Part shown: positions 1 to 49,694 of the stretch, one piece after another
Numbering within the stretch: the first letter of the stretch is position 1
How the letters are laid out: the number at the start of each line of letters is the position of its first letter
Assembly (NCBI GenBank): GCA_947306185.1
Contig: CAMZFU010000003.1
Coordinates: forward strand, 1-49,694
Origin: an uncultured Pseudomonadota bacterium
Lineage (GTDB): Bacteria > Pseudomonadota > Alphaproteobacteria > Rs-D84
Reading direction: 5' to 3'
Length of the DNA: 49,694 nt
The notes under the pieces: model-generated
The model's database searches: none
The model's input: the letters and a program-made list of their open reading frames with translations, nothing else
Told to the model about the DNA's origin: nothing
Translations under genes and position numbers: made by a program

Positions 1-46
1 AGATAGACTTGGGTGACTGGAGTTCAGACGTGTGCTCTTCCGATCT
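1..46 (+). other. Illumina TruSeq P7/read-2 adapter remnant (artefact, not genomic)
   Basis: AGAT (end of P7) + 8-nt index AGACTTGG + GTGACTGGAGTTCAGACGTGTGCTCTTCCGATCT at 13-46, the exact TruSeq indexed-adapter sequence. Confidence 0.98.
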
Positions 47-796
47 GCATTGTTTACGGGTGCAAGCGATTATAACGCATCCGAAGACGCGGATAAACTA
101 ATCACAGCATCCGCATTAAAAAAAGCATTAACATTACCTGAAACTGATACGACGACATTGGAATGTGCGAATCCGTCGGACGGTTGTACATTATGGACAA
201 TCGTTGATCAAACGGCATACGGCGAAACGATAACATTGCCCGCGGGATATACACGTTTGGAATATATTCAGTCAAGTGGCGAACAATGGATTGATACGGG
301 GGTGAAACTTGCAAGTACGGATGTTGTCAGTGCTAATTTTAGAAATCTCACTAACACTGAATTTGGAGCATTATATGGTGTTTATCAAATGGGACAATCT
401 AGTGCCTTTTATGCAAGTGGAACATACTATGGATATAATGCAGAAAACGGAAAACTTGATACAAATATAGTTGTAGACACAAATTGGCATTCGGTGACAC
501 ACGATTTTCTTAATGGAAAATTGATTGTTGATGATACCACTGTACCATTTAGTGTTTTTGCGTTTAATAATGATGTGAACAATCATCTGTTTGCAAGGTA
601 TTATAACGGCTCTTATGGTTATTATTTCAAAGGGGGGGTAAAACAATATAAAATCACAAGAAACGGTAATATCATTTTGAATCTTATCCCGGCTAAAAAC
701 AGTTCCAATGAAATCGGTATGTACGATACCTTCAGTGGTCAATTCTTTAGGAATCAGGGAAGCGGTACCTTTACCGCCGGCCCAGAAATTAATTAA
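47..796 (+). CDS. 5'-truncated putative surface protein with C-terminal lectin/concanavalin-like (phage-tail-like) module; paralog of 33736-34686
   Basis: Frame is open from the adapter junction, and the listed start MLFRS is adapter-derived. Shares LPxGYTxLEYIxSxGxQxIxT and IPA..S..GMYDTxSxxFFxNQGxGxFTAGP motifs with the 33736-34686 product. The fold call is inference. Confidence 0.7.
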   Translation, partial: ALFTGASDYNASEDADKLITASALKKALTLPETDTTTLECANPSDGCTLWTIVDQTAYGETITLPAGYTRLEYIQSSGEQWIDTGVKLASTDVVSANFRNLTNTEFGALYGVYQMGQSSAFYASGTYYGYNAENGKLDTNIVVDTNWHSVTHDFLNGKLIVDDTTVPFSVFAFNNDVNNHLFARYYNGSYGYYFKGGVKQYKITRNGNIILNLIPAKNSSNEIGMYDTFSGQFFRNQGSGTFTAGPEIN

Positions 797-811
797 TGTA
801 TTAAATGTTAT

Positions 812-839
812 AAAAAAGCCGGCATACGCCGGTCTTTTT
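812..839. terminator. Bidirectional intrinsic terminator
   Basis: A6-GCCGGC ATAC GCCGG-TCT5 between convergent genes. Confidence 0.75.
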
Positions 840-1308
840 AATCATTTTTCTTACGTTTTCTGAACTCGTCTAATGACACAATTCGTCCGGTATCGGGGAT
901 CGTATCGCCCGTTCCTTCTAATGGTAATTCAATATCGTTGTCTGGTGCGGACGGTTCCGGTCTTTTACGGAACGACAACATAAAATCAACCGACGGATCC
1001 TTGAAATCAACCAATGCCGAAAATGGCACACGGATGAAAAACGGCCGGCCATCAAAAGTCAGTTGAACACCGAATTCTTTATCGGATACATGTAAATTAT
1101 TATATGAATATTGCAACACTATTGTCATAACATCTGGGTATCGTATACGTAAAAAATCCGGTAACACAACCCCCGCATCATGTGTGCGAAACGTTATAAA
1201 AAAATGCATTCCATCACCAAGACCGTTTATCTGTGCAAAAATTAATGCCTCGCGTACGACGGATTTAAGTGCATTATCCAATAACAATTGATAATCTATC
1301 TTTGCCAT
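838..1308 (-). CDS. sspB: ClpXP specificity-enhancing factor SspB (alphaproteobacterial type)
   Basis: HFFITFRT, RYPDVMTIVLQ, VPFSAL..F.DPSV.F and C-terminal IVSLDEFRK ClpX-binding motif. Confidence 0.92.
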   Translation of the reverse strand: MAKIDYQLLLDNALKSVVREALIFAQINGLGDGMHFFITFRTHDAGVVLPDFLRIRYPDVMTIVLQYSYNNLHVSDKEFGVQLTFDGRPFFIRVPFSALVDFKDPSVDFMLSFRKRPEPSAPDNDIELPLEGTGDTIPDTGRIVSLDEFRKRKKND

Positions 1309-1324
1309 ATCTTCCCCTTTGCCG

Positions 1325-2392
1325 TCAGATTATATTACTTACACCCCCATCAGTGCAAGAAACAAATATTGCATCTGGGACACCGATAAAAACATCGCTG
1401 TCTATGCCGGTTGCCCAAACTTGAGCCTGGGCGGCACCAAGTTCAGAAAATAATTTTTCACGTGCATTTTTATCAAGGTGTGCAACCGCTTCGTCCAATA
1501 ATATTATTGGGTTCGCCCCTGTTTTCGTGTGAACAAGTTTTGCGTGTGCCAGTATAAGGTTTAATAAGGTTGTCTTTTGTTGGCCGGTGCTAGTTAAATT
1601 CGCAGGCAGATTTAATACCATATTAAATACACCAAAATCAGATTTAGTTACCCCATCTAAAATCATTTTGTCATTTATTAATACACGATTAGATTTCAGG
1701 TATGTTAAATAATTACGTTCTGCATCGGCGGCATTTGTCGCCAAAATCATAGATTCAACCAGACCTTCAACAGATACCGCCGCATCAGATAAAAAATAAT
1801 TTATTTCGCCGGCATATTGAATACGTGCGGCGGCAATTGCAACGGCGGTTGATGCAATTTGGTCATCAAGTGCATCAATCCATTTGTCGTCTGCACCATT
1901 TTTTAATGCGCCGGCCCTTTCGGTCAAAAGTTTTGCGTGACGTGCAATGCGACCCGCATGTGCAGAATCAAAACTTGCGGCCAATCGGTCAAAAAACGCG
2001 CGCCGTTCTGATGCCCCTTCGGTAAAGATTCTGTCTTCGCGTGGGGTAATCCATACTATGCGCAGGTGTTTTGCCAAATCCGAAAGGTTCGCATTATCAC
2101 CGTCTATTTTTGCATGGCGGTTTGTATCGCCCGAATTAAAATATACGGACAATTCGGTGTCATCATTTGTGCACGCAAAGACGGAAAAACCACCGTTCCC
2201 ATTAAACTGTGCAATTTCACCCATTGGTGCACCACGCATACCACGATCACCGGCAAGCATAGACACGGCCTCTAATATTGCGGTTTTACCTGCACCATTT
2301 GCCCCAGTAATGATAATATTCTTGTGACCACCCGTTTCGATACGCGTGGATTTATGATTTCTAAAATCTGTAAGTGTCAGGTTTGTAATCAT
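1325..2392 (-). CDS. recF: DNA replication/repair protein RecF
   Basis: LTDFRNH N-terminus, Walker A GANGAGKT, STGQQK signature, ILLDEAVAHLD. Confidence 0.95.
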   Translation of the reverse strand: MITNLTLTDFRNHKSTRIETGGHKNIIITGANGAGKTAILEAVSMLAGDRGMRGAPMGEIAQFNGNGGFSVFACTNDDTELSVYFNSGDTNRHAKIDGDNANLSDLAKHLRIVWITPREDRIFTEGASERRAFFDRLAASFDSAHAGRIARHAKLLTERAGALKNGADDKWIDALDDQIASTAVAIAAARIQYAGEINYFLSDAAVSVEGLVESMILATNAADAERNYLTYLKSNRVLINDKMILDGVTKSDFGVFNMVLNLPANLTSTGQQKTTLLNLILAHAKLVHTKTGANPIILLDEAVAHLDKNAREKLFSELGAAQAQVWATGIDSDVFIGVPDAIFVSCTDGGVSNII

Positions 2393-2455
2393 ATCATCGT
2401 CAGAGTAAGAATTTTAACCGTTTTTTTCAAGCATAAAAACGAAGATTTTAATAAG

Positions 2456-2480
2456 AAAAAAAGCGGTATAAACCGCTTTT
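2456..2480 (-). terminator. Intrinsic terminator downstream of tRNA-Cys
   Basis: AAAAGCGGT ATAA ACCGCTTTT hairpin; U-tract on the minus strand. Confidence 0.7.
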
Positions 2481-2484
2481 ATTT

Positions 2485-2558
2485 TGGAGGCTTGGGTCGG
2501 AATCGAACCGGCATCCAAGGATTTGCAGTCCTCTGCATAACCACTCTGCCACCAAGCC
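2485..2558 (-). tRNA. tRNA-Cys (GCA)
   Basis: Reverse complement GGCTTGGTGGCAGAGTGGTTATGCAGAGGACTGCAAATCCTTGGATGCCGGTTCGATTCCGACCCAAGCCTCCA; 74 nt, anticodon GCA, encoded CCA. Confidence 0.97.
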
Positions 2559-2718
2559 GTCAAACTGACGGTGTAATACTAACAAAAAAAAATACTTTTT
2601 CAACATAAAAAATGTATAAAAAGCCTATTTCACGAAAAAGGTTGTGGGAATTATAACCCGTGGTAATTGTCGCGGTTACGTTCTTAAATATTTAACGTTA
2701 TAAAATGGGTTTATACAA

Positions 2719-3912
2719 ATGGAAAATATGAACGGGCAACCACACCAATATTTTATTAAACGTGTATTTATATTTTTATGGCGCCATAAATGGTGGTCTT
2801 TGATTGTGATAGTAATTTTATGTTCGCTAATTATATGGTGGATTATATCGGTATACACGAATAGGATTGAATATGTAACACTAAATATATCACGGGGCGA
2901 TATGAGATATGTTGTTACCGCCACAGGCGAAATAAACCCAGTAAATACGGTTAGTGTCGGTTCCCAGGTGTCGGGTACAATTCAAGAAATTGCCGTGGAT
3001 TACAATTCGCGCGTAAAAAAGGGCGATTTATTGTTAACTATTGAACCGTCTGTGTTACAGGCATCTGTTGATGAATCGCGTGCGGCATTGGATGCGGCGC
3101 AATCTAAATTAAATCTTGCTAAAAATAATTATGAACGGGACAGCACGCTGTATAAAGATGGTTTCATTGCCCGTGCCGAAATGGAAGAATCCCAGGCAAA
3201 TTATGAACAGGCAATCCAAATGGTAAAACAGGCCGAATCACAATATGAACGGGCGGTAACAAACCTTGGGTATGCAACGATTACATCGCCGGTTGATGGA
3301 ACTGTTATCGCGCGCAAGGTGGATAAAGGGCAAACTGTTGCGGCATCTTTCCAAACCCCAGATTTATTCGAAATTGCCGAAGATTTATCAAAAATGCAAA
3401 TTGAAACCGCGGTGTCAGAGGCCGACATTGGTGTTATTCACGAAGGCCAAAATGTAACCTTTACCGTTGATGCATATCCACAAAAGAAATTTAATGGTGT
3501 TGTCCGGCAAATACGCCTTTCACCGACCACAACATCGAATGTTGTTGTGTATACTGTGGTGATTGATGTTGATAATGCTGATTTAAGTCTTATGCCTGGA
3601 ATGACCGCATTTGTGACGATACTTATCTCTGAGGCCAAAGATGTATGGAAAACACAAAATGCCGCTTTTTTAGTTCGTGATTATAAAAATATAATTCAAG
3701 ATATGAAGGAAGATGTAAAACCATCAGAAAAATTGGCAATTCTGCGTGAACGAAAAATCGTCTATATACCGTATACCAAGGGTTTGACCACCGCAACCGA
3801 AACACAAATTGTGTCTGATGAAATAAAAAATGGCGACCGCGTAATTGTTGGACGTGTCGGCCAATCGGCAAGTTCATCTGCAACCCAGGCACGTCGTCGC
3901 GGACCAATGTAA
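2719..3912 (+). CDS. MacA-like periplasmic adaptor (membrane fusion protein) of an ABC/RND efflux system
   Basis: N-terminal TM segment, VSVGSQVSG.I..VDYNS.VKKG, ITSPVDGTVI, GQTVAASFQTP.LF.IA.DL, LMPGMTA. Confidence 0.92.
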   Translation: MENMNGQPHQYFIKRVFIFLWRHKWWSLIVIVILCSLIIWWIISVYTNRIEYVTLNISRGDMRYVVTATGEINPVNTVSVGSQVSGTIQEIAVDYNSRVKKGDLLLTIEPSVLQASVDESRAALDAAQSKLNLAKNNYERDSTLYKDGFIARAEMEESQANYEQAIQMVKQAESQYERAVTNLGYATITSPVDGTVIARKVDKGQTVAASFQTPDLFEIAEDLSKMQIETAVSEADIGVIHEGQNVTFTVDAYPQKKFNGVVRQIRLSPTTTSNVVVYTVVIDVDNADLSLMPGMTAFVTILISEAKDVWKTQNAAFLVRDYKNIIQDMKEDVKPSEKLAILRERKIVYIPYTKGLTTATETQIVSDEIKNGDRVIVGRVGQSASSSATQARRRGPM

Positions 3913-3939
3913 AAGAATAATAAATATACGGATATATCA

Positions 3940-5157
3940 ATGACATTTAATGATATCTTAAAAGAGTCTTGGATTTCTATTAGTGGCAATAAAGTCCGGT
4001 CTTTTCTAACAGTTCTTGGAATTATTATAGGTGTTTTGGCTGTTGTTATAATGGTTGCGGTTGGCGAAACAGTGCAAACAGAAATTACAGACCAATTTTC
4101 ATCACTTGGAACAAATACGATTGTTATACGTGCCGGTGCAGCAAAAATCGGTGGTGTGCGCAGTGGTAATCGTCAAACTCTTACCATTGATGATGCGGAT
4201 GTTATTGCAAAATTGCCGGACGTTGCGGCCGTGACACCGGTTCAGGCATCAGGTGCACAAATTGTTTATGGAAATCAAAATTGGTCCACATCAATGATAG
4301 GTGTATATCCCGATTACACAACGGTCCAAAGTGTTGAAACAGAATATGGTTCTTTCTTTGACCAGGTTGCTGTACGAAACGCATCTACTTATGCCGTAAT
4401 TGGCCCCAGAACGGCATCAGAATTAGGAATGGGCAAAGACCCGGTCGGTGAAGTAATTCGTATTCAGAATGTGCCATTTGTTATTGTTGGTGTGGCCAAA
4501 GAACGTGGTGATACCGCGATGGGTTCCCAAGATGATATGGTAATGATTCCGATAACAACACTAAAAAAACGTCTCCAGGGCAGTAAGTTTCCAAATGCGG
4601 TTAATATGATTGCGTTAAAACTGTTCCAAGACGCCGATAATTCAGTTGTTATTGACCAGATTTCTGCCCTGCTCCGTTCCCGGCACCGATTAAGGGATGG
4701 TGATGAAGACGATTTCCAAATCATGGATATGCGTCAAATTATGGAAACGATGACAACTGTTACGGGGTATCTAAAATTATTGCTTGTTGCGATTGCGGCG
4801 GTATCATTGTTGGTTGGCGCAATTGGAATTATGAATATGATGTTGGTTTCGGTTGCGGAACGTACACGCGAAATTGGTATACGTAAAGCCGTTGGTGCAC
4901 GGGAACGCAATATAATAATTCAATTCTTGGCGGAATCCATTACTATATCTTTTATTGGTTCAATGATAGGTCTGGTTTTGGGTGTTGGTTTATCGCAGGG
5001 AATAGGGCGTTTCATTTTGGGGTATAATGTTCCGTTTAGTTTATGGCCGGTCGCCCTGTCCGTTACGGTTGCGGTTGTGGTTGGACTTGCATCTGGGGTG
5101 ACGCCCGCAATCAAAGCGGCAAAATTAAACCCAATTGACAGTTTGCGATACGAATAA
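3940..5157 (+). CDS. MacB-type ABC transporter permease (no nucleotide-binding domain)
   Basis: NKVRSFLTVLGIIIGV, periplasmic core, VGAIGIMNMMLVSVAERTREIGIRKAVGA, AAKLNPIDSLRYE. Confidence 0.93.
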   Translation: MTFNDILKESWISISGNKVRSFLTVLGIIIGVLAVVIMVAVGETVQTEITDQFSSLGTNTIVIRAGAAKIGGVRSGNRQTLTIDDADVIAKLPDVAAVTPVQASGAQIVYGNQNWSTSMIGVYPDYTTVQSVETEYGSFFDQVAVRNASTYAVIGPRTASELGMGKDPVGEVIRIQNVPFVIVGVAKERGDTAMGSQDDMVMIPITTLKKRLQGSKFPNAVNMIALKLFQDADNSVVIDQISALLRSRHRLRDGDEDDFQIMDMRQIMETMTTVTGYLKLLLVAIAAVSLLVGAIGIMNMMLVSVAERTREIGIRKAVGARERNIIIQFLAESITISFIGSMIGLVLGVGLSQGIGRFILGYNVPFSLWPVALSVTVAVVVGLASGVTPAIKAAKLNPIDSLRYE

Positions 5158-5158
5158 T

Positions 5159-6763
5159 TTATTGAACTTTTCGTAACTTTTTACGTATTTTTGGTGCCAC
5201 ACTAAGACCATCTTTGGCGAGTTCTATGGCGCGCAAATATGCGTCCTTGGCATTTTCTTTGTCGCCATCCTTGGCATACGCATCGCCCAAGTGTTCGAAC
5301 AACGAAGAACAACTGGTTGCGCTGCGCCCTACCCTGGTCAAAATATCAAGTGCCGCATCATTGCCTTCGCGTTTTGCAACAACAAATGCCAATGTATCCC
5401 ATGCAACAATATCTGTTGGATCGTGTTTTACCATTGTCATCGCGTAATCATACGCGTTTTCTATTTCGCGTTCCTGGGTTGCCCAAATACGTGCCTGGAT
5501 AGTCAGTATTTCGGAATCCATTTTGGCGTATTTGGAAACTTCGTGAATATCTGTTTGTGCGGCATTTAAATCATCAAACAAGAAATGTACCAATGCACGA
5601 CGTTTGATTAAATAAAGGCGTCCTGCTTCGGATAAATTGTCATTTTTCAATGCGTTATTTATAACACGTAATGCGGCACTTTTGTCCCCTGTTCCGGTAT
5701 AAATAGCGGCCAATTTATTAATTGCCGGGATGAATAATGGTTGATGTGACAATATGTTTTGTAATGTTTCAATAGAATCCGTTTCTTCGGCAATGCGCAT
5801 TTGTGCAAATAAATAGAACGGATTGTCTTGGTTCAAGTTTCCAAAATGTGCCAAATAATCGCCACCAGTATTCGAGAAAAATTGTCCCATATAATAACTG
5901 ATACTATTGCCAATCCACACGTTATCGGGACTTATTACCTGGGCGAAACGCAACATTAATGCCGACAGGTCGGAAAATAACATTACCTTGGTATGTGATA
6001 CGTTCTGAACGAAATCAAATGCAAGTGCGTTTTTGTATCCACTAAAAGTGCCCCAATCCGGGAAATCGTCATAACTTAACATAAACATCCCACCCGGTGA
6101 TGATGTAAAATCCTTGCGCAGTTTTTCACCGGCATATGGCATATTGTTAGATTTGTAAAACGACATAAGGTATATATAATCGTTTATGTTCATAAAATCA
6201 GAAGAAACCCTACCAAATTCTTTCTCGGCACGGTCTATGTCGCCCGTTTCCGCATAAATCTGACCACGAATAAATGATTTCCACGACGCATTTGTTTCCA
6301 ATGTATCAATATATTTTATGGTCTCGCTGATACGATTTTTTGCAACCCCCGACCATATACGCAATGGTGCATACAATGCCGATGTGGTATCTTTGCGGCG
6401 CGTATATAATTCGTCCCATTTATCATTTTGCACAAGATACGCATCGTAAATAAAACGCGATGCTGCATCAGTGCTTTTTGCAAGGTTTTCTGGTGCATTT
6501 GGCAATTTTCCATTTAGAAACTCGGCCAAATAATATGTCCTACGCGGTACGGCATACTGAACATCAGCGAACTCCTTCGCAAAATTGGATGCGGATTGAA
6601 AATCATTTACGTAAATTGCGTGCTGGGTCGCTAAAAACGCCCCGTATTTTGTTGTTTGCATATCATTTTGTGGTGCTTCTTGATCATAATTTGATCTAAA
6701 AATTAATGCGCCTGCCATTAAAATGATGACAACAGTAAAAAAATAAAATAAAGTTTTTCTCAT
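5159..6763 (-). CDS. Envelope tetratricopeptide-repeat protein
   Basis: N-terminal hydrophobic anchor, YGAFLA..HA motif, C-terminal TPR helices (WDTLAFV...EHLGDAY...AY.RA.EL). Confidence 0.75.
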   Translation of the reverse strand: MRKTLFYFFTVVIILMAGALIFRSNYDQEAPQNDMQTTKYGAFLATQHAIYVNDFQSASNFAKEFADVQYAVPRRTYYLAEFLNGKLPNAPENLAKSTDAASRFIYDAYLVQNDKWDELYTRRKDTTSALYAPLRIWSGVAKNRISETIKYIDTLETNASWKSFIRGQIYAETGDIDRAEKEFGRVSSDFMNINDYIYLMSFYKSNNMPYAGEKLRKDFTSSPGGMFMLSYDDFPDWGTFSGYKNALAFDFVQNVSHTKVMLFSDLSALMLRFAQVISPDNVWIGNSISYYMGQFFSNTGGDYLAHFGNLNQDNPFYLFAQMRIAEETDSIETLQNILSHQPLFIPAINKLAAIYTGTGDKSAALRVINNALKNDNLSEAGRLYLIKRRALVHFLFDDLNAAQTDIHEVSKYAKMDSEILTIQARIWATQEREIENAYDYAMTMVKHDPTDIVAWDTLAFVVAKREGNDAALDILTRVGRSATSCSSLFEHLGDAYAKDGDKENAKDAYLRAIELAKDGLSVAPKIRKKLRKVQ

Positions 6764-6788
6764 GACGAAATTATGCTACAATAATAAT

Positions 6789-7373
6789 ATGAATAGTAAA
6801 GAAAAATTTAATTGTTATGCCGAAATTCTGCGTGAATGGTCGGCGAAAATGAATCTTGTTGCACCAAGCACGTTATCAGATATTGAGACGCGGCATTTTG
6901 CCGATTCGGCGCAGTTGGCGGATGTTTTACCAAAAAATGTTAACATAATTGATTTCGGCAGTGGCGCTGGTTTCCCTGGGGTTGTCCTTGCAATTATGGG
7001 ATGGAATGTTACGTGCATCGAATCGATTGGTAAAAAAGTACAATTTCTCAACGCAGTAAAAACAGAACTTGAAATTGATAATTTAACGATTTTTCATGGG
7101 CGGGTTGAAAAATTCTTACCGGCCTTTTTAACAAAAAACAACAAAAACACCGGTAAAAATGGTGCGGGTTTTGTTGTTACTGCGCGTGCTTTTGCACCAT
7201 TAATTAAAATTTTAGATTATGTTCGCGGTATAAATTGCCGACTTTTTCTATTAAAAGGCCGGGAAATTGAAAAAGAAATCGCAATTGCAAAACAAAAATA
7301 CAAGTTTAGCTATGAACTCGTTCCGTCAAAAACGGGCGATGGGTTCATTATAATTATCGATTTTAACCGGTAA
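6789..7373 (+). CDS. rsmG: 16S rRNA m7G527 methyltransferase RsmG (GidB); start set at the third Met
   Basis: WSAKMNLVA, RHFADSAQL, DFGSGAGFPG, VTARAFA, LKG. Confidence 0.93.
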   Translation: MNSKEKFNCYAEILREWSAKMNLVAPSTLSDIETRHFADSAQLADVLPKNVNIIDFGSGAGFPGVVLAIMGWNVTCIESIGKKVQFLNAVKTELEIDNLTIFHGRVEKFLPAFLTKNNKNTGKNGAGFVVTARAFAPLIKILDYVRGINCRLFLLKGREIEKEIAIAKQKYKFSYELVPSKTGDGFIIIIDFNR

Positions 7374-7387
7374 TTTCATATGAAACA
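7372..7387. promoter_or_regulatory. Degenerate parS site
   Basis: AATTTCATATGAAACA versus consensus TGTTTCACGTGAAACA (4 differences, palindromic core kept). Confidence 0.55.
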
Positions 7388-7432
7388 AAATGTAATTTGT
7401 TGATATTACATGTTTTTTGTATTTTGTAAACT

Positions 7433-7448
7433 TGTTTCATGTGAAACA
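7433..7448. promoter_or_regulatory. parS centromere-like site
   Basis: TGTTTCATGTGAAACA, one mismatch from the ParB consensus, directly upstream of parA-parB. Confidence 0.88.
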
Positions 7449-7555
7449 ATGTATAACTATATGATTTTATTGGTTTTTTATTGTGTAAAATTTACATCTT
7501 GACCGTTTTGTCTTTTTGATTTATGTTTTTATTGTTGAAAAAAAGGAAGGGTGAT

Positions 7556-8332
7556 ATGACAGAAATAATTGCGTTTGCAAACCAAAAAGGCGGTGTTGGT
7601 AAGACGACGACAGCAATAAATTTGGGATCGTCCCTTGCAGCAATTAAAAAACGTGTTTTGTTGATAGATTTAGATTCCCAAGGTAACGCCGGAACCGGAC
7701 TTGGGTTTGTGCGTTCTTCGCACCCACAAAGTGTTTACGGCGTGTTAATGGGAACGGCGACGGCCGCAGAAAATATACTATCTACGGCGGTCCCGGGGTT
7801 GCATATTTTGCCGTCAACTCAGGCATTAGCTGGTGCAGCGGTGGAATTAGTGGATGTAGAAAATCGCGAATACCGTTTGCGTGATGCATTGCAACCAATT
7901 ATGGAACATTATGATTATATTTTATTGGATTGCCCCCCTGCCCTGGATTATGTGACACTCAATGCTTTAACAACCGCAAATCATGTGATAATTCCGCTTC
8001 AGTGTGAATTTTTCCCGCTTGAAGGTGTTTTGCACCTATTTAATAGCATTAAGGGTGTGCGCGAAAAATGGAATTCAAACTTGGATGTTTTGGGGGTTTT
8101 GTTAACTATGTATGACCGTCGATATGGTATAACGCGTGAAGTTGAGGAAAATGTTCGGGCAACGTTCGGCGACAAAGTATTCAAAACGGTTATACCGCGT
8201 AACGTCCGTGTTGCCGAAGCCCCAAGTCACGGTAAACCGGCATTATTTTATGATTTTAATTCCACCGGGGCACAGGCATATTTGCGTGTTGCAACCGAGG
8301 TTGTTCAGAAATTAGAAAATGGAGAATTATAA
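7556..8332 (+). CDS. parA: Chromosome partitioning ATPase ParA (start at MTEII)
   Basis: ANQKGGVGKTT deviant Walker A, DLDSQGNA, DCPP, IPLQCEFF..EG, IPRNVRVAEAPSHGKP. Confidence 0.96.
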   Translation: MTEIIAFANQKGGVGKTTTAINLGSSLAAIKKRVLLIDLDSQGNAGTGLGFVRSSHPQSVYGVLMGTATAAENILSTAVPGLHILPSTQALAGAAVELVDVENREYRLRDALQPIMEHYDYILLDCPPALDYVTLNALTTANHVIIPLQCEFFPLEGVLHLFNSIKGVREKWNSNLDVLGVLLTMYDRRYGITREVEENVRATFGDKVFKTVIPRNVRVAEAPSHGKPALFYDFNSTGAQAYLRVATEVVQKLENGEL

Positions 8333-8333
8333 A

Positions 8334-9218
8334 ATGTCAAAATTTGGATTGGGACGTAGTTTAAGCGATTTGCAAAATGAAATTGGTGTTGCACCAGATA
8401 TTTCAATTTTGTCGGGCACAGAACGTGTAATTGTGCGTCAAATACCACTTGTACAAATAGGTGTTAATCCTGATCAGCCACGTAAAACGTTTGATGATGG
8501 CGATTTGCAAGATTTAGCGGCATCCATTCGTGAAAAGGGTGTTTTGTCACCAATCTTGTTACGGCCGGTCAAGGGCAGAGCATACAGTTATGAAATCGTG
8601 GCGGGTGAACGCAGATATCGTGCGAGCAAATTGGCAGGATTAAATGAAATACCGGCATTTATTAAGAATTTAGCTGATGAAAATGCGATGGAAATTGCAT
8701 TGATAGAAAATGTTCAACGTGAAGATTTAAATCCAATAGAAGAGGCCGCCGGGTATGTGAATTTGATGAATAAATGCAAATATACATTGGAAGATGTATC
8801 GCGTTTAATAGGTAAATCAGAAAGTTATATAAGAAATTCGATTCGTTTGAATGGGTTACCTGTATCTGTTAAGAAAATGGTAGAGCAGGGCGAGATTTCC
8901 GCTTCGCATGCGCGTACAATTGCGGTTGCCGAAAATCCTGAGGAATTGGCCAAAGAGATTGTTGCCAAGAAAATGACGGTTGCCGATACGGAACAGCGTA
9001 TGAAAAATGTTTCGCGTTCCACCAGTACCCGTAAATTTAATGATAAAACAATGGATGCCAAGGTTGTTCGTGAATTAACGAATCGCGTGGCGCGTGCATT
9101 GGGGACACGCGTTAAAATCACCGAACGTCGTGGCGGTGCGGGTGCCATAACAATCACATTTGACACGCGCAATCAGTTAAACGAAATTATTAACAAAATT
9201 GCCGGCAAAAACGAATAA
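8334..9218 (+). CDS. parB: Chromosome partitioning protein ParB (start at MSKFGLGR, GGAG SD upstream)
   Basis: GLGRSL ParA-interaction motif, NPDQPRKTF, IVAGERRYRA CTPase motif, ALIENVQREDLNPIEEA, HTH. Confidence 0.96.
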   Translation: MSKFGLGRSLSDLQNEIGVAPDISILSGTERVIVRQIPLVQIGVNPDQPRKTFDDGDLQDLAASIREKGVLSPILLRPVKGRAYSYEIVAGERRYRASKLAGLNEIPAFIKNLADENAMEIALIENVQREDLNPIEEAAGYVNLMNKCKYTLEDVSRLIGKSESYIRNSIRLNGLPVSVKKMVEQGEISASHARTIAVAENPEELAKEIVAKKMTVADTEQRMKNVSRSTSTRKFNDKTMDAKVVRELTNRVARALGTRVKITERRGGAGAITITFDTRNQLNEIINKIAGKNE

Positions 9219-9225
9219 AATTATT

Positions 9226-9291
9226 AAAAAGACCGGGAAATTTGACACAAAGGTTAAAATACTTTGTTAAATAAAAATTCCCGGCCTTTTT
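9226..9291 (+). terminator. Extended hairpin ending the parAB unit
   Basis: AAAAGACCGGGAAATTT...ACAAAG / CTTTGT...AAAATTCCCGGCCTTTT inverted arms. Confidence 0.5.
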
Positions 9292-9357
9292 GCAAAAAAT
9301 ATGTTTTTAATTGCTAAATTATTATAAGCTGGCCACATGTGATAAAGGAGATACACG

Positions 9358-9830
9358 ATGGTAAATGTTAAAAATCTTATGAAAGAAGAAGATATAGATA
9401 TTATAGCAGAGGCATACGCAGATTATTATAGCAATTCTGTTCTAGAAGAAAAATGGACCAAAGAATCGGCAGCAAAATTATTTAGATATTTTTATAATCA
9501 TAACAAAGAGTTATTCTTGGTGGCGTATGATAATGATAAACCTATTGGGGTTATAACATCTGTTTTAAAGCCATGGTGGGATGGGAACCATCTAGAAGAT
9601 GGGGAAATATTTGTGGTTCCAGAGTGTCGTCAAAAAGGTGTTGGAAAATTTTGCTGAAAGCATTGTTTGATAATGCTGTTAGTAAATACAACGCGCAAAT
9701 ACTAGAAGCACATACGTATGAAGATGAAAATGGGTTCCCGTATAGTTGGTATAAAAAATTAGGGTTTGAAACCATAGATGACTGGAAAATTATCAGTGGT
9801 GATATAAAAGAAATTATGAAAAAAATATAA
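9358..9830 (+). pseudogene. GNAT acetyltransferase split by a 1-nt deletion at 9645-9648
   Basis: Frame 1 ends RQKGVGK-FC*; the -1 frame continues ILLKALF...WYKKLGF. Restoring one A gives a 157-aa GNAT with intact RQKGVG acetyl-CoA motif. Strong AAAGGAG SD. Confidence 0.85.
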
Positions 9831-9845
9831 AATAAAGGTATACAT

Positions 9846-10245
9846 ATGAACGAGACATTTAAATTTCTAAAAGAAAAGACACAATTATGTGGCCACAATC
9901 AATGGTAATGTGCCAAGTTTAAGACCGTTTGGTGACCCGTTTTTATATGATGGTAAAATATATGTAATAACTAATAAGAAAAAGAATGTATCAAAACAAA
10001 TTGCGATAAATAACCATGTTTGCATAGTTGCATACGACAACGAAAATTGGATAAGAATTAATTGTGAATTGGTTGATGATAGTGATAACATCGACGCCAA
10101 AAAGAAAGCTATTGCCGAATACGATTGGGCAGAGGCCGCAGGATACACATTGGATAATCCAAATTTCCAAATTTTATACATGCACAATGTGGCCGCCGTT
10201 ATATATGATGAAGAAGGACAGCCGATTAATTCATATAATTTTTAG
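9846..10245 (+). pseudogene. Pyridoxamine 5'-phosphate oxidase-like (FMN split-barrel) protein, frameshifted near the 5' end
   Basis: ATG 9846 (AAAGG upstream) reads MNETFKFLKEKT then stops at 9906-9908; another frame carries NYVATINGNVPSLRPFG...KNVSKQIA.N..V.I. Confidence 0.7.
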
Positions 10246-10261
10246 GATTTGCGAAACATAC

Positions 10262-10289
10262 AAAAACACCGGCGGTTGCCGGTGTTTTT
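10262..10289. terminator. Intrinsic terminator
   Basis: AAAAACACCGGC GGTT GCCGGTGTTTTT. Confidence 0.8.
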
Positions 10290-10293
10290 ATGT

Positions 10294-10318
10294 AAAAAAA
10301 ACGCCCAATCGGGCGTTT
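10294..10318 (-). terminator. Intrinsic terminator of pal
   Basis: A-tract-AAACGCCC AATC GGGCGTTT. Confidence 0.75.
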
Positions 10319-10321
10319 AAA

Positions 10322-10738
10322 TTATTTGATAGTCGTTGTTGCGTTACGGTTGAATTTCCAAACGTCTTCACCCGTACCTTTGACCAATGGACGTTCTTTA
10401 CCATAAGAGATAGTAGAGATACGTTTTGCATCAATACCTTCGCCAACAAGGACTTTCTTGGCGGCGTTTGCACGACGTGCACCCAATGCCAAGTTGTATT
10501 CTGTTGAACCGCGTTCGTCGCAGTTACCCGCAACCTGTACTTTCACATCTTCGTGTGATTTCATGTACAAGGCCTGGCCCAACAAGTTATCACGCGCCGC
10601 ATCGGAAATTTCCGAAGAATTAAACGCAAAGAAAACGCGTTGACCGTTCAAATCTTCTGGTTCAACGACACTTGAACCACCACATGCTGCCAGTAAACCG
10701 GCAACACCAGCTAATAAAGCAAAGTTTTTTAATTTCAT
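10322..10738 (-). CDS. pal: Peptidoglycan-associated lipoprotein Pal (start at MKLKN)
   Basis: Lipobox LAAC, VFFAFNSS, GNCDERGSTEYNLALGARRA, ISYGKERP, NRNA. Confidence 0.93.
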   Translation of the reverse strand: MKLKNFALLAGVAGLLAACGGSSVVEPEDLNGQRVFFAFNSSEISDAARDNLLGQALYMKSHEDVKVQVAGNCDERGSTEYNLALGARRANAAKKVLVGEGIDAKRISTISYGKERPLVKGTGEDVWKFNRNATTTIK

Positions 10739-10821
10739 GAAATACTCCCTTGAGTTTCTGTTGCTCATGGGTTAGTGTATAATAAAAAAAATCAAAAATC
10801 AAGACAAAAGAGAACTGTAAA

Positions 10822-11562
10822 ATGCAAGATTTCATAAAGGATTTGATACTGGCGGGGGTTAAGTGGGAAATATCTGATGATTCAATCGGTTTTACCGAAA
10901 TGATATCGCATGCACAACCCACACCCGAACGTACGCGTACGGTTGCAAGTGTTGTACCACCAATATCGCCGGTTGTGCCGATGTCAATTGATACTGCGGT
11001 TGCAATGGCGGCAAGACCCACAACATTAGATGCACTTTCAAGGATGATTTTGGAATTTAATCATCCACTGCGTGGCAGTGTTTCAAATGTTGTTTTACCA
11101 TCTGCAGCACCAAATCCAAATGGTGTCATGATTATTACCGATATTCCATCAAGTGACGATGATGCGTGTGGGAAAATACTATCTGGCAGAGCAGGGGAGT
11201 TGTTGGATAAAATGATGGGGGCAATTGGTATGTCCCGTGAAACAGTGTCTATAACACCGCTTTTATTTTGGCGTACGCCAGGGGGGCGTACACCGTCACG
11301 TATAGAATTAGATTTGGCACGACCATTTGTCAATCGTTTTGTTGAATTGTTGGAACCCCGGATAATTATAACATTAGGGACGGTTGCCGCATCAGAGATT
11401 GCCAATATTGATCTTATGCATAATCATGGGGCGGAAACTGTGTTACCAAATAATATTCATGTGTTTTCAATATATCATCCGAATTATATAATTCTTAAAC
11501 CGGACACCAAACGTGATGTATGGAACATTTTGCAAAATGTGCAAAATTTGTTGAAAAATTAA
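10822..11562 (+). CDS. Uracil-DNA glycosylase family-4-like protein with degenerate motifs
   Basis: G.AGELLDKMM.AIG, FWRTPGGRTP, P..II.LG..A, YHP motif; the canonical GEAPG reads TDIPS. Confidence 0.8.
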   Translation: MQDFIKDLILAGVKWEISDDSIGFTEMISHAQPTPERTRTVASVVPPISPVVPMSIDTAVAMAARPTTLDALSRMILEFNHPLRGSVSNVVLPSAAPNPNGVMIITDIPSSDDDACGKILSGRAGELLDKMMGAIGMSRETVSITPLLFWRTPGGRTPSRIELDLARPFVNRFVELLEPRIIITLGTVAASEIANIDLMHNHGAETVLPNNIHVFSIYHPNYIILKPDTKRDVWNILQNVQNLLKN

Positions 11563-11607
11563 TAGAAATGTTTAATACTTGCCACATATACACAAAAGGA
11601 GCGTACA

Positions 11608-12165
11608 ATTAAACCAGTAAACAATCGTGATAATCGCCGTGACATGGGGCCACGTATAAATAATCGTATAACTGTGAAAACGGTTCAGGTAATCAGCAGT
11701 GATGGTCAAAATCTTGGTGTAATGCAAACATCTGATGCAATTCAAACCGCAATTGATATGGGGCTTGATTTGGTCGAATTAAATGCGAATTCTACACCAC
11801 CAGTTGCCAAAATTATGGATTACGGCAAGTTCAAGTATGAACAGAAAAAACACGCATCTGAAGCCAAAAAGAAACAGAAAGTGACCGAAATGAAAGAAGT
11901 TTGGATAAAACCTTTCATTGAAGAAAATGATTTGCAGATAAAATTACGCAAAGTAATAGAATTCTTGGAAAATGGCGATAAGGTGAAAATATCTGTTATG
12001 ACCAAGGGGTCAAAGCGTATGTTGGCCATGGGCAAAGATGCGGTTCCAGGTTTGTTTGCGCGTGTTGTGGAATTGGTTGGTGAACGTGGAACATTGGAAA
12101 GTCGATCAAAACCAGATGAACGTACAAAATCAATAATCATTGCACCAGCAAAGGCAACAAAATAA
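11608..12165 (+). CDS. infC: Translation initiation factor IF-3 with probable AUU start
   Basis: PRINNRI, GLDLVE, PPVAKIMDYGKFKYEQKK, FLENGDKVK; in-frame ATT at 11608, 6 nt after AGGAG. Confidence 0.95.
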   Translation: MKPVNNRDNRRDMGPRINNRITVKTVQVISSDGQNLGVMQTSDAIQTAIDMGLDLVELNANSTPPVAKIMDYGKFKYEQKKHASEAKKKQKVTEMKEVWIKPFIEENDLQIKLRKVIEFLENGDKVKISVMTKGSKRMLAMGKDAVPGLFARVVELVGERGTLESRSKPDERTKSIIIAPAKATK

Positions 12166-12166
12166 G

Positions 12167-12190
12167 AAAACACCCGTTTGGGTGTTTTTT
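12167..12190. terminator. Bidirectional intrinsic terminator
   Basis: AAAACACCC GTTT GGGTGTTTTTT between convergent genes. Confidence 0.8.
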
Positions 12191-13257
12191 TATTTCACAA
12201 TTTTACTTATCAATGACCGACAAGAATTTAACAATGAATGTCGTTTTATATATTTTTGTTCGGCAATTTTTGTTGCAGATATTAAATCTGTTTGAATATT
12301 TATAAGAGGCCGTGGCGCGCCATCGGAATCCCGCCACGGAACCGTTATTTTTTCCCCTTCTGCAGCACCTAGGGTGACATTGCCAAATGAATCAAACGCG
12401 ACAAGAACGTTATAATGGTCTCCCTCCATAAAAGTGAATTGTGGTGTGGGATTGTGATATGCACCTGGGATATCCTTGGCGCGACCACCATTAAAGAGTA
12501 TTGCATCGCCACTGTATTCCAATGCCAAATGACCGTTTACTAAAAAACGTGGTGTGGTTTTGATTTCGTTCCCTTTGCTATCTACAAGGGTTGCTTTTTG
12601 GACTGTTATACCTGCATCAGTTAGTTTTTTTAAGAATTCATCGAACATTGACCGGTCAAAATCAAAAGAACTGATACGCAATGCGTACGTTGCGCCTGTA
12701 ATTTTTTTCTTAGACAATTGTTCAATTAATTTAAAATTACGTTCCATACAATCGGGGTGAAACCGGTCCAATGATAATGATATGTACAATGGGTATGTCG
12801 TATCCTTGTTTTTCGACGTTAGAACGCGTGGCCGATGTCGCAACATAATATTTTTTATGTCTGCAAATATTTGCTCGCCGACCGGTGTTCCTGCCCATCC
12901 AGCATTGGTTTTGATATCAACCCCCAAATTTTTATCTAATGCATGGTCCAAGATATCCGGAACGTAATATTCATCCACAAATTTATACGCGGCCATTATT
13001 TCGCCACCCGTCAAGATGATATGTTTGGAAAAATTTTCATCATTGACCGCTTGGTCAATATAACCAGTAATAACATCACGTGGAATAAATGTTTTTGGAT
13101 TTTTGGGACCAGAAGACTCACAACAATGTGCACAATTATTCCAACACCAATTAGTCGTTTTGAATACAATGGCATAAGGGCGTTGTTTTAAGATTTCCGT
13201 AAACACCCCTCTGTTACAGAAATCTAAAATTTGTAAGTTTTCTTTTAGTTCAGTCAT
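12190..13257 (-). CDS. Radical SAM superfamily protein, function unknown
   Basis: CWNNCAHC = CxxxCxxC, LTGGE, TNAGW, SLDRFH. Confidence 0.85.
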   Translation of the reverse strand: MTELKENLQILDFCNRGVFTEILKQRPYAIVFKTTNWCWNNCAHCCESSGPKNPKTFIPRDVITGYIDQAVNDENFSKHIILTGGEIMAAYKFVDEYYVPDILDHALDKNLGVDIKTNAGWAGTPVGEQIFADIKNIMLRHRPRVLTSKNKDTTYPLYISLSLDRFHPDCMERNFKLIEQLSKKKITGATYALRISSFDFDRSMFDEFLKKLTDAGITVQKATLVDSKGNEIKTTPRFLVNGHLALEYSGDAILFNGGRAKDIPGAYHNPTPQFTFMEGDHYNVLVAFDSFGNVTLGAAEGEKITVPWRDSDGAPRPLINIQTDLISATKIAEQKYIKRHSLLNSCRSLISKIVK

Positions 13258-13384
13258 ATATCTACACCGTATAAAAACATTTTATTACAAAAATATAAAT
13301 TGTCAACATAAATAACAAGATTTATCGTTTGATTTTTTCGTGATGTTTTTGTAATCTTGGCATTGGCGAAAAGAGGTTAATGTT

Positions 13385-13588
13385 ATGGACACAGAAAAAT
13401 TGTCGTTTGAAGAAGCGTACAAGCAATTAAGCGAATTGGTCAAGAAAATGGAATCTGGGGAATTGCCGTTGGCGGATTCGGTCGCGGCATACGAACAGGG
13501 CATAAAATTAAAGGCCTATTGTGAACAATTGTTGAAAGAGGCCGAATTAAAGATTGAAACATTGAAAATTACCAACCCCGCAGATTAA
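13385..13588 (+). CDS. xseB: Exodeoxyribonuclease VII small subunit
   Basis: LSFEEAY..L..LV..MESGELPL.DS...YEQG.KL...C...L..AE.KIE. Confidence 0.95.
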   Translation: MDTEKLSFEEAYKQLSELVKKMESGELPLADSVAAYEQGIKLKAYCEQLLKEAELKIETLKITNPAD

Positions 13589-16161
13589 TGGATTTGGCAA
13601 TGGCCGACAAAAAAAACATCGATAAAGGTAAAATCGATAAAAGTGGACTTACCCCCGTAATGCAACAGTATGTGGATTTCAAGGAAGAAAATCCCGATGC
13701 GTTGTTAATGTTTCGGTTGGGGGATTTCTACGAATCTTTTTTCGAAGATGCCAAAACAATCAGTTCCAAATTGGGACTTGTTCTTACATCGCGTGGCACT
13801 GATGGTGATGGTGCGGATATCCCGATGTGTGGCATTCCGTGGCATGCATCTGATAATTACTTTGGCCGTTTGGTCAAGGCGGGTTTCAAACTTGCCTTGG
13901 TTGAACAAATGGAAACCCCGGCCCAGGCCAAAGAACGTGGGCACAAGTTTATTGAACGCAAAATAATACGTGTTTTGACCCCTGGAACACTAACTGATGA
14001 AAATCTGTTATCGCCGAAAAGTTCTAACTTTTTAATCGCGGTTGTACCAATGGGGGGCGCATTTGATATTGCGGGGTGCGATATTTCAACGGGGGAATTC
14101 TTTATCGGGCAAACAAGCGATATTATTGATGATTTGGTTCGCCTTAATCCAGCAGAGGTTGTTTATCCATCATTGGATGCTGAAAATAATACAATGTTGC
14201 GTATCCGCGATATGTTCAAAACAACACCGGTATTTGACAAGATATATCGCCGCACAGATATAGAAACGATAATTTCATCGGTGTTTTCTAATGGGGTGGA
14301 CGCATCGAATACGAATACAGCGGTCGGGTTGTTGGCCGGATATTTGTTTAATACGCAACGTGGTGCGGCATTAACATTTCGTGCACCATATCGGTTGAAA
14401 TCTGGCACGCAAATGCTGATAGATTCTGCCACGTGGAAAAGTTTGGAAATAGATGCTCCGATAAACGATGGTGGCAAATGTTTGTTGGATGTGTTGGATA
14501 ACACCAAGACCGCGGCGGGTGGTCGTAAATTGCGTTCTTATTTGCGAACACTGTCGGCCGATATTGGTGAAATAAGAACGCGCCAAGAACATATTGGCCA
14601 TCTTGTCCGGAATACAGATGTGCGTGGAATGGTCGCACGTATGTTGGGTCGGGTGCCCGATGTTGGCCGTGCATTATCACGGTTATTGTCTGGGCGTGGT
14701 ATGCCGCGTGATATGCGAAATGTTGCAGATTTCTTGATTGAATTGCCAAATGTCAAAATGATTGCAACGCGTTTGGATACATCACTTGCCACACGGTTTG
14801 AGAATTTGGCAACACACGATAATTTGGCGGCGCAGTTAAATTCTGCGCTTGCAGATGATTTACCAACATTTTTCCGTGATGGTGGGGTGGTGCGTGATGG
14901 ATTTGATTTAACATTGGATAATATGCGGTCGTTATCGCACGGGGCCAAGGAAACAATTGCTGCTATGCAAGAACAGTATGCAAAAGAAACCGGGGTTCAT
15001 ACCCTTAAAATTAAATTCAATAATGTATTGGGATATTTTATAGAGGTCCCATCTGCACGTGCCGATGAAATGATGCGCGCAGATTCCGGGTTTATACATC
15101 GTCAAACGATGACCGGAAATGTGCGTTTTACCACATCGCGGTTAATAGAATTGGATAATGATATTCGGACATCTGCGGATAAGGCCGCGGCGATAGAGGC
15201 CGAAATTATAGATAAGTTCATTGAAGAAATCCGTGCAATTTCAAATGATTTATTGTGGGCGGCTGATGCAATCGCAGATTTAGATGTTTGGCATTCACTT
15301 GCACGTTGTGTCATAGATTGGAATTGGGTACAACCAGAGATGACAAATGATTCTGATTTCAATATTGTTGGTGGGCGACATCCGGTTATAGAATCTGTAT
15401 TGCGTGCACACGGGGACAGTTTTGTTAAAAACGATTGTGATTTGGATAAACAATCTGTGGCATTATTGACGGGACCAAATATGGCGGGGAAATCAACATA
15501 CTTGCGTCAAAATGCATTGTTGGTTGTGTTGGCGCACCTGGGGTCATTTGTGCCGGCAAAAAGTGCCAAGATTGGTATATGTGACCAATTATTTAGTCGT
15601 GTTGGTGCATCTGATAATTTGGCCGCGGGACAATCAACATTTATGGTCGAAATGGGTGAAACGGCAAACATACTGCGTCGCGCAACGCCGCGTTCATTCA
15701 TCATATTTGATGAAATAGGGCGGGGTACCGCAACATATGATGGTATGGCTATTGCCCAGGCTGTTTTGGAATATTTGAATACATTGCGGGCGCGGACATT
15801 ATTTGCAACGCACTATCATGAATTGACACATTTAACCACACAAAATGGTGGAACACTTAATAATGTTTTATGTCTTACTATTGACGTTAAGGAACACAAT
15901 AATGAAATAGTATTTATACATCGGATAATACCTGGGGTTGCAAACCGTTCTTATGGGATACATGTGGCAAAGATGGCCGGAATGCCAGAATCGGTGGTTG
16001 CGCGTGCGGAAACGGTATTGGCCGCATTGGAAGAACCGCATGTTGTGGATAAAAAGCCCGAAAAAGATACAACACCAAAAAGTACCCCAAAAAAATTGCC
16101 ACCTGAACCGTCATCGGATGTGCACCGTGAACAATTATCTTTGTTTGGTGGAGAAAATTAA
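13588..16161 (+). CDS. mutS: DNA mismatch repair protein MutS
   Basis: TPVMQQY, FRLGDFYESF, GPNMAGKSTYLRQ, STFMVEM, DEIGRGT, LFATHYHEL, SYGIHVAKMAG; TAATG coupling to xseB. Confidence 0.98.
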   Translation: MDLAMADKKNIDKGKIDKSGLTPVMQQYVDFKEENPDALLMFRLGDFYESFFEDAKTISSKLGLVLTSRGTDGDGADIPMCGIPWHASDNYFGRLVKAGFKLALVEQMETPAQAKERGHKFIERKIIRVLTPGTLTDENLLSPKSSNFLIAVVPMGGAFDIAGCDISTGEFFIGQTSDIIDDLVRLNPAEVVYPSLDAENNTMLRIRDMFKTTPVFDKIYRRTDIETIISSVFSNGVDASNTNTAVGLLAGYLFNTQRGAALTFRAPYRLKSGTQMLIDSATWKSLEIDAPINDGGKCLLDVLDNTKTAAGGRKLRSYLRTLSADIGEIRTRQEHIGHLVRNTDVRGMVARMLGRVPDVGRALSRLLSGRGMPRDMRNVADFLIELPNVKMIATRLDTSLATRFENLATHDNLAAQLNSALADDLPTFFRDGGVVRDGFDLTLDNMRSLSHGAKETIAAMQEQYAKETGVHTLKIKFNNVLGYFIEVPSARADEMMRADSGFIHRQTMTGNVRFTTSRLIELDNDIRTSADKAAAIEAEIIDKFIEEIRAISNDLLWAADAIADLDVWHSLARCVIDWNWVQPEMTNDSDFNIVGGRHPVIESVLRAHGDSFVKNDCDLDKQSVALLTGPNMAGKSTYLRQNALLVVLAHLGSFVPAKSAKIGICDQLFSRVGASDNLAAGQSTFMVEMGETANILRRATPRSFIIFDEIGRGTATYDGMAIAQAVLEYLNTLRARTLFATHYHELTHLTTQNGGTLNNVLCLTIDVKEHNNEIVFIHRIIPGVANRSYGIHVAKMAGMPESVVARAETVLAALEEPHVVDKKPEKDTTPKSTPKKLPPEPSSDVHREQLSLFGGEN

Positions 16162-16164
16162 AAT

Positions 16165-17034
16165 ATGGATGGTTGGATAATTCTTGATAAACCGTCGGGT
16201 ATATTTTCTAAAAGTGCCGCATCACGTGCCGCACGTGTTTTTGATACCAAAAAGAACGGACATATTGGAACATTGGACCCAATGGCATCTGGTGTTTTGC
16301 CAGTGGCGATTGGGGCTGCAACCAAAATGGTGCCGTTCATAGAAGAACGTGCCAATCGGATCAAAGAATATTTGTTCGCAATTAAATTCGGTATTGAAAC
16401 CGACACTTTGGATATTACTGGTCGCGAAATCAAATATACTGATGTCATCCCAACGGTGGATATGGTTCAATCAAACCTTGCGAAGTTTATTGGTAAAATA
16501 AATCAGATTCCACCGATTTATAGTGCGGTTCATATTGATGGCCGTCGTGCATATGAATTGGCACGTAATGGAGAAATACCAGAAATTGCCCCACGCACGG
16601 TTGAAGTTTTTTCACTTGAATTATTGGATGCAATTGACGATGTGTTCAATTTTCGTATGTCTTGTGCGCCGGGGACCTATGTTCGCAGTATTGCGCGTGA
16701 TTTGGCATATGCATGTAACAGTTTAGCAGCCGTTACGATGATACGACGCACCCAAACAAGTGGTTTTACACTAAAAAATGCTGTTGCACTTGATTTTCTG
16801 GAAAAATTGTTTAATAATGGCACGGATGTCAGTAAATATTTGGCACCAATAGATTCTGGACTGGGGGACATTCCGGTTTTGGATCTTAACGGCAAATCCG
16901 TTGATTTATATAAAAATGGCGGGTTTGTAGGGGTCGCAAGTGGCGATGGCGTGTATCGTGTTTATTCTGGTAAAACATTTATCGGTATAGGTACGGTGAC
17001 AAGCGGGGTACTGCGACCAAAACGAACAATTTAA
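16165..17034 (+). CDS. truB: tRNA pseudouridine-55 synthase TruB
   Basis: LDKPSG, GHIGTLDPMASGVL, QIPPIYSAVHIDGRRAYELAR, GTYVRS. Confidence 0.96.
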   Translation: MDGWIILDKPSGIFSKSAASRAARVFDTKKNGHIGTLDPMASGVLPVAIGAATKMVPFIEERANRIKEYLFAIKFGIETDTLDITGREIKYTDVIPTVDMVQSNLAKFIGKINQIPPIYSAVHIDGRRAYELARNGEIPEIAPRTVEVFSLELLDAIDDVFNFRMSCAPGTYVRSIARDLAYACNSLAAVTMIRRTQTSGFTLKNAVALDFLEKLFNNGTDVSKYLAPIDSGLGDIPVLDLNGKSVDLYKNGGFVGVASGDGVYRVYSGKTFIGIGTVTSGVLRPKRTI

Positions 17035-17052
17035 AACATAAGGAAAAGCATA

Positions 17053-17325
17053 ATGTCCATAACAAAAACAAAAAAAACAGAAATCATCAATGCCTTTAAG
17101 GTAAATGAAAAAGACAACGGCGGTTCCGTCGAATCTCAGGTTGCGGTTTTAACAGAACGTATTCGCAATTTGACAGAACATATGAAAAACAATCACAAAG
17201 ATTTGCATTCTCGCCGTGGTTTGTTGCGTATGGTTAACCAACGTAAAAAATTGTTGGCTTATATCAAGAAGCGTAACGAAGGCGAATACGAAGAACTGAT
17301 TAAGAAATTAGGTCTGCGTAAATAA
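17053..17325 (+). CDS. rpsO: 30S ribosomal protein S15
   Basis: [18 protein letters not shown]...[21 protein letters not shown]. Confidence 0.98.
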
Positions 17326-17331
17326 GTTTTT

Positions 17332-17358
17332 GGCCGGCTTTTATGCCGGTCTTTTTTT
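17332..17358 (+). terminator. Intrinsic terminator after rpsO
   Basis: GGCCGGC TTTTAT GCCGGTC followed by T7. Confidence 0.75.
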
Positions 17359-17370
17359 ATTATAAAATAT

Positions 17371-17399
17371 TTGCAAACAGACAAATATGAAAGTATAAT
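17371..17399 (+). promoter_or_regulatory. Sigma70-type promoter of pnp
   Basis: TTGCAA-N17-TATAAT. Confidence 0.7.
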
Positions 17400-17407
17400 C
17401 GGCATCG

Positions 17408-17483
17408 GCGAAGAAGAAATTGTTCATTTTTGCATTTGTATAGAATAAATTTCAGAATGCAATAACGAATAATTTTTCTTCGC
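17408..17483 (+). promoter_or_regulatory. Long 5'-leader hairpin of pnp
   Basis: GCGAAGAAGAAATTGTTC...TTGCATT / AATGCAA...GAATAATTTTTCTTCGC complementary arms. Confidence 0.7.
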
Positions 17484-17523
17484 AGAATAGAAGTAAAAGA
17501 ACCAATTAAAACGGAGGAAAATT

Positions 17524-19689
17524 ATGTTATTTGGTTTGATTAAGAAAGATGAAAAAACTCATCTGAATAACCCGGTTGCGGTTGAAATAAAATATGGTGA
17601 TGAAACATTGCGTCTGGAAACGGGTCGTTTTGCGAAACAGGCGAACGGCGCAGTTATGGCGACAATGGGCGGAACAATGGTTTTGGCAACGGTTTGTGCC
17701 GAAAAGACCGCGGTCGAAGGACAAGATTTCTTTCCATTGACCGTTGATTACCAAGAAAAGTTTGCATCAGCCGGTCGTATTCCGGGTTCACGCGATCGTC
17801 GTGAAGGCAAGGCGTCAAACGGCGAAACACTGATTGCACGTTTGATTGATCGTCCAATTCGTCCACTTTTCCCAGAAACGTTCAAGAACAAAGTTCAGGT
17901 TATTGCCCAGGTGTTTTCATATGACCGTAAAAATCAGCCCGATATTTTGGCGATGATTGCCTCAAGCGCGGCATTAGCATTGTCTGGTGTTCCGTTCCAA
18001 GGGCCAATCGGGGCGGCACGTGTTGGTTATATTGATGGCAAATACGTTTTGAATCCGTCCAAGAAGGATTTGGAAAGTTCCGAAATGGATTTGGTCGTTG
18101 CGGCAACCAAAGACGGTGTGTTGATGGTTGAATCTGAAATTGGCGAATTAGATGAAGCAACCACATTGGGCGCGGTTAAATTCGGTTTCGATGAACAACA
18201 GACGGTTATTAACGCTATCAACGAATTGACAGAAAATGCCGGAAAAGAACGTTGGGCGATTCCAGAAAAGACTGCAGAATATATCGCAATGGAAGAAAAG
18301 TTTGAACAATTCGCTGGCGACATTGAATCTGCGTTGAGTATCAAAGAAAAATTAAACCGTTTGGAAACGTTGGCAAATATCCATGCATCTGCCAAGGCAT
18401 TGATTCCAGAAATGTTCCCAGAAACAACAGTTGCAACATCAACATTAGAATCATTTGCGGATGAAATTGTTGAAAATATTACTGCGCGTATTATGCGTTC
18501 TAACATTTTAGCAGGCAAACCACGTATCGATGGTCGGGATACAAAAACTGTTCGTCCAATTGAAATTGAATTGGGCGTATTGCCACGCGCGCATGGTTCC
18601 GCGTTGTTTACACGTGGCGAAACCCAGGCATTGGTGTCATTGACACTTGGTGGTGGCAAAGATGCGTTGCCAATTGAATCTTTGGATGGTACCGAAGATC
18701 GTGATTTCATCTTGAACTATAACTTCCCAGGGTTTTCAGTTGGCGAAGCCAAAGGGTTAAAGGCCCCGGGGCGTCGTGAAATTGGTCACGGAAACTTGGC
18801 GTGGCGTGCCGTTCACCCAATGGTACCAAGCCGCAGCGAATTTGATTATGTAATTCGTTTGTGTTCAGATATTTTGGAATCAAATGGTTCATCATCAATG
18901 GCAACCACATGCGGTGCGACATTGGCCATGATGGACGGTGGTGTTCCAATGAAACGTCCTGTTGCGGGTATTGCGATGGGATTAATCAAAGAAGGTGATG
19001 ACTACGCAATTTTGACCGATATTTTGGGCGACGAAGATCACCTTGGGGATATGGATTTCAAGGTGACCGGAACCGACCACGGTATTACCGCGCTTCAGAT
19101 GGATATTAAAATCACATCTATTACATTTGAAATCATGGAAAAGGCATTGGCACAGGCAAAAGATGGCCGTATGCACATCCTTGGCAAAATCACCAGCGCG
19201 ATTAAGAAACCACGTGATCATGTTTCTGAATTTGCGCCACAAATGTATACAATGAAAATTAATCCGGACAAGGTTCGTGATGTCATTGGTAAGGGTGGTG
19301 TCGTTATTCAGGCATTGACCCGCGATACAAACACAACAATCGATTTGGAAGACGATGGTACCGTCAAGATTATGGCGGTAACACGTGAAGATGCTGATGC
19401 GGCAATCGCGCGTATCAAAGAAATTGTTGCCGAACCCGAAGTTGGCGAAATCTATGCTGGGGTTGTTTCCGGAATGAAAGATTTCGGTTTGTTCGTCAAG
19501 ATTTTGAATGGGTTTGAAGCGATGGTTCATATTTCTGAAATCACCGGTAAACGTCTTGAGAAAATTGAAGATGCAGGATTCAAAGAGGGTGATGCGGTAT
19601 ATGTAAGATACCTTGGCGCGGATAAGCGTGGTAAAACACGTATGTCCATGGTTGGTATCGACCAAAAAACCGGAAAAGAAGTGAAATAA
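17524..19689 (+). CDS. pnp: Polyribonucleotide nucleotidyltransferase (PNPase)
   Basis: FFPLTVDYQEK, ARLIDRPIRPLFP, RIDGR, HGSALFTRGETQ, ESNGSSSMA, GDMDFKV, KH and S1 domains. Confidence 0.98.
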   Translation: MLFGLIKKDEKTHLNNPVAVEIKYGDETLRLETGRFAKQANGAVMATMGGTMVLATVCAEKTAVEGQDFFPLTVDYQEKFASAGRIPGSRDRREGKASNGETLIARLIDRPIRPLFPETFKNKVQVIAQVFSYDRKNQPDILAMIASSAALALSGVPFQGPIGAARVGYIDGKYVLNPSKKDLESSEMDLVVAATKDGVLMVESEIGELDEATTLGAVKFGFDEQQTVINAINELTENAGKERWAIPEKTAEYIAMEEKFEQFAGDIESALSIKEKLNRLETLANIHASAKALIPEMFPETTVATSTLESFADEIVENITARIMRSNILAGKPRIDGRDTKTVRPIEIELGVLPRAHGSALFTRGETQALVSLTLGGGKDALPIESLDGTEDRDFILNYNFPGFSVGEAKGLKAPGRREIGHGNLAWRAVHPMVPSRSEFDYVIRLCSDILESNGSSSMATTCGATLAMMDGGVPMKRPVAGIAMGLIKEGDDYAILTDILGDEDHLGDMDFKVTGTDHGITALQMDIKITSITFEIMEKALAQAKDGRMHILGKITSAIKKPRDHVSEFAPQMYTMKINPDKVRDVIGKGGVVIQALTRDTNTTIDLEDDGTVKIMAVTREDADAAIARIKEIVAEPEVGEIYAGVVSGMKDFGLFVKILNGFEAMVHISEITGKRLEKIEDAGFKEGDAVYVRYLGADKRGKTRMSMVGIDQKTGKEVK

Positions 19690-19692
19690 AAA

Positions 19693-19719
19693 ATATCCGG
19701 TCATTTGGCCGGATGTTTT
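19693..19719 (+). terminator. Intrinsic terminator after pnp
   Basis: ATATCCGGTC ATTT GGCCGGATGT TTT. Confidence 0.7.
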
Positions 19720-19742
19720 ATGAAACAAAAAAGGATGAAAAT

Positions 19743-20042
19743 ATGGATATGGAAAGTTTGATGGCCCAGGCATCTGAATTGCAGTCCAAGGTTGCCGCCG
19801 CCCAAGACAAATTGGCGGGTATGCGTGTCAAAGGGATTGCAACGGGTGGAACATGTATTATTGATATGACGGGTAAATATGACATTGTATCGGTGACAAT
19901 CAACCCATCTATGATGGACAAGGGCGTATCTGCAATCGAAGAAGCGGTTCTTGCCGCGATGCGCGATGCCAAGGGCAAAGCAGACAAGTTGATTGACGAT
20001 GTTATGGCCGAAGCAACCGCTGGTATGCCATTACCAAATTAA
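19743..20042 (+). CDS. ybaB: YbaB/EbfC nucleoid-associated protein (start at MDMESL)
   Basis: AQA.ELQ..V..AQ.KL....V.G.A.GG...I.MTG......I.P......LE.AV.AA..DA. Confidence 0.88.
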   Translation: MDMESLMAQASELQSKVAAAQDKLAGMRVKGIATGGTCIIDMTGKYDIVSVTINPSMMDKGVSAIEEAVLAAMRDAKGKADKLIDDVMAEATAGMPLPN

Positions 20043-20092
20043 AAAAAACTGGACAATGATAAAAATATAATTTATTATTGCCCGTGCGTTTT

Positions 20093-20169
20093 GGATGTTT
20101 AGCTCAGTTGGCTAGAGCATCTGCTTTACACGCAGAGGGTCAGGGGTTCGAGTCCCTTAACATCCACCA
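20093..20169 (+). tRNA. tRNA-Val (TAC)
   Basis: GGATGTTTAGCTCAGTTGGCTAGAGCATCTGCTTTACACGCAGAGGGTCAGGGGTTCGAGTCCCTTAACATCCACCA; 77 nt. Confidence 0.97.
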
Positions 20170-20330
20170 CAAAACAAAAACACACCATCGGGTGTGTTTT
20201 TATTTTATAAAATTGGTATAGGGACGAGAACCCCGGGTTCGACACGATAGTTGGTACACACAAATGTAATGCAGTGTGTGCCTTACGTGTGGTGAGCAAA
20301 GCGAACAATCCCTTAACATCCACCACAAAA
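20153..20330 (+). repeat. 22-bp direct repeat of the tRNA-Val 3' end flanking a structured 134-bp spacer
   Basis: TCCCTTAACATCCACCACAAAA at 20153-20174 and 20309-20330, each followed by its own terminator hairpin (20176-20201, 20334-20353). Confidence 0.9.
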
Positions 20331-20370
20331 TACAAACCGCCGTTTGGCGGTTTTGATTTTAGAAAATAAA

Positions 20371-21441
20371 TTATCTATTTTTGGGTTTGATTCCGTATGC
20401 AATGCCAATTTCGGCATGCGGTGCCCATTTATCATAGTGTTCATACAATGGGCTTTCTGGATTGGTTAGATACAGCGGATTATGTTTTGTCGCACCTATT
20501 GACCCGTACGCCCCCGTTTTTTTGTGAAAAACGGATACATTTGCACCGGCAATACCATCATCTTGTTCTTTGAATGCATTTATCGCGATGGATACTTGGT
20601 CACCACTAAATGTATGGCAATATGTCATATGTAATGCGCCCCGCACCCCAAGGTTGATTGCCTGTAATAAAATGGCATCATGCGGTGTTGGCATACATAT
20701 TAGTTGCAGATTACCGAATGTTTCTTTGTTATTAGTTGCCATAACCCCACCAAATTGGATGTTTTCCCCTATGCGTTCTTGGACGACCAATACGACATAT
20801 CCATTCCCCGTAAATTGAAAACCGGGTGTGTTTTCCATATAGCCCAATGAAACGGTATGTTCGTCATTTTCGTATGTGCCGATTACCGCGCGCGGAAAAT
20901 AATATCCCGAATTCATATACAGGGCATTTATAAAGAACGTACTAATTGGCATGCTTTTTGCAAATTTAGCAGAATAGTTTAATGGCGAGAAATTTCCAAC
21001 CTTTACATTAAAATTACCGACACTGGTTCGCAAATCCATGGTCATATACATATCGTGTGTTAAATGTGTCATGGATGTCGTGGTGTAATTTTGTATCATT
21101 TGTGTTGTGGTAAGGCCAACGGTGAACTTGTCATAGAAACGTACAAACGGACTAACCACCACCAATGGGGCAAATACGGTGCGAACATTATTAGTGGTCG
21201 CATGTGTGAAAGATTGCAATTCAACATACAATACATCTTGGGGGTGCCCAAATTTGACCGCCGGATTTTTCGGTTTTGGTTTTGGGGTCAAACTAATTGG
21301 ATTTTGGTGTGTCAAAGTGTTTCTAATAGGAACAGAATCATTTTGCGATTGACCAATTGCACGCCCACCTAAAAACAAAGATATCAAACACGCAACAAGA
21401 TATTTTTTATTTGCAATTAAAAATTGATAATTTCTATTCAT
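20371..21441 (-). CDS. Exported beta-strand-rich hypothetical protein, possible outer-membrane barrel (start at MNRNYQ)
   Basis: Signal-peptide-like KKYLVACLISLFLGGRAIG|Q, alternating polar/hydrophobic strands, C-terminal AEIGIAY. Confidence 0.55.
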   Translation of the reverse strand: MNRNYQFLIANKKYLVACLISLFLGGRAIGQSQNDSVPIRNTLTHQNPISLTPKPKPKNPAVKFGHPQDVLYVELQSFTHATTNNVRTVFAPLVVVSPFVRFYDKFTVGLTTTQMIQNYTTTSMTHLTHDMYMTMDLRTSVGNFNVKVGNFSPLNYSAKFAKSMPISTFFINALYMNSGYYFPRAVIGTYENDEHTVSLGYMENTPGFQFTGNGYVVLVVQERIGENIQFGGVMATNNKETFGNLQLICMPTPHDAILLQAINLGVRGALHMTYCHTFSGDQVSIAINAFKEQDDGIAGANVSVFHKKTGAYGSIGATKHNPLYLTNPESPLYEHYDKWAPHAEIGIAYGIKPKNR

Positions 21442-21588
21442 AGTGCATAGAACATAATACACATAATTTAGTTTGTCAAACATAAGTATAAAATTTTGCA
21501 CAAAAATTATTGTGTTTTTGTGTTTGTAACTGGTCAATATTTATGATATAATCATATAGACAAAGAATAAAACAAAGGAAGGGAGATT

Positions 21589-23283
21589 ATGAAAATAATG
21601 CATAAATCTTTGATTGGTGCGATGGTCGGATTGGTTTTGGCGAACGGCGCGATGGCGGCGGAATGTAACATTGTATCAGATCGCGATCCATTGTCCGGTG
21701 CATTGAAATTTATTGGTGGGGGCCTTGGGTTGGCAACATCTGTGATAGCTGCACCGTTTGCGGGATTGATTGCTGGACCACTTGGTATTACCGCGGTAAG
21801 CATTGGTGGTATATATTTGGGGGCCAAAGTTGGTGCCAAGGTTTATGCCAAGGATGATTATATTTGTTTTGATTCTGATGGTAAAAAATGCCTGCAGTGT
21901 GATATTCACCAAATTGGTAAGCCGTATGAATGTAATGACGGCAAGGTCGTTTTAGCACCGGGTATTGCCAAACGTTGCCATACCAGAGTTATTGGTAAAG
22001 ATGCTTGGAAAGATTTCAAGGTTCCAATGTGTAGTGGGTCCAAGGCACTAACTGGCGACCCAGGTAGTGTAGAGATTATTGTAAATTCCAGATTGAAAAA
22101 GAATTTGGCTTCTTCTGGTGTTACAGGGGCATTTGTTGTTGAAGACGATGTATGCTATACATACAAGTGCGCCGATGGTTATAGCGAAAAAGGCGGAAAA
22201 TGTGTCAAAAAGGGTGGGCCAGGCCCAAATCCAAGCGATTGTGAAAAGGCCGGTGGTAAGTTGGTAAATGGCCAATGCCAATGCCCAGAGGGTCAATTGC
22301 TTGATACGAGACTTCAGAAGTGCGTAAAAGCAACAGAATGCCCAAATTGTCAAGGTAATATATTTATATTTGCGGATAATGGTAGTGTCATTGTAATAGG
22401 TAACAATAACAATGTAAACAATGGTGGTAACCACAATACCTATAACGGTGGTGGCAGTAGCAGTTTGCAATCTTGTTTGGCGTCCCGTGCAACCCAAAAT
22501 GGTAAGGCATGTTGTTACCTGCCAAAGACAGGTATAAATGGGGCAACGTATAATGCACAAAACGATGCTTGTACGTGCAACGACCCAAGCAAGAAATTCT
22601 CGGTTAGAACCGATGGACAAGGTCAATGTCTTGGGGGCAATGGTCCGGTACCACCAAATCCAAAACATTGTCCACAGTACATGTATCCTGATGTGAACGG
22701 TGTTTGTCAATGTTCCAAAGAAAATCAGACACCAATTAACAATAATACCGCATGCAAATGCGCGGTACCGAATGCAACAAATGATGCAAACGGTGATTGT
22801 AAATGTAATGAAGCGGGCAAAGTTATTATTGATGGGCAATGTGTAACACCGGGTGTGCAATGCGATCCAGTAACACAAACCAAGGTTGGTGATAAATGTG
22901 AATGTATTGCAACAGATGCATACATTGAGAATGGTGTCTGTAAATGCAAGAACAAAGATATGGTGTTGAAAGATAACAAATGCGTTATGGACGAAAGCAA
23001 GATTGACGAAATTCGTGGTAGAATATCTGCGACATTCAGCCGTTTAAGTTCCACAATGGGTGGTTTTGAAAGGAATGTTTGGAAAAATGCCGAAGGTGAA
23101 TTTAATACCGCACGTTTGGCATCAGATAGTATCGCGGGTGTCGTTCTTGGTACGGCCGGTGGTATTATCACATCCAAATTGGTGAAAAAGAACCAATTGA
23201 AGACAGGTTTCGAAGACATCAAATGTTCAATTGGTGGTCAAACCGTTGCAAGTTATGGCGATACGTTTAGTGTTGGTATGTAA
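21589..23283 (+). CDS. Secreted cysteine-rich protein with Gly-zipper-like segments and CxC repeats
   Basis: SD AAGGAAGGGAG, signal peptide ending AMA|AEC, 37 Cys by manual count, seven CxC motifs. Confidence 0.85.
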   Translation: MKIMHKSLIGAMVGLVLANGAMAAECNIVSDRDPLSGALKFIGGGLGLATSVIAAPFAGLIAGPLGITAVSIGGIYLGAKVGAKVYAKDDYICFDSDGKKCLQCDIHQIGKPYECNDGKVVLAPGIAKRCHTRVIGKDAWKDFKVPMCSGSKALTGDPGSVEIIVNSRLKKNLASSGVTGAFVVEDDVCYTYKCADGYSEKGGKCVKKGGPGPNPSDCEKAGGKLVNGQCQCPEGQLLDTRLQKCVKATECPNCQGNIFIFADNGSVIVIGNNNNVNNGGNHNTYNGGGSSSLQSCLASRATQNGKACCYLPKTGINGATYNAQNDACTCNDPSKKFSVRTDGQGQCLGGNGPVPPNPKHCPQYMYPDVNGVCQCSKENQTPINNNTACKCAVPNATNDANGDCKCNEAGKVIIDGQCVTPGVQCDPVTQTKVGDKCECIATDAYIENGVCKCKNKDMVLKDNKCVMDESKIDEIRGRISATFSRLSSTMGGFERNVWKNAEGEFNTARLASDSIAGVVLGTAGGIITSKLVKKNQLKTGFEDIKCSIGGQTVASYGDTFSVGM

Positions 23284-23301
23284 TCATACGGTTAGCAAAT
23301 T

Positions 23302-23327
23302 AAAACGGGTGCATATGCGCCCGTTTT
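23302..23327. terminator. Bidirectional intrinsic terminator
   Basis: AAAACGGGTGC ATAT GCGCCCGTTTTT. Confidence 0.75.
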
Positions 23328-23362
23328 TCTTTTCCCCCATTGGTCATAACAAATTATCGAAA

Positions 23363-24115
23363 CTAATGTGAACGACGGTGGCCGTAATACCACGAATGTG
23401 CGGTATGTATATATTGTGCGGCACGTTCAATATCAAATTGCCCGGTTTTGGGATTACGTAATTGTTCTTCGGCGTCAATCCATGTAATATAATTGTATGG
23501 CAACACCAAATTGATTTTTTCAAGTTCTTGGGCGATATTATCCGGCCCCAGGCCCCCACTGTATCCCGTTTTATGATTTTGCATAATCGGACCACGATAT
23601 TTCTTGGATATAATTCCACGGCCACAGGACGAATCATAAAGCAATGAAAATGGTGCCCCTGTTGCGTTTAGTGGACGAATACGATTATGCTGTCTTGGTG
23701 CATATTGGAATATGAATTCTATATCAGGATATGCATTGATAATATCCGCAACCCGTTTGGAATAGCAATGATAATTCTGGTCGCCACCATTTAGGTTTAT
23801 TTGAACCCGTCCAATAACAGGTTTGCCATTATAACGTTTGATTTCTAGAAAATTATTAACTTCTTCGGGAATTTTGCCCTGGCACATCATAGTACGCCAA
23901 TCTGCATTTATATGCATGGCCAAATTGACATCATTAACCGTGCATTCATTGGCCAATGTCCAAAACCAGTCATATCGTGGCATATGTGCCGAAAACTTTG
24001 TTGGATGTGCCTGAATTGCAAATTCTGATTGGGGCCAACGTTTGCCTAAATCGATAATATCACCGACAACGTTATATTCACGCATATCACTGCATGTTAT
24101 TTTTTCCAGTATCAT
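23363..24115 (-). CDS. TrpF (PRAI)-like TIM-barrel protein, function unknown (start at MILEKITCS)
   Basis: AAAGGAG SD; LLYDSSCGRG, GYSGGLGPDNI and WIDAE resemble the PRAI LLD..GG.G / LAGGL.P.NV / GVD motifs. Confidence 0.6.
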   Translation of the reverse strand: MILEKITCSDMREYNVVGDIIDLGKRWPQSEFAIQAHPTKFSAHMPRYDWFWTLANECTVNDVNLAMHINADWRTMMCQGKIPEEVNNFLEIKRYNGKPVIGRVQINLNGGDQNYHCYSKRVADIINAYPDIEFIFQYAPRQHNRIRPLNATGAPFSLLYDSSCGRGIISKKYRGPIMQNHKTGYSGGLGPDNIAQELEKINLVLPYNYITWIDAEEQLRNPKTGQFDIERAAQYIHTAHSWYYGHRRSH

Positions 24116-25229
24116 CAATTGCTCCTTTGCTGGACATTCTCGCCTGGCCACTAATTCTTAATTGTCCGCATGCGGAACCGATATCGGTGCCACGTTCACG
24201 CCGTATGCGTGTGTGTACCCCGTTTTTGATAAGTATATCTTGAAATCTATGAACCGCATTGCCTGATGGTGACGTGAATTCGCGTTCGGCCACCGCATTC
24301 CATGGAATAAGGTTCACCATACAATTTTTTCCGCGTACAATTTCTACCAATTGTTCGGCACAATCCTGGGTGGCATTCAACAGATTGCCATCCTTATCGC
24401 CCAACAATATGTATTCTATCATCAATTGGCGGTTGTGAGCGTCGGTAAATCGCCACGCGGCGTCCATTATATCCGAAATGGAATACTTGTTTGCTATGGG
24501 CATTATTTTGCGCCGCAGGGCATCATTAGGTGCGTGTAAAGATATGGCCAGGTTGATTGGTCGTCCCCATTCAATAAGTTTATCTATGCCCGGCACAATG
24601 CCACACGTGGACACCGTAATACGGCGCCACCCGATTCCCATATCACGATTGGCACGTTCAATGAATCCAATGACGTTTTCGGTGTTCTGTAACGGTTCGC
24701 CCGTACCCATAACAACGATATGTGAAACATCGTTATTGTTTGCATCGCCATTTGGACGAATTGGTTTGTCTGATAACCGATCAGCACGCAATTCCCATTG
24801 GGCGACAAGTATTTGTGCAAAAATCTCGTTTATTGTTGTTAGATTACGTTTAAGCCCCAATAAAGTGCTGGCACAGAATTTACACCCCATTGCGCATCCG
24901 GCCTGGGAACTAACACATACACTATTACCGTAACTGGTTCGCATTAAAACACATTCAATACGTTCGCCATCATTAAGTTCCAACAAGAATTTTACCGTTT
25001 GTCCGTCGGTTGAAGACAATTTTTTAACGACACGGCATGGTAAAGTTTGGGCATTCGTCTCCAAATCATTACGCAACTTTTCCGGAATATTCTTCATAAC
25101 CGAAAAATCAGGGGCCCCGCGTGACATCCATTCAGAAATCTGTTTAGCGCGAAAACGCGGTTGACCCATTTGGGTTACAAAATCCGCTAATTCGGCATCA
25201 GTTAAATCAAAAAGAATTGTTTTGCTCAT
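24087..25229 (-). CDS. rlmN: Dual-specificity RNA methyltransferase RlmN
   Basis: CVSSQAGCAMGCKFCAS, VMGTGEPL, LAISLHA, VNLIPWN, RGTDIGSACGQL. Confidence 0.96.
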   Translation of the reverse strand: MSKTILFDLTDAELADFVTQMGQPRFRAKQISEWMSRGAPDFSVMKNIPEKLRNDLETNAQTLPCRVVKKLSSTDGQTVKFLLELNDGERIECVLMRTSYGNSVCVSSQAGCAMGCKFCASTLLGLKRNLTTINEIFAQILVAQWELRADRLSDKPIRPNGDANNNDVSHIVVMGTGEPLQNTENVIGFIERANRDMGIGWRRITVSTCGIVPGIDKLIEWGRPINLAISLHAPNDALRRKIMPIANKYSISDIMDAAWRFTDAHNRQLMIEYILLGDKDGNLLNATQDCAEQLVEIVRGKNCMVNLIPWNAVAEREFTSPSGNAVHRFQDILIKNGVHTRIRRERGTDIGSACGQLRISGQARMSSKGAIDDTGKNNMQ

Positions 25230-26044
25230 AATTTGTATCTGCTGTCGTTAATAATGACAACGGCCTTGCGGCGCAGTTGTTTTAATTGTTGGTCGGCGAT
25301 AAAGGACGCCTGTCTGTACATTGCATTTTGTTTTATCATATCGTCCAATTTGCCGTATTCTTTTGTCTTTTTTGTACTGCATACCAAGAATATAGAATCG
25401 TCCGCTGGTTTGGACCAGGTTAATAATGGCACCCCCGCGACTTTTTCACGAATTTCTGGTGCCAATTCATATTGGACCGCAGTGAATTTCTGTGGCGCAC
25501 CGCCAAGTTTTTCTGCCATATTTACGGCATCATCGCAATTTTTGGGTTTGGTCAGTTTTTTTGCAACATCATCTGGTACATCAAACAAGCGGACCAAGGT
25601 CATCTCTATTGGCAGGCCGTGTTCGCGTTCAATGGCAATTTTTTCCGCGGATATATCTTCCTTGCTAACTTCTATGGTGGGCATTATTGTCCGGGCAATT
25701 ATAACCTGCCATGCGATATTTGCGCGCGTTGCCGAAATCGCCATACTAAGTTCTGATGCACTTAAATCCCCAAGGTTCATACGTTTCAATTCGGTGATAG
25801 CATCTTTTTCGGAAGGAACCGCATTAAAATTGGCGGCATATTTCATTTTTACACTATCATCGATAATATTCTGTAGCGCCTGACGCCGGTTATCCGTAGA
25901 TGTGTTACCCTGGCGTGCCATAAGTTTTGTACGGGCGGTTATGTCTGTATCGGTAATCGGTTTACCGTCAACCGTTGCAACAACCGTTGCCGCACGCGCA
26001 TTTAACGCAAAAAACATTGTCATAAATACTAATAGTTTGCTCAT
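25226..26044 (-). CDS. surA: SurA-like periplasmic chaperone (start at MSKLLV)
   Basis: Signal peptide, VVATVDGKPIT..DI, QLKQLRRKAVV; position right after lptD. Confidence 0.75.
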   Translation of the reverse strand: MSKLLVFMTMFFALNARAATVVATVDGKPITDTDITARTKLMARQGNTSTDNRRQALQNIIDDSVKMKYAANFNAVPSEKDAITELKRMNLGDLSASELSMAISATRANIAWQVIIARTIMPTIEVSKEDISAEKIAIEREHGLPIEMTLVRLFDVPDDVAKKLTKPKNCDDAVNMAEKLGGAPQKFTAVQYELAPEIREKVAGVPLLTWSKPADDSIFLVCSTKKTKEYGKLDDMIKQNAMYRQASFIADQQLKQLRRKAVVIINDSRYKL

Positions 26045-26055
26045 ACATTCTCCTT

Positions 26056-28071
26056 TTAATAGTGCTGACCATCGACACTTATACCAAATCTGAATTGGAA
26101 TGTCGTTGTACCGACATAATCTTCCCTTTTGGTTCCATCGCGACGATAACCGAAACTTAAATAATAACATGGGTGTTCGTAATATAATGCGCCGGAATGC
26201 TGTTGGAAATGTTCTTCGGTAAGATTATATATCGCGTTCCAACGCACCGCCCAACGGTCCGTAATTGCAAACCCAACACCACCCATTATTTCGTGAATAG
26301 ATTCTGCCTGGGTTACAACATCATAAAATTGCTTTGACCAAATATGGCCAACATTAAGGAAGTTACGATTTGTCCCAATAACCGCGTTCGTTTCCATATG
26401 GCGCAGACCCAAATTCTCTTGGGCAAGACGGAAACGGCTGTACAGATTCAACCATTTTGTATTGTTATACCCGATACGCCCAACATAATCAGATTGTCCG
26501 TCGTGGAACCCACTGTTGGGGTCGGTTGCTTCACGTTTGGTAAAATCATATGATTGGCCGAAAAATGTTTCGATGGTTTGGCCATCTGAATCAAATGCGG
26601 CCCAACGCAAACCATAATCTGCAAATGTTCCGTTTTCCCATAAATCAAGCCCAGAAAAACGGTTGGACGAGAATAGGGTTGCATCAGATAATAACGCACC
26701 AACAGAATCATTACTTTCCGCGAAAATACTATCTTGGATATGGCGCATAAAGGTAACGCGTGCACGCGGTTCTATGACCTGTGTCCAATCTTCACGTGGG
26801 CGAAACAATGGTAACCCCCATTCTAAATACCCATTGGGCAAGAATCTGTTTTTCATTCCTGAAAATTTATCGCCATCTATCATCACAGTGTTATAAAAAT
26901 TGTATATATCATAACGCGTAGCCACACTTGCGGTAAGGCGGTTGCCACCCCACAGTGTCCATGGTGATGTTACACGTGCTTCGCCAATAAGGCGTTGGGA
27001 AGCAAATCCGTCCCCAGATATTCCAAGAATATCACCCATAAATGTCGCATATGTTGCCGCAAACAATGGCTGGGTCTGATAAATACCACGAATATTTGGT
27101 AAAATATCACCGGCCGGGGCTGAATAATGCTGTTTATTGCTACGCAATTCTTGAAAGATATGCGCATCGGCAACCACATAACCAGATTGACCAAATAATT
27201 CTAGGCGGACCCCAGAATCAAGGTAAGGTTGTTCATTATAAAATCCGTATTTTTGCAAATATGTTTTATCGGATGCACGGTTTAGAAATATGTTAGCACG
27301 CGCATTTTCACCAAGTTCGATTATATCATTATGGAATATATGCCAGCGATTTTCCCCATCACGATTATATGTATATGAACCACGCGTACGAAATTCTGAA
27401 TGTGTCCCATTAAGACGATGTTCTAATTGAAATAATGGATTTTCGGCAGTTAAATATGAAAATGTAACAGTCGCATCATGGGTGTCAGATATATACAGAT
27501 AAAATGGAATATTTATCTGGGTCCCCATTTTATTTGTAGATTCAAGGGTTGGCATTAAAAAACCAGTCTTGTGTTTAACGGTTGGGTCTGGCATATCAAA
27601 ATATGGCAACCACATAACTGGCAAATCATAAACCCAAAACAACATGTTGTAAAAATAGAGCATATGATTATCCAAATTATGCTCGATTTCGTTCGCAGAT
27701 ATTTCCCATGCTTCGCCACCAAAACTATCGCAGTTTTTACACGCGGTAAAAGATGCGTGTTGTGCGATGGTTATATTATTATTTTTTGATACATTTTCTG
27801 ATTCAATATATACGTGTGGTCCTAACCATATCTGAATATCATTTCCAGATAAATCCGTACCGTTTTTGGTAATATAAGAATCTTTTAAAGTCATCTTTTG
27901 CCCAGATTTATTTGATATTTCAGTTTTTCCAATGGTTTTAATAGTTTCAGATTTAAGATCGTATTCAATTTTGTCGGCCTTTATAACCGTTGGTTCATTT
28001 AAATCAACCGATATGGCATGTGTGCCATGCGATATTAAAATCAAAGAAAGAACATAGAAAAACTTTCTCAT
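26056..28071 (-). CDS. lptD: LPS assembly protein LptD
   Basis: Signal peptide, IKADKIEYD, ASFTAC..C, W.ISA..I.H, PYF..PDPTVKHKTGFLMP, C-terminal barrel strands. Confidence 0.9.
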   Translation of the reverse strand: MRKFFYVLSLILISHGTHAISVDLNEPTVIKADKIEYDLKSETIKTIGKTEISNKSGQKMTLKDSYITKNGTDLSGNDIQIWLGPHVYIESENVSKNNNITIAQHASFTACKNCDSFGGEAWEISANEIEHNLDNHMLYFYNMLFWVYDLPVMWLPYFDMPDPTVKHKTGFLMPTLESTNKMGTQINIPFYLYISDTHDATVTFSYLTAENPLFQLEHRLNGTHSEFRTRGSYTYNRDGENRWHIFHNDIIELGENARANIFLNRASDKTYLQKYGFYNEQPYLDSGVRLELFGQSGYVVADAHIFQELRSNKQHYSAPAGDILPNIRGIYQTQPLFAATYATFMGDILGISGDGFASQRLIGEARVTSPWTLWGGNRLTASVATRYDIYNFYNTVMIDGDKFSGMKNRFLPNGYLEWGLPLFRPREDWTQVIEPRARVTFMRHIQDSIFAESNDSVGALLSDATLFSSNRFSGLDLWENGTFADYGLRWAAFDSDGQTIETFFGQSYDFTKREATDPNSGFHDGQSDYVGRIGYNNTKWLNLYSRFRLAQENLGLRHMETNAVIGTNRNFLNVGHIWSKQFYDVVTQAESIHEIMGGVGFAITDRWAVRWNAIYNLTEEHFQQHSGALYYEHPCYYLSFGYRRDGTKREDYVGTTTFQFRFGISVDGQHY

Positions 28072-29126
28072 TTTTTCAACAATACCGCCATTATGATTCC
28101 AAGCACAATAAACTGAACCCCACCAAGTATGAATAGGTGTGCCGTTGTTTCAAGCATATTTGATGCCGACATAAAAGCCGCCATAACAACAGACATTGCC
28201 ACAACCGAAAGTGCCGGCGCAAAACTTGTTCGACGGCGCAGCAGTGAAGAACGCAACAATATCGCAAGACACAGTGCGGCCAAAATAAAATTCATAATTG
28301 GTTGTAAAAAACGATTACACAATTCTGTCAATATGGTTTTGCGTTGTTTATCACTTACATCTTGTGATATATATTTTATCAAATCACCAGTGGCCATACG
28401 ACGTGATTTAAATGACGAAGAATTATTTTTTGTAGCGATACTTAAATCCATATCAAAACTGTCGAATGTTCCAATTATACTGCCGTTACCAGTGGCATGA
28501 AGTGCCCCCTTGGTCATTACAATGGACAGACCGCGCATCGTTGTGATTAGTTTACCGTTTTCTGCAAATATAATCATTTGTGATTTGTCTTTGCGTGTGT
28601 CAGACAACATCACATGATTTAAATCATATCCTGAAACCTTGTCTACATATACCACCAAATCGCGGGTCATTTCGGTAAATGCGCCCTCTTGTAATTTCAG
28701 ATGTGCCAACCCATATCGCAGGTTCCATTGTGTGTCATAGAATTTTGCCTGAGTTGCTGGAACAATCCATAGGTTTAATACCAAATTGGCAGCCGTTAAC
28801 AATCCTGCCAAGAAAAGTGCCGGTCGTGCAATTTTACCGGGTGAAGTACCCGATGATGCCATAACGATGATTTCATTGTCGCCGATCATCTTGTTATACA
28901 CAAACAATATCGTGATAAATGTAACAAAAGGCACGATAATAGACAAAATAAAAGGCACCATCATTATGGTTAACCCCAAAAAACTGCTAAGTTTTACACC
29001 GTAACTTATAAGGAATTTCATCATAGACATAATCTGGACCATCCATGCTAGTCCAGTCAATATCAGCAACAACATTATAAAAATACCAATCAGTTGTCGC
29101 AGAAAATATTTATCTAATGTCTTCAT
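28068..29126 (-). CDS. LptF/LptG-family LPS export permease (start at MKTLDKY)
   Basis: LDKYFLRQL, NEIIVMASSG.SP..IARP, LWIVPA; six TM segments around a periplasmic domain. Confidence 0.9.
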   Translation of the reverse strand: MKTLDKYFLRQLIGIFIMLLLILTGLAWMVQIMSMMKFLISYGVKLSSFLGLTIMMVPFILSIIVPFVTFITILFVYNKMIGDNEIIVMASSGTSPGKIARPALFLAGLLTAANLVLNLWIVPATQAKFYDTQWNLRYGLAHLKLQEGAFTEMTRDLVVYVDKVSGYDLNHVMLSDTRKDKSQMIIFAENGKLITTMRGLSIVMTKGALHATGNGSIIGTFDSFDMDLSIATKNNSSSFKSRRMATGDLIKYISQDVSDKQRKTILTELCNRFLQPIMNFILAALCLAILLRSSLLRRRTSFAPALSVVAMSVVMAAFMSASNMLETTAHLFILGGVQFIVLGIIMAVLLKK

Positions 29127-29190
29127 CAGATCAAGTATAGAGTCCAAAAACATAGTCGTCAAATAATTTAATAAAATATGTAAAAAATAT

Positions 29191-29218
29191 TTGCAATTCA
29201 TCGATTCGGTGTTATAAT
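29191..29218 (+). promoter_or_regulatory. Sigma70-type promoter of nusA-infB
   Basis: TTGCAA-N16-TATAAT. Confidence 0.6.
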
Positions 29219-29243
29219 CAGCTTGTTCTTAGAAGTTAAATTT

Positions 29244-29272
29244 TAAGGGCGGGGCGAAAAACCCCGCCCTTA
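29244..29272 (+). promoter_or_regulatory. GC-rich leader hairpin upstream of nusA (rimP-leader-like)
   Basis: TAAGGGCGGGG CGAAAAA CCCCGCCCTTA, perfect 11-bp stem. Confidence 0.6.
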
Positions 29273-29308
29273 TAGATAAACAAGACGTAATACCAAGGGA
29301 GATAACGA

Positions 29309-30856
29309 ATGTCTTTTGTTTCTATGCCGCGTCAGGATTTATTGTTGGCTATTGATTCTTTGGCCAGCGAAAAGCAAATTGATCGTGAAACGGTTTTCAT
29401 TTCATTAGAGGCCGCAATCGCGAAAATTGCGAAACATAAATATGGTGAAGAATTTAATATCGTTGCAAATATTGACCGTAAAAACGGTGCGATATATGTA
29501 AAGCGTTTGTTTGATGTTATTGAATCACCAGAAAGCGCCGGTGAAGAATACAGTCCGTTCACAATGCTTACCGTTGACGAAGCAAAGAAATATACAAAAA
29601 ATCCATCGGTTGGTGATGTTGTAGAAGATGCGTTACCAGAACCAGAATTTGGCCGTATGGCATTTCAAACAGCGCGTCAAATTATGACTGCACGTGTACG
29701 TGATGCAGAACGTGGCCGTCAATATGAAGAATTTAAAGACAATATTGGCGATATCATCAGTGGTGTTGTAAAACGTATCGAATTTGGAAACGTGTTTGTT
29801 GATATTAACGGCAAGGCCGAAGGTTATATCAAGGGCAGTGAACTTATCCCAGGTGAACGTTTGGCGGTTGGTGATCGTGTTCGTGCATTGATTATGGACG
29901 TTGCGCGTTCTAATTCCGGTCCGCAAATCTTTTTGACACGTACGCACCCGTTATTTATGGAAAAGTTGTTTGTCCAAGAAGTTCCCGAAATATACGAAGG
30001 TATTATTAAAATTAAATCTGTGGCACGTGCGCCGGGTTCACACGCAAAAATTGCGGTGGAAACTGCGGATCCATCTATTGATGCGGTTGGTATGACTGTT
30101 GGTATCAAAGGTACACGTATTCAACCGGTTATTAATGAATGTCATGGTGAAAAGATTGACGTTATTTTGTATTCCGAAGACCCGGCGGTATTTATTGTTA
30201 ACGCAATGCAACCGGCCAAGGTTGCCAAGATTATCGTTGACGAAGATACGCGCAGCGCGGTTGTCGTTGTGAACGAAGATCAACAATCGTTGGCGATTGG
30301 TCGTCGTGGTCAAAACGTTCGTCTTGCATCACAACTTACCAATTGGAATATCGATGTTGTGAACGAAGCCGAAGAACAAGAACGTCGTGCAAAAGAAGTC
30401 AAAGAAAAGACAGAACTCTTTATCAAGGGATTGGATGTTGATGAAATGATTGCGCATTTGCTTGTATCCGAAGGTTTCCGTACAATCGAAGAAATTGCGT
30501 TTGTCGAATTGAAAGAATTGGAATCTATAGAAGGGTTCAATACAGAATTGGCGGTTGAATTACAAAATCGTGCCAAGGCATATCTTGAAAAATTGGAACG
30601 CGATTATTTTGAAGAAGGTCGCAAATTGGGTATGTCCGATGATTTATTGTCTTTTGATTTTATCAAACGTCCAGTTATTATGAAACTTGGCGAAGCCGGT
30701 ATCAAGACATTGTCTGATTTGGCAGATTTGGCATCGGATGAATTGGTTGAAATCTTGGGCGAAGAAACAATGAGTGCACATTTGGCGGGCCGTGTCATTA
30801 TGAAGGCACGTGAAATTGCATTTGGTATTACCCAGGAAGAAGAAACCGAAGAATAA
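29309..30856 (+). CDS. nusA: Transcription termination/antitermination factor NusA
   Basis: EFGRMAFQTARQ, QIFLTRTHP, QEVPEIYEG, ARAPGSHAKIAV, LAIGRRGQNVRLASQLT, acidic C-terminal repeats. Confidence 0.98.
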   Translation: MSFVSMPRQDLLLAIDSLASEKQIDRETVFISLEAAIAKIAKHKYGEEFNIVANIDRKNGAIYVKRLFDVIESPESAGEEYSPFTMLTVDEAKKYTKNPSVGDVVEDALPEPEFGRMAFQTARQIMTARVRDAERGRQYEEFKDNIGDIISGVVKRIEFGNVFVDINGKAEGYIKGSELIPGERLAVGDRVRALIMDVARSNSGPQIFLTRTHPLFMEKLFVQEVPEIYEGIIKIKSVARAPGSHAKIAVETADPSIDAVGMTVGIKGTRIQPVINECHGEKIDVILYSEDPAVFIVNAMQPAKVAKIIVDEDTRSAVVVVNEDQQSLAIGRRGQNVRLASQLTNWNIDVVNEAEEQERRAKEVKEKTELFIKGLDVDEMIAHLLVSEGFRTIEEIAFVELKELESIEGFNTELAVELQNRAKAYLEKLERDYFEEGRKLGMSDDLLSFDFIKRPVIMKLGEAGIKTLSDLADLASDELVEILGEETMSAHLAGRVIMKAREIAFGITQEEETEE

Positions 30857-30886
30857 AAAGTATAACATAACCCCGGGAGGTTGAAT

Positions 30887-33292
30887 ATGGCGACACTGAC
30901 ACTTGGAAAATCTGTGACTTTGGATGCTGTGCAAAGCAAAAAGGGCGATTCCGTTTTTGTGGAACGTCGTCGCCGTGTTGTTGCCCCTGGGCATAACGAA
31001 TTGCGTGAAGAACCGGTAAAACCGGCACAGCAACATAATCCGGCGGATGAAAAATTGCGTGCTGTGTTAGAAGCTGCACGCGCCCGTGAAGAAGAACGCA
31101 AAAAACGCGAGGCCGAAGAGGCCGCGGCCCGTGCCGCGCGCGAAGCCGAAATTGCCCGCGAAACCAAAGAATATGAACAGGTCAAAGAACAACTTGCGGC
31201 GCGTGAAAATGCGATTCAACAAGTTCAAGAAGAATACGTTGAACCAACATCTGTTCCGCGTTCTGTGCAAAATGGTGGCAAGAAAACTCAGGGCCATCGT
31301 GTGGATGATAGCGTGGACAATGATGATGCCCCGGCGCAAAATCGTCGTAACAGCAAATTCGGTGGTGGTAAAAAAGAATTCGCAAAAACCGGCAAGATAT
31401 CTTTGCAAGATATAGTTATGGGCGAAGATGATGACGATGATGCAATTGGACTACGTGGTGCAAATCGTCGTCGATCCGAAGCATCGTTAAAACGTTTTCG
31501 TGAAAAGGCACGTGCGATGTTCAATGCACCGCAAAAGGTTTCGCACGAGGTTACACTGGGCGACACAATCGTTGTCAAAGATTTGGCCGCTGCGATGGCG
31601 GAAAAGGTTGGTAATGTTGTTAAAAAATTGATGGAAATGGGAATGATGGTTTCCCAGAATCAATCTATTGATGCCGATACCGCGGAAATTATTGCCGGTG
31701 AATTTGGTGCAACCGTAAAACGTGTAGAGGTTAAACCATATGCCGATCAAATTGAACGTGAACCAAATCCAGAAAACCTTAAACCACGTGCACCGGTTGT
31801 TACCGTTGTGGGACACGTTGATCACGGTAAAACATCTTTGTTGGATGCGTTCCGTAACGCAAATGTTGTTGCCGGCGAAGCGGGTGGTATTACCCAACAT
31901 ATTTCTTCGTACGAGGTTAAAACAAAATCTGGTGCGATTATAACTTTCCTTGATACGCCGGGACACGAAACATTTACCGCAATGCGTGCCCGTGGTGCAC
32001 AAATGGCTGACATCGTTGTATTGGTGGTTGCGGCAAACGATTCAATTATGCCCCAGACTATCGAAGCAATAAATCACATTCGTGCGGCCAAGGTTCCGTT
32101 TATTGTTGCAATCAATAAAATCGATTTGCCAGAAGCAAACCCGCAAAAGGTTAAGACCGATTTATTACAACAAGAAGTCCAGGTCGAAGAAATGGGCGGT
32201 GATGTTCAATGTGTTGAAATATCTGCCAAACAGAAAATCGGCCTTGATAAGTTAGAAGAGGCCATATTGTTACAGGCCGAAATGATGGACTTAAAGGCCG
32301 ACCCAGATATGCCGGCAATTGCCACCGTGGTCGAAGCAAAAATGGAACGTGGACTTGGTGCGGTTGCAACGGTCATTATTCGCCAGGGTACATTAAAGAT
32401 TGGCGATGTGTTCGTTGTTGGTGAAACATTTGGCCGTGTGCGTGGACTTATCACATCAAACGGTGAACGTGTTAAATCAGTTCGTCCGGCACAACCGGTT
32501 ATGGTTTTGGGATTAGATTCTGTGCCGGCGGCGGGTGACCAATTGAACGTTATGGAAACCGAGGCCCAAACCCGTGAAGTTGCGGCATACCGCATACAGC
32601 GTGCACGTGACAAGGCAAACGCGGTTAAACGTTCTTCGTTGGAAGAATTGTTTGCAAAACAAACAACCGATGACAAGAAATTGACATTACCAATCATCTT
32701 GCGTGCCGATGTTCAGGGCAGTGTCGAGGCCATAACTGATATGTTGCGTGGTATTAAAACCGAAAAAGCATCTGTTGATATATTGTCCGCTGGTGTTGGT
32801 CAAATTACCGAAGGCGACGTTCGTTTGGCAATCGCATCGGGTGCGGTTATAATTGCGTTTAATGTTCGTGCAGATTCTGCGGTTCGCGATATGGCACGTT
32901 CGGGTGGTGTTGATATTCGTTACCACAGTGTTGTTTATCGTATTACCGATGAAATCAAAGAAATATTGTCTGGTAAATTGGCGCCGGAAAAGAAAGAAAA
33001 CTTTATTGGATACGCCGATGTTATCGCATTGTTCACGGTGGGCAAGGGCATACGCGTTGCCGGTTGCCGTGTTAGCGAAGGTGTGATAAAGAAAGATGCG
33101 TTTGTACGCCTGTTGCGTAACAATGTCGTTATATACGATGGCAAAATTGGCGAATTGCGCCGTGAAAAGAACGAGGTCAAAGAGGTTTCTGGCGGTGTCG
33201 AATTCGGTATGAGTTTTGATAAGTATAACGACCTAAAAGAAGGTGACCGCGTCGAATGTTACGAGGTCCAAGAAATCAAGGTCCAGCTGTAA
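30887..33292 (+). CDS. infB: Translation initiation factor IF-2 (start at MATLT, GGAGG SD)
   Basis: [52 protein letters not shown]. Confidence 0.98.
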
Positions 33293-33396
33293 TTAGTGTC
33301 AATGATAGTTGTTAGGGATTAGTAAACGGTTGCAGAAATGCAACCGTTTTTTATCCCCTTCGCATCGGATCCTGTAAAAACAAGGTGCCGGGCAAA

Positions 33397-33513
33397 GTTC
33401 CCCTCCGTTGGAGGGGTGGCCGAAGGACGGGGTGGTTAGAGTATTCAGGATAATTACGTGGTCTCGTACCACCTCCCGGCGTTCCATGCCGTACTCCACC
33501 ACAGGAGGAGAAC
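33397..33513. repeat. Palindromic non-autonomous element A (CCCCTCC-N4-GGAGGGG type), right arm decayed
   Basis: GTTCCCCTCCGTTGGAGGGGTGGCCGAAGGACGGGGTGGT...ACCAC...GGAGGAGAAC; termini GTTCCCCTCC / GGAGGAGAAC. Confidence 0.6.
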
Positions 33514-33548
33514 CAGGTCCGCAAAAGCCGATATCCCGTCACACATCC

Positions 33549-33667
33549 TTATTGTCATTCCGAGCGAAGCGTGAGAATCCAGTAAATTTGTTTTTGGTGC
33601 AGCTACCCACAGTTTTTTTTATACACTGGATTGCCACGGGGGTATTGCCCCCTCGCAATGACAATAA
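33549..33667. repeat. Palindromic non-autonomous element B (GTCATTGCGAG...CTCGCAATGAC type)
   Basis: Terminal inverted repeats TTATTGTCATTCCGAG / CTCGCAATGACAATAA (15 of 16 match); inner AATCCAGT / ACTGGATT. Confidence 0.8.
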
Positions 33668-33684
33668 AAAATACAGAACGCAAA

Positions 33685-33710
33685 GAGATCCCGACTTCTG
33701 TCGGGATGAC
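33685..33710. repeat. REP-like hairpin C (GATCCC...GGGATGAC half-element)
   Basis: GAGATCCCGAC TTCT GTCGGGATGAC. Confidence 0.55.
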
Positions 33711-33735
33711 GTTTCTTTTTTACTGGGGTAATGAA

Positions 33736-34686
33736 TTAATTTCCACTGGGGATATAAACATCTAAATCAGGGCCAGCAGTGAATTCCCCAGCCCCCTGAT
33801 TTGTAAAGAACGTATTACTAACCGTATCATACATACCCAATTTGCTATCACTATTGCGACGCGCCGGTATCATACTACGAACCAAAACATTATTTATATT
33901 TAAAGCAAATTTATATATTTTACCACGCACAATAGAAAGACCTTGCGTCACTGAACCATTATACCCCCCAAGTGCAAATATCATACACACTGATTTGTTT
34001 TGATTTAATCCACCCCAACTTGTGGTATTTCCTAATTGATTGTTTACATATAAAGTTTCTCTATAATTTTCATAGTTTATAACTATGTTATCCTTATTCC
34101 CAGTAAGTAGCTGTGTCGTACCACCTTGTTTAACACTATAATAACCTGAGACATATAATTGCATAAACGCATTTGCACCAACCCACCCATTATCGTTAGT
34201 ACTAAACTGTGCAACCATATCCATTCTGGCATTATCAGATTTGTTTATCCAAGTATTAGTATTAATATACTGTGTACCCGTACTCTCTATATATTCCAAT
34301 GCGGTGTATCCGGTTGGTAATATTTGTTGTGGCGATGTGTTTTTAATCTGCCATATTAAACACGTGCCGTCGGTATCCCAATCAATACAAATAAATTCGT
34401 TTTCCAATGCATTGTTAATTCCGGTGTTTGCGTCACCGGCCGTCACAAGTGATGAATATTGTGACACAAAATCGCCGCTAGAATCGTATACACCTTTTTC
34501 GCCGATATTACCCACGGTTCCCGTATGTGTTATTACCGTGTTATTATCAACCGCCGGGATTTTATCCTGTTTCGTCGCAAGTTCAGTATCAACATAGTTT
34601 TTCGATGTTATGGTTTTATCACCCGTTGCAAAAGCATTGGTGCAAATTATTGCAACAATTCCAATGATGTATAATAACTTTCTCAT
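33736..34686 (-). CDS. Secreted surface protein with C-terminal lectin-like module; paralog of 47-796
   Basis: Signal peptide (..CTNAFA|T), DKTITSKNYVD..L.TKQ, C.DW...TC..W, LPTGYTALEYIESTGTQYINT, GMYDTVSNTFFTNQGAGEFTAGP. Confidence 0.8.
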   Translation of the reverse strand: MRKLLYIIGIVAIICTNAFATGDKTITSKNYVDTELATKQDKIPAVDNNTVITHTGTVGNIGEKGVYDSSGDFVSQYSSLVTAGDANTGINNALENEFICIDWDTDGTCLIWQIKNTSPQQILPTGYTALEYIESTGTQYINTNTWINKSDNARMDMVAQFSTNDNGWVGANAFMQLYVSGYYSVKQGGTTQLLTGNKDNIVINYENYRETLYVNNQLGNTTSWGGLNQNKSVCMIFALGGYNGSVTQGLSIVRGKIYKFALNINNVLVRSMIPARRNSDSKLGMYDTVSNTFFTNQGAGEFTAGPDLDVYIPSGN

Positions 34687-34689
34687 GAG

Positions 34690-34708
34690 CCCCCCCCAAA
34701 AAAAAAAA
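34690..34708 (-). repeat. T11-G8 homopolymer pair 3 nt upstream of the start codon
   Basis: Plus strand C8 (34690-34697) and A11 (34698-34708); minus strand reads T11-G8-CTC-ATG. Confidence 0.9.
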
Positions 34709-34730
34709 TTGCAAAAATTGAACCGCCAAT

Positions 34731-34914
34731 GGAAATTGACGGTCGGGGTGTTCGAAAATCATAAAACACAATGACTCCGATGGCCTTTATATATACACCA
34801 CCGGCACCCCGACATTTCGGGGGTGTAATGACGATGCAAAACATGAAAATCCGATGGATTACGATGCCTTGCACCGGTGTTTTATGGGCTTTCGACAGCC
34901 CCAAACCAAATTCC
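34731..34914 (-). ncRNA. Structured 5' leader with C4/CI-antisense-like architecture
   Basis: Mutually exclusive stems: 34742-34750 with 34805-34813 (9 of 9 bp); 34760-34769 with 34877-34886 (10 of 10 bp); 34752-34757 with 34890-34895; internal direct repeats. Confidence 0.55.
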
Positions 34915-34931
34915 CATCTGGTTCGCTTTTC

Positions 34932-34961
34932 ATTATATCAAAAACGAGATTTTTTATGCAA
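34932..34961 (-). promoter_or_regulatory. Sigma70-type promoter for the leader and surface gene
   Basis: Minus strand TTGCAT-N18-TATAAT. Confidence 0.6.
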
Positions 34962-35025
34962 TTGATTTTTTATTGTTCTTGAATTTTGCTATATGTTTGC
35001 TATTCTTGTGCCAAAAGGAAGATGC

Positions 35026-36558
35026 ATGGATACGAATTATACTGTTTTAGCACGAAAATACCGCAGTCAAGATTTTCAATCACTTATCGGCCAAGATGTT
35101 TTGGTCAAAACTTTAACAACCGCAATTAAAACGGGGCGTATCGCACATGCGTATATATTTACCGGGATTCGTGGAACCGGAAAAACCAGTACTGCGCGTA
35201 TTTTGGCCAAGGCATTAAATTGTTTGTCTTCGGATGGCCCAACGGCAACGCCATGTGGTACATGCGAAAATTGTCGTGCTATTGCCGCCGGACAGCATAT
35301 TGACGTTTTGGAAATCGACGCGGCTTCTCATACCGGGGTTGATAATATGCGCGAAATATTAGATGCCGCGCAATATCGTCCAACAAATGGCCGTTACAAA
35401 GTTTATATAATCGACGAAGTCCATATGCTTTCCACCAGTGCGTTTAACGCATTGCTTAAAACATTAGAAGAACCGCCTGCACATGTAATCTTTATTTTGG
35501 CGACAACCGAAATACGGAAAGTTCCGGTAACGATTCTTTCGCGTTGCCAACGCTTTGATTTGGTTCGCGTGCCGGTTGATATACTTAAAAAACATTTTGC
35601 GTGGATTGCCGAACAAGAACAGGTTGAATTAACCGATGCGGCAAATGAATTATTGGCACGTGCGGCCGATGGTTCTGTGCGTGATGGGTTGTCTTTGTTG
35701 GACCAGGCGATTGCGCAGACCGGGGGGCACGTTGATGAAAATGCCGTTATGGATATGTTGAAACGTGCCGACCGTGGCGTGGTTGTTGATTTTATGCAAA
35801 CAATATTGTCGGGAAATGTCGCAACCGCAATGGCCAAGGCAGACGAGATTTACACTAATGGCGCAGATTTAACAATGCTGCTTACTGATATGATGGAATG
35901 GACACATTGGGCAACACGTATGCATCCCGTGTTGCACGCCGGCGAAAGCAGTAATATTCCATACACCGCCGATCAACGTGCACGCATAAATGAAATAAAC
36001 AAGCACGTATCGTTGAATACACTTTCCAGAATATGGCAGGTAATGGTTGCAGCGGTTCCAGAAATGGCCGCAGCATCAAATCAAAAGCAATGTTTTGATA
36101 TGCTAATTGTGCGGTTGATGCATATTGCAGATATGCCGTCTTTACCAGAAATGTTAAAGTCAGAAAAAGTTGACATGCCACGTGTACCACAGCAATCTGC
36201 ACCGGTAAAAAACGAAACTGTTCAGATTAAAACAGCAGCGGACCTGGCGGATTTGTTAAAGAACGCGCGTGAAATTATGCTTTATTCATATTTTACCAAG
36301 AACATAGAAGTTTGTGATATTAATGGCAATTGCATATCTTTCTTTGATCGTGGTAATGACGCGGATTTCCAAAAGAAATTATCATCATGGTTGAATACGA
36401 AAACCAATGAAAATTGGGAAGTGATTAAGGTCGAAGAATCGCATCAAAATCAAACAGTTCGTGAACAGATTGAAACAGATGTGGAATCTGATCCGATGGT
36501 CGCAGATGCAATGTCTTTGTTTGAAGGTGCCGAAATTGTCGGTATATCAAAACAATAA
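35026..36558 (+). CDS. dnaX: DNA polymerase III subunit gamma/tau (start at MDTNY)
   Basis: LARKYR, GIRGTGKTS.ARI, CGTCENC, EIDAAS, IDEVHMLS, LLKTLEEPP, SRC. Confidence 0.97.
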   Translation: MDTNYTVLARKYRSQDFQSLIGQDVLVKTLTTAIKTGRIAHAYIFTGIRGTGKTSTARILAKALNCLSSDGPTATPCGTCENCRAIAAGQHIDVLEIDAASHTGVDNMREILDAAQYRPTNGRYKVYIIDEVHMLSTSAFNALLKTLEEPPAHVIFILATTEIRKVPVTILSRCQRFDLVRVPVDILKKHFAWIAEQEQVELTDAANELLARAADGSVRDGLSLLDQAIAQTGGHVDENAVMDMLKRADRGVVVDFMQTILSGNVATAMAKADEIYTNGADLTMLLTDMMEWTHWATRMHPVLHAGESSNIPYTADQRARINEINKHVSLNTLSRIWQVMVAAVPEMAAASNQKQCFDMLIVRLMHIADMPSLPEMLKSEKVDMPRVPQQSAPVKNETVQIKTAADLADLLKNAREIMLYSYFTKNIEVCDINGNCISFFDRGNDADFQKKLSSWLNTKTNENWEVIKVEESHQNQTVREQIETDVESDPMVADAMSLFEGAEIVGISKQ

Positions 36559-36577
36559 TTTTGTATATGGGGGGAAT

Positions 36578-37036
36578 ATGAAAACCGAATCAGGCAGAAG
36601 TTTAATTGAAATGATTGGCGTGCTTGCCTTAACGGGTGTTATGACGGCAAGTGCAATCGCAATATATAATACTATTCGTCACAATCAGCATAATTCAATC
36701 GCGGCCGCAACACTGCGTGAAGTTGCAAAAAATGCGAACCTGCTTATGGGAATGCGTGGTGATTACACGGGGATATCTGTTGAATATTTGATAAAGGCGG
36801 GTGCAATTACAAATGATGTGGCCCCAATTGGCAAAACCTGGGCGGTTGATGTTGGGGAAACAGATACATCAACATTTGAAATTAAATTATATGGTTTGAC
36901 GCATAAAGAATGTGATTTCTTTGCGTCTGCGATGCCCGCCTGGGCCGAAGCAATGTTTGTCAATGGTGTTGCATCAACAGAATATGTACAATGCATTTCC
37001 GCGGCGGAAAATAACATCACTTTTGTTGCAAGGTAA
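36578..37036 (+). CDS. Type IV pilin-like (PilS-like) protein (start at MKTESG)
   Basis: Class III signal peptide G|RSLIEMIGVLAL with Glu+5 and hydrophobic helix; two C-terminal Cys. Confidence 0.8.
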   Translation: MKTESGRSLIEMIGVLALTGVMTASAIAIYNTIRHNQHNSIAAATLREVAKNANLLMGMRGDYTGISVEYLIKAGAITNDVAPIGKTWAVDVGETDTSTFEIKLYGLTHKECDFFASAMPAWAEAMFVNGVASTEYVQCISAAENNITFVAR

Positions 37037-37038
37037 AA

Positions 37039-37713
37039 ATGAAGAAACAAGTATTTGCTTTGTTTTGTGTTTTACTATCAGCGTGTGCGACATATAAAAG
37101 TCCCGAACGTTCAACGTGGGGAACGTACCTGTATGGCGCAAGTTTTGCCGATATGAATGAAACCGCAAAAATCGCCAAGAAACCAATTTACCTTGGCCGG
37201 GGTGGTCGTGTTGTAACAGATGTTACAAATAAAAAACCAGAAATGGATTATGGTGATAAAAATCAAAATGAATCTGCGATGATATTAGGTTATATGTCGG
37301 AATTAGAATATAAACTGTACGACGCCCTGCGCAGCCCCGGTGTTTCAGTTCAACGTGCCGGTACAGATGTTGTTGTTATACTTGTGCGCGATGCCATTAT
37401 GGAATTGGATGCACCCGAAATATCTTCTGATGGGGATGACAACCTTGGTAAAATTGCAAATATATTAAAAAAATATGATGCAACTTTCTTGGAAATTGCG
37501 GGTTATACTGATTCTATGCGGGATACAACGGCGGCACGCGCTTTATCATTGGATATGGCACAGCGCGTTGGGGTGTATCTGGCGGAACACGATATCCAAC
37601 AATCGCGTATGTTTATCGTTGGCCGTGGGGCGGCTCGTCCGATTGCAGGCCAAGATGAATGGGGGCGTCTAACTAATCGCAGGGTTGAGATAAGAATTGC
37701 CCCTGTACGGTAA
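37039..37713 (+). CDS. OmpA-family lipoprotein
   Basis: Lipobox LSAC; C-terminal IAGYTDS...LSLDMAQRV..YL, G.G..RPIA, NRRVEIRI. Confidence 0.88.
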   Translation: MKKQVFALFCVLLSACATYKSPERSTWGTYLYGASFADMNETAKIAKKPIYLGRGGRVVTDVTNKKPEMDYGDKNQNESAMILGYMSELEYKLYDALRSPGVSVQRAGTDVVVILVRDAIMELDAPEISSDGDDNLGKIANILKKYDATFLEIAGYTDSMRDTTAARALSLDMAQRVGVYLAEHDIQQSRMFIVGRGAARPIAGQDEWGRLTNRRVEIRIAPVR

Positions 37714-37790
37714 TTTTTGATAACTTTCTCTTTTATTTTATAAAAAATATTGCTATAGTACCCACGTCAACAAAACAAAAGGATGAAAAT

Positions 37791-38453
37791 ATGGTAGAAA
37801 CAAATACAAATTCCCAGCAATCAGTTGTAAAAAAATACGCCAAGATTGGTATTGTGGCCGCGGTCGTGGTTGTAATCGCCCTTATTGGTGTTTTTGCTTT
37901 GCGTGGTGGCCACGAAGTTAGTGCATCCGAAGCAATAAGTGAAGTTTCTGCAGATGCCCCGACGGGTGCAGAATTGCGTATGGCGGTTATCCGTATGGAT
38001 GCAATTCAGGCGGATGCCAAGGCATTGAAAGATTTGCGCAAACAAAAAGAAAACTATGAAGAAAAATTGCGTAGTGAATTAGAAAAACAACAAAAATCGT
38101 TGGAAAAAGAAAAAGCTGAAATTGAAAAATCTCAAGATGTTTTATCACGTGATGCATTACAACGTCGTGTTGTTGAATACCAAGGCAAAGTTACAAAATT
38201 GCAACGTGATTTAACAGAACGCGCACAATCAATTGACGCATCTTTCCAGAAAGCATTAACAAAAATCCAAGAAAGCCATTTGGATCCAATTATTGGTGCG
38301 ATAATAGAAAAGAAGAATCTGTCTTTGGTTATTGATGGCCGTTTTGCACGTACCGGTGCAGAGATAAAAGGTTTGGATATCACAGATGAAGTTATCAATG
38401 CACTTGATAAAAAGGTTTCTTCATTCAAGATGGATAAACCAAAAGGTTTTTAA
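37791..38453 (+). CDS. skp: OmpH/Skp family periplasmic chaperone
   Basis: N-terminal anchor, MAVIRMD.I, long coiled coil, LSLVID, LDITDEVI.ALDKK; upstream of lpxD. Confidence 0.8.
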   Translation: MVETNTNSQQSVVKKYAKIGIVAAVVVVIALIGVFALRGGHEVSASEAISEVSADAPTGAELRMAVIRMDAIQADAKALKDLRKQKENYEEKLRSELEKQQKSLEKEKAEIEKSQDVLSRDALQRRVVEYQGKVTKLQRDLTERAQSIDASFQKALTKIQESHLDPIIGAIIEKKNLSLVIDGRFARTGAEIKGLDITDEVINALDKKVSSFKMDKPKGF

Positions 38454-38480
38454 TCGGATTTGTTAAATTGATTATTGAAA

Positions 38481-38508
38481 AAAAACGGCCGCAGTTATGG
38501 CCGTTTTT
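38481..38508 (+). terminator. Intrinsic terminator after skp
   Basis: AAAAACGGCC GCAGTTAT GGCCGTTTTT. Confidence 0.75.
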
Positions 38509-38554
38509 CGTTTGATTCTAATTTCTACTTTTATTTTGTATTTTTTGGTTTATA

Positions 38555-39610
38555 ATGCAAAACATGTTAGAAATAATTAAATCTTTATTCGGACCGCGGG
38601 CCACAAAAATGACCGCCGGTGAAATCGCCAAGAAATTTGGCCTTGAATTGCGTGGAAATCCAGATGTGGTTATCAGTGGCATCGCACCAATTGCGGATGC
38701 GCGGCCTGGTCAAATTGCATTCTATTCCACAGAACAAAATAGTAATGCATTCAAGATATTGCCGATTGAGGTGTTAGAAAACACCCGTGCATCGGTTATT
38801 TTGTTGCAACCGGAAACAGTATCACACGCCCCGGCGGGAACCACATTGTTGGTATGTAAAAGTCCGCGTGGTGAAATTGTTAAGATTTTGGGTGAAATAT
38901 ATCGCGAAGCGCCACGCCGTGGTATATCAGGTGATGCGTATGTCGAAAGTGGTGTATTCTTCCGTAATCGTCGCAGTGTTTATATTGGCCCATTTGTAAC
39001 GGTTGAACGTGGTGCGGTAATTGAACCAGATGTGAAGATATATCCAAATGCATATATTGGAAAAAATGTTACAATTGGTCGTGGCACGGTAATCTATTCT
39101 GGGGCACATATTGAAAACGCGACAATTGGCGCAGAATGCGTGATTTATAATGGGGCGTCTATTGGCAAGGACGGTTTCGGATATACTCGTCAGGACGGCC
39201 ATAACGTGTTTATTCCGCATGTTGGACGCGTTGTTTTGGGTGACAGGGTATCTGTTGGCGCAAATACGTGTATCGATCGTGGTGCGCTTACTGATACGAT
39301 GATTGGTGAAGGAACCAAAATAGACAATTTATGCCAAATTGCACATGGTGTTGTAATTGGCAAAGAATGTTTCTTGGCATCGGGTGTTGGAATTGCGGGT
39401 GGCGTTACGGTTGGCGATAGGGCATTACTTGCCGGACACGTTGGAATTGCGAACGGTGTTAAAATTGGCAACGATGCCGAGGTTGGTGCAAACAGTGGTG
39501 TTTTCCGTGATGTACCCGATGGTGCACGCCACATGGGGTATCCGGCGGCCCCCGGAACAGAATTCTTGCGCCATTATGCGTGGGTTAAAAAGCATATAAA
39601 TCAGGATTAA
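38555..39610 (+). CDS. lpxD: UDP-3-O-acylglucosamine N-acyltransferase LpxD
   Basis: Hexapeptide repeats, [40 protein letters not shown]. Confidence 0.95.
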
Positions 39611-39621
39611 AGGAAACCAAA

Positions 39622-40062
39622 ATGATAGATGCAAAAGGTATAGAGCAGGTTATACCGCATCGCGGTGATATGCGCCTTATTGATGAAATTAGCGAATACA
39701 CGGATAAAACCGCGGTGGGGATAAAGCACGTACGCAAAGATGAGTTTTGGTGCGCGGGGCATTTCCCAATTAAACCCGTGATGCCGGGGGTCTTGATTGT
39801 TGAAGCGTTGGCGCAAACGGCATGCTTTATGGTAATGAATGCCGCCAAAAAACCGGAAAGCCAGATGTTGGGATATTTTGTTTCCATTGAAAGTGCACGT
39901 TTTACACGTATGGTATTGCCAGGTGATACATTGGAATTACATGTTGAAGAAATAGCATCTAAATTGAAAATGCACAAGTTTGTTGGCAACGCATTTGTAA
40001 ATGGTGTACGTGTGGCATCGGCAACATTTTCGGCAATAATGGATGAAAATCCGAATATCTAG
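39622..40062 (+). CDS. fabZ: 3-hydroxyacyl-ACP dehydratase FabZ
   Basis: IPHR..M.LID, GHFP.KPVMPGVLIVEALAQ, V.PGD.L. Confidence 0.95.
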   Translation: MIDAKGIEQVIPHRGDMRLIDEISEYTDKTAVGIKHVRKDEFWCAGHFPIKPVMPGVLIVEALAQTACFMVMNAAKKPESQMLGYFVSIESARFTRMVLPGDTLELHVEEIASKLKMHKFVGNAFVNGVRVASATFSAIMDENPNI

Positions 40063-40065
40063 GAA

Positions 40066-40554
40066 TTAAATTGTTATTCCGAAACATAATTTTGCGCATT
40101 CGCTGATGATAAATGCGGCACATGTGACAATAGAGCATATAACAAGCATTTCCAAAAATCGTGGCCACCAAGAATCCCCAATGATTCTTGATTTTATAAA
40201 ATTAAAGAACCATATTATCGATATACCAACAATCGTGGACATGGCCAGTGCAATTTTTGCATTTTTAATAAACAGAAACGGGACCAGTAACATTCCTGCG
40301 GTGAACATGTATGTGCCTCCCGTGCAGAGTCCGTGCCACAACGCATAGCCAGAATTCCCATCCACTTTATCCGCCAAATATTGTGATGCGGTCATGGACA
40401 TTGCTGCCGCCACCGCCGCGATTGTGCCAGTCAGTAATGTAACATATTGGTCGGCACCGGCAAACACCAATCCCACAATTAACCCCGATGTTGAAACCAA
40501 TGCATCATGCATACCCAAAACCATAGGGCCCCAAAAAGAATGTTTCTTTGGCAT
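40066..40554 (-). CDS. VIT1/CCC1-family membrane transporter
   Basis: VLGMHDALVS..GL..GL, GTIAAVAAAMSMTASQYL, five hydrophobic segments. Confidence 0.8.
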   Translation of the reverse strand: MPKKHSFWGPMVLGMHDALVSTSGLIVGLVFAGADQYVTLLTGTIAAVAAAMSMTASQYLADKVDGNSGYALWHGLCTGGTYMFTAGMLLVPFLFIKNAKIALAMSTIVGISIIWFFNFIKSRIIGDSWWPRFLEMLVICSIVTCAAFIISECAKLCFGITI

Positions 40555-40603
40555 GTAAAAAAATTACCCCCATTCGGGGGCAAAATTAATAGGTTTGGTT
40601 TCT

Positions 40604-41221
40604 TTACCATGTTGGTGCATGGTCGCCTTCTTTAACAATTGGCTGTTCGTCTTCCCATACAGAAAGTCCTGTTTTAACATCGGTCAATGTTAATTGCAGG
40701 TAATATTCAACACGTGTATCCACGGACGAGAACCATCCAGAATTCAATTTTAGATTACGTTGTAACATTTTTCCGGTAAGTGACATATTGGGTGCCACCA
40801 ATGTTCCTTTGCCTGCGATGGTTGATGCATCGTATTCGGCATTTCCGCGTGTATCGCGAACCGCATATGTTGTTTCATCTTCGGCGGATTTGTTGTTTCT
40901 AAATCCGGTCGTAACCTGGGCACGGCCAGAATTAACCAATGTCTTACGAATCTTTTTAATCAGGATATCTGTATCAAATCGTTGCATAGTATCATTTTTA
41001 ATTTCGCCGATTGCGATAACCGGATTTTTAACGCGTGCGAATGCGCCACTTGCCAACATAGAATTGGTCATTTTTTCGGCTGTTGCAGCCCAATCACGAT
41101 ATTCTAATTCCATAACGTTTTGCATTTCGGCGACTTCTGCGGAATTGTTAAGGTCAACAACAGTTGTTTCCCCGCAACCACAAAGTACGGCGCACAATGC
41201 AATTGGTAATATTTTTTTCAT
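40604..41221 (-). CDS. LpoB-like outer-membrane lipoprotein
   Basis: Lipobox LCGC, DW...AEKM..SML, I.NDT.QR.DTD.L..KI...L..SG, YYLQLTL.D..TG..VW.DE..I.K. Confidence 0.78.
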   Translation of the reverse strand: MKKILPIALCAVLCGCGETTVVDLNNSAEVAEMQNVMELEYRDWAATAEKMTNSMLASGAFARVKNPVIAIGEIKNDTMQRFDTDILIKKIRKTLVNSGRAQVTTGFRNNKSAEDETTYAVRDTRGNAEYDASTIAGKGTLVAPNMSLTGKMLQRNLKLNSGWFSSVDTRVEYYLQLTLTDVKTGLSVWEDEQPIVKEGDHAPTW

Positions 41222-41233
41222 CTTTTCCCCCTT

Positions 41234-42475
41234 TTATTTAAGTTTCATTTGTTTAATATCGTACTTGTTCGGCGACGTGCGAACATAGATTAAATAATTG
41301 CCCGATGTTCCAATTGATATCGTATTGATAACATTACCATTGGAACGTAATTCAATCAAGCCACTTTTATTATTCGGCATACGTAATACGGATATGGTCT
41401 TGGGCAATGTGGCCCATGTACGAACCTCGGCACTGTTTGTAAATTCAGAATAAATTGTGGACATTAGGCCAAGTAGTGGCGCGTTTTTGGAATGCGAATT
41501 ATAAAGCGATGATTGTAATGCCACACGTGATGCCGCGGATGTAAATGCACGCAATGCGTCATTGGTCATGTATTCGGTATATTCCGTCATAAACATTGCA
41601 TCCACATCGGCAAGGGTTTCTGTGCCATCAATTTTAGTGTATGATTCAAGAAATTGTGGTTTAGAAATTGCGATGGTAACAAATGTTGCGCCACCCTTTG
41701 TTGCAACTGGCAAACTGATTCTTTGTTCGGTAAGTTTTGGTGCAAAACCATCTTCAATAAATACCCAAACAGTATTTGTCGGCTTTCGTTTTGTTGTTGC
41801 CAGTTTTAAATCTTGCGTGATAAAACTATTTCTTGGAACCATACCGTTCGCGCGTTCAAGGTAAGTGACCGCATCAGAAAAATCACCAGATGATAAAAAG
41901 TATATGCCAGATAAATACATTAATGCCGGGTTCATAATGTCACGATATGCTGTCCATTTTGCATTGTCGTTATTTAATGTCTGCATAAGTTCACTTGAAT
42001 CTGATAATTTTGATTGATTTGACTCAATCAGTTTTTTATATGCACGTGACATATCTTGTTGACGGGCATAAGATTGGTTTATTATTACGCGGGCATCATT
42101 CCACCGTGCATCGGCAATCGCCGCCCATAACTGATAATACGACACAAACAGCGAATCCATCATATATGGTCGGTAATCGTTTGCATTTGCACCCAACGTT
42201 AATGCGGTTACTTCGCGTAAGATATCCCCACTGGTGGTGGATATATTTCGTTTATTAAATACCTCGTATGCCTTGTCAGCATTTGCAATATCGCCATCAT
42301 GAAAAAGCGCGTCTGCGGTAATCAATAAATCAAGATTATTCTTGTCTTCAAATGGTGTTGTGTCGGTCGTGGCGGTCATATAATTGTCGCGGACATTGTC
42401 AAGTCGTGATTCAACGGTCGCACTGCAACCACATAATAAAATCGCAATAATCAAAAAATTTGATAATTTACGCAT
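41234..42475 (-). CDS. COG3014-like lipoprotein, function unknown
   Basis: Lipobox LCGC, Y.PY.MD.LF...YQ, EVRTW.TLP motif; adjacent to an LpoB-like gene as is typical for this family. Confidence 0.65.
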   Translation of the reverse strand: MRKLSNFLIIAILLCGCSATVESRLDNVRDNYMTATTDTTPFEDKNNLDLLITADALFHDGDIANADKAYEVFNKRNISTTSGDILREVTALTLGANANDYRPYMMDSLFVSYYQLWAAIADARWNDARVIINQSYARQQDMSRAYKKLIESNQSKLSDSSELMQTLNNDNAKWTAYRDIMNPALMYLSGIYFLSSGDFSDAVTYLERANGMVPRNSFITQDLKLATTKRKPTNTVWVFIEDGFAPKLTEQRISLPVATKGGATFVTIAISKPQFLESYTKIDGTETLADVDAMFMTEYTEYMTNDALRAFTSAASRVALQSSLYNSHSKNAPLLGLMSTIYSEFTNSAEVRTWATLPKTISVLRMPNNKSGLIELRSNGNVINTISIGTSGNYLIYVRTSPNKYDIKQMKLK

Positions 42476-42478
42476 GTC

Positions 42479-44737
42479 TTATAATGTCACCGGTGCCAGG
42501 TCTTTCAATTCATTCGTTTGTGGATTATAATAACGCGGTGTGCCGGCATATTCCAAAATCGCATGATGCGATGGAATCAAAAATTCCGGCAGTGGTGATG
42601 AACGGCCCATCTTCATATATGCAACCATTTTTGGATCACTAAATGCCATACGCATTTCCGCCTTAATCGGACGATGGTAATAACCTTCGTACAATACAAC
42701 CGCTTCGGCCGGTTTGCCGTTAACCGTTGTCTTTAATTTCATAAGGTCGAATTGACTAAATACCGGTTCTTCTTTGCGTTCTTTTGTTTCGGTCTCTTTG
42801 CCATCCGCCCCTTTGACCTTTTTCTTTTCGAATGTTATCTTTTGCGGAATCATATCGGCGAAACGTTTTGCTGTATCGGTTTCGTTTTGACGGAATACAA
42901 TCTTGGCCGCGGTCGTTGAAAGAATTGTTGATGCGGCATCTGGACCGTATTTTTCTTGAATCTGGTGCAAATCCTGACCGATAAACAGATATGATATCTT
43001 TTGACTACGACCGACGTCTGGCCCCTGGATAACGGCCTGCATCTTTTGCATCTTGGGCATTTCATCAAGCAAGAATAACACCGGATATGGCCCCATTTTT
43101 TCGCCACTGCGCCCAACGTGATCAGGTGGATTGGCAAGCAAGAAATTAGACATTGTTTCAATAAACATAGATGTAATCGGGTTCAATGCCTTGGCATCAA
43201 CAACATTGATAGATAAATATACGGTTACCGGTTTCATTTTGCCATCACGCGGGTCAACCATTCCGCGCATATCCGCAAAATGAAAATCAGAATGACTTGT
43301 TCTGTTACGTACGGCGGCGTTACGGAATATCCCAAGACCGGTCAAAATCGTTGAAATAATGGATCCACGTTCGGTGGCCGGTGTGTTAGCAAGTTTGGTT
43401 AATTCGGCGACCGCACGATTAGAATACGCAAATGAACGGCTTTCATTTACGGCACCTTCCAGCCAATCTTTCATCGGGTCGGCCATCATAACGGTTTGAT
43501 CCCCTTGTTTCTGACGTTCCGCCAAATTAGCAGCAACCGCAATTTGTGCCTCGGTAATCCAATCAAGCATCATGGAAAACGATGCCTCTTTGCCTAACCA
43601 CATTTCTGGAATATTTGCCCATGTCCCGATATGAACATAGTTCATCGCGTTTAGTTCGCCCTTTTTAATTAAACCCATCGCTGCAAACGCATTTGGGTCA
43701 TTTACCATTGAAAAGTAATAATCTGATAATACGGCTGCGTCATCTGCATCAAAAGTTCCGTCTTTAAGGCGGCTATAGAAATAATCATCGGCTTTTGCAC
43801 GTTCTATTTTTGATACGATAAACTGTACAAAACCTGCAAGACCTGCACGACCTGCCTGTGTCCAGTGTGGGTCGGCACTGCTGCCCACGGCATCAGGAAC
43901 CAAAACATCACAGATATAGTCGACATACAATTCGCGTTGTTCGGTACTAAACGGTATGTGTCCTGGTGATAATGGATTCCACGATGGATAATAAATCCCT
44001 TTTTCTGGTTCGTCTTGTCCCGCCCAATTCATAATGAAAACTGGACCGACCTTTTCCGAACGATAGCCACTGGACCCCACATCGATTTCAGGCTTAGGGT
44101 CGTTGATAATCATTGAAACATTCGGACATTCAAAAATTGTTGGAAATACTATACCTTGTGTTTTACCGGTCCCCGGAGGAGCCAAACACAAAACAGACGT
44201 GGTTTTTGGTAATTTCATCGGCTTTTTCTTAAAGTATCCAAGTAGCATAATGTTCCCATCAAATAATCCCATGTCCTTGACATCTTTTTCATTTGCTTCG
44301 CGCCCAGAACGTTTGTCATATTCATCTTTGCCATTTGGATTAAATTCTTTTTTAAGCGTATCATCATTCAAGGTGAAAAACGCAATTATTGGGAAAAATG
44401 GAACAATACATGCAAAATCTGGATGCATAACACAACGGGCCGCCCAATATGGAATCTCGGCCACAATTGACATACCACACGTTAAAAACGCGTTTTTGAA
44501 ATATAATTTTATCCAAAGCAGGGTTGCCGGGGACCATCCGTACCGCCAAATGTGTTCTAACACAAATGAAAAACAAAACGCTACCGCGCATATAAGCCAT
44601 ATAGAAACCGCCCAACGCAATGCCCAAAATGTCTGGGCCATTGGGGTTTGTTCGTGCTCTTTATACGCAGTGGATTTGAATATGTTCAAACCCTTGCTGT
44701 CTTTACCAGCAGATAAAATCTTGAACTTTTCAGCCAT
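42479..44737 (-). CDS. virD4: VirD4/TraG type IV secretion coupling protein
   Basis: N-terminal TM segments, Walker A APPGTGKT, INDPKPE, WNPL, Walker B LFLLDEMP, IGQDL.QI.EKYG. Confidence 0.9.
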   Translation of the reverse strand: MAEKFKILSAGKDSKGLNIFKSTAYKEHEQTPMAQTFWALRWAVSIWLICAVAFCFSFVLEHIWRYGWSPATLLWIKLYFKNAFLTCGMSIVAEIPYWAARCVMHPDFACIVPFFPIIAFFTLNDDTLKKEFNPNGKDEYDKRSGREANEKDVKDMGLFDGNIMLLGYFKKKPMKLPKTTSVLCLAPPGTGKTQGIVFPTIFECPNVSMIINDPKPEIDVGSSGYRSEKVGPVFIMNWAGQDEPEKGIYYPSWNPLSPGHIPFSTEQRELYVDYICDVLVPDAVGSSADPHWTQAGRAGLAGFVQFIVSKIERAKADDYFYSRLKDGTFDADDAAVLSDYYFSMVNDPNAFAAMGLIKKGELNAMNYVHIGTWANIPEMWLGKEASFSMMLDWITEAQIAVAANLAERQKQGDQTVMMADPMKDWLEGAVNESRSFAYSNRAVAELTKLANTPATERGSIISTILTGLGIFRNAAVRNRTSHSDFHFADMRGMVDPRDGKMKPVTVYLSINVVDAKALNPITSMFIETMSNFLLANPPDHVGRSGEKMGPYPVLFLLDEMPKMQKMQAVIQGPDVGRSQKISYLFIGQDLHQIQEKYGPDAASTILSTTAAKIVFRQNETDTAKRFADMIPQKITFEKKKVKGADGKETETKERKEEPVFSQFDLMKLKTTVNGKPAEAVVLYEGYYHRPIKAEMRMAFSDPKMVAYMKMGRSSPLPEFLIPSHHAILEYAGTPRYYNPQTNELKDLAPVTL

Positions 44738-44794
44738 CGTGTTATGATTATATCAGAAAAAACAATTTTTATAAAGTATGGAAATAAAAAATTA

Positions 44795-45451
44795 ATGAAA
44801 AATATTCCAAGAATTTTTATGGGTGAAAATATAAAATCGGGTGATGTTATTGGTGCCCCACGTGATGTGTCGCATTATTTGACCCATGTTATGCGAACCA
44901 AGAATTGTTTGGTGTTTGGCGGTGGAAATGAATTTTCGGCCATATTGTCAGATGACGGCAAAAATATTGTGGTTGGGAACAAAACGGAACATGCCGATCC
45001 TGTGACCAATATCACACTTTATTTTGCACCGATTAAGCGCACTGATGATTTGATAAATATGGCAACACAAATGGGAATTAGGAGATTTCAACCTGTAATT
45101 ACCGAACGAACGGTAAATAATTATGTGAATTGGGAACGTATGACAAAAATCGCGATCGAGGCATCAGAACAATCTAATCGCAACAGCGTGCCCGAAATAT
45201 CTGCGCCAATACCGTTTGCACGATTAAATTTGTCTGGTCTTTTGTTTGCGGATGAACGGTTTGCATATGATGACAAGAACGGTGGAAATATTTCAACCGC
45301 CGACGGAATACTTGTTGGACCCGAAGGTGGTTTTTCCGATAAAGAATTTGCCGCATTAGACGCCGACGGTGCAATACCAGTATCGTTGGGTAAAACAATT
45401 CTGCGTGCCGAAGTTGCCGCCGTCGTTGCAATCGACAAGATAAAAAAATGA
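44795..45451 (+). CDS. rsmE: 16S rRNA m3U1498 methyltransferase RsmE (start at MKNIPRIF)
   Basis: HYL.HVMR, ATQMG...QPVITERT, EASEQSNR, VGPEGGFS..E, LG..ILRAE.A. Confidence 0.92.
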   Translation: MKNIPRIFMGENIKSGDVIGAPRDVSHYLTHVMRTKNCLVFGGGNEFSAILSDDGKNIVVGNKTEHADPVTNITLYFAPIKRTDDLINMATQMGIRRFQPVITERTVNNYVNWERMTKIAIEASEQSNRNSVPEISAPIPFARLNLSGLLFADERFAYDDKNGGNISTADGILVGPEGGFSDKEFAALDADGAIPVSLGKTILRAEVAAVVAIDKIKK

Positions 45452-46149
45452 AAATAAGAATCGCAAAATTTATTGCCGATAGTGGCGTCGCATCACGCCG
45501 TGGTGCCGAACAAATGATATTGGATGGCCGTGTGTCGGTGAATGGCGATATTATGAAAACACCGGTGCATTTTGTTGAAGATTCTGATGAAATAAAAATT
45601 GATGGCAAACGCATAGAACCACGTCAAGATACACGGGTTTATGCATTTCATAAACCAATCAACACAATGACAACGACGCGCGACCCCGATGGTCGGAAAA
45701 CAATTTATGATGTGTTGCCACACGAATACCATAACCTACGGTATGTTGGGCGCCTTGATTATAAAACAACCGGGTTATTGTTAATGACGAATGATGGTTT
45801 ACTTGCGCGCAAATTGACGCAACCAACATCAAATGTCCCACGTGTTTATATCGCCGATGTGATTGGAACAAATATGTCGCGTCTTGATAGGGCGCGCAAT
45901 GGTGCAACGGTTGATGGGATAAAATACCGTCCGATGAAAATAGAAATTATGCCTGATAAACGTTTACGCATCACGGTTACCGAAGGTAAAAAAAATGAAA
46001 TTCGTATTGTGTTAAAGGCATGTGGATTGCCCGTGCGTACTTTGCACCGTGTAATGTATGGGCCCGTTAGCATAAAAAATATTCCAGTTGGAAAAATTGT
46101 TGAATTGGATGAAAAAACAATTGACCTACTTATAAAATCTTCTCTATAA
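45448..46149 (+). CDS. rluB: RsuA/RluB-family rRNA pseudouridine synthase
   Basis: S4 domain RIAKFIA..GVASRR.AE, HKP, GRLDYKTTGLLLMTNDG, EGKKNEIR. Confidence 0.82.
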   Translation: MKIRIAKFIADSGVASRRGAEQMILDGRVSVNGDIMKTPVHFVEDSDEIKIDGKRIEPRQDTRVYAFHKPINTMTTTRDPDGRKTIYDVLPHEYHNLRYVGRLDYKTTGLLLMTNDGLLARKLTQPTSNVPRVYIADVIGTNMSRLDRARNGATVDGIKYRPMKIEIMPDKRLRITVTEGKKNEIRIVLKACGLPVRTLHRVMYGPVSIKNIPVGKIVELDEKTIDLLIKSSL

Positions 46150-46176
46150 TGCAATCATAAGGGAAGGGAGATTCGC

Positions 46177-47226
46177 ATGAAAAAACAAACAATGAATAAA
46201 ACGGTAAATCGTTCTATACAGTTGGGTTCTGTTGAAATTCGTACCAAGAAAAAAGTAACAAAAAATATACGCCCAAAAGCTTCTGCGGTTCGTGGCGTTC
46301 AAATCAAAACATCAGAACGTGCCACGCGTAATTCATCATCGTGGTCAGTGTCAATTTATGTTTATTGGTTCATCATTTTGTTCTTTATTGCGGCAACGTT
46401 CTATATTTTGGGACGCAGTCATGTTCCAACCAAGACAGCACCTGTGGCGGGTACCGAAATCACAGAAGAAAATTTAATGCGCGCAACGGATTATTATACC
46501 CGTGGTAAAAGTGAAATTTTGGCTGGCAATATGGACTCTGCATTGGCAGATTTAACCGCGGCAATCGCGGCCGATGAAAATATGATAGATGCATATATAT
46601 TGCGTGGTGAAGCATATATGCAGGCCGGTGATTACGAACCGTCAATGAATGATTTTAATACCGCGTTGAATATGGATGCTGGTAATTCAGTCGCATATTA
46701 TGACCGTTCATTGTTGAATACGCGTTTAGAAGATTTTAATGCGGCGTTGAATGATATCAATAATGCAATTGCCGCATATGTTAAGGCGCCAAACGATGTA
46801 TTGCAATTGCGCGATTTGTATGCAAAACGTGGTCAATTAAACCTTTGGACCAAAAATTGGGAGGGGGCGGTCGCAGATTATACCAATTCGCTTTCACGTC
46901 CCGAAGGTACAATAAGTCCGTCTGTGTATGCGGAACGTGCCGAGGCATATACCGCGATGGGTGAATATGGTAACGCGATTAACGATTATACATCTGCGGT
47001 TCGTGTGATTTCTGAACAGATTCAAGGCACAACCACGATGGAACAAAAAGAAGATTTATCTATGCATGCGATGACTTATTTCGAAAAGTCCGCGGGATTA
47101 AATCTTAATATTGGTAATGTTGCGGCGGCAAGAACGGATTTAGAATCAGCGTATGCAATTGCTACATCTTTGAATGATGCCGATACCGTCGATAGATTGC
47201 AGAAATTAATTGAAGCATTACAATAA
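46177..47226 (+). CDS. Membrane-anchored TPR protein
   Basis: Basic N-terminus, one TM segment, then multiple TPRs (AY..RG.A...G....A..D...A). Confidence 0.8.
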   Translation: MKKQTMNKTVNRSIQLGSVEIRTKKKVTKNIRPKASAVRGVQIKTSERATRNSSSWSVSIYVYWFIILFFIAATFYILGRSHVPTKTAPVAGTEITEENLMRATDYYTRGKSEILAGNMDSALADLTAAIAADENMIDAYILRGEAYMQAGDYEPSMNDFNTALNMDAGNSVAYYDRSLLNTRLEDFNAALNDINNAIAAYVKAPNDVLQLRDLYAKRGQLNLWTKNWEGAVADYTNSLSRPEGTISPSVYAERAEAYTAMGEYGNAINDYTSAVRVISEQIQGTTTMEQKEDLSMHAMTYFEKSAGLNLNIGNVAAARTDLESAYAIATSLNDADTVDRLQKLIEALQ

Positions 47227-47240
47227 AAAATATATGAATT

Positions 47241-47268
47241 AAAGAATGCCCCGCGTGGGGCATTCTTT
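47241..47268. terminator. Bidirectional intrinsic terminator
   Basis: AAAGAATGCCCC GCGT GGGGCATTCTTT perfect stem. Confidence 0.85.
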
Positions 47269-48291
47269 TTAGAACGTTATGCGCAAACCTGCGGCAAGAA
47301 AGGGTTCTTCGCGTGATATACCAACTGATGTCCAACCGTCAACATATTTACTATATTTATATCTAAAAGATGCCAAGGCCGTATGGTCTGCATAATTTTC
47401 GAAATCATTGTGCCATATACCTGTGTCTGAAAAAATATATGACAATGATAGAGTATAATTTAGCAAATCATAACTTATACCGGCGCCCGCTGTAAAACCA
47501 TCGGCGGCGACCCCCACAGGATTTTCATCATAAATTAAACGCCCGTTTATTGCAAACACCCAACTGTTATATTGAATATTTGTTCCAACCGCAAATTGGG
47601 CACGCCAATCGGCCGTAACCTTGGGAACAAAAACCGCGGTTTCATAGTTGTCAAGGTGGTTCATAAATGATGCACCAATAGAAAATGCGTATTTTGTTTT
47701 TGCGGCGGATTGTTTGATTTTTATTCCGGCATCAATGCCATAATCATAATCACCTGTTATTCCCGCAACAGATACACCGTATTGAACATTACTTTGTGCT
47801 GCTGATACGATATTTAATCTTAATGCTTCGGTACCGTTGGTAATTTCATTATTTGCAATGACCGTACCAGGCGTTCCCATTTTAAGGTAAACCAACGAAT
47901 CATGATTTATACGCATGCCACCAACATCTGGCAAGCCCAATCCTAATTTATGTGCAATAGAATCTGTAAAACCGGCCTCTATACGACCAACATTGCGCCA
48001 CTGCCAAAAGGCGAACGCATCATGCAACCATTTTTCTTCATTGACAGCGTCTTCGTCTATCATATATACGGCACCAAAAGATTGATAATTGTTTAGGTTA
48101 TACATAATCTGACCGCGCAGACGAAAATCATCAATAATGTCGGGTTGTTCAAAATTTGGTTCTAAAATTCCAATGGTCCCATATCCCGTCAACGAGAAAT
48201 TAAAATTATCTGTTTTGTAATTAATGGCGTGTGCACCAAACGGCATTAATATCGTTAATAACGCGCTAATGGAAAATAATTTACTTGTCAT
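47269..48291 (-). CDS. Gram-negative porin (alphaproteobacterial type)
   Basis: Signal peptide, amphipathic beta strands, GRIEAG motif, C-terminal AAGLRITF beta-signal. Confidence 0.8.
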   Translation of the reverse strand: MTSKLFSISALLTILMPFGAHAINYKTDNFNFSLTGYGTIGILEPNFEQPDIIDDFRLRGQIMYNLNNYQSFGAVYMIDEDAVNEEKWLHDAFAFWQWRNVGRIEAGFTDSIAHKLGLGLPDVGGMRINHDSLVYLKMGTPGTVIANNEITNGTEALRLNIVSAAQSNVQYGVSVAGITGDYDYGIDAGIKIKQSAAKTKYAFSIGASFMNHLDNYETAVFVPKVTADWRAQFAVGTNIQYNSWVFAINGRLIYDENPVGVAADGFTAGAGISYDLLNYTLSLSYIFSDTGIWHNDFENYADHTALASFRYKYSKYVDGWTSVGISREEPFLAAGLRITF

Positions 48292-49204
48292 CTTTTTTAC
48301 CTGTGGTCTCGTTTAATATTGCATTACGCAATTTGTTATAAGCTCGCTCTTCAATTTGCCGGACACGTTCGCGTGAAATATTATATTTCTTAGACAGCAT
48401 CTCTAATGTTGCCGCCGGATCACTAAGACGGCGCGCCTTTAATATTTCACGGTCGCGTTCAGGTAATTCCGCCAAGTGTTTGCGTAACAATTCGCCACCG
48501 CGTGTCATCATTTCATGCTGTTCGCTTTTTTCAATTATGCCGACATTGTTGTCTGCCATATTGGCCAGCATATCAGAACCTTCTTGTTCGGTTGTGCGTG
48601 CCGGCGAATTCAACGATAAATCACGCGCCACGATTCGTGTGGACATACGTTTAACATCTTCGGCAGGTACACTAAGGTATTCTGCGATTTTATCCGCCTG
48701 TTCATCAGAAAGGTTCCCATCCATAATACCCAATGCACGTTTCGCCCGGGCCAGGTTAAAGAACACACGTTTTTGATTTGCGGATGTCCCGATTTTTACA
48801 ATGGACCAATTATTCAATATTGTTTCATATATTTCGGCGCGAATCCAGAACATGGCATAGGTTGAAAACCGAAAACCGCGTTCCGGGTCAAATTTCTGCA
48901 ATGCCTGCATCAGCCCCATATTGCCACTTGCCACCAATTCTTGAACTGGGATTCCATAATTACGGAAATCATATGCCACCGATACAACAAGGCGCAAATG
49001 GCTAACCAGTAATTTTTCGGCGGCGTTTTGATCTTTGTCTTGAACCCATTTTGTAGCATATTCGTATTCTTGTTCTGCAGAAAGTATTGGATATTGGCTA
49101 ATTGCACGAATATAACTGGCCAATCCACCTTCGTCACCATATGTTGGTATGGCAATAGGTTTTTCTGATTTTGATACTAATGCGTTCTTGATTTGCTTTT
49201 TCAT
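48281..49204 (-). CDS. rpoH: RNA polymerase sigma-32 factor RpoH
   Basis: SHLRLVV.VA, GLMQA..KFDPERGFRFSTYA.FWIRA, RpoH box WSIVKIGT.ANQKRVFFNL, ISRERVRQIE. Confidence 0.94.
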   Translation of the reverse strand: MKKQIKNALVSKSEKPIAIPTYGDEGGLASYIRAISQYPILSAEQEYEYATKWVQDKDQNAAEKLLVSHLRLVVSVAYDFRNYGIPVQELVASGNMGLMQALQKFDPERGFRFSTYAMFWIRAEIYETILNNWSIVKIGTSANQKRVFFNLARAKRALGIMDGNLSDEQADKIAEYLSVPAEDVKRMSTRIVARDLSLNSPARTTEQEGSDMLANMADNNVGIIEKSEQHEMMTRGGELLRKHLAELPERDREILKARRLSDPAATLEMLSKKYNISRERVRQIEERAYNKLRNAILNETTGKKDDK

Positions 49205-49270
49205 AACATTTATAGTATAGCAATAAAATAGAAATTATCAAGGTACCAAAAAATACAGGAGAAAAATTCT

Positions 49271-49694
49271 ATGGCGAACATGCTTGAAAGAAATAAAAAA
49301 GTCAAAGCCCCGCAAAAAACATACCAGGAACACGCAGAAGACGCCCTTTATCGCGAGGTCTGGGAAGATGTAAATAACGAAAAGACTCAACAGTTTCTGA
49401 AGAAATATGGTAATTATATTATCGCTGGTGCGTTGGTTATTATGATTATTATAACCTCAATCCAAATAGGTGTTCGTGCCCATAGGGCATCTAAGATGGC
49501 GACCGCCGAAAATTATGAAACGGCTGTTGAAAATACTGATGTGAATGCATTGGTCGGAATTGCACGTAATACATCGGGTGCCACCGCGGATTTGGCACTA
49601 TTCCAAGCATATGTTTTGGACAAAGATGTCGCAAAATTGGACGAATTAGTCAAAGATGGCAAAACACAAGAATTTCGTGATTTGGCACGTATGC
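49271..49694 (+). CDS. YfgM-like single-TM ancillary SecYEG/TPR protein, 3'-truncated by the window
   Basis: Open from ATG 49271 to the window end: D.LYREVWEDVNNEK...FLKKYG..II.G.LV.. then TM segment. Confidence 0.65.
   Translation, partial: MANMLERNKKVKAPQKTYQEHAEDALYREVWEDVNNEKTQQFLKKYGNYIIAGALVIMIIITSIQIGVRAHRASKMATAENYETAVENTDVNALVGIARNTSGATADLALFQAYVLDKDVAKLDELVKDGKTQEFRDLARM

Follow-up and report, generated by a model that had tools for sequence, protein, structure and literature searches.

A lineage-specific C-terminal tail on exported proteins of Candidatus Enterousia and its candidate envelope partner

Introduction

Envelope proteins of the PF05433 type (glycine zipper 2TM), such as SlyB, YfgH, OsmB and YiaD, show helices with GxxxG repeats, which anchor in the diderm envelope and oligomerise, and in YiaD the glycine-zipper anchor is combined with a periplasmic OmpA-like domain. 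Other systems place many cargo proteins of one genome under a single tag: the LPXTG, PEP-CTERM and GlyGly-CTERM signals, in which the C-terminal 25-35 aa or so combine a conserved motif, a hydrophobic helix and basic residues. In the YadA-like trimeric autotransporters, the only conserved part is a C-terminal anchor of approximately 90 aa located after a helix. The EGF and TNFR modules and DUF5874 consist of small beta-hairpins stapled by disulfides, with CxC motifs at regular intervals.

The exported cysteine-rich protein described here, P0001, is encoded in a window (the whole stretch of DNA analysed) of 49,694 nucleotides from Candidatus Enterousia, a gut alphaproteobacterium of the order Rs-D84 with a genome of approximately 0.9-1 Mb. 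Its passenger resembles the EGF, TNFR and DUF5874 modules in its stapled hairpins and CxC spacing, and its C-terminal tail resembles the PF05433 zippers in the GxxxG-repeat helix, their oligomerisation being a further likeness to the tail system. Unlike the PF05433 lipoproteins, the tail shows no sequence match to that family and no lipobox, its zipper is C-terminal and has a single helix, and a conserved juxtamembrane motif and a cysteine hairpin are added to it; a separately encoded protein would supply the second helix and may be joined to the tail by a disulfide. The family that contains Candidatus Enterousia lives in the guts of humans, ruminants, horses and birds, and its genomes of approximately 0.9 Mb encode no respiration and almost no biosynthesis (PMC12306168). 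No literature on cysteine-rich proteins in Rs-D84 was found.

Results and Discussion

Gene layout and organization of P0001

The features of the gene and of its product are collected in Table 1.

Table 1. Features of the P0001 gene and protein; positions are those of the window.
Feature	Position	Strand	Evidence
CDS P0001, exported Cys-rich protein with family tail	21589..23283	+	ORF list, translation; ATG start, 564 aa
Promoter-like site TTGTAA-17-TATAAT with TG extension	21524..21552	+	Consensus scan, 10/12 matches, pattern match only
Shine-Dalgarno AAGGAAGGGAG, 3 nt gap before ATG	21575..21585	+	Read from sequence
Intrinsic terminator-like hairpin, 11-bp stem and T-run	23302..23327	+	Consensus scan
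Sec signal peptide, aa 1-23, A-M-A cleavage site	21589..21657	+	Basic n-region, hydrophobic core, AxA site
N-terminal Gly/Ala hydrophobic stretch, aa 43-85	21715..21843	+	Four GxxxG motifs; pLDDT <50
Cys-rich passenger part I, aa 89-255, 15 Cys	21853..22353	+	AlphaFold pLDDT mostly 73-95, beta-hairpin modules
Asn/Gly low-complexity linker, aa 256-289	22354..22455	+	pLDDT <50
Cys-rich passenger part II, aa 290-468, 20 Cys, repeated CxC-x12-14 modules	22456..22992	+	pLDDT mostly 87-96
Pre-anchor helix, aa 469-494	22993..23070	+	AlphaFold helix 469-491; conserved hydrophobic I479, L486, F493
Juxtamembrane motif, aa 495-514: NVWKNAEGEFNTARLASDS	23071..23130	+	Column conservation, 67 sequences
Glycine-zipper hydrophobic helix, aa 515-532, then K533-K534	23131..23184	+	Alpha-type, not beta-type, periodicity
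C-terminal beta-hairpin-like unit, aa 540-564	23206..23280	+	G540, C546, Q551 invariant

The sequence bears out the preliminary description: the 564-aa product shows a signal peptide, 37 cysteines, an Asn/Gly spacer, Pro-Gly hinges (GGPGPNPSD and GGNGPVPPNPKH), glycine zippers at both ends and exactly seven CxC motifs, at residues 230, 328, 373, 389, 404, 437 and 451. Cleavage is predicted after A23, between MKIMHKSLIGAMVGLVLANGAMA and AEC. The cysteine of this mature start, Cys26, is conserved in the orthologs (56-70% identity), and they carry E, N or S at position -1, which argues against a lipobox. Residues 43-85 contain two putative glycine-zipper helices with AGP between them. Tandem GxxxG motifs on alpha-helical hydrophobic segments are thus found both in this stretch and in the tail; the N-terminal stretch, of approximately 40 aa, is as long as a 2TM zipper of the PF05433 type and like it in composition, and hmmscan against Pfam-A gives no PF05433 match to it. 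It is restricted to the P0001 ortholog group and a few other proteins (L035, L036, L074 and L107).

Within the passenger, the C-x-C-x12-14 spacing is regular across residues 361-465, the pLDDT of part II dips once (to 56, at residues 351-360), the module at residues 287-365 is common to many family members, and the Asn/Gly linker differs in length between orthologs. Cysteines make up 6.6% of P0001, whereas the genome has a median of 1.2% and its 99th percentile lies at 6.5%. The high cysteine density reported before stands, but within this genome it is nothing exceptional, as the same genome encodes approximately 25 large signal-peptide proteins with at least 10 cysteines. Similarly, the regular CxC spacing holds, but the likeness to EGF/furin-type modules is generic only: Foldseek of the full P0001 model against the PDB gives nothing significant (best E 0.028, probability <=0.10, TM-score <=0.11), and its top matches, all non-significant, are LRP2, Delta-like 1, Pfs25, TNFR1 and the Entamoeba Gal/GalNAc lectin. 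Unlike EGF and TNFR modules, P0001 shows no significant fold or sequence match, a bacterial, host-like GC and a range of one bacterial family. A eukaryotic origin is rejected on account of this GC, the lack of homology and the clade restriction, and the comparison with protist surface antigens is not supported on the same grounds.

Searches of Pfam, NCBIfam and PDB sequences with P0001, the tail profile and the profile of the partner described below give nothing significant. Against Pfam-A (hmmscan), P0001 shows no family at E<=1, DUF5874 included, and PF05433 matches neither P0001 nor any of the 58 + 112 family members. DUF5874 (PF19202) matches five of the 58 and five of the 112 relatives, for example P0010 with 28.6 bits against a cut-off of 27.1. 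The genome contains DsbA and BamA, which indicate a diderm cell with an oxidising periplasm. An expansion of Dsb proteins, proposed as a check, is not present: the only DsbA is membrane-anchored, and the genome has no DsbB or VKOR.

Structure and conservation of the tail

The tail family shows the motif [SV]WKxxEGxFNTARLASDS, a GxxxGxxxG helix, KKNQ and a C-terminal GFEDIxCxIGGQ..A.WGD.F.VG. P0001 matches the 67-sequence profile with E = 6e-47 and has all of its invariant columns. Eight juxtamembrane residues are invariant in the 67 sequences: W498, G503, F505, N506, R509, L510, S512 and D513. In the zipper region, IAGVVLGTAGGIITS, residues G517, G521, G525 and S529 recur at i,i+4 and form a small-residue face; the mean Kyte-Doolittle value of helix 515-532 is approximately 1.65 (18 residues, by hand), with an 11-residue window maximum of 1.85. 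The sole invariant cysteine of the tail is Cys546 (codon 23224-23226), and in 215 of 218 tail proteins the tail shows exactly one cysteine. Between orthologs, the core tail is 90-96% identical, against 57-68% for the passenger. When the tail alone is modelled with AlphaFold from the 67-sequence alignment, the pLDDT of the conserved core is 40-55; a core that does not fold as a monomer fits a unit that depends on a partner or on the membrane.

A conserved C-terminal unit of approximately 90 aa behind a helix, variable passengers, the F-x-V-x-I alternation at the extreme end of the tail and the presence of BamA recall the YadA anchor, and the last 50 or so residues might be read as four beta-strands of an oligomeric outer-membrane barrel that exports the passenger. 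That reading can scarcely be credited: residues 515-532 show alpha periodicity and no beta-type hydrophobic moment (mu170 0.05-0.5), neither YadA_anchor (PF03895) nor any other Pfam family matches, AlphaFold predicts no barrel and no barrel-like strands in the tail, and the fusion proteins described below carry further domains after it. The passengers, unlike those of YadA, are disulfide-rich, and cysteine-rich, disulfide-bonded passengers are poor type V substrates.

Distribution and cargo of the tail

The preliminary description suggested that the C-terminal domain might be a family-wide tag, and the distribution supports it. The last 70-95 residues or so are present on at least 950 cluster representatives among 1.84 billion proteins, 925 of them at E<=1e-10, with matches reaching E = 1e-30 to 1e-52; these E values, together with the cysteine fraction, place the features of P0001 above chance. 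The fetched loci contain 103 distinct tail proteins, whose cargo belongs to eight groups without BLAST links between them, and 148 of the 152 Enterousia genomes have the tail, with one to 10 tail genes per genome of approximately 900 genes. The tail is thus not unique to P0001, and P0001 itself matches no characterised family. By sequence comparison, the tail is lineage-specific and absent from the domain databases; its range is one family (f1) of Rs-D84 Alphaproteobacteria, which comprises Candidatus Enterousia and sister genera.

The cargo kinds are Cys-rich rods, beta-sandwich repeats, coiled coils, OmpA-like domains, CarboxypepD_reg and SpaA/SdrD_B. The coiled-coil cargo of some tail proteins is very long (900-1100 aa). 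An OmpA-like peptidoglycan-binding domain is the cargo of 22 of 252 tail proteins (approximately 9%), which points to the periplasm of the bacterium itself and not to the outside, and so away from the adhesin or membrane-inserting effector for host or prey cells that the preliminary description suggested; YiaD, with its glycine-zipper anchor and OmpA_C domain, is a precedent for this arrangement.

A partner protein carrying domain X

In loci L108-L111, the tail is fused to a domain with three invariant cysteines (domain X), followed by a glycine zipper and a C-terminus with two cysteines. In 29 fetched loci, and at C29:4046-4924 in the genome of P0001, the same unit stands alone behind a signal peptide as a protein of its own. 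This protein of approximately 290 aa shows a signal peptide with an AxA-type site and no lipobox, domain X, a glycine-zipper helix and a C-terminal region, and its cysteines are the invariant 3 + 2. The zipper of the partner is weakly hydrophobic (mean Kyte-Doolittle approximately 1.3, by hand) and contains an invariant Glu. The partner was recognised through the fusion proteins and not through gene neighbourhood, and it is a component beyond what the preliminary description could see from the sequence. The fused variants show KD where the tail of P0001 has KK, and their topology might therefore differ.

Among 201 genomes of the order, 164 have the tail and 169 the partner: 162 have both and 30 neither. 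The partner is found without the tail in seven genomes, and one genome (G189) has divergent tails without the partner. In family f1, 10 of the 11 sampled genera have the tail and all 11 the partner, and outside f1 there is one marginal tail match. This co-distribution comes from a single clade and so counts as one evolutionary event, not many. Clustering of the flanking ORFs gives no dedicated neighbour gene for the tail, only housekeeping synteny (dnaA, gyrB, dnaJ, plsY and dprA). A tail gene usually lies approximately 4 kb away from the partner, with the genes arranged as plsY-partner-dprA-dnaA-tail gene; as this order runs through the housekeeping genes dprA and dnaA, plain synteny is possible.

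The fusions bear on the comparison with sorting signals. Like LPXTG, PEP-CTERM and GlyGly-CTERM proteins, the tail proteins show a signal peptide, variable cargo, a C-terminal motif, a helix and basic residues, and a sortase-like enzyme such as exosortase or rhombosortase could cleave the tail off, or the tail could be a tag for a dedicated exporter. We regard this as very improbable. The tail is longer than those signals, with conservation that spans approximately 70 residues, on both sides of the helix, and includes a unit of 30 residues beyond the basic pair, the NCBIfam CTERM models do not match, and the fusion to domain X argues that the tail is retained in the mature protein and not cleaved. 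Rhomboid-family proteases (PF01694) were found in none of 21 genomes, the control being positive in 14 of 14, which speaks against the rhombosortase route.

Cysteine counting and the proposed docking

The number of cysteines in the mature passenger is even in 197 of 218 tail proteins (p = 5e-37). In the tail-X fusions, the counts are even for the passenger, 1+3 for tail and X, and 2 for the C-terminus. A set of giant proteins contains an X-like domain and a tail-like end, and shows the pattern odd / even / 1 in 115 of 118 homologs (p = 7e-65), the region between the zippers having an even count in 117 of the 118. By hhalign (96.2%, E = 2.8e-9), the giant X-carrying protein ends in a unit homologous to the tail, and after two zippers the hairpin of this unit lies back on the X side. 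The parity of the cysteine counts argues indirectly that the lone cysteine of the tail pairs with X in an oxidising compartment.

From these sequence relationships, we consider it somewhat probable that tail and partner form a two-part docking and anchoring system of the envelope, a tail plug and an X socket, most like the SlyB/YiaD-type anchors. P0001 would be exported by Sec, and its 36 passenger cysteines would form approximately 18 disulfides that staple a chain of small beta-hairpin modules. The plug would consist of the helix, the juxtamembrane motif, the glycine-zipper helix, the basic pair and a short beta-hairpin with one cysteine. This hairpin would dock onto domain X of the exported socket, where Cys546 would bond the odd cysteine of X in an intermolecular disulfide, and the glycine-zipper helices of plug and socket would pack side by side in a two-helix, membrane-embedded anchor. 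The variable cargo would be tethered at the surface of an envelope membrane, most likely on the periplasmic side, and P0001, with its own N-terminal two-helix glycine zipper in cis, may be held at both ends. Yeast a-agglutinin offers an analogy, as its display subunit is held by disulfides on a wall/membrane-anchored subunit (Aga1-Aga2); that system is eukaryotic, unrelated in sequence, and has a GPI and cell wall anchor and no glycine zipper.

Several observations fit the docking poorly. Neither P0001 nor the partner has a lipobox, which leaves the outer membrane without a known route; coiled-coil cargo of the length given above is hard to fit within the periplasm; the partner zipper has low hydrophobicity and its invariant Glu; and the partner-only genomes and the tails of G189 do not follow the pairing. 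Helix 515-532 with K533-K534, taken alone, reads as a classical inner-membrane stop-transfer. P0001 could then be a plain type I inner-membrane protein with a cleaved signal peptide, a periplasmic passenger, a membrane span at 515-532, residues 535-564 in the cytoplasm with a free cysteine, and no docking. The alpha periodicity without a beta moment, the invariant D513 on the outer side, the KK on the inner side and the hydrophobicity of the helix agree with this, and a lone cysteine apart from an even-numbered passenger also fits a reducing cytoplasm. In view of the fusion and cysteine-parity results, this type I reading is quite improbable. The fusions put X directly after the hairpin, and standalone X has a signal peptide and so is exported; the homologous hairpin of the giant proteins comes back to the X side; and the even/odd bookkeeping extends to every segment of the giant proteins, a parity that the cytoplasm would not impose. 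Pairing in an oxidising compartment likewise makes a simple anchor in the inner membrane, with its end in the cytoplasm, less likely.

The side of the membrane on which the cargo lies separates the docking at the periplasmic face from surface display, in which the zippers would span the outer membrane, the hairpin and X would be periplasmic and the Cys-rich passenger would be outside, binding a host or partner cell. The passengers occur in many copies, vary strongly and look like adhesins (CarboxypepD_reg, SpaA/SdrD_B, long coiled coils), and only what varies would be exposed while the conserved parts stay concealed. This topology holds together for all three architectures and their even cysteine counts; in addition, the lineage presumably relies on other cells (PMC12306168). 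However, the OmpA-like peptidoglycan-binding cargo would land outside the cell, and a passenger with 18 disulfides needs an outer-membrane transport machine. Several genomes have a secretin gene 1.5-6 kb away from that of the partner, but this candidate is distributed across the order and does not track the tail. Surface display in this form is unlikely. The order-wide distribution speaks against the secretin as a tail-specific exporter; the gene adjoins dprA and may serve competence. A non-enzymatic variant, in which one socket would capture by disulfide the plugs of many ectodomains, the zippers would span the outer membrane and the surface-shown Cys-rich, Ig-like and coiled-coil cargo would mediate attachment to, or membrane contact with, partner cells, is a tentative possibility.

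Significance

The plug tail and the socket partner, neither of which is in Pfam, NCBIfam or PDB, are a defining innovation of this clade. The docking model predicts that Cys546 links plug and socket in a DTT-sensitive heterodimer, and that the two proteins together build a two-helix glycine-zipper anchor. If the cargo is periplasmic, the system would be a new envelope tether, in bacteria that have neither DsbB nor VKOR yet make dozens of disulfide-rich proteins. If the cargo is exposed at the surface, diderm bacteria would have a new way of anchoring proteins, distinct from autotransporters, sortases, T9SS and the lipoprotein routes, and possibly a display scaffold; the displayed cargo would contact the partner cells that these bacteria, with their crippled metabolism, depend on.

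P0001 gene and protein

The gene encoding P0001 is a genuine ORF, and its product shows every feature noted in the preliminary description: 37 Cys, exactly seven CxC motifs, a signal peptide, Gly-rich stretches at both ends, an Asn/Gly linker and Pro-Gly hinges. A C-x-C-x12-14 spacing is regular across residues 361-465. A promoter-like site and a strong Shine-Dalgarno sequence precede the gene and a terminator follows it, so that it appears self-contained; its GC content equals that of the remainder of the window. Cys makes up 6.6% of P0001 (genome median 1.2%, 99th percentile 6.5%); as the genome encodes about 25 large signal-peptide proteins with at least 10 Cys, such Cys richness is typical of the lineage rather than peculiar to P0001. 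Two adjacent genes on contig C14 of this genome encode large, Cys-rich proteins with signal peptides (837 and 724 aa, each with 37 Cys). These have another terminal motif in common, C..(I/V)E.CEDI[EN]M, which in the second protein follows a Gly-rich hydrophobic stretch and may represent a further C-terminal module family. The Asn/Gly linker differs strongly in length among orthologs, is much longer in the proteins P0007 and P0008, and may be prone to slippage. The two flanking ORFs have no match in Pfam or NCBIfam. In the 388-aa neighbour a signal-peptide-like start (MNRNYQFLIANKKYLVACLISLFLGG...) lies inside the ORF, so translation probably begins downstream of the listed TTG.

Features of P0001, its gene and related genes (C-numbers, contigs of the same genome; L-numbers, fetched loci)
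Feature	Position	Strand	Remarks
Promoter-like site	window 21524-21552
P0001 gene	window 21589-23283	+	ATG start, 564 aa
Terminator	window 23302-23327
Flanking ORF	window 20371-21537	-
Flanking ORF	window 23363-24151	-
Sec-type signal peptide			predicted cleavage after A23 (AMA|AEC)
Gly/Ala hydrophobic stretch	residues 43-85		40 residues, four GxxxG motifs
Asn/Gly linker	residues 256-289 (window 22354-22455)
C-terminal helix			followed by Gly-rich hydrophobic segment
Tail: helix	residues 469-494		conserved hydrophobic positions
Tail: invariant juxtamembrane motif	residues 495-514		W498, G503, F505, N506, R509, L510, S512, D513
Tail: hydrophobic segment	residues 515-532		alpha-type, not beta-type, periodicity; small-residue face G517/G521/G525/S529
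Tail: basic pair	residues 533-534		K533-K534
Tail: beta-hairpin-like unit	residues 540-564		one invariant Cys (C546)
Partner gene	C29:4046-4924	-	between plsY and dprA
Secretin gene	C29:6380-8005	-	541 aa, lipobox-like signal (FGGC), ~1.5 kb from partner gene
Giant carrier gene	C30:9399-12689	+	locus L125:100-3390; 1096 aa, Cys-rich
Sole DsbA homolog	C51:3382-4197	-	outside the window; two N-terminal TM helices
Cys-rich protein, 837 aa	C14:4737-7250	-
Cys-rich protein, 724 aa	C14:7260-9434	-
OmpA-like tail gene beside dsbA-like gene	L080:4472-6270; L102-L104; G003:C1:296357-297788		G003, another genome

P0001 shows no match in Pfam-A (E<=1), NCBIfam or PDB sequences; Pfam DUF5874 is narrowly passed by some relatives and not by P0001. 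In the AlphaFold2 model, based on a 58-sequence family alignment, the passenger (the part before the C-terminal tail; residues ~90-255 and 290-470) has a pLDDT mostly of 73-96 and consists of chains of small beta-hairpin modules, and confidence is low in the N-terminal Gly stretch, the Asn/Gly linker and the tail. A Foldseek search of the model against PDB gave nothing significant (best E 0.028). Its top, non-significant rows were LRP2, Delta-like 1, Pfs25, TNFR1 and an Entamoeba lectin, a generic likeness only to EGF/TNFR-type disulfide modules, and the earlier view of a eukaryote-like adhesin or effector is unsupported. A literature search on cysteine-rich proteins in Rs-D84 found no paper describing these proteins.

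A C-terminal tail shared by exported proteins

Only eight full-length homologs of P0001 were found among 5.8 billion proteins, and over the last ~95 residues these hardly vary, even where their N-terminal parts diverge. The family-wide C-terminal tag suggested in the preliminary description is borne out: a 67-sequence tail profile matched 950 cluster representatives among 1.84 billion proteins (925 at E<=1e-10), and a tail HMM recovered 103 distinct tail proteins from the fetched loci, nearly all with a signal peptide. The cargo of these 103 proteins contains 0 to 9.6% Cys and forms eight BLAST-unlinked groups; recognisable cargo comprises CarboxypepD_reg, SpaA/SdrD_B-type beta-sandwiches, long coiled coils and OmpA-like domains. 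The tail is the extreme C-terminus in this set, loci L108-L111 excepted, and among the best 150 of the 950 matches it lies at most ~6 residues from the C-terminus, except in P0032, where ~42 residues follow it. Identity among orthologs is 90-96% in the core tail and 57-68% in the passenger. OmpA-like cargo is a stable subclass (22 of 252 proteins recovered with an iterated profile; in P0090 its score exceeds the Pfam cut-off), and several of these tail genes are directly downstream of dsbA. Several genomes encode an OmpA-like tail protein of only ~275-290 aa on the same strand as a dsbA-like gene and ~80 bp downstream of it.

Loci related to P0001 belong to MAGs of Candidatus Enterousia or "Alphaproteobacteria bacterium" from ruminants, horses and birds (rumen, colon, faeces) and also from Hadza people; the assembly holding the window has 1.05 Mb and is 74% complete. 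Enterousia is assigned to the order Rs-D84, its genomes are smaller than 1 Mb, without a respiratory chain and with hardly any biosynthesis, and a partner-dependent lifestyle has been proposed (PMC12306168). In a search of 201 genomes of the order, 148 of 152 Enterousia genomes and nine of the 10 sampled sister genera of the same family had the tail, with 1-10 copies per genome (one canonical copy in the genome of P0001); the genomes of other families showed none, bar one marginal match.

Putative partner protein, fusions and giant carrier

The conserved tail core, modelled as a monomer, reaches a pLDDT of 40-55, with no confident fold even in a dedicated run. The tail was first taken for a type I inner-membrane stop-transfer, its small end lying in the cytoplasm, since this is what the hydrophobic helix followed by KK suggests when viewed by itself. 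The Cys counts also fit a cytoplasmic tail end: the passenger number is even in 197 of 218 proteins (p = 5e-37) and the tail contains exactly one Cys in 215 of 218. We moved away from this reading because the tails of L108-L111 run on into ~180 conserved residues, made up of domain X (three Cys), another Gly-zipper and a helical end that has two Cys. These fusions show KD in place of KK. The same unit also occurs as a standalone ~290-aa partner protein in 29 fetched loci; this has its own signal peptide, so X is exported, and a stop-transfer ahead of X would place one domain in opposite compartments in the fusion and the standalone protein.

The partner has no match in Pfam or PDB. Its profile matches 169 of the 201 genomes: 152 of 152 Enterousia and 17 of 20 of the sister genera; in other families it matches none of 29. 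Tail and partner are both present in 162 genomes, the partner only in seven, the tail only in two (one of them marginal) and neither in 30, a co-distribution that counts as a single evolutionary event since it concerns one clade. In most genomes a tail gene is ~4 kb from the partner gene, in the order plsY-partner-dprA-dnaA-tail gene. Fusion-bearing genomes retain the standalone partner and also a giant carrier, a Cys-rich protein of ~1040-1100 aa with 640 homologs, which is a core gene product of the family. Its X-like domain is followed by a zipper, ~200 aa and another zipper, after which come a basic stretch and the terminal hairpin IYCFIGADEAGxYGDLIEISV; this terminal unit is homologous to the tail (hhalign, 96.2%, E = 2.8e-9). 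In 115 of 118 full-length homologs Cys is odd through X, even between the zippers and single in the last 40 residues (p = 7e-65), which, with the homologous hairpin, also argues against a stop-transfer. The Cys pattern is thus odd/even/1 in cis; it is tail 1 plus partner 3(+2) in trans, and even passenger, 1+3 and 2 in the fusions. By these counts, the single Cys of the hairpin complements the odd one of X in all three architectures, and each segment keeps the even-number rule expected of an oxidising compartment.

Envelope context and proposed anchoring

BamA is present in 21 of 21 genomes, so these bacteria are diderms. The Dsb expansion that had been considered is not seen: each genome has one DsbA, with a CPYC active site and two TM helices that anchor it in the membrane, the second of them containing a CVC motif; DsbB, VKOR and rhomboid are each absent from the 21 genomes sampled across the order, with all controls positive. 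In a lineage devoid of respiration, this one DsbA would have dozens of Cys-rich proteins to serve. The single secretin may be part of a competence pilus rather than of the tail-partner system, since it is present order-wide and adjoins dprA.

We infer that the tail acts as a plug docking on domain X of the partner, the socket, where Cys546 would probably form an intermolecular disulfide with X and the two glycine-zipper helices would pair into a membrane-embedded anchor acting in the manner of a SlyB/YiaD-type zipper. A working precedent is found in E. coli, where SlyB, YfgH, OsmB and YiaD are outer-membrane lipoproteins with a 2TM glycine-zipper anchor, YiaD having an OmpA_C domain besides (bioRxiv 10.64898/2025.12.22.696046). 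P0001 has an additional cis two-helix zipper at the N-terminus, preceded by Cys26, which is counted in the even passenger total, and would perhaps be held at both ends. Three self-consistent topologies remain: all periplasmic, cargo outside or X outside. Passenger variability and adhesin-like domains speak for cargo outside the cell; the OmpA-like class, through its peptidoglycan binding, leads us to prefer cargo on the periplasmic side. The results support the suggested anchoring tag and widen it to a two-part system, which is outside any described family and kin to C-terminal anchor modules and glycine-zipper anchors, and by which variable cargo would be tethered at a membrane surface of the envelope.

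Follow-up and report, generated by a model that had tools for sequence, protein, structure and literature searches.

The T11-G8 tract that precedes an exported-protein gene at positions 34684-34708 (minus strand) may be a slippage-prone, enlarged ribosome-binding site (RBS), in which a strong G-type Shine-Dalgarno (SD) element and a U-rich spacer are coupled to the leader RNA upstream, and in which changes in length would tune expression and would arise at modest frequency. We assign this reading a probability of about 0.5. The sequence considered here, referred to as the window, is the whole stretch of DNA that was analysed, 49,694 nucleotides long; it makes up all of contig C3 in a 1.05-Mb genome (70 contigs, 40% G+C, 74% complete).

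The tract is confirmed by direct reading. The plus strand carries, in order, CAT (34684-34686), GAG (34687-34689), C8 (34690-34697) and A11 (34698-34708). On the gene strand (minus) this is T11-G8-CTC-ATG, and positions 34684-34708 span exactly the ATG start codon (34684-34686), the 3-nt spacer CTC (34687-34689), the G8 run, which reads as a G-type SD element (34690-34697), and the T11 run (U11 in the mRNA; 34698-34708), the putative spacer from the tail of the leader terminator to the SD. Relative to the start codon the tract lies at -4 to -22, and the G run alone at -11 to -4. T11 exceeds every other A/T run in the window, and G8 every other G/C run. Between the leader terminator and the ATG there is no purine-rich SD-like element other than G8. 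Given that paralogous proteins open alike (MRKYLLIIG..., MKKILLIIG...), the ATG of the open reading frame at 33736-34686 is well supported. The initial annotation had placed T11-G8 at the RBS of an exported-protein gene, with G8 as the sole SD-like sequence 3 nt before the ATG; direct reading and the paralog-supported start codon bear out both statements.

The gene downstream of the tract (33736-34686, minus strand) encodes a protein of 316 amino acids, P0001, with a signal peptide, a TSKxYVD motif and a predicted C-terminal beta-sandwich of the LamG/ConA-like type. Its N-terminus, MRKLLYIIGIVAIICTNAFA followed by TGDK, is that of a typical signal peptide. Searches of Pfam, PHROGs and NCBIfam and a PDB sequence search returned no family match for P0001. 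An AF2 model built from 47 sequences has a mean pLDDT of 75.8, with values above 90 over much of residues 130-300, and its top Foldseek matches are the LG domains of agrin, neurexin and laminin-G, pentraxins, and a Bacteroides carbohydrate-binding protein (E down to 5e-4). Given the matches of the modelled beta-sandwich to LamG, pentraxin and ConA-like folds, together with the signal peptide, exported lectin-like surface protein seems a fair label for P0001.

P0001 belongs to a large family, with about 20 paralogous matches in the same genome, 0 to 24 copies in each of the genus relatives, and 531 homologues in public data. The closest paralog, on contig C21, has the sequence A6-G6-CATAT-ATG at its start, a junction analogous to T11-G8. 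A T16 homopolymer lies 4 nt 5' of the -35 element of the paralog on contig C14, and the homologous site on contig C42 is T7. A C13 homopolymer is found downstream of the paralog on contig C56, between that paralog and a convergent RNase H gene; it was rejected as a regulatory simple-sequence repeat (SSR) of the paralog, because it is not at a start. About three of the eight most extreme tract loci in the genome adjoin P0001-family genes. Paralogs that lack the leader described below also carry G-type SDs.

A sigma-70-type promoter, TTGCAT-18 nt-TATAAT with a TG upstream of the -10 (34932-34961, minus strand), can be read directly from the sequence and is near consensus; a scan for consensus promoters did not list it. 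Its position would imply a 5'UTR of about 240 nt from a putative transcription start, with the tract inside it, some 225 nt beyond this putative promoter. The leader on the minus strand contains CCCCCGAAA (34815-34823), which includes a C5 run, followed by the element GTCGGGGTG (34805-34813). The core CACCCCGAC (34742-34750) carries a second C run and is invariant in the leader alignment. It is followed by a terminator-like hairpin, GACCGTCAA-TTTCC-ATTGGCGGTT (34721-34744), which is kept in all aligned leader copies and has the arms GACCGTCAA and TTGGCGGTT (34744-34721), and then by the tail CAATTTTTGCAA (34709-34720). T11 as the U-tract of this intrinsic terminator was considered and rejected, given that the hairpin ends at 34721 and 12 nt of CAATTTTTGCAA lie in between. 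The presence of a structured leader upstream of the tract, as had been proposed, is upheld by this conserved element with its terminator hairpin.

The leader is widespread within the genus. Among 201 sampled genomes, 46 carry its core AACACCCCGACCGNCA, in a total of 95 copies that are all from this genus. The metagenome-assembled genomes (MAGs) with the same leader, from rumen and gut, are labelled either Candidatus Enterousia sp. or "Alphaproteobacteria bacterium". Candidatus Enterousia-like bacteria are uncultured gut symbionts of the order Rs-D84, with genomes of about 1 Mb from which many pathways are missing (PMC12306168). The genes that follow the leader mostly encode exported proteins, with a signal-peptide-like N-terminus in 43 of the 55 leader-linked genes that have a clear start; a few copies lie upstream of methyltransferase-like genes. 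Common to the copies is the order hairpin, T-rich tail, short A/T-rich spacer, G-rich SD and start codon. The longest G run after the hairpin is 4 nt in 33 of the 95 copies, 5 nt in 23, 3 nt in 15 and 6 nt in 13; eight copies have none (0), and runs of 7, 8 and 9 nt occur once each, the 8-nt run being that of the window. G8 is therefore the second-longest G run in this set, and the T run of 11, the longest, is found in the window alone. The core is 66 nt from the start codon in the window, for a family median of 59 nt; the first G is at -11, as in the C21 paralog, for a family mode of 10; and the G run ends 3 nt from the start codon, for a mode of 6 nt and a range of 0-12 nt. Given that its layout and the position of its first G match the leader family, the window copy reads as a family RBS region with both homopolymers enlarged rather than as a new element.

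In Rfam comparisons, the window leader reaches 25.6 bits with an E of 0.19 for sRNA-Xcc1 (RF02221), whose gathering score is 53. The best of 20 related leaders reaches 38.1 bits, and 6 of the 20 have E<1. These scores are below threshold throughout, and by the Rfam criterion the leader is not a member of sRNA-Xcc1. There was no match to the C4 antisense RNA model (RF01695).

G8 is a good candidate for the SD of this mRNA, both by its complementarity to the 16S tail and by its distance from the start codon. The 16S tail of the genus is canonical, GGATCACCTCCTT, in 13 genomes of the genus (the MAG that holds the window has no 16S 3' end). The predicted duplex of G8 with the genus tail GGAUCACCUCCUU has an energy of -10.6 kcal/mol, compared with predicted values of -10.9 kcal/mol for the consensus AAAGGAGG and -4.9 kcal/mol for AAAGGA; AAAGGA or AAGGAG is the usual SD of this genome. 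Thus G8 is predicted to bind the anti-SD as strongly as the consensus does. A GGGGG at -22 to -3 is present in 6.5% of the long ORFs of the genome. G runs are far more frequent behind the leader: at least four consecutive Gs follow 76% of the leaders, versus 19% within 85 nt upstream of generic genes (1013 ORFs), and at least five follow 41%, versus 7.7%. This strong association of G-run SDs with the leader suggests a functional link.

How much the length of the G run would matter to SD strength can be estimated from the same calculation. The predicted SD:anti-SD energies are -4.7 kcal/mol for G4, -8.4 for G5, -9.4 for G6, -10.3 for G7 and -10.8 for G9. Between G6 and G9 the change is small, and with at least six Gs abutting a fixed 3-nt spacer, registers at 3-6 nt from the AUG would remain usable, so that slippage by one step would probably not abolish initiation. 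The initial annotation had proposed that length changes alter SD strength or spacing. A graded effect of G length is predicted; ON/OFF behaviour from a gain or loss of one nucleotide is not what these energies and registers lead us to expect.

Folding models link the tract to the leader. In the ViennaRNA minimum free energy fold of the window 5'UTR, the UUUU-GGGGG junction pairs with CCCCCGAAA and encloses the rest of the leader; the last four U of T11 are predicted to pair with the GAAA beside the C5 run of the leader. The G run is about 72% paired in the model, its partners being the C5 and C4 runs of the leader. The predicted duplex between C5GAAA and the tract has an energy of -15.5 kcal/mol, the second strongest among 55 SD regions paired with the window leader. 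Over 58 leader copies, pairing of an SD G with the 5' C run has a mean predicted probability of 0.53, and roughly 90% of the Gs are in pairs. The flanks of the leader C run and those of the SD show no cis-specific covariation in a permutation test (P=0.28), and G-run and C-run lengths are not correlated across leader copies (r=0.08). We infer the pairing from generic complementarity of C runs and G runs and from a thermodynamic model. When the tract is varied in silico, a G5 run is about 98% sequestered (0.02 unpaired) and about 25% is free once the run has at least seven Gs, whereas a T run of any length from 5 to 15 has no effect. The modelled response to G length thus suggests a dial rather than a switch, and an influence of T length on SD accessibility finds no echo in the folds. 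Similarly, where the leader and the tract had been viewed as two layers of control on one protein, the models point to one coupled system, with the G run as the predicted partner of the leader C runs.

A run of T11 or of G8 alone is unremarkable in this genome, and the junction of the two is not due to chance. There are six G/C runs of at least 8 nt, where about 4.3 are expected, and three A/T runs of at least 11 nt, where about 2.4 are expected (expectations calculated by hand from genome composition, with positions treated as independent and identically distributed). A T run of at least 11 directly followed by a G run of at least 8 is expected about 9e-6 times per genome. A count over 201 genomes of the genus gives 31 occurrences of T7G7, spread over 27 of them, compared with one occurrence of the mirror control and about one expected. 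The contexts form three groups: hairpins made of a C run, a T loop and a G run, G runs right after the T-tails of terminators, and tracts directly before start codons; many of the junctions are in or behind terminators with no adjacent start codon. Two of the junctions, T9G7-at-ATG (protein MRFIFLFF...) and T7G7-cggt-ATG (MRRWIFIL...), precede exported proteins behind a second and even more widespread leader type, CCTCCAACC.... Relatives of the T9G7-at-ATG gene have TTTTTgtacGGGGGGatt / TTTTTgtacGGGGGG, gcatGGAGAGatt / GGAGAG or AAAGGAA / AAGGAA there. Homopolymerisation at this position has therefore arisen independently.

Tracts of this kind change in length between species. Three homologous tracts (L102, L109 and L119) have T7, T8 and T9 after the same leader hairpin, with flanks that are about 95% identical. 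In another pair (L176 and L180) C6-T7-G7 corresponds to C9-T8-G8 between flanks with 92% identity, and in a third set (L123 and L129) the SD of a methyltransferase-like gene is G9 in one and G7 in the other, at 77% overall identity in the aligned region. Because homologous tract lengths differ between sister species, such tracts slip over evolutionary time. T11 and G8 reach lengths known to slip (about G/C>=7-8 and A/T>=9-10), and they are at the low end of phase-variable lengths. Loss of mismatch repair (MMR) as a driver was rejected, given that mutS (which lies within the window) and mutL are present and intact in the genome, unlike the situation in Campylobacter and Helicobacter, the classic genera with phase-varying homopolymers. 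The description of the tract as having lengths typical of slipped-strand sites therefore holds as far as the threshold is concerned, and is tempered by the position at the low end and by the intact mutS and mutL.

Copies of the same locus were sought in public data. Exact-protein look-ups found no identical copies of P0001 or of the neighbouring DnaX on record, and a metagenome scan with a length-tolerant pattern of the locus gave 0 matches. The best database relative, P0002 (78%), was considered as a copy of the same locus and rejected: it is the ortholog of the paralog on contig C47, has no tract, and its gene sits behind another P0001-family gene. In the four nearest species, whose DnaX proteins are 81-85% identical, no P0001-family gene lies upstream of dnaX; in one of these genomes (G229) the end of a protein-coding gene resembling infB is found there, and in another (G189) a tRNA. 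Given that all four nearest species lack a family gene at this position, and with it an orthologous tract, the gene cassette is a lineage-specific insertion beside dnaX.

Several other explanations of the tract have to be weighed. A sequencing or assembly artefact, such as two-colour poly-G or a homopolymer that was collapsed or expanded, is highly improbable. Homopolymers do disturb these assemblies, as one T7G7 match is a T16-G9-TT-C13 at the start of a contig, and in other MAGs several T7G7 sequences are no more than about 100-2000 nt away from the end of a contig. The tract in the window is in the middle of a 49.7-kb contig, flanked by a conserved leader and by a start codon that homology supports, at the distance typical of the family; this setting argues against an artefact, as does the analogous A6-G6 junction of the C21 paralog. 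Alternatively, the tract could be a neutral expansion, fixed by mutational bias in a compact AT-rich genome, that leaves a strong constitutive RBS whose length has no regulatory meaning; in one variant, U11 would perhaps serve as an S1-binding or standby enhancer. We consider such an expansion possible but not probable. The position of the first G at -11 and a total spacer length within the family range, an SD energy equal to that of the consensus, and the ordinary statistics of each run alone are what would be expected of it, and the many T7G7 sequences at terminators with no adjacent start suggest a mutational or structural by-product. However, the 31:1 asymmetry over the mirror and the recurrence of such tracts directly before the starts of exported-protein genes behind two leader types suggest more than drift, and the association of G-run SDs with the leader is more readily understood if the two are functionally linked.

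It is also conceivable, although in our judgement unlikely, that the tract is a contingency locus in which frequent and reversible slippage in G8, in T11 or in both turns the surface protein ON and OFF. The setting is suggestive, with a tract at the RBS of a gene from a large and variable family of exported proteins (about 20 hits in the same genome), several of the longest homopolymers of the genome adjoining family members (T16 at C14, C13 at C56 and T11-G8 itself), and T-G junctions that are strongly enriched in the genus and differ in length between sister species; there are also precedents for SSRs in 5'UTRs that govern adhesins and surface structures (PMC8295292, PMC12721329). Against this, the two runs are near the lower limit of phase-varying lengths in a genome with MMR genes, and the genomic counts of G runs of at least 8 and A/T runs of at least 11 are near random expectation. 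A change of 1-2 nt in either direction would leave the predicted SD strength and the usable spacing largely intact, the models give a graded response of SD exposure to G length and none to T length, and the tract assembled cleanly within its contig. We regard the tract as a plausible mutable rheostat; as a phase switch it is unproven.

In the reading that we favour, that of a slippage-prone and enlarged RBS, T11-G8 would be the region where ribosomes bind the mRNA of an exported lectin-like surface protein, and an expanded form of the layout seen in about 95 leader copies. The base layout would consist of the terminator hairpin, a U/A-rich spacer, a G4-G6 SD and the start codon. G8 would act as a strong SD, in which GGGGG pairs with CCUCC via one G.U wobble, and T11 as a spacer that has become longer by roughly 5-7 nt. 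Both runs would be products of replication slippage, which seems to be recurrent at such junctions in the genus, and would as such be mutable on an evolutionary timescale and probably also, though at low frequency, within populations. At its present length the tract may be in an "ON" configuration, and changes by one step would adjust translation instead of turning it on or off, mainly by altering the number of Gs that escape pairing with the C5 and C4 runs of the leader. Of the elements of this reading, the anatomy, the homology, the enrichment and the length differences between species are observed, and SD function, pairing of leader and SD, the graded effect and variation within populations are proposed.

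A more far-reaching version of this scenario, which is doubtful, is that a slippage-prone G-run SD is the cis target of the C runs of a c4/Xcc1-like leader, and that the excess of Gs over C5 sets how far the SD escapes. Such a heritable dial, wired into an RNA switch, would have evolved repeatedly behind two leader families and would diversify surface-protein expression in gut Alphaproteobacteria with reduced genomes. Variation of the tract would give a first hint of simple-sequence contingency loci on lectin-like surface proteins in Candidatus Enterousia-like bacteria, and would make for an unusual design in which the RBS itself is the hypermutable repeat and is linked to a leader RNA that acts in cis. 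If the tract is invariant, it is merely a strong, oddly homopolymeric RBS.

From the perspective of known systems, the leader has some likeness to sRNA-Xcc1 (RF02221), with which it shares a closing helix and two inner hairpins in recurrent matches at sub-threshold scores, and to leader antisense RNAs of the type of c4 of phage P1. RNAs of the c4 type act on the RBS region of the downstream gene in the same transcript. The leader differs from them in that the Rfam scores are 25.6-38 bits, for a gathering score of 53, and in that its complementarity to the RBS is confined to that of a C run to a G run, with no covariation. Phase variation by promoter homopolymers is known for porA and opc of Neisseria, fim of Bordetella, vlp of Mycoplasma hyorhinis and the poly-G tracts of tpr in Treponema pallidum. 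As in these systems, a homopolymer lies upstream of a surface-protein gene of a paralogous family. Their tracts are in or next to the spacer between the -35 and -10 elements and act on transcription, whereas T11-G8 sits within the 5'UTR and at the RBS. A better fit to the promoter-homopolymer class than T11-G8 is the T16 next to the -35 element of the paralog on contig C14.

The closest published analogue in logic is the RepG sRNA and the tlpB-hp0102 leader of Helicobacter pylori, followed by the 5'UTR repeat of hmw1A. In H. pylori, the length of a G repeat gives graded control via antisense pairing with RepG (PMC8295292). Both that system and the one described here combine a 5'UTR G run, in the mRNA of a gene related to the surface or the envelope, with a C-rich segment whose pairing is predicted in our case. 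G length gives graded control and varies between strains in RepG/tlpB, and the graded effect is a modelled one here. The differences are substantial: RepG is a trans-acting sRNA, the 6-16 Gs of its target precede the RBS, and MMR is missing from H. pylori, whereas the candidate partner of T11-G8 is in cis in the same 5'UTR, the G run would itself be the SD, and MMR genes are present. With this candidate partner in cis, the tract would fall outside the RepG/tlpB type as defined by a trans-acting sRNA and a repeat distinct from the RBS. In Haemophilus influenzae, a heptanucleotide SSR is located in the long structured 5'UTR of the adhesin gene hmw1A, and expression scales with repeat number (PMC12721329). 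There, too, the SSR is within the 5'UTR, and the hmw1A repeat pairs with a G-rich region; hmw1A relies on heptamers and RNase III processing, and the repeats considered here are mononucleotide runs at the RBS.

The gene for P0001, the 316-aa exported lectin-like protein, lies in what looks like an insertion cassette of 1.7 kb (window positions 33293-34992), a putative element suggested by sequence comparison with the nearest species. In that species (locus L205, G229:C29) an infB-like coding gene ends about 100 nt before dnaX, and the corresponding place in the window holds the P0001 gene, the leader that precedes it and a stack of palindromic mini-elements. Contig C56 of the window's own genome carries a near-exact repeat of the gene's 3' end and of the elements downstream. 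A near-consensus promoter for the surface gene (TTGCAT-18-TATAAT, with TG upstream) is found on the minus strand at 34932-34961; it was absent from the consensus-scan output for 34600-35050, though apparently within the stated criteria. The C-terminal module of P0001 (residues ~120-310), which is common to hundreds of genus proteins of 200-1700 aa, is covered by no sequence family, and is predicted from modelling to be a LamG/pentraxin/ConA-like jelly roll.

The conserved leader that precedes the surface gene also occurs before genes with the N-terminus MAKHTLDAANKAKNDEFYT (L123, G135:C10; L129, G175:C39; L072; L122), which resembles that of a DNA methyltransferase. The SD regions of two orthologs, in L123 and L129, contain G9 and G7, respectively, and these genes could be phase-variable modification genes. 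A second conserved leader type, composed of CCTCCAACC...GGTTGGAGG and then CCTCCAACC plus a terminator hairpin, lies 5' of exported-protein genes. Copies are present in L178/L210 (G252:C17), in L187 (G100:C1) and in the window's own genome (C1:72300-72454 and C33), and BLAST with a single copy as query gave hits in 121 of the 201 genus genomes, often to multiple copies. Two copies have T9G7 or T7G7 at the ribosome-binding site.

Homopolymers also form recurrent hairpins in various genus genomes, of the form AAAAAATC(5-9)-T(7-9)-G(7-8)ATTTTTT (L168, L175, L176, L180, L181, L184 and L189), which resemble bidirectional terminators. All three runs are unequal in the orthologous pair L176 and L180 (C6/T7/G7 versus C9/T8/G8). 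A C13 tract separates a family paralog from a convergent RNase H gene (own genome, C56:983-995), and L192 (G182:C15:1-235) has T16-G9-TT-C13+ at the start of its contig. Given that several T7G7 matches are close to contig ends, long homopolymer tracts may break assemblies.

Upstream of P0004, a full-length family member on contig C14 (start at 3463), a T16 tract is found on the minus strand at 3537-3552. In front of the paralog on contig C42, the T run at the homologous position is T7. The -35 element of P0004 (TTGATT) is 4 nt downstream of T16 and is followed, after a 17-nt spacer, by the -10 element TATGAT. The T16 tract is similar to the rheostat-type T tracts that adjoin the -35 element of adhesin promoters.

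Follow-up and report, generated by a model that had tools for sequence, protein, structure and literature searches.

The window analyzed here, by which we mean the whole 49,694-nucleotide stretch of contig CAMZFU010000003.1 from an uncultured alphaproteobacterium, contains a divergent intergenic region at positions 34687-35025. On one side lies dnaX on the plus strand, whose product carries the Pfam domains DNA_pol3_delta2 and gamma3. On the other side, on the minus strand, an open reading frame running from 34686 to 33736 specifies a protein of 316 amino acids. The dnaX start is most likely the ATG at 35026 (+) (MDTNYTVLARKYR, with AAGGAAG before it), not the first in-frame ATG at 34993. The neighbors of the locus in the window are the core genes dnaX, infB, and nusA. 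The preliminary description of this DNA had proposed that a phage RNA switch was domesticated here, with no phage gene nearby. With core genes as neighbors and a gene for a secreted protein downstream, the word “domesticated” is fair.

The 316-residue protein begins with a signal peptide (MRKLLYIIGIVAIICTNAFA) and ends in a concanavalin/LamG-like beta-sandwich. Sequence searches of Pfam, PHROGs, and the PDB return no match for it, and its 505 homologs are all unannotated and come from metagenome-assembled genomes labeled Alphaproteobacteria. In the AlphaFold model, pLDDT exceeds 90 over most of residues 120-310, and the C-terminal beta-sandwich is predicted with confidence; among PDB structures it best resembles LNS (LamG) domains of neurexin/agrin and a carbohydrate-binding protein from Bacteroides (E ~1e-3). 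The protein could reasonably be a surface or secreted binding protein, and the earlier label “adhesin” goes beyond the evidence. The protein belongs to a large family of secreted proteins, 310-330 residues long, that carry DKTITSKxYV..KQDKIPA as an N-terminal motif and end in a LamG-like domain; at least six paralogs exist in this genome. ORF 32-796 (+), the 47-796 gene of the preliminary description, is a paralog truncated at its 5' end that shares the C-terminal LamG-like domain. Any leader of that ORF would lie off the contig, and positions 1-46 are Illumina adapter (..GTGACTGGAGTTCAGACGTGTGCTCTTCCGATCT), an assembly contamination at the contig end. A second contig, C1, breaks off after a leader and 36 codons of a paralog, and it does not overlap the window contig.

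Upstream of the 316-residue ORF, the minus strand specifies a leader of approximately 240 nt that extends from ~34926 to the ATG at 34686; all leader coordinates below refer to this strand. The promoter (34932-34961) comprises a -35 element TTGCAT at 34961-34956, an 18-nt spacer, and TATAAT at 34937-34932, and both the coordinates and the strings previously given for it and for the leader are correct. The -10 hexamer is perfect and has TG before it, giving the extended -10 element TGaTATAAT (34940-34932). The -35 element matches TTGACA at only three of six positions, which is why a consensus scan skipped this promoter. A -10-like hexamer lies at a constant offset upstream of the conserved RNA start in most family copies, and sequence conservation among the copies begins just downstream of that hexamer. 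These features place the predicted transcription start near 34926.

The 5' domain of the leader consists of three hairpins and the sites they display. Hairpin P1 (34903-34924; GAACCAGA-TGGGAA-TTTGGTTT) carries a GGGA-type loop and is part of the RNAalifold consensus, in which positions 9-12 pair with 21-24 and keep their pairing through two-sided changes in 4-14 sequences. Hairpin P2 (34886-34902; GGGGC...GCCC) follows; the GGGCT/AGCCC complementarity of the leader is its stem, and its loop holds the first address site, a1 (TCGAAAG, 34895-34889). Next come the second address site, b1 (CATAAAACAC, 34877-34886), and P3 (34826-34876), a long spacer hairpin of variable length that is taken from the minimum free energy fold and whose consensus pairs, 60-65 with 78-83, covary. 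The duplicated GCATCGT reflects the two arms of P3, and the other duplication reported in the leader, that of CCATCGGA, is also present. The domain ends with A (CCCCCGA, 34817-34823), which mimics a later segment, C, and forms a local hairpin with the intervening segment B.

The central feature is a 73-nt unit resembling c4 and sRNA-Xcc1 RNAs at 34741-34813, which is identified by its folding z score, by its match to a covariance model that we call R1, and by a sub-threshold match to Rfam RF02221. R1 represents the unit plus terminator, that is, the 3' part only, and was built from 31 alphaproteobacterial copies; it scores the window copy at 101.6 bits. The unit is closed by a perfect 9-bp stem between B (GTCGGGGTG, 34813-34805) as the 5' arm and C (CACCCCGAC, 34750-34742) as the 3' arm, exactly as first described. 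Inside lie a first hairpin, H1 (34804-34777), a second hairpin, H2 (34775-34758), and two segments complementary to the upstream sites: b' (GTGTTTTATG, 34769-34760), carried by H2, and a' (TTTTCGA, 34758-34752). Immediately after the unit is an intrinsic terminator (34712-34744) that is absent from the earlier description of the leader. A terminator scan reports its stem-loop as GACCGTCAATTTCCATTGGCGGTT, with the stem at 34744-34721, and its T-rich tail as CAATTTTTGC / CAATTTTTG. The RNA from promoter to terminator is ~215 nt, and the terminator ends 25 nt before the ribosome site. Directly before the ATG region, at 34690-34708, are a T11 run (34708-34698) and a G8 run (34697-34690), the latter being the only Shine-Dalgarno-like sequence before the ATG of the 316-residue gene. 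The T11-G8 tract is a candidate slipped-strand site and might also pair with the C-rich runs A and C; at this position, the G run of the paralog leaders is G5-G6.

Several measures establish the RNA structure. The 73-nt unit folds at -33.2 kcal/mol with z = -5.85, and 0 of 200 shuffles fold equally well; the whole leader has z = -5.65 against shuffles. In 31 full-length copies, RNAalifold recovers a consensus of P1, P2, P3, B:C, H1, H2, and the terminator. Covariation had been proposed as a check on the structure, and the helices do covary: 27 of 48 consensus pairs in the 31 copies are kept with compensatory two-sided changes. In a broader set of 66 units, aligned by fitting to R1, 97.6% of cells are paired versus 38-51% with the partners slid, two-sided change occurs at 20 of 24 pairs, and no shuffle out of 500 matches these figures; the fitting of the alignment to the model is a caveat to these counts. 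The terminator helix (helix 4) is 95% paired in these units, again with changes on both sides, and a tail of at least five T residues is present in 31 of 31 family copies. Three unpaired motifs are also conserved: the GGGA loop of P1, UAUAnAA..AAAG in H1, and GAUUU after H2. The P1 loop (GGGA; hairpin 34903-34924) and the terminator loop (UUCC; stem 34721-34744) are both conserved and mutually complementary, so an end-to-end kissing contact is possible; its statistics are weak, as cognate pairs are not better than non-cognate pairs (p = 0.09), and the excess over shuffles is small.

The leader is not confined to this locus. The assembly, of 1.05 Mb, 40% G+C, and 74% completeness, contains seven copies. 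Five are detectable by blastn at 73-81% identity. The sixth, on contig C24 (84.5 bits), is found only by the covariance model, and the seventh, at C1:72339 (29 bits), is divergent and precedes another paralog of the 316-residue protein. All seven carry a -10-like hexamer at a constant distance before the conserved RNA start, and the terminator of each is followed by an ORF in the same orientation. The preliminary description had suggested searching for the same leader before other paralogs, and five of the seven copies do precede paralogs of this one protein family. Beyond the assembly, 61 of 101 genomes of the taxonomic family give blastn matches to the leader, and R1 matches 35 of 301 genomes sampled across the class, representing 31 of 253 genera. 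In 31 of 33 copies, a co-oriented ORF with a ribosome site lies 10-120 nt downstream, and ~21 of these ORFs look secreted. Other downstream genes encode HTH regulators, glycosyltransferases, and, by eye, likely methyltransferases. Ribosome sites consisting of G-runs follow 21 of 33 leaders compared to 175 of 771 sites in a crude genome background (Fisher p ~1e-6); the enrichment is given as three to four times that crudely estimated background. The idea of a special switch for a single chromosomal adhesin must therefore be abandoned, as the leader is one of seven copies here and a member of a very large family with varied downstream genes. The leader family is absent from Rfam 15, and none of the papers found on sRNA-Xcc1, c4-a1b1, and Enterousia describes it.

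What distinguishes one copy from another is the pair of address sites. In the window copy, b' pairs with b1 over 10 bp and a' with a1 over 7 bp (6 bp plus one G-U), and both pairings are conserved; a1 is complementary to a' in every listed copy. Among the 31 copies, the duplex between the segment from the P2 loop to b1 and the segment from b' to a' has an energy of -17.1 +/- 2.6 kcal/mol for cognate partners and -5.4 +/- 2.4 kcal/mol for non-cognate partners. The cognate partner ranks first in 31 of 31 cases (p = 2e-21), with two ties, both between orthologs, and a cognate advantage is likewise found in class-level copies (p = 4e-9). Among the five close paralogs of this genome, identity is 41% in the address columns compared to 79% across the remainder of the leader. 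Thus, the addresses turn over much faster than the scaffold yet stay complementary. Of the complementarities listed initially, b':b1 and a':a1 are real. A third, CCGGTG/CACCGG, is attributable to chance: it is kept only in the window copy, and CCGGTG serves as the 5' arm of H1.

The paired segments have no second set of partners. Downstream a2/b2 sites are not present in the window copy nor as a feature of the family: across the 31 copies, cognate and non-cognate downstream duplexes average -9.9 and -9.3 kcal/mol, and the ranks are scattered. With regard to targets in trans, exact composites of the a and b addresses of all seven copies occur in the sense strand of this genome only at each copy's own leader, trivial antisense-strand matches having been set aside. 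In a looser RNAduplex scan of the genome, the background is as strong as the true site. Given that neither a downstream a2/b2 pair nor a target in trans was found, the c4 mode of repression proper cannot apply. The rapid evolution of private addresses suggests that cross-talk between copies matters, and such pressure would leave room for a trans autoregulatory loop of the IsrK or P4 CI type, an idea against which the failure to find trans targets counts.

The closest catalogued relative of the unit is sRNA-Xcc1, an RNA known from Xanthomonas integron cassettes, prophages, and Xylella islands. RF02221, the sRNA-Xcc1 model, matches the window at 34734-34813(-) over its full length with 25.6 bits (E 0.044) and matches other family copies with 31-50.3 bits, all below the gathering threshold of 53; it is the sole Rfam family that recurs on the unit. 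In the other direction, a phylum-wide R1 search yields three matches outside the class, two of which are bona fide sRNA-Xcc1 RNAs (RF02221 scores of 69.9 and 56.5 bits). Thus, the R1 and RF02221 models find each other's members, and the two groups have a common fold, in which a G/C-rich stem encloses two hairpins, the first of them with a UAUA-type loop, and a U-rich linker leads into the 3' arm of that stem. By these sequence and model comparisons, the unit is a distant relative of sRNA-Xcc1. Both also reside just upstream of a co-oriented gene; sRNA-Xcc1 lies directly upstream of symE in Xanthomonas and of an ORF6N gene in APSE (PMC12444791, PMC7313666). The alphaproteobacterial form differs in that it always has the 5' domain (P1, P2/a1, b1, P3, and A) and an intrinsic terminator, lacks a2/b2, and is a chromosomal, multi-copy family located before secreted-protein genes. 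Two of the relatives outside the class show what the a2/b2-bearing layout looks like. Specifically, at L078 (the 69.9-bit match) the unit precedes a P22-type antirepressor gene (P22_AR_N), and at L079, which is matched by R1 and not by RF02221, it precedes a Bro-N-type antirepressor gene. By eye, both have a P2-like hairpin with a1, followed by b1, the unit, a2, and b2, with b2 abutting the ribosome site. Locus L078 also has a c4-2 match (RF02944; 34.8 bits, threshold 41) at 2901-2969 (-), 1.3 kb from the sRNA-Xcc1 that precedes the P22-type antirepressor. In Xylella, matches to C4, IsrK, and sRNA-Xcc1 occur in tandem within ~400 nt (PMC12189769).

The preliminary description had assigned the element to the phage C4/CI type, and this assignment survives in part. 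The hallmarks of C4 are a 77-nt RNA processed from its leader by RNase P and control of a phage antirepressor. In the phage P1 record, a1 is at 48255-61, b1 at 48269-76, c4 at 48343-48419, a2 at 48423-29, and b2 at 48452-59, with icd-ant following; the order is therefore promoter, a1, b1, spacer, c4 with b' before a', a2, b2, and icd. The P1/P7 c4 locus (RF01695) and the leader share the promoter, a1, b1, a spacer of ~65 nt, and a stem-closed RNA of 73-77 nt in which b' precedes a'. As in the C4 clan, two exposed segments, a' and b', are complementary to upstream a1 and b1 sites in the same transcript. By eye, phage P1 c4 and the element are also alike in having a C-rich segment just upstream that is capable of pairing with the closing stem's 5' arm. 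Unlike C4-clan members, the leader has no second sites, a2 and b2, over the ribosome site of the regulated gene; moreover, a terminator follows the unit, and the controlled gene is not an antirepressor. Nor do covariance models connect the two in either direction. The Rfam C4 and c4-2 models, the Infernal check suggested initially, give no match on 34500-35200 at E values up to 10, and none at the element in 20 + 20 + 12 related loci, while RF01695 detects phage P1 c4 at 68.8 bits as a control. R1 run against the phage P1 immI region with filters off does not match c4. The c4-a1b1 motif, reportedly described by Weinberg in 2010, has no Rfam model or accession. Because both R1 and the Rfam C4 models fail, the link between the element and phage P1 c4 runs only via sRNA-Xcc1 and architecture. 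The c4 analogy is sound with respect to architecture and distant homology, and formal membership in the C4 family fails.

IsrK, from the Gifsy-1 prophage (RF01394), and P4 CI offer a further comparison. In both systems, the leader RNA occurs on its own, as a short species made by termination or processing, and within a read-through transcript, and regulation occurs by pairing with sites in the transcript of the same locus and by alternative structures (PMC4825925). Specifically, the target of IsrK is its own read-through mRNA; P4 CI acts on transcription termination by pairing with seqA upstream and seqC downstream (PMC4825925). The present leader differs from both in having only upstream sites. 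The isrK model does not match the element, and among related loci it gives only an unrelated weak match.

The leader can adopt two folds. A is a copy of C, and both pair with B; A:B and B:C are therefore mutually exclusive. The A:B hairpin (CACCCCCGA..TCGGGGTG) is predicted in 66 of 66 units. In deviant copies, A, B, and C change together: they read CCAACC/GGTTGG/CCAACC in the seventh copy of this genome and GCCCGGC/GTCGGGC/CGCCCGAC in copy L022. Whether B is made to pair upstream or downstream makes a difference of only 4.2 +/- 5.1 kcal/mol within a total of ~-90 in the 31 copies, as computed with a nested model that excludes pseudoknots. In the A:B state, the nested model joins the 5' arm of P2, a1, and b1 into one long duplex with b', a', and C. 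Given that A:B is conserved and the energies are nearly equal, both folds appear to be under selection, which is the signature of a switch.

We lean toward the reading in which the element is a domesticated c4/sRNA-Xcc1-type leader that operates as a two-state switch in cis, at the terminator or at the ribosome site. In the first proposed fold, a1 and b1 would be engaged in the long duplex with b' and a', and B would be locked in a small hairpin with the C-mimic A. In the second, P2, H2, and the closing stem B:C would form the c4-like unit, and the C-rich segment A would be set free; once freed, A is predicted to be able to pair with the G-run ribosome site. The notion is that the balance between the folds sets either read-through past the terminator or access to the G-rich ribosome site, and that expression of the downstream gene would thereby be gated in cis. 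A candidate trigger would be the terminated leader RNA itself, which would act in trans on the a1/b1 sites of nascent transcripts in the manner of IsrK, or of P4 CI on seqA. We infer regulation by the leader, and the identity of the ON fold and of whatever shifts the balance is likewise conjectural. An intrinsic terminator between leader and ribosome site, combined with mutually exclusive conserved helices, is the arrangement of an intrinsic-terminator attenuator. Two observations bear on the possible outputs. First, B:C and the terminator stem share only 2-3 nt (“GAC”) and both constrained folds keep the terminator hairpin; given so small an overlap, neither fold clearly abolishes the terminator. 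Second, 12 of 33 copies have no G-run ribosome site, so pairing of A with the ribosome site is not a universal solution.

A bolder version of this scheme, to which we assign a low probability, is that each leader constitutes an RNA-only, address-coded “immunity” loop. The abundant terminated leader RNA would reach nascent transcripts of its own locus in trans, where it would compete with pairing in cis and bias the choice of fold. Trans action would be limited to the RNA's own locus because a1 and b1 are private. Each surface gene could then maintain its own state, OFF or ON, in a self-sustaining way, much as CI RNA enables a P4 prophage to do. If true, a 1-Mb genome would possess a set of switches for variable surface display that require no protein and are naturally orthogonal.

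sRNA-Xcc1 was first described as a stand-alone small RNA acting in trans, and the leader could likewise be a small RNA gene whose targets are unlinked mRNAs or a protein, with its position before a gene being incidental or serving co-transfer. Most copies have their own promoter, and 31 of 31 have a terminator. At one locus, L009 (G060:C1:277279-280474), three units lie head to tail behind a single 5' domain at 1910-2210 (-), so tandem units exist without a 5' domain or gene of their own; the arrangement resembles the published sRNA-Xcc1 arrays of Xylella, which are expressed as discrete RNAs (PMC12189769). Countering this idea, 31 of 33 copies are located 10-120 nt before a co-oriented ORF, the exact a1-b1 composite occurs in the sense strand of this genome only in each unit's own leader, and the exposed segments are already occupied in cis. 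Nor does the G060 genome contain an a1/b1 partner for either of the two orphan units of L009. We consider a stand-alone small RNA improbable.

We judge it equally doubtful that the leader is a riboswitch-like or protein-dependent attenuator, in which a ligand, second messenger, or RNA-binding protein selects A:B versus B:C. Like terminator-type attenuators and riboswitches, the leader is a structured, promoter-proximal RNA in which mutually exclusive helices adjoin an intrinsic terminator placed ahead of the ribosome site. The conserved unpaired motifs in the P1 loop, in H1, and after H2 could suit such a role, as could the presence of many copies before surface genes, a pattern familiar from c-di-GMP riboswitches. 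However, the largest long-range contacts are hypervariable, copy-specific addresses, no conserved ligand pocket is evident, the switching helix overlaps the terminator only marginally, no Rfam riboswitch family matches, and the unit shares homology with RNAs of the antisense type, whose regulation works through base pairing. A DNA-level role, either as a MITE-like repeat or as a block of homology for recombination or gene conversion among surface-protein paralogs, might be suggested by seven repeats in ~1 Mb, five of them before paralogs of one protein family, but it is largely refuted and very improbable: the orientation to promoter and ORF is always the same, the position between them is fixed in 31 of 33 copies, neither terminal inverted repeats nor target duplications stood out in the alignment of the flanks, the RNA helices persist through compensatory changes, 73-81% identity with scrambled addresses is ill-suited to homologous recombination, and the same leader precedes unrelated genes.

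The c4, CI, IsrK, and sRNA-Xcc1 RNAs are known as curiosities of phages and islands that guard antirepressor or toxin genes. Here, a c4-type module without the downstream target and with a terminator added has become a general-purpose leader, located mostly before genes for secreted proteins and present in many copies per genome in gut species with tiny genomes. If the favored cis-acting switch is indeed regulatory, the family would constitute a major uncatalogued layer of gene control in uncultured gut Alphaproteobacteria, and it would explain the purpose of the upstream a1/b1 sites of c4. It would also provide a natural library of mutually orthogonal RNA switches, built on one scaffold with a 7 + 10-nt address per copy. 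Finally, the L009 array has two additional divergent units nearby, whose closing stems are of the GGTTGGAG type, and a related locus carries an alpha-type tmRNA.
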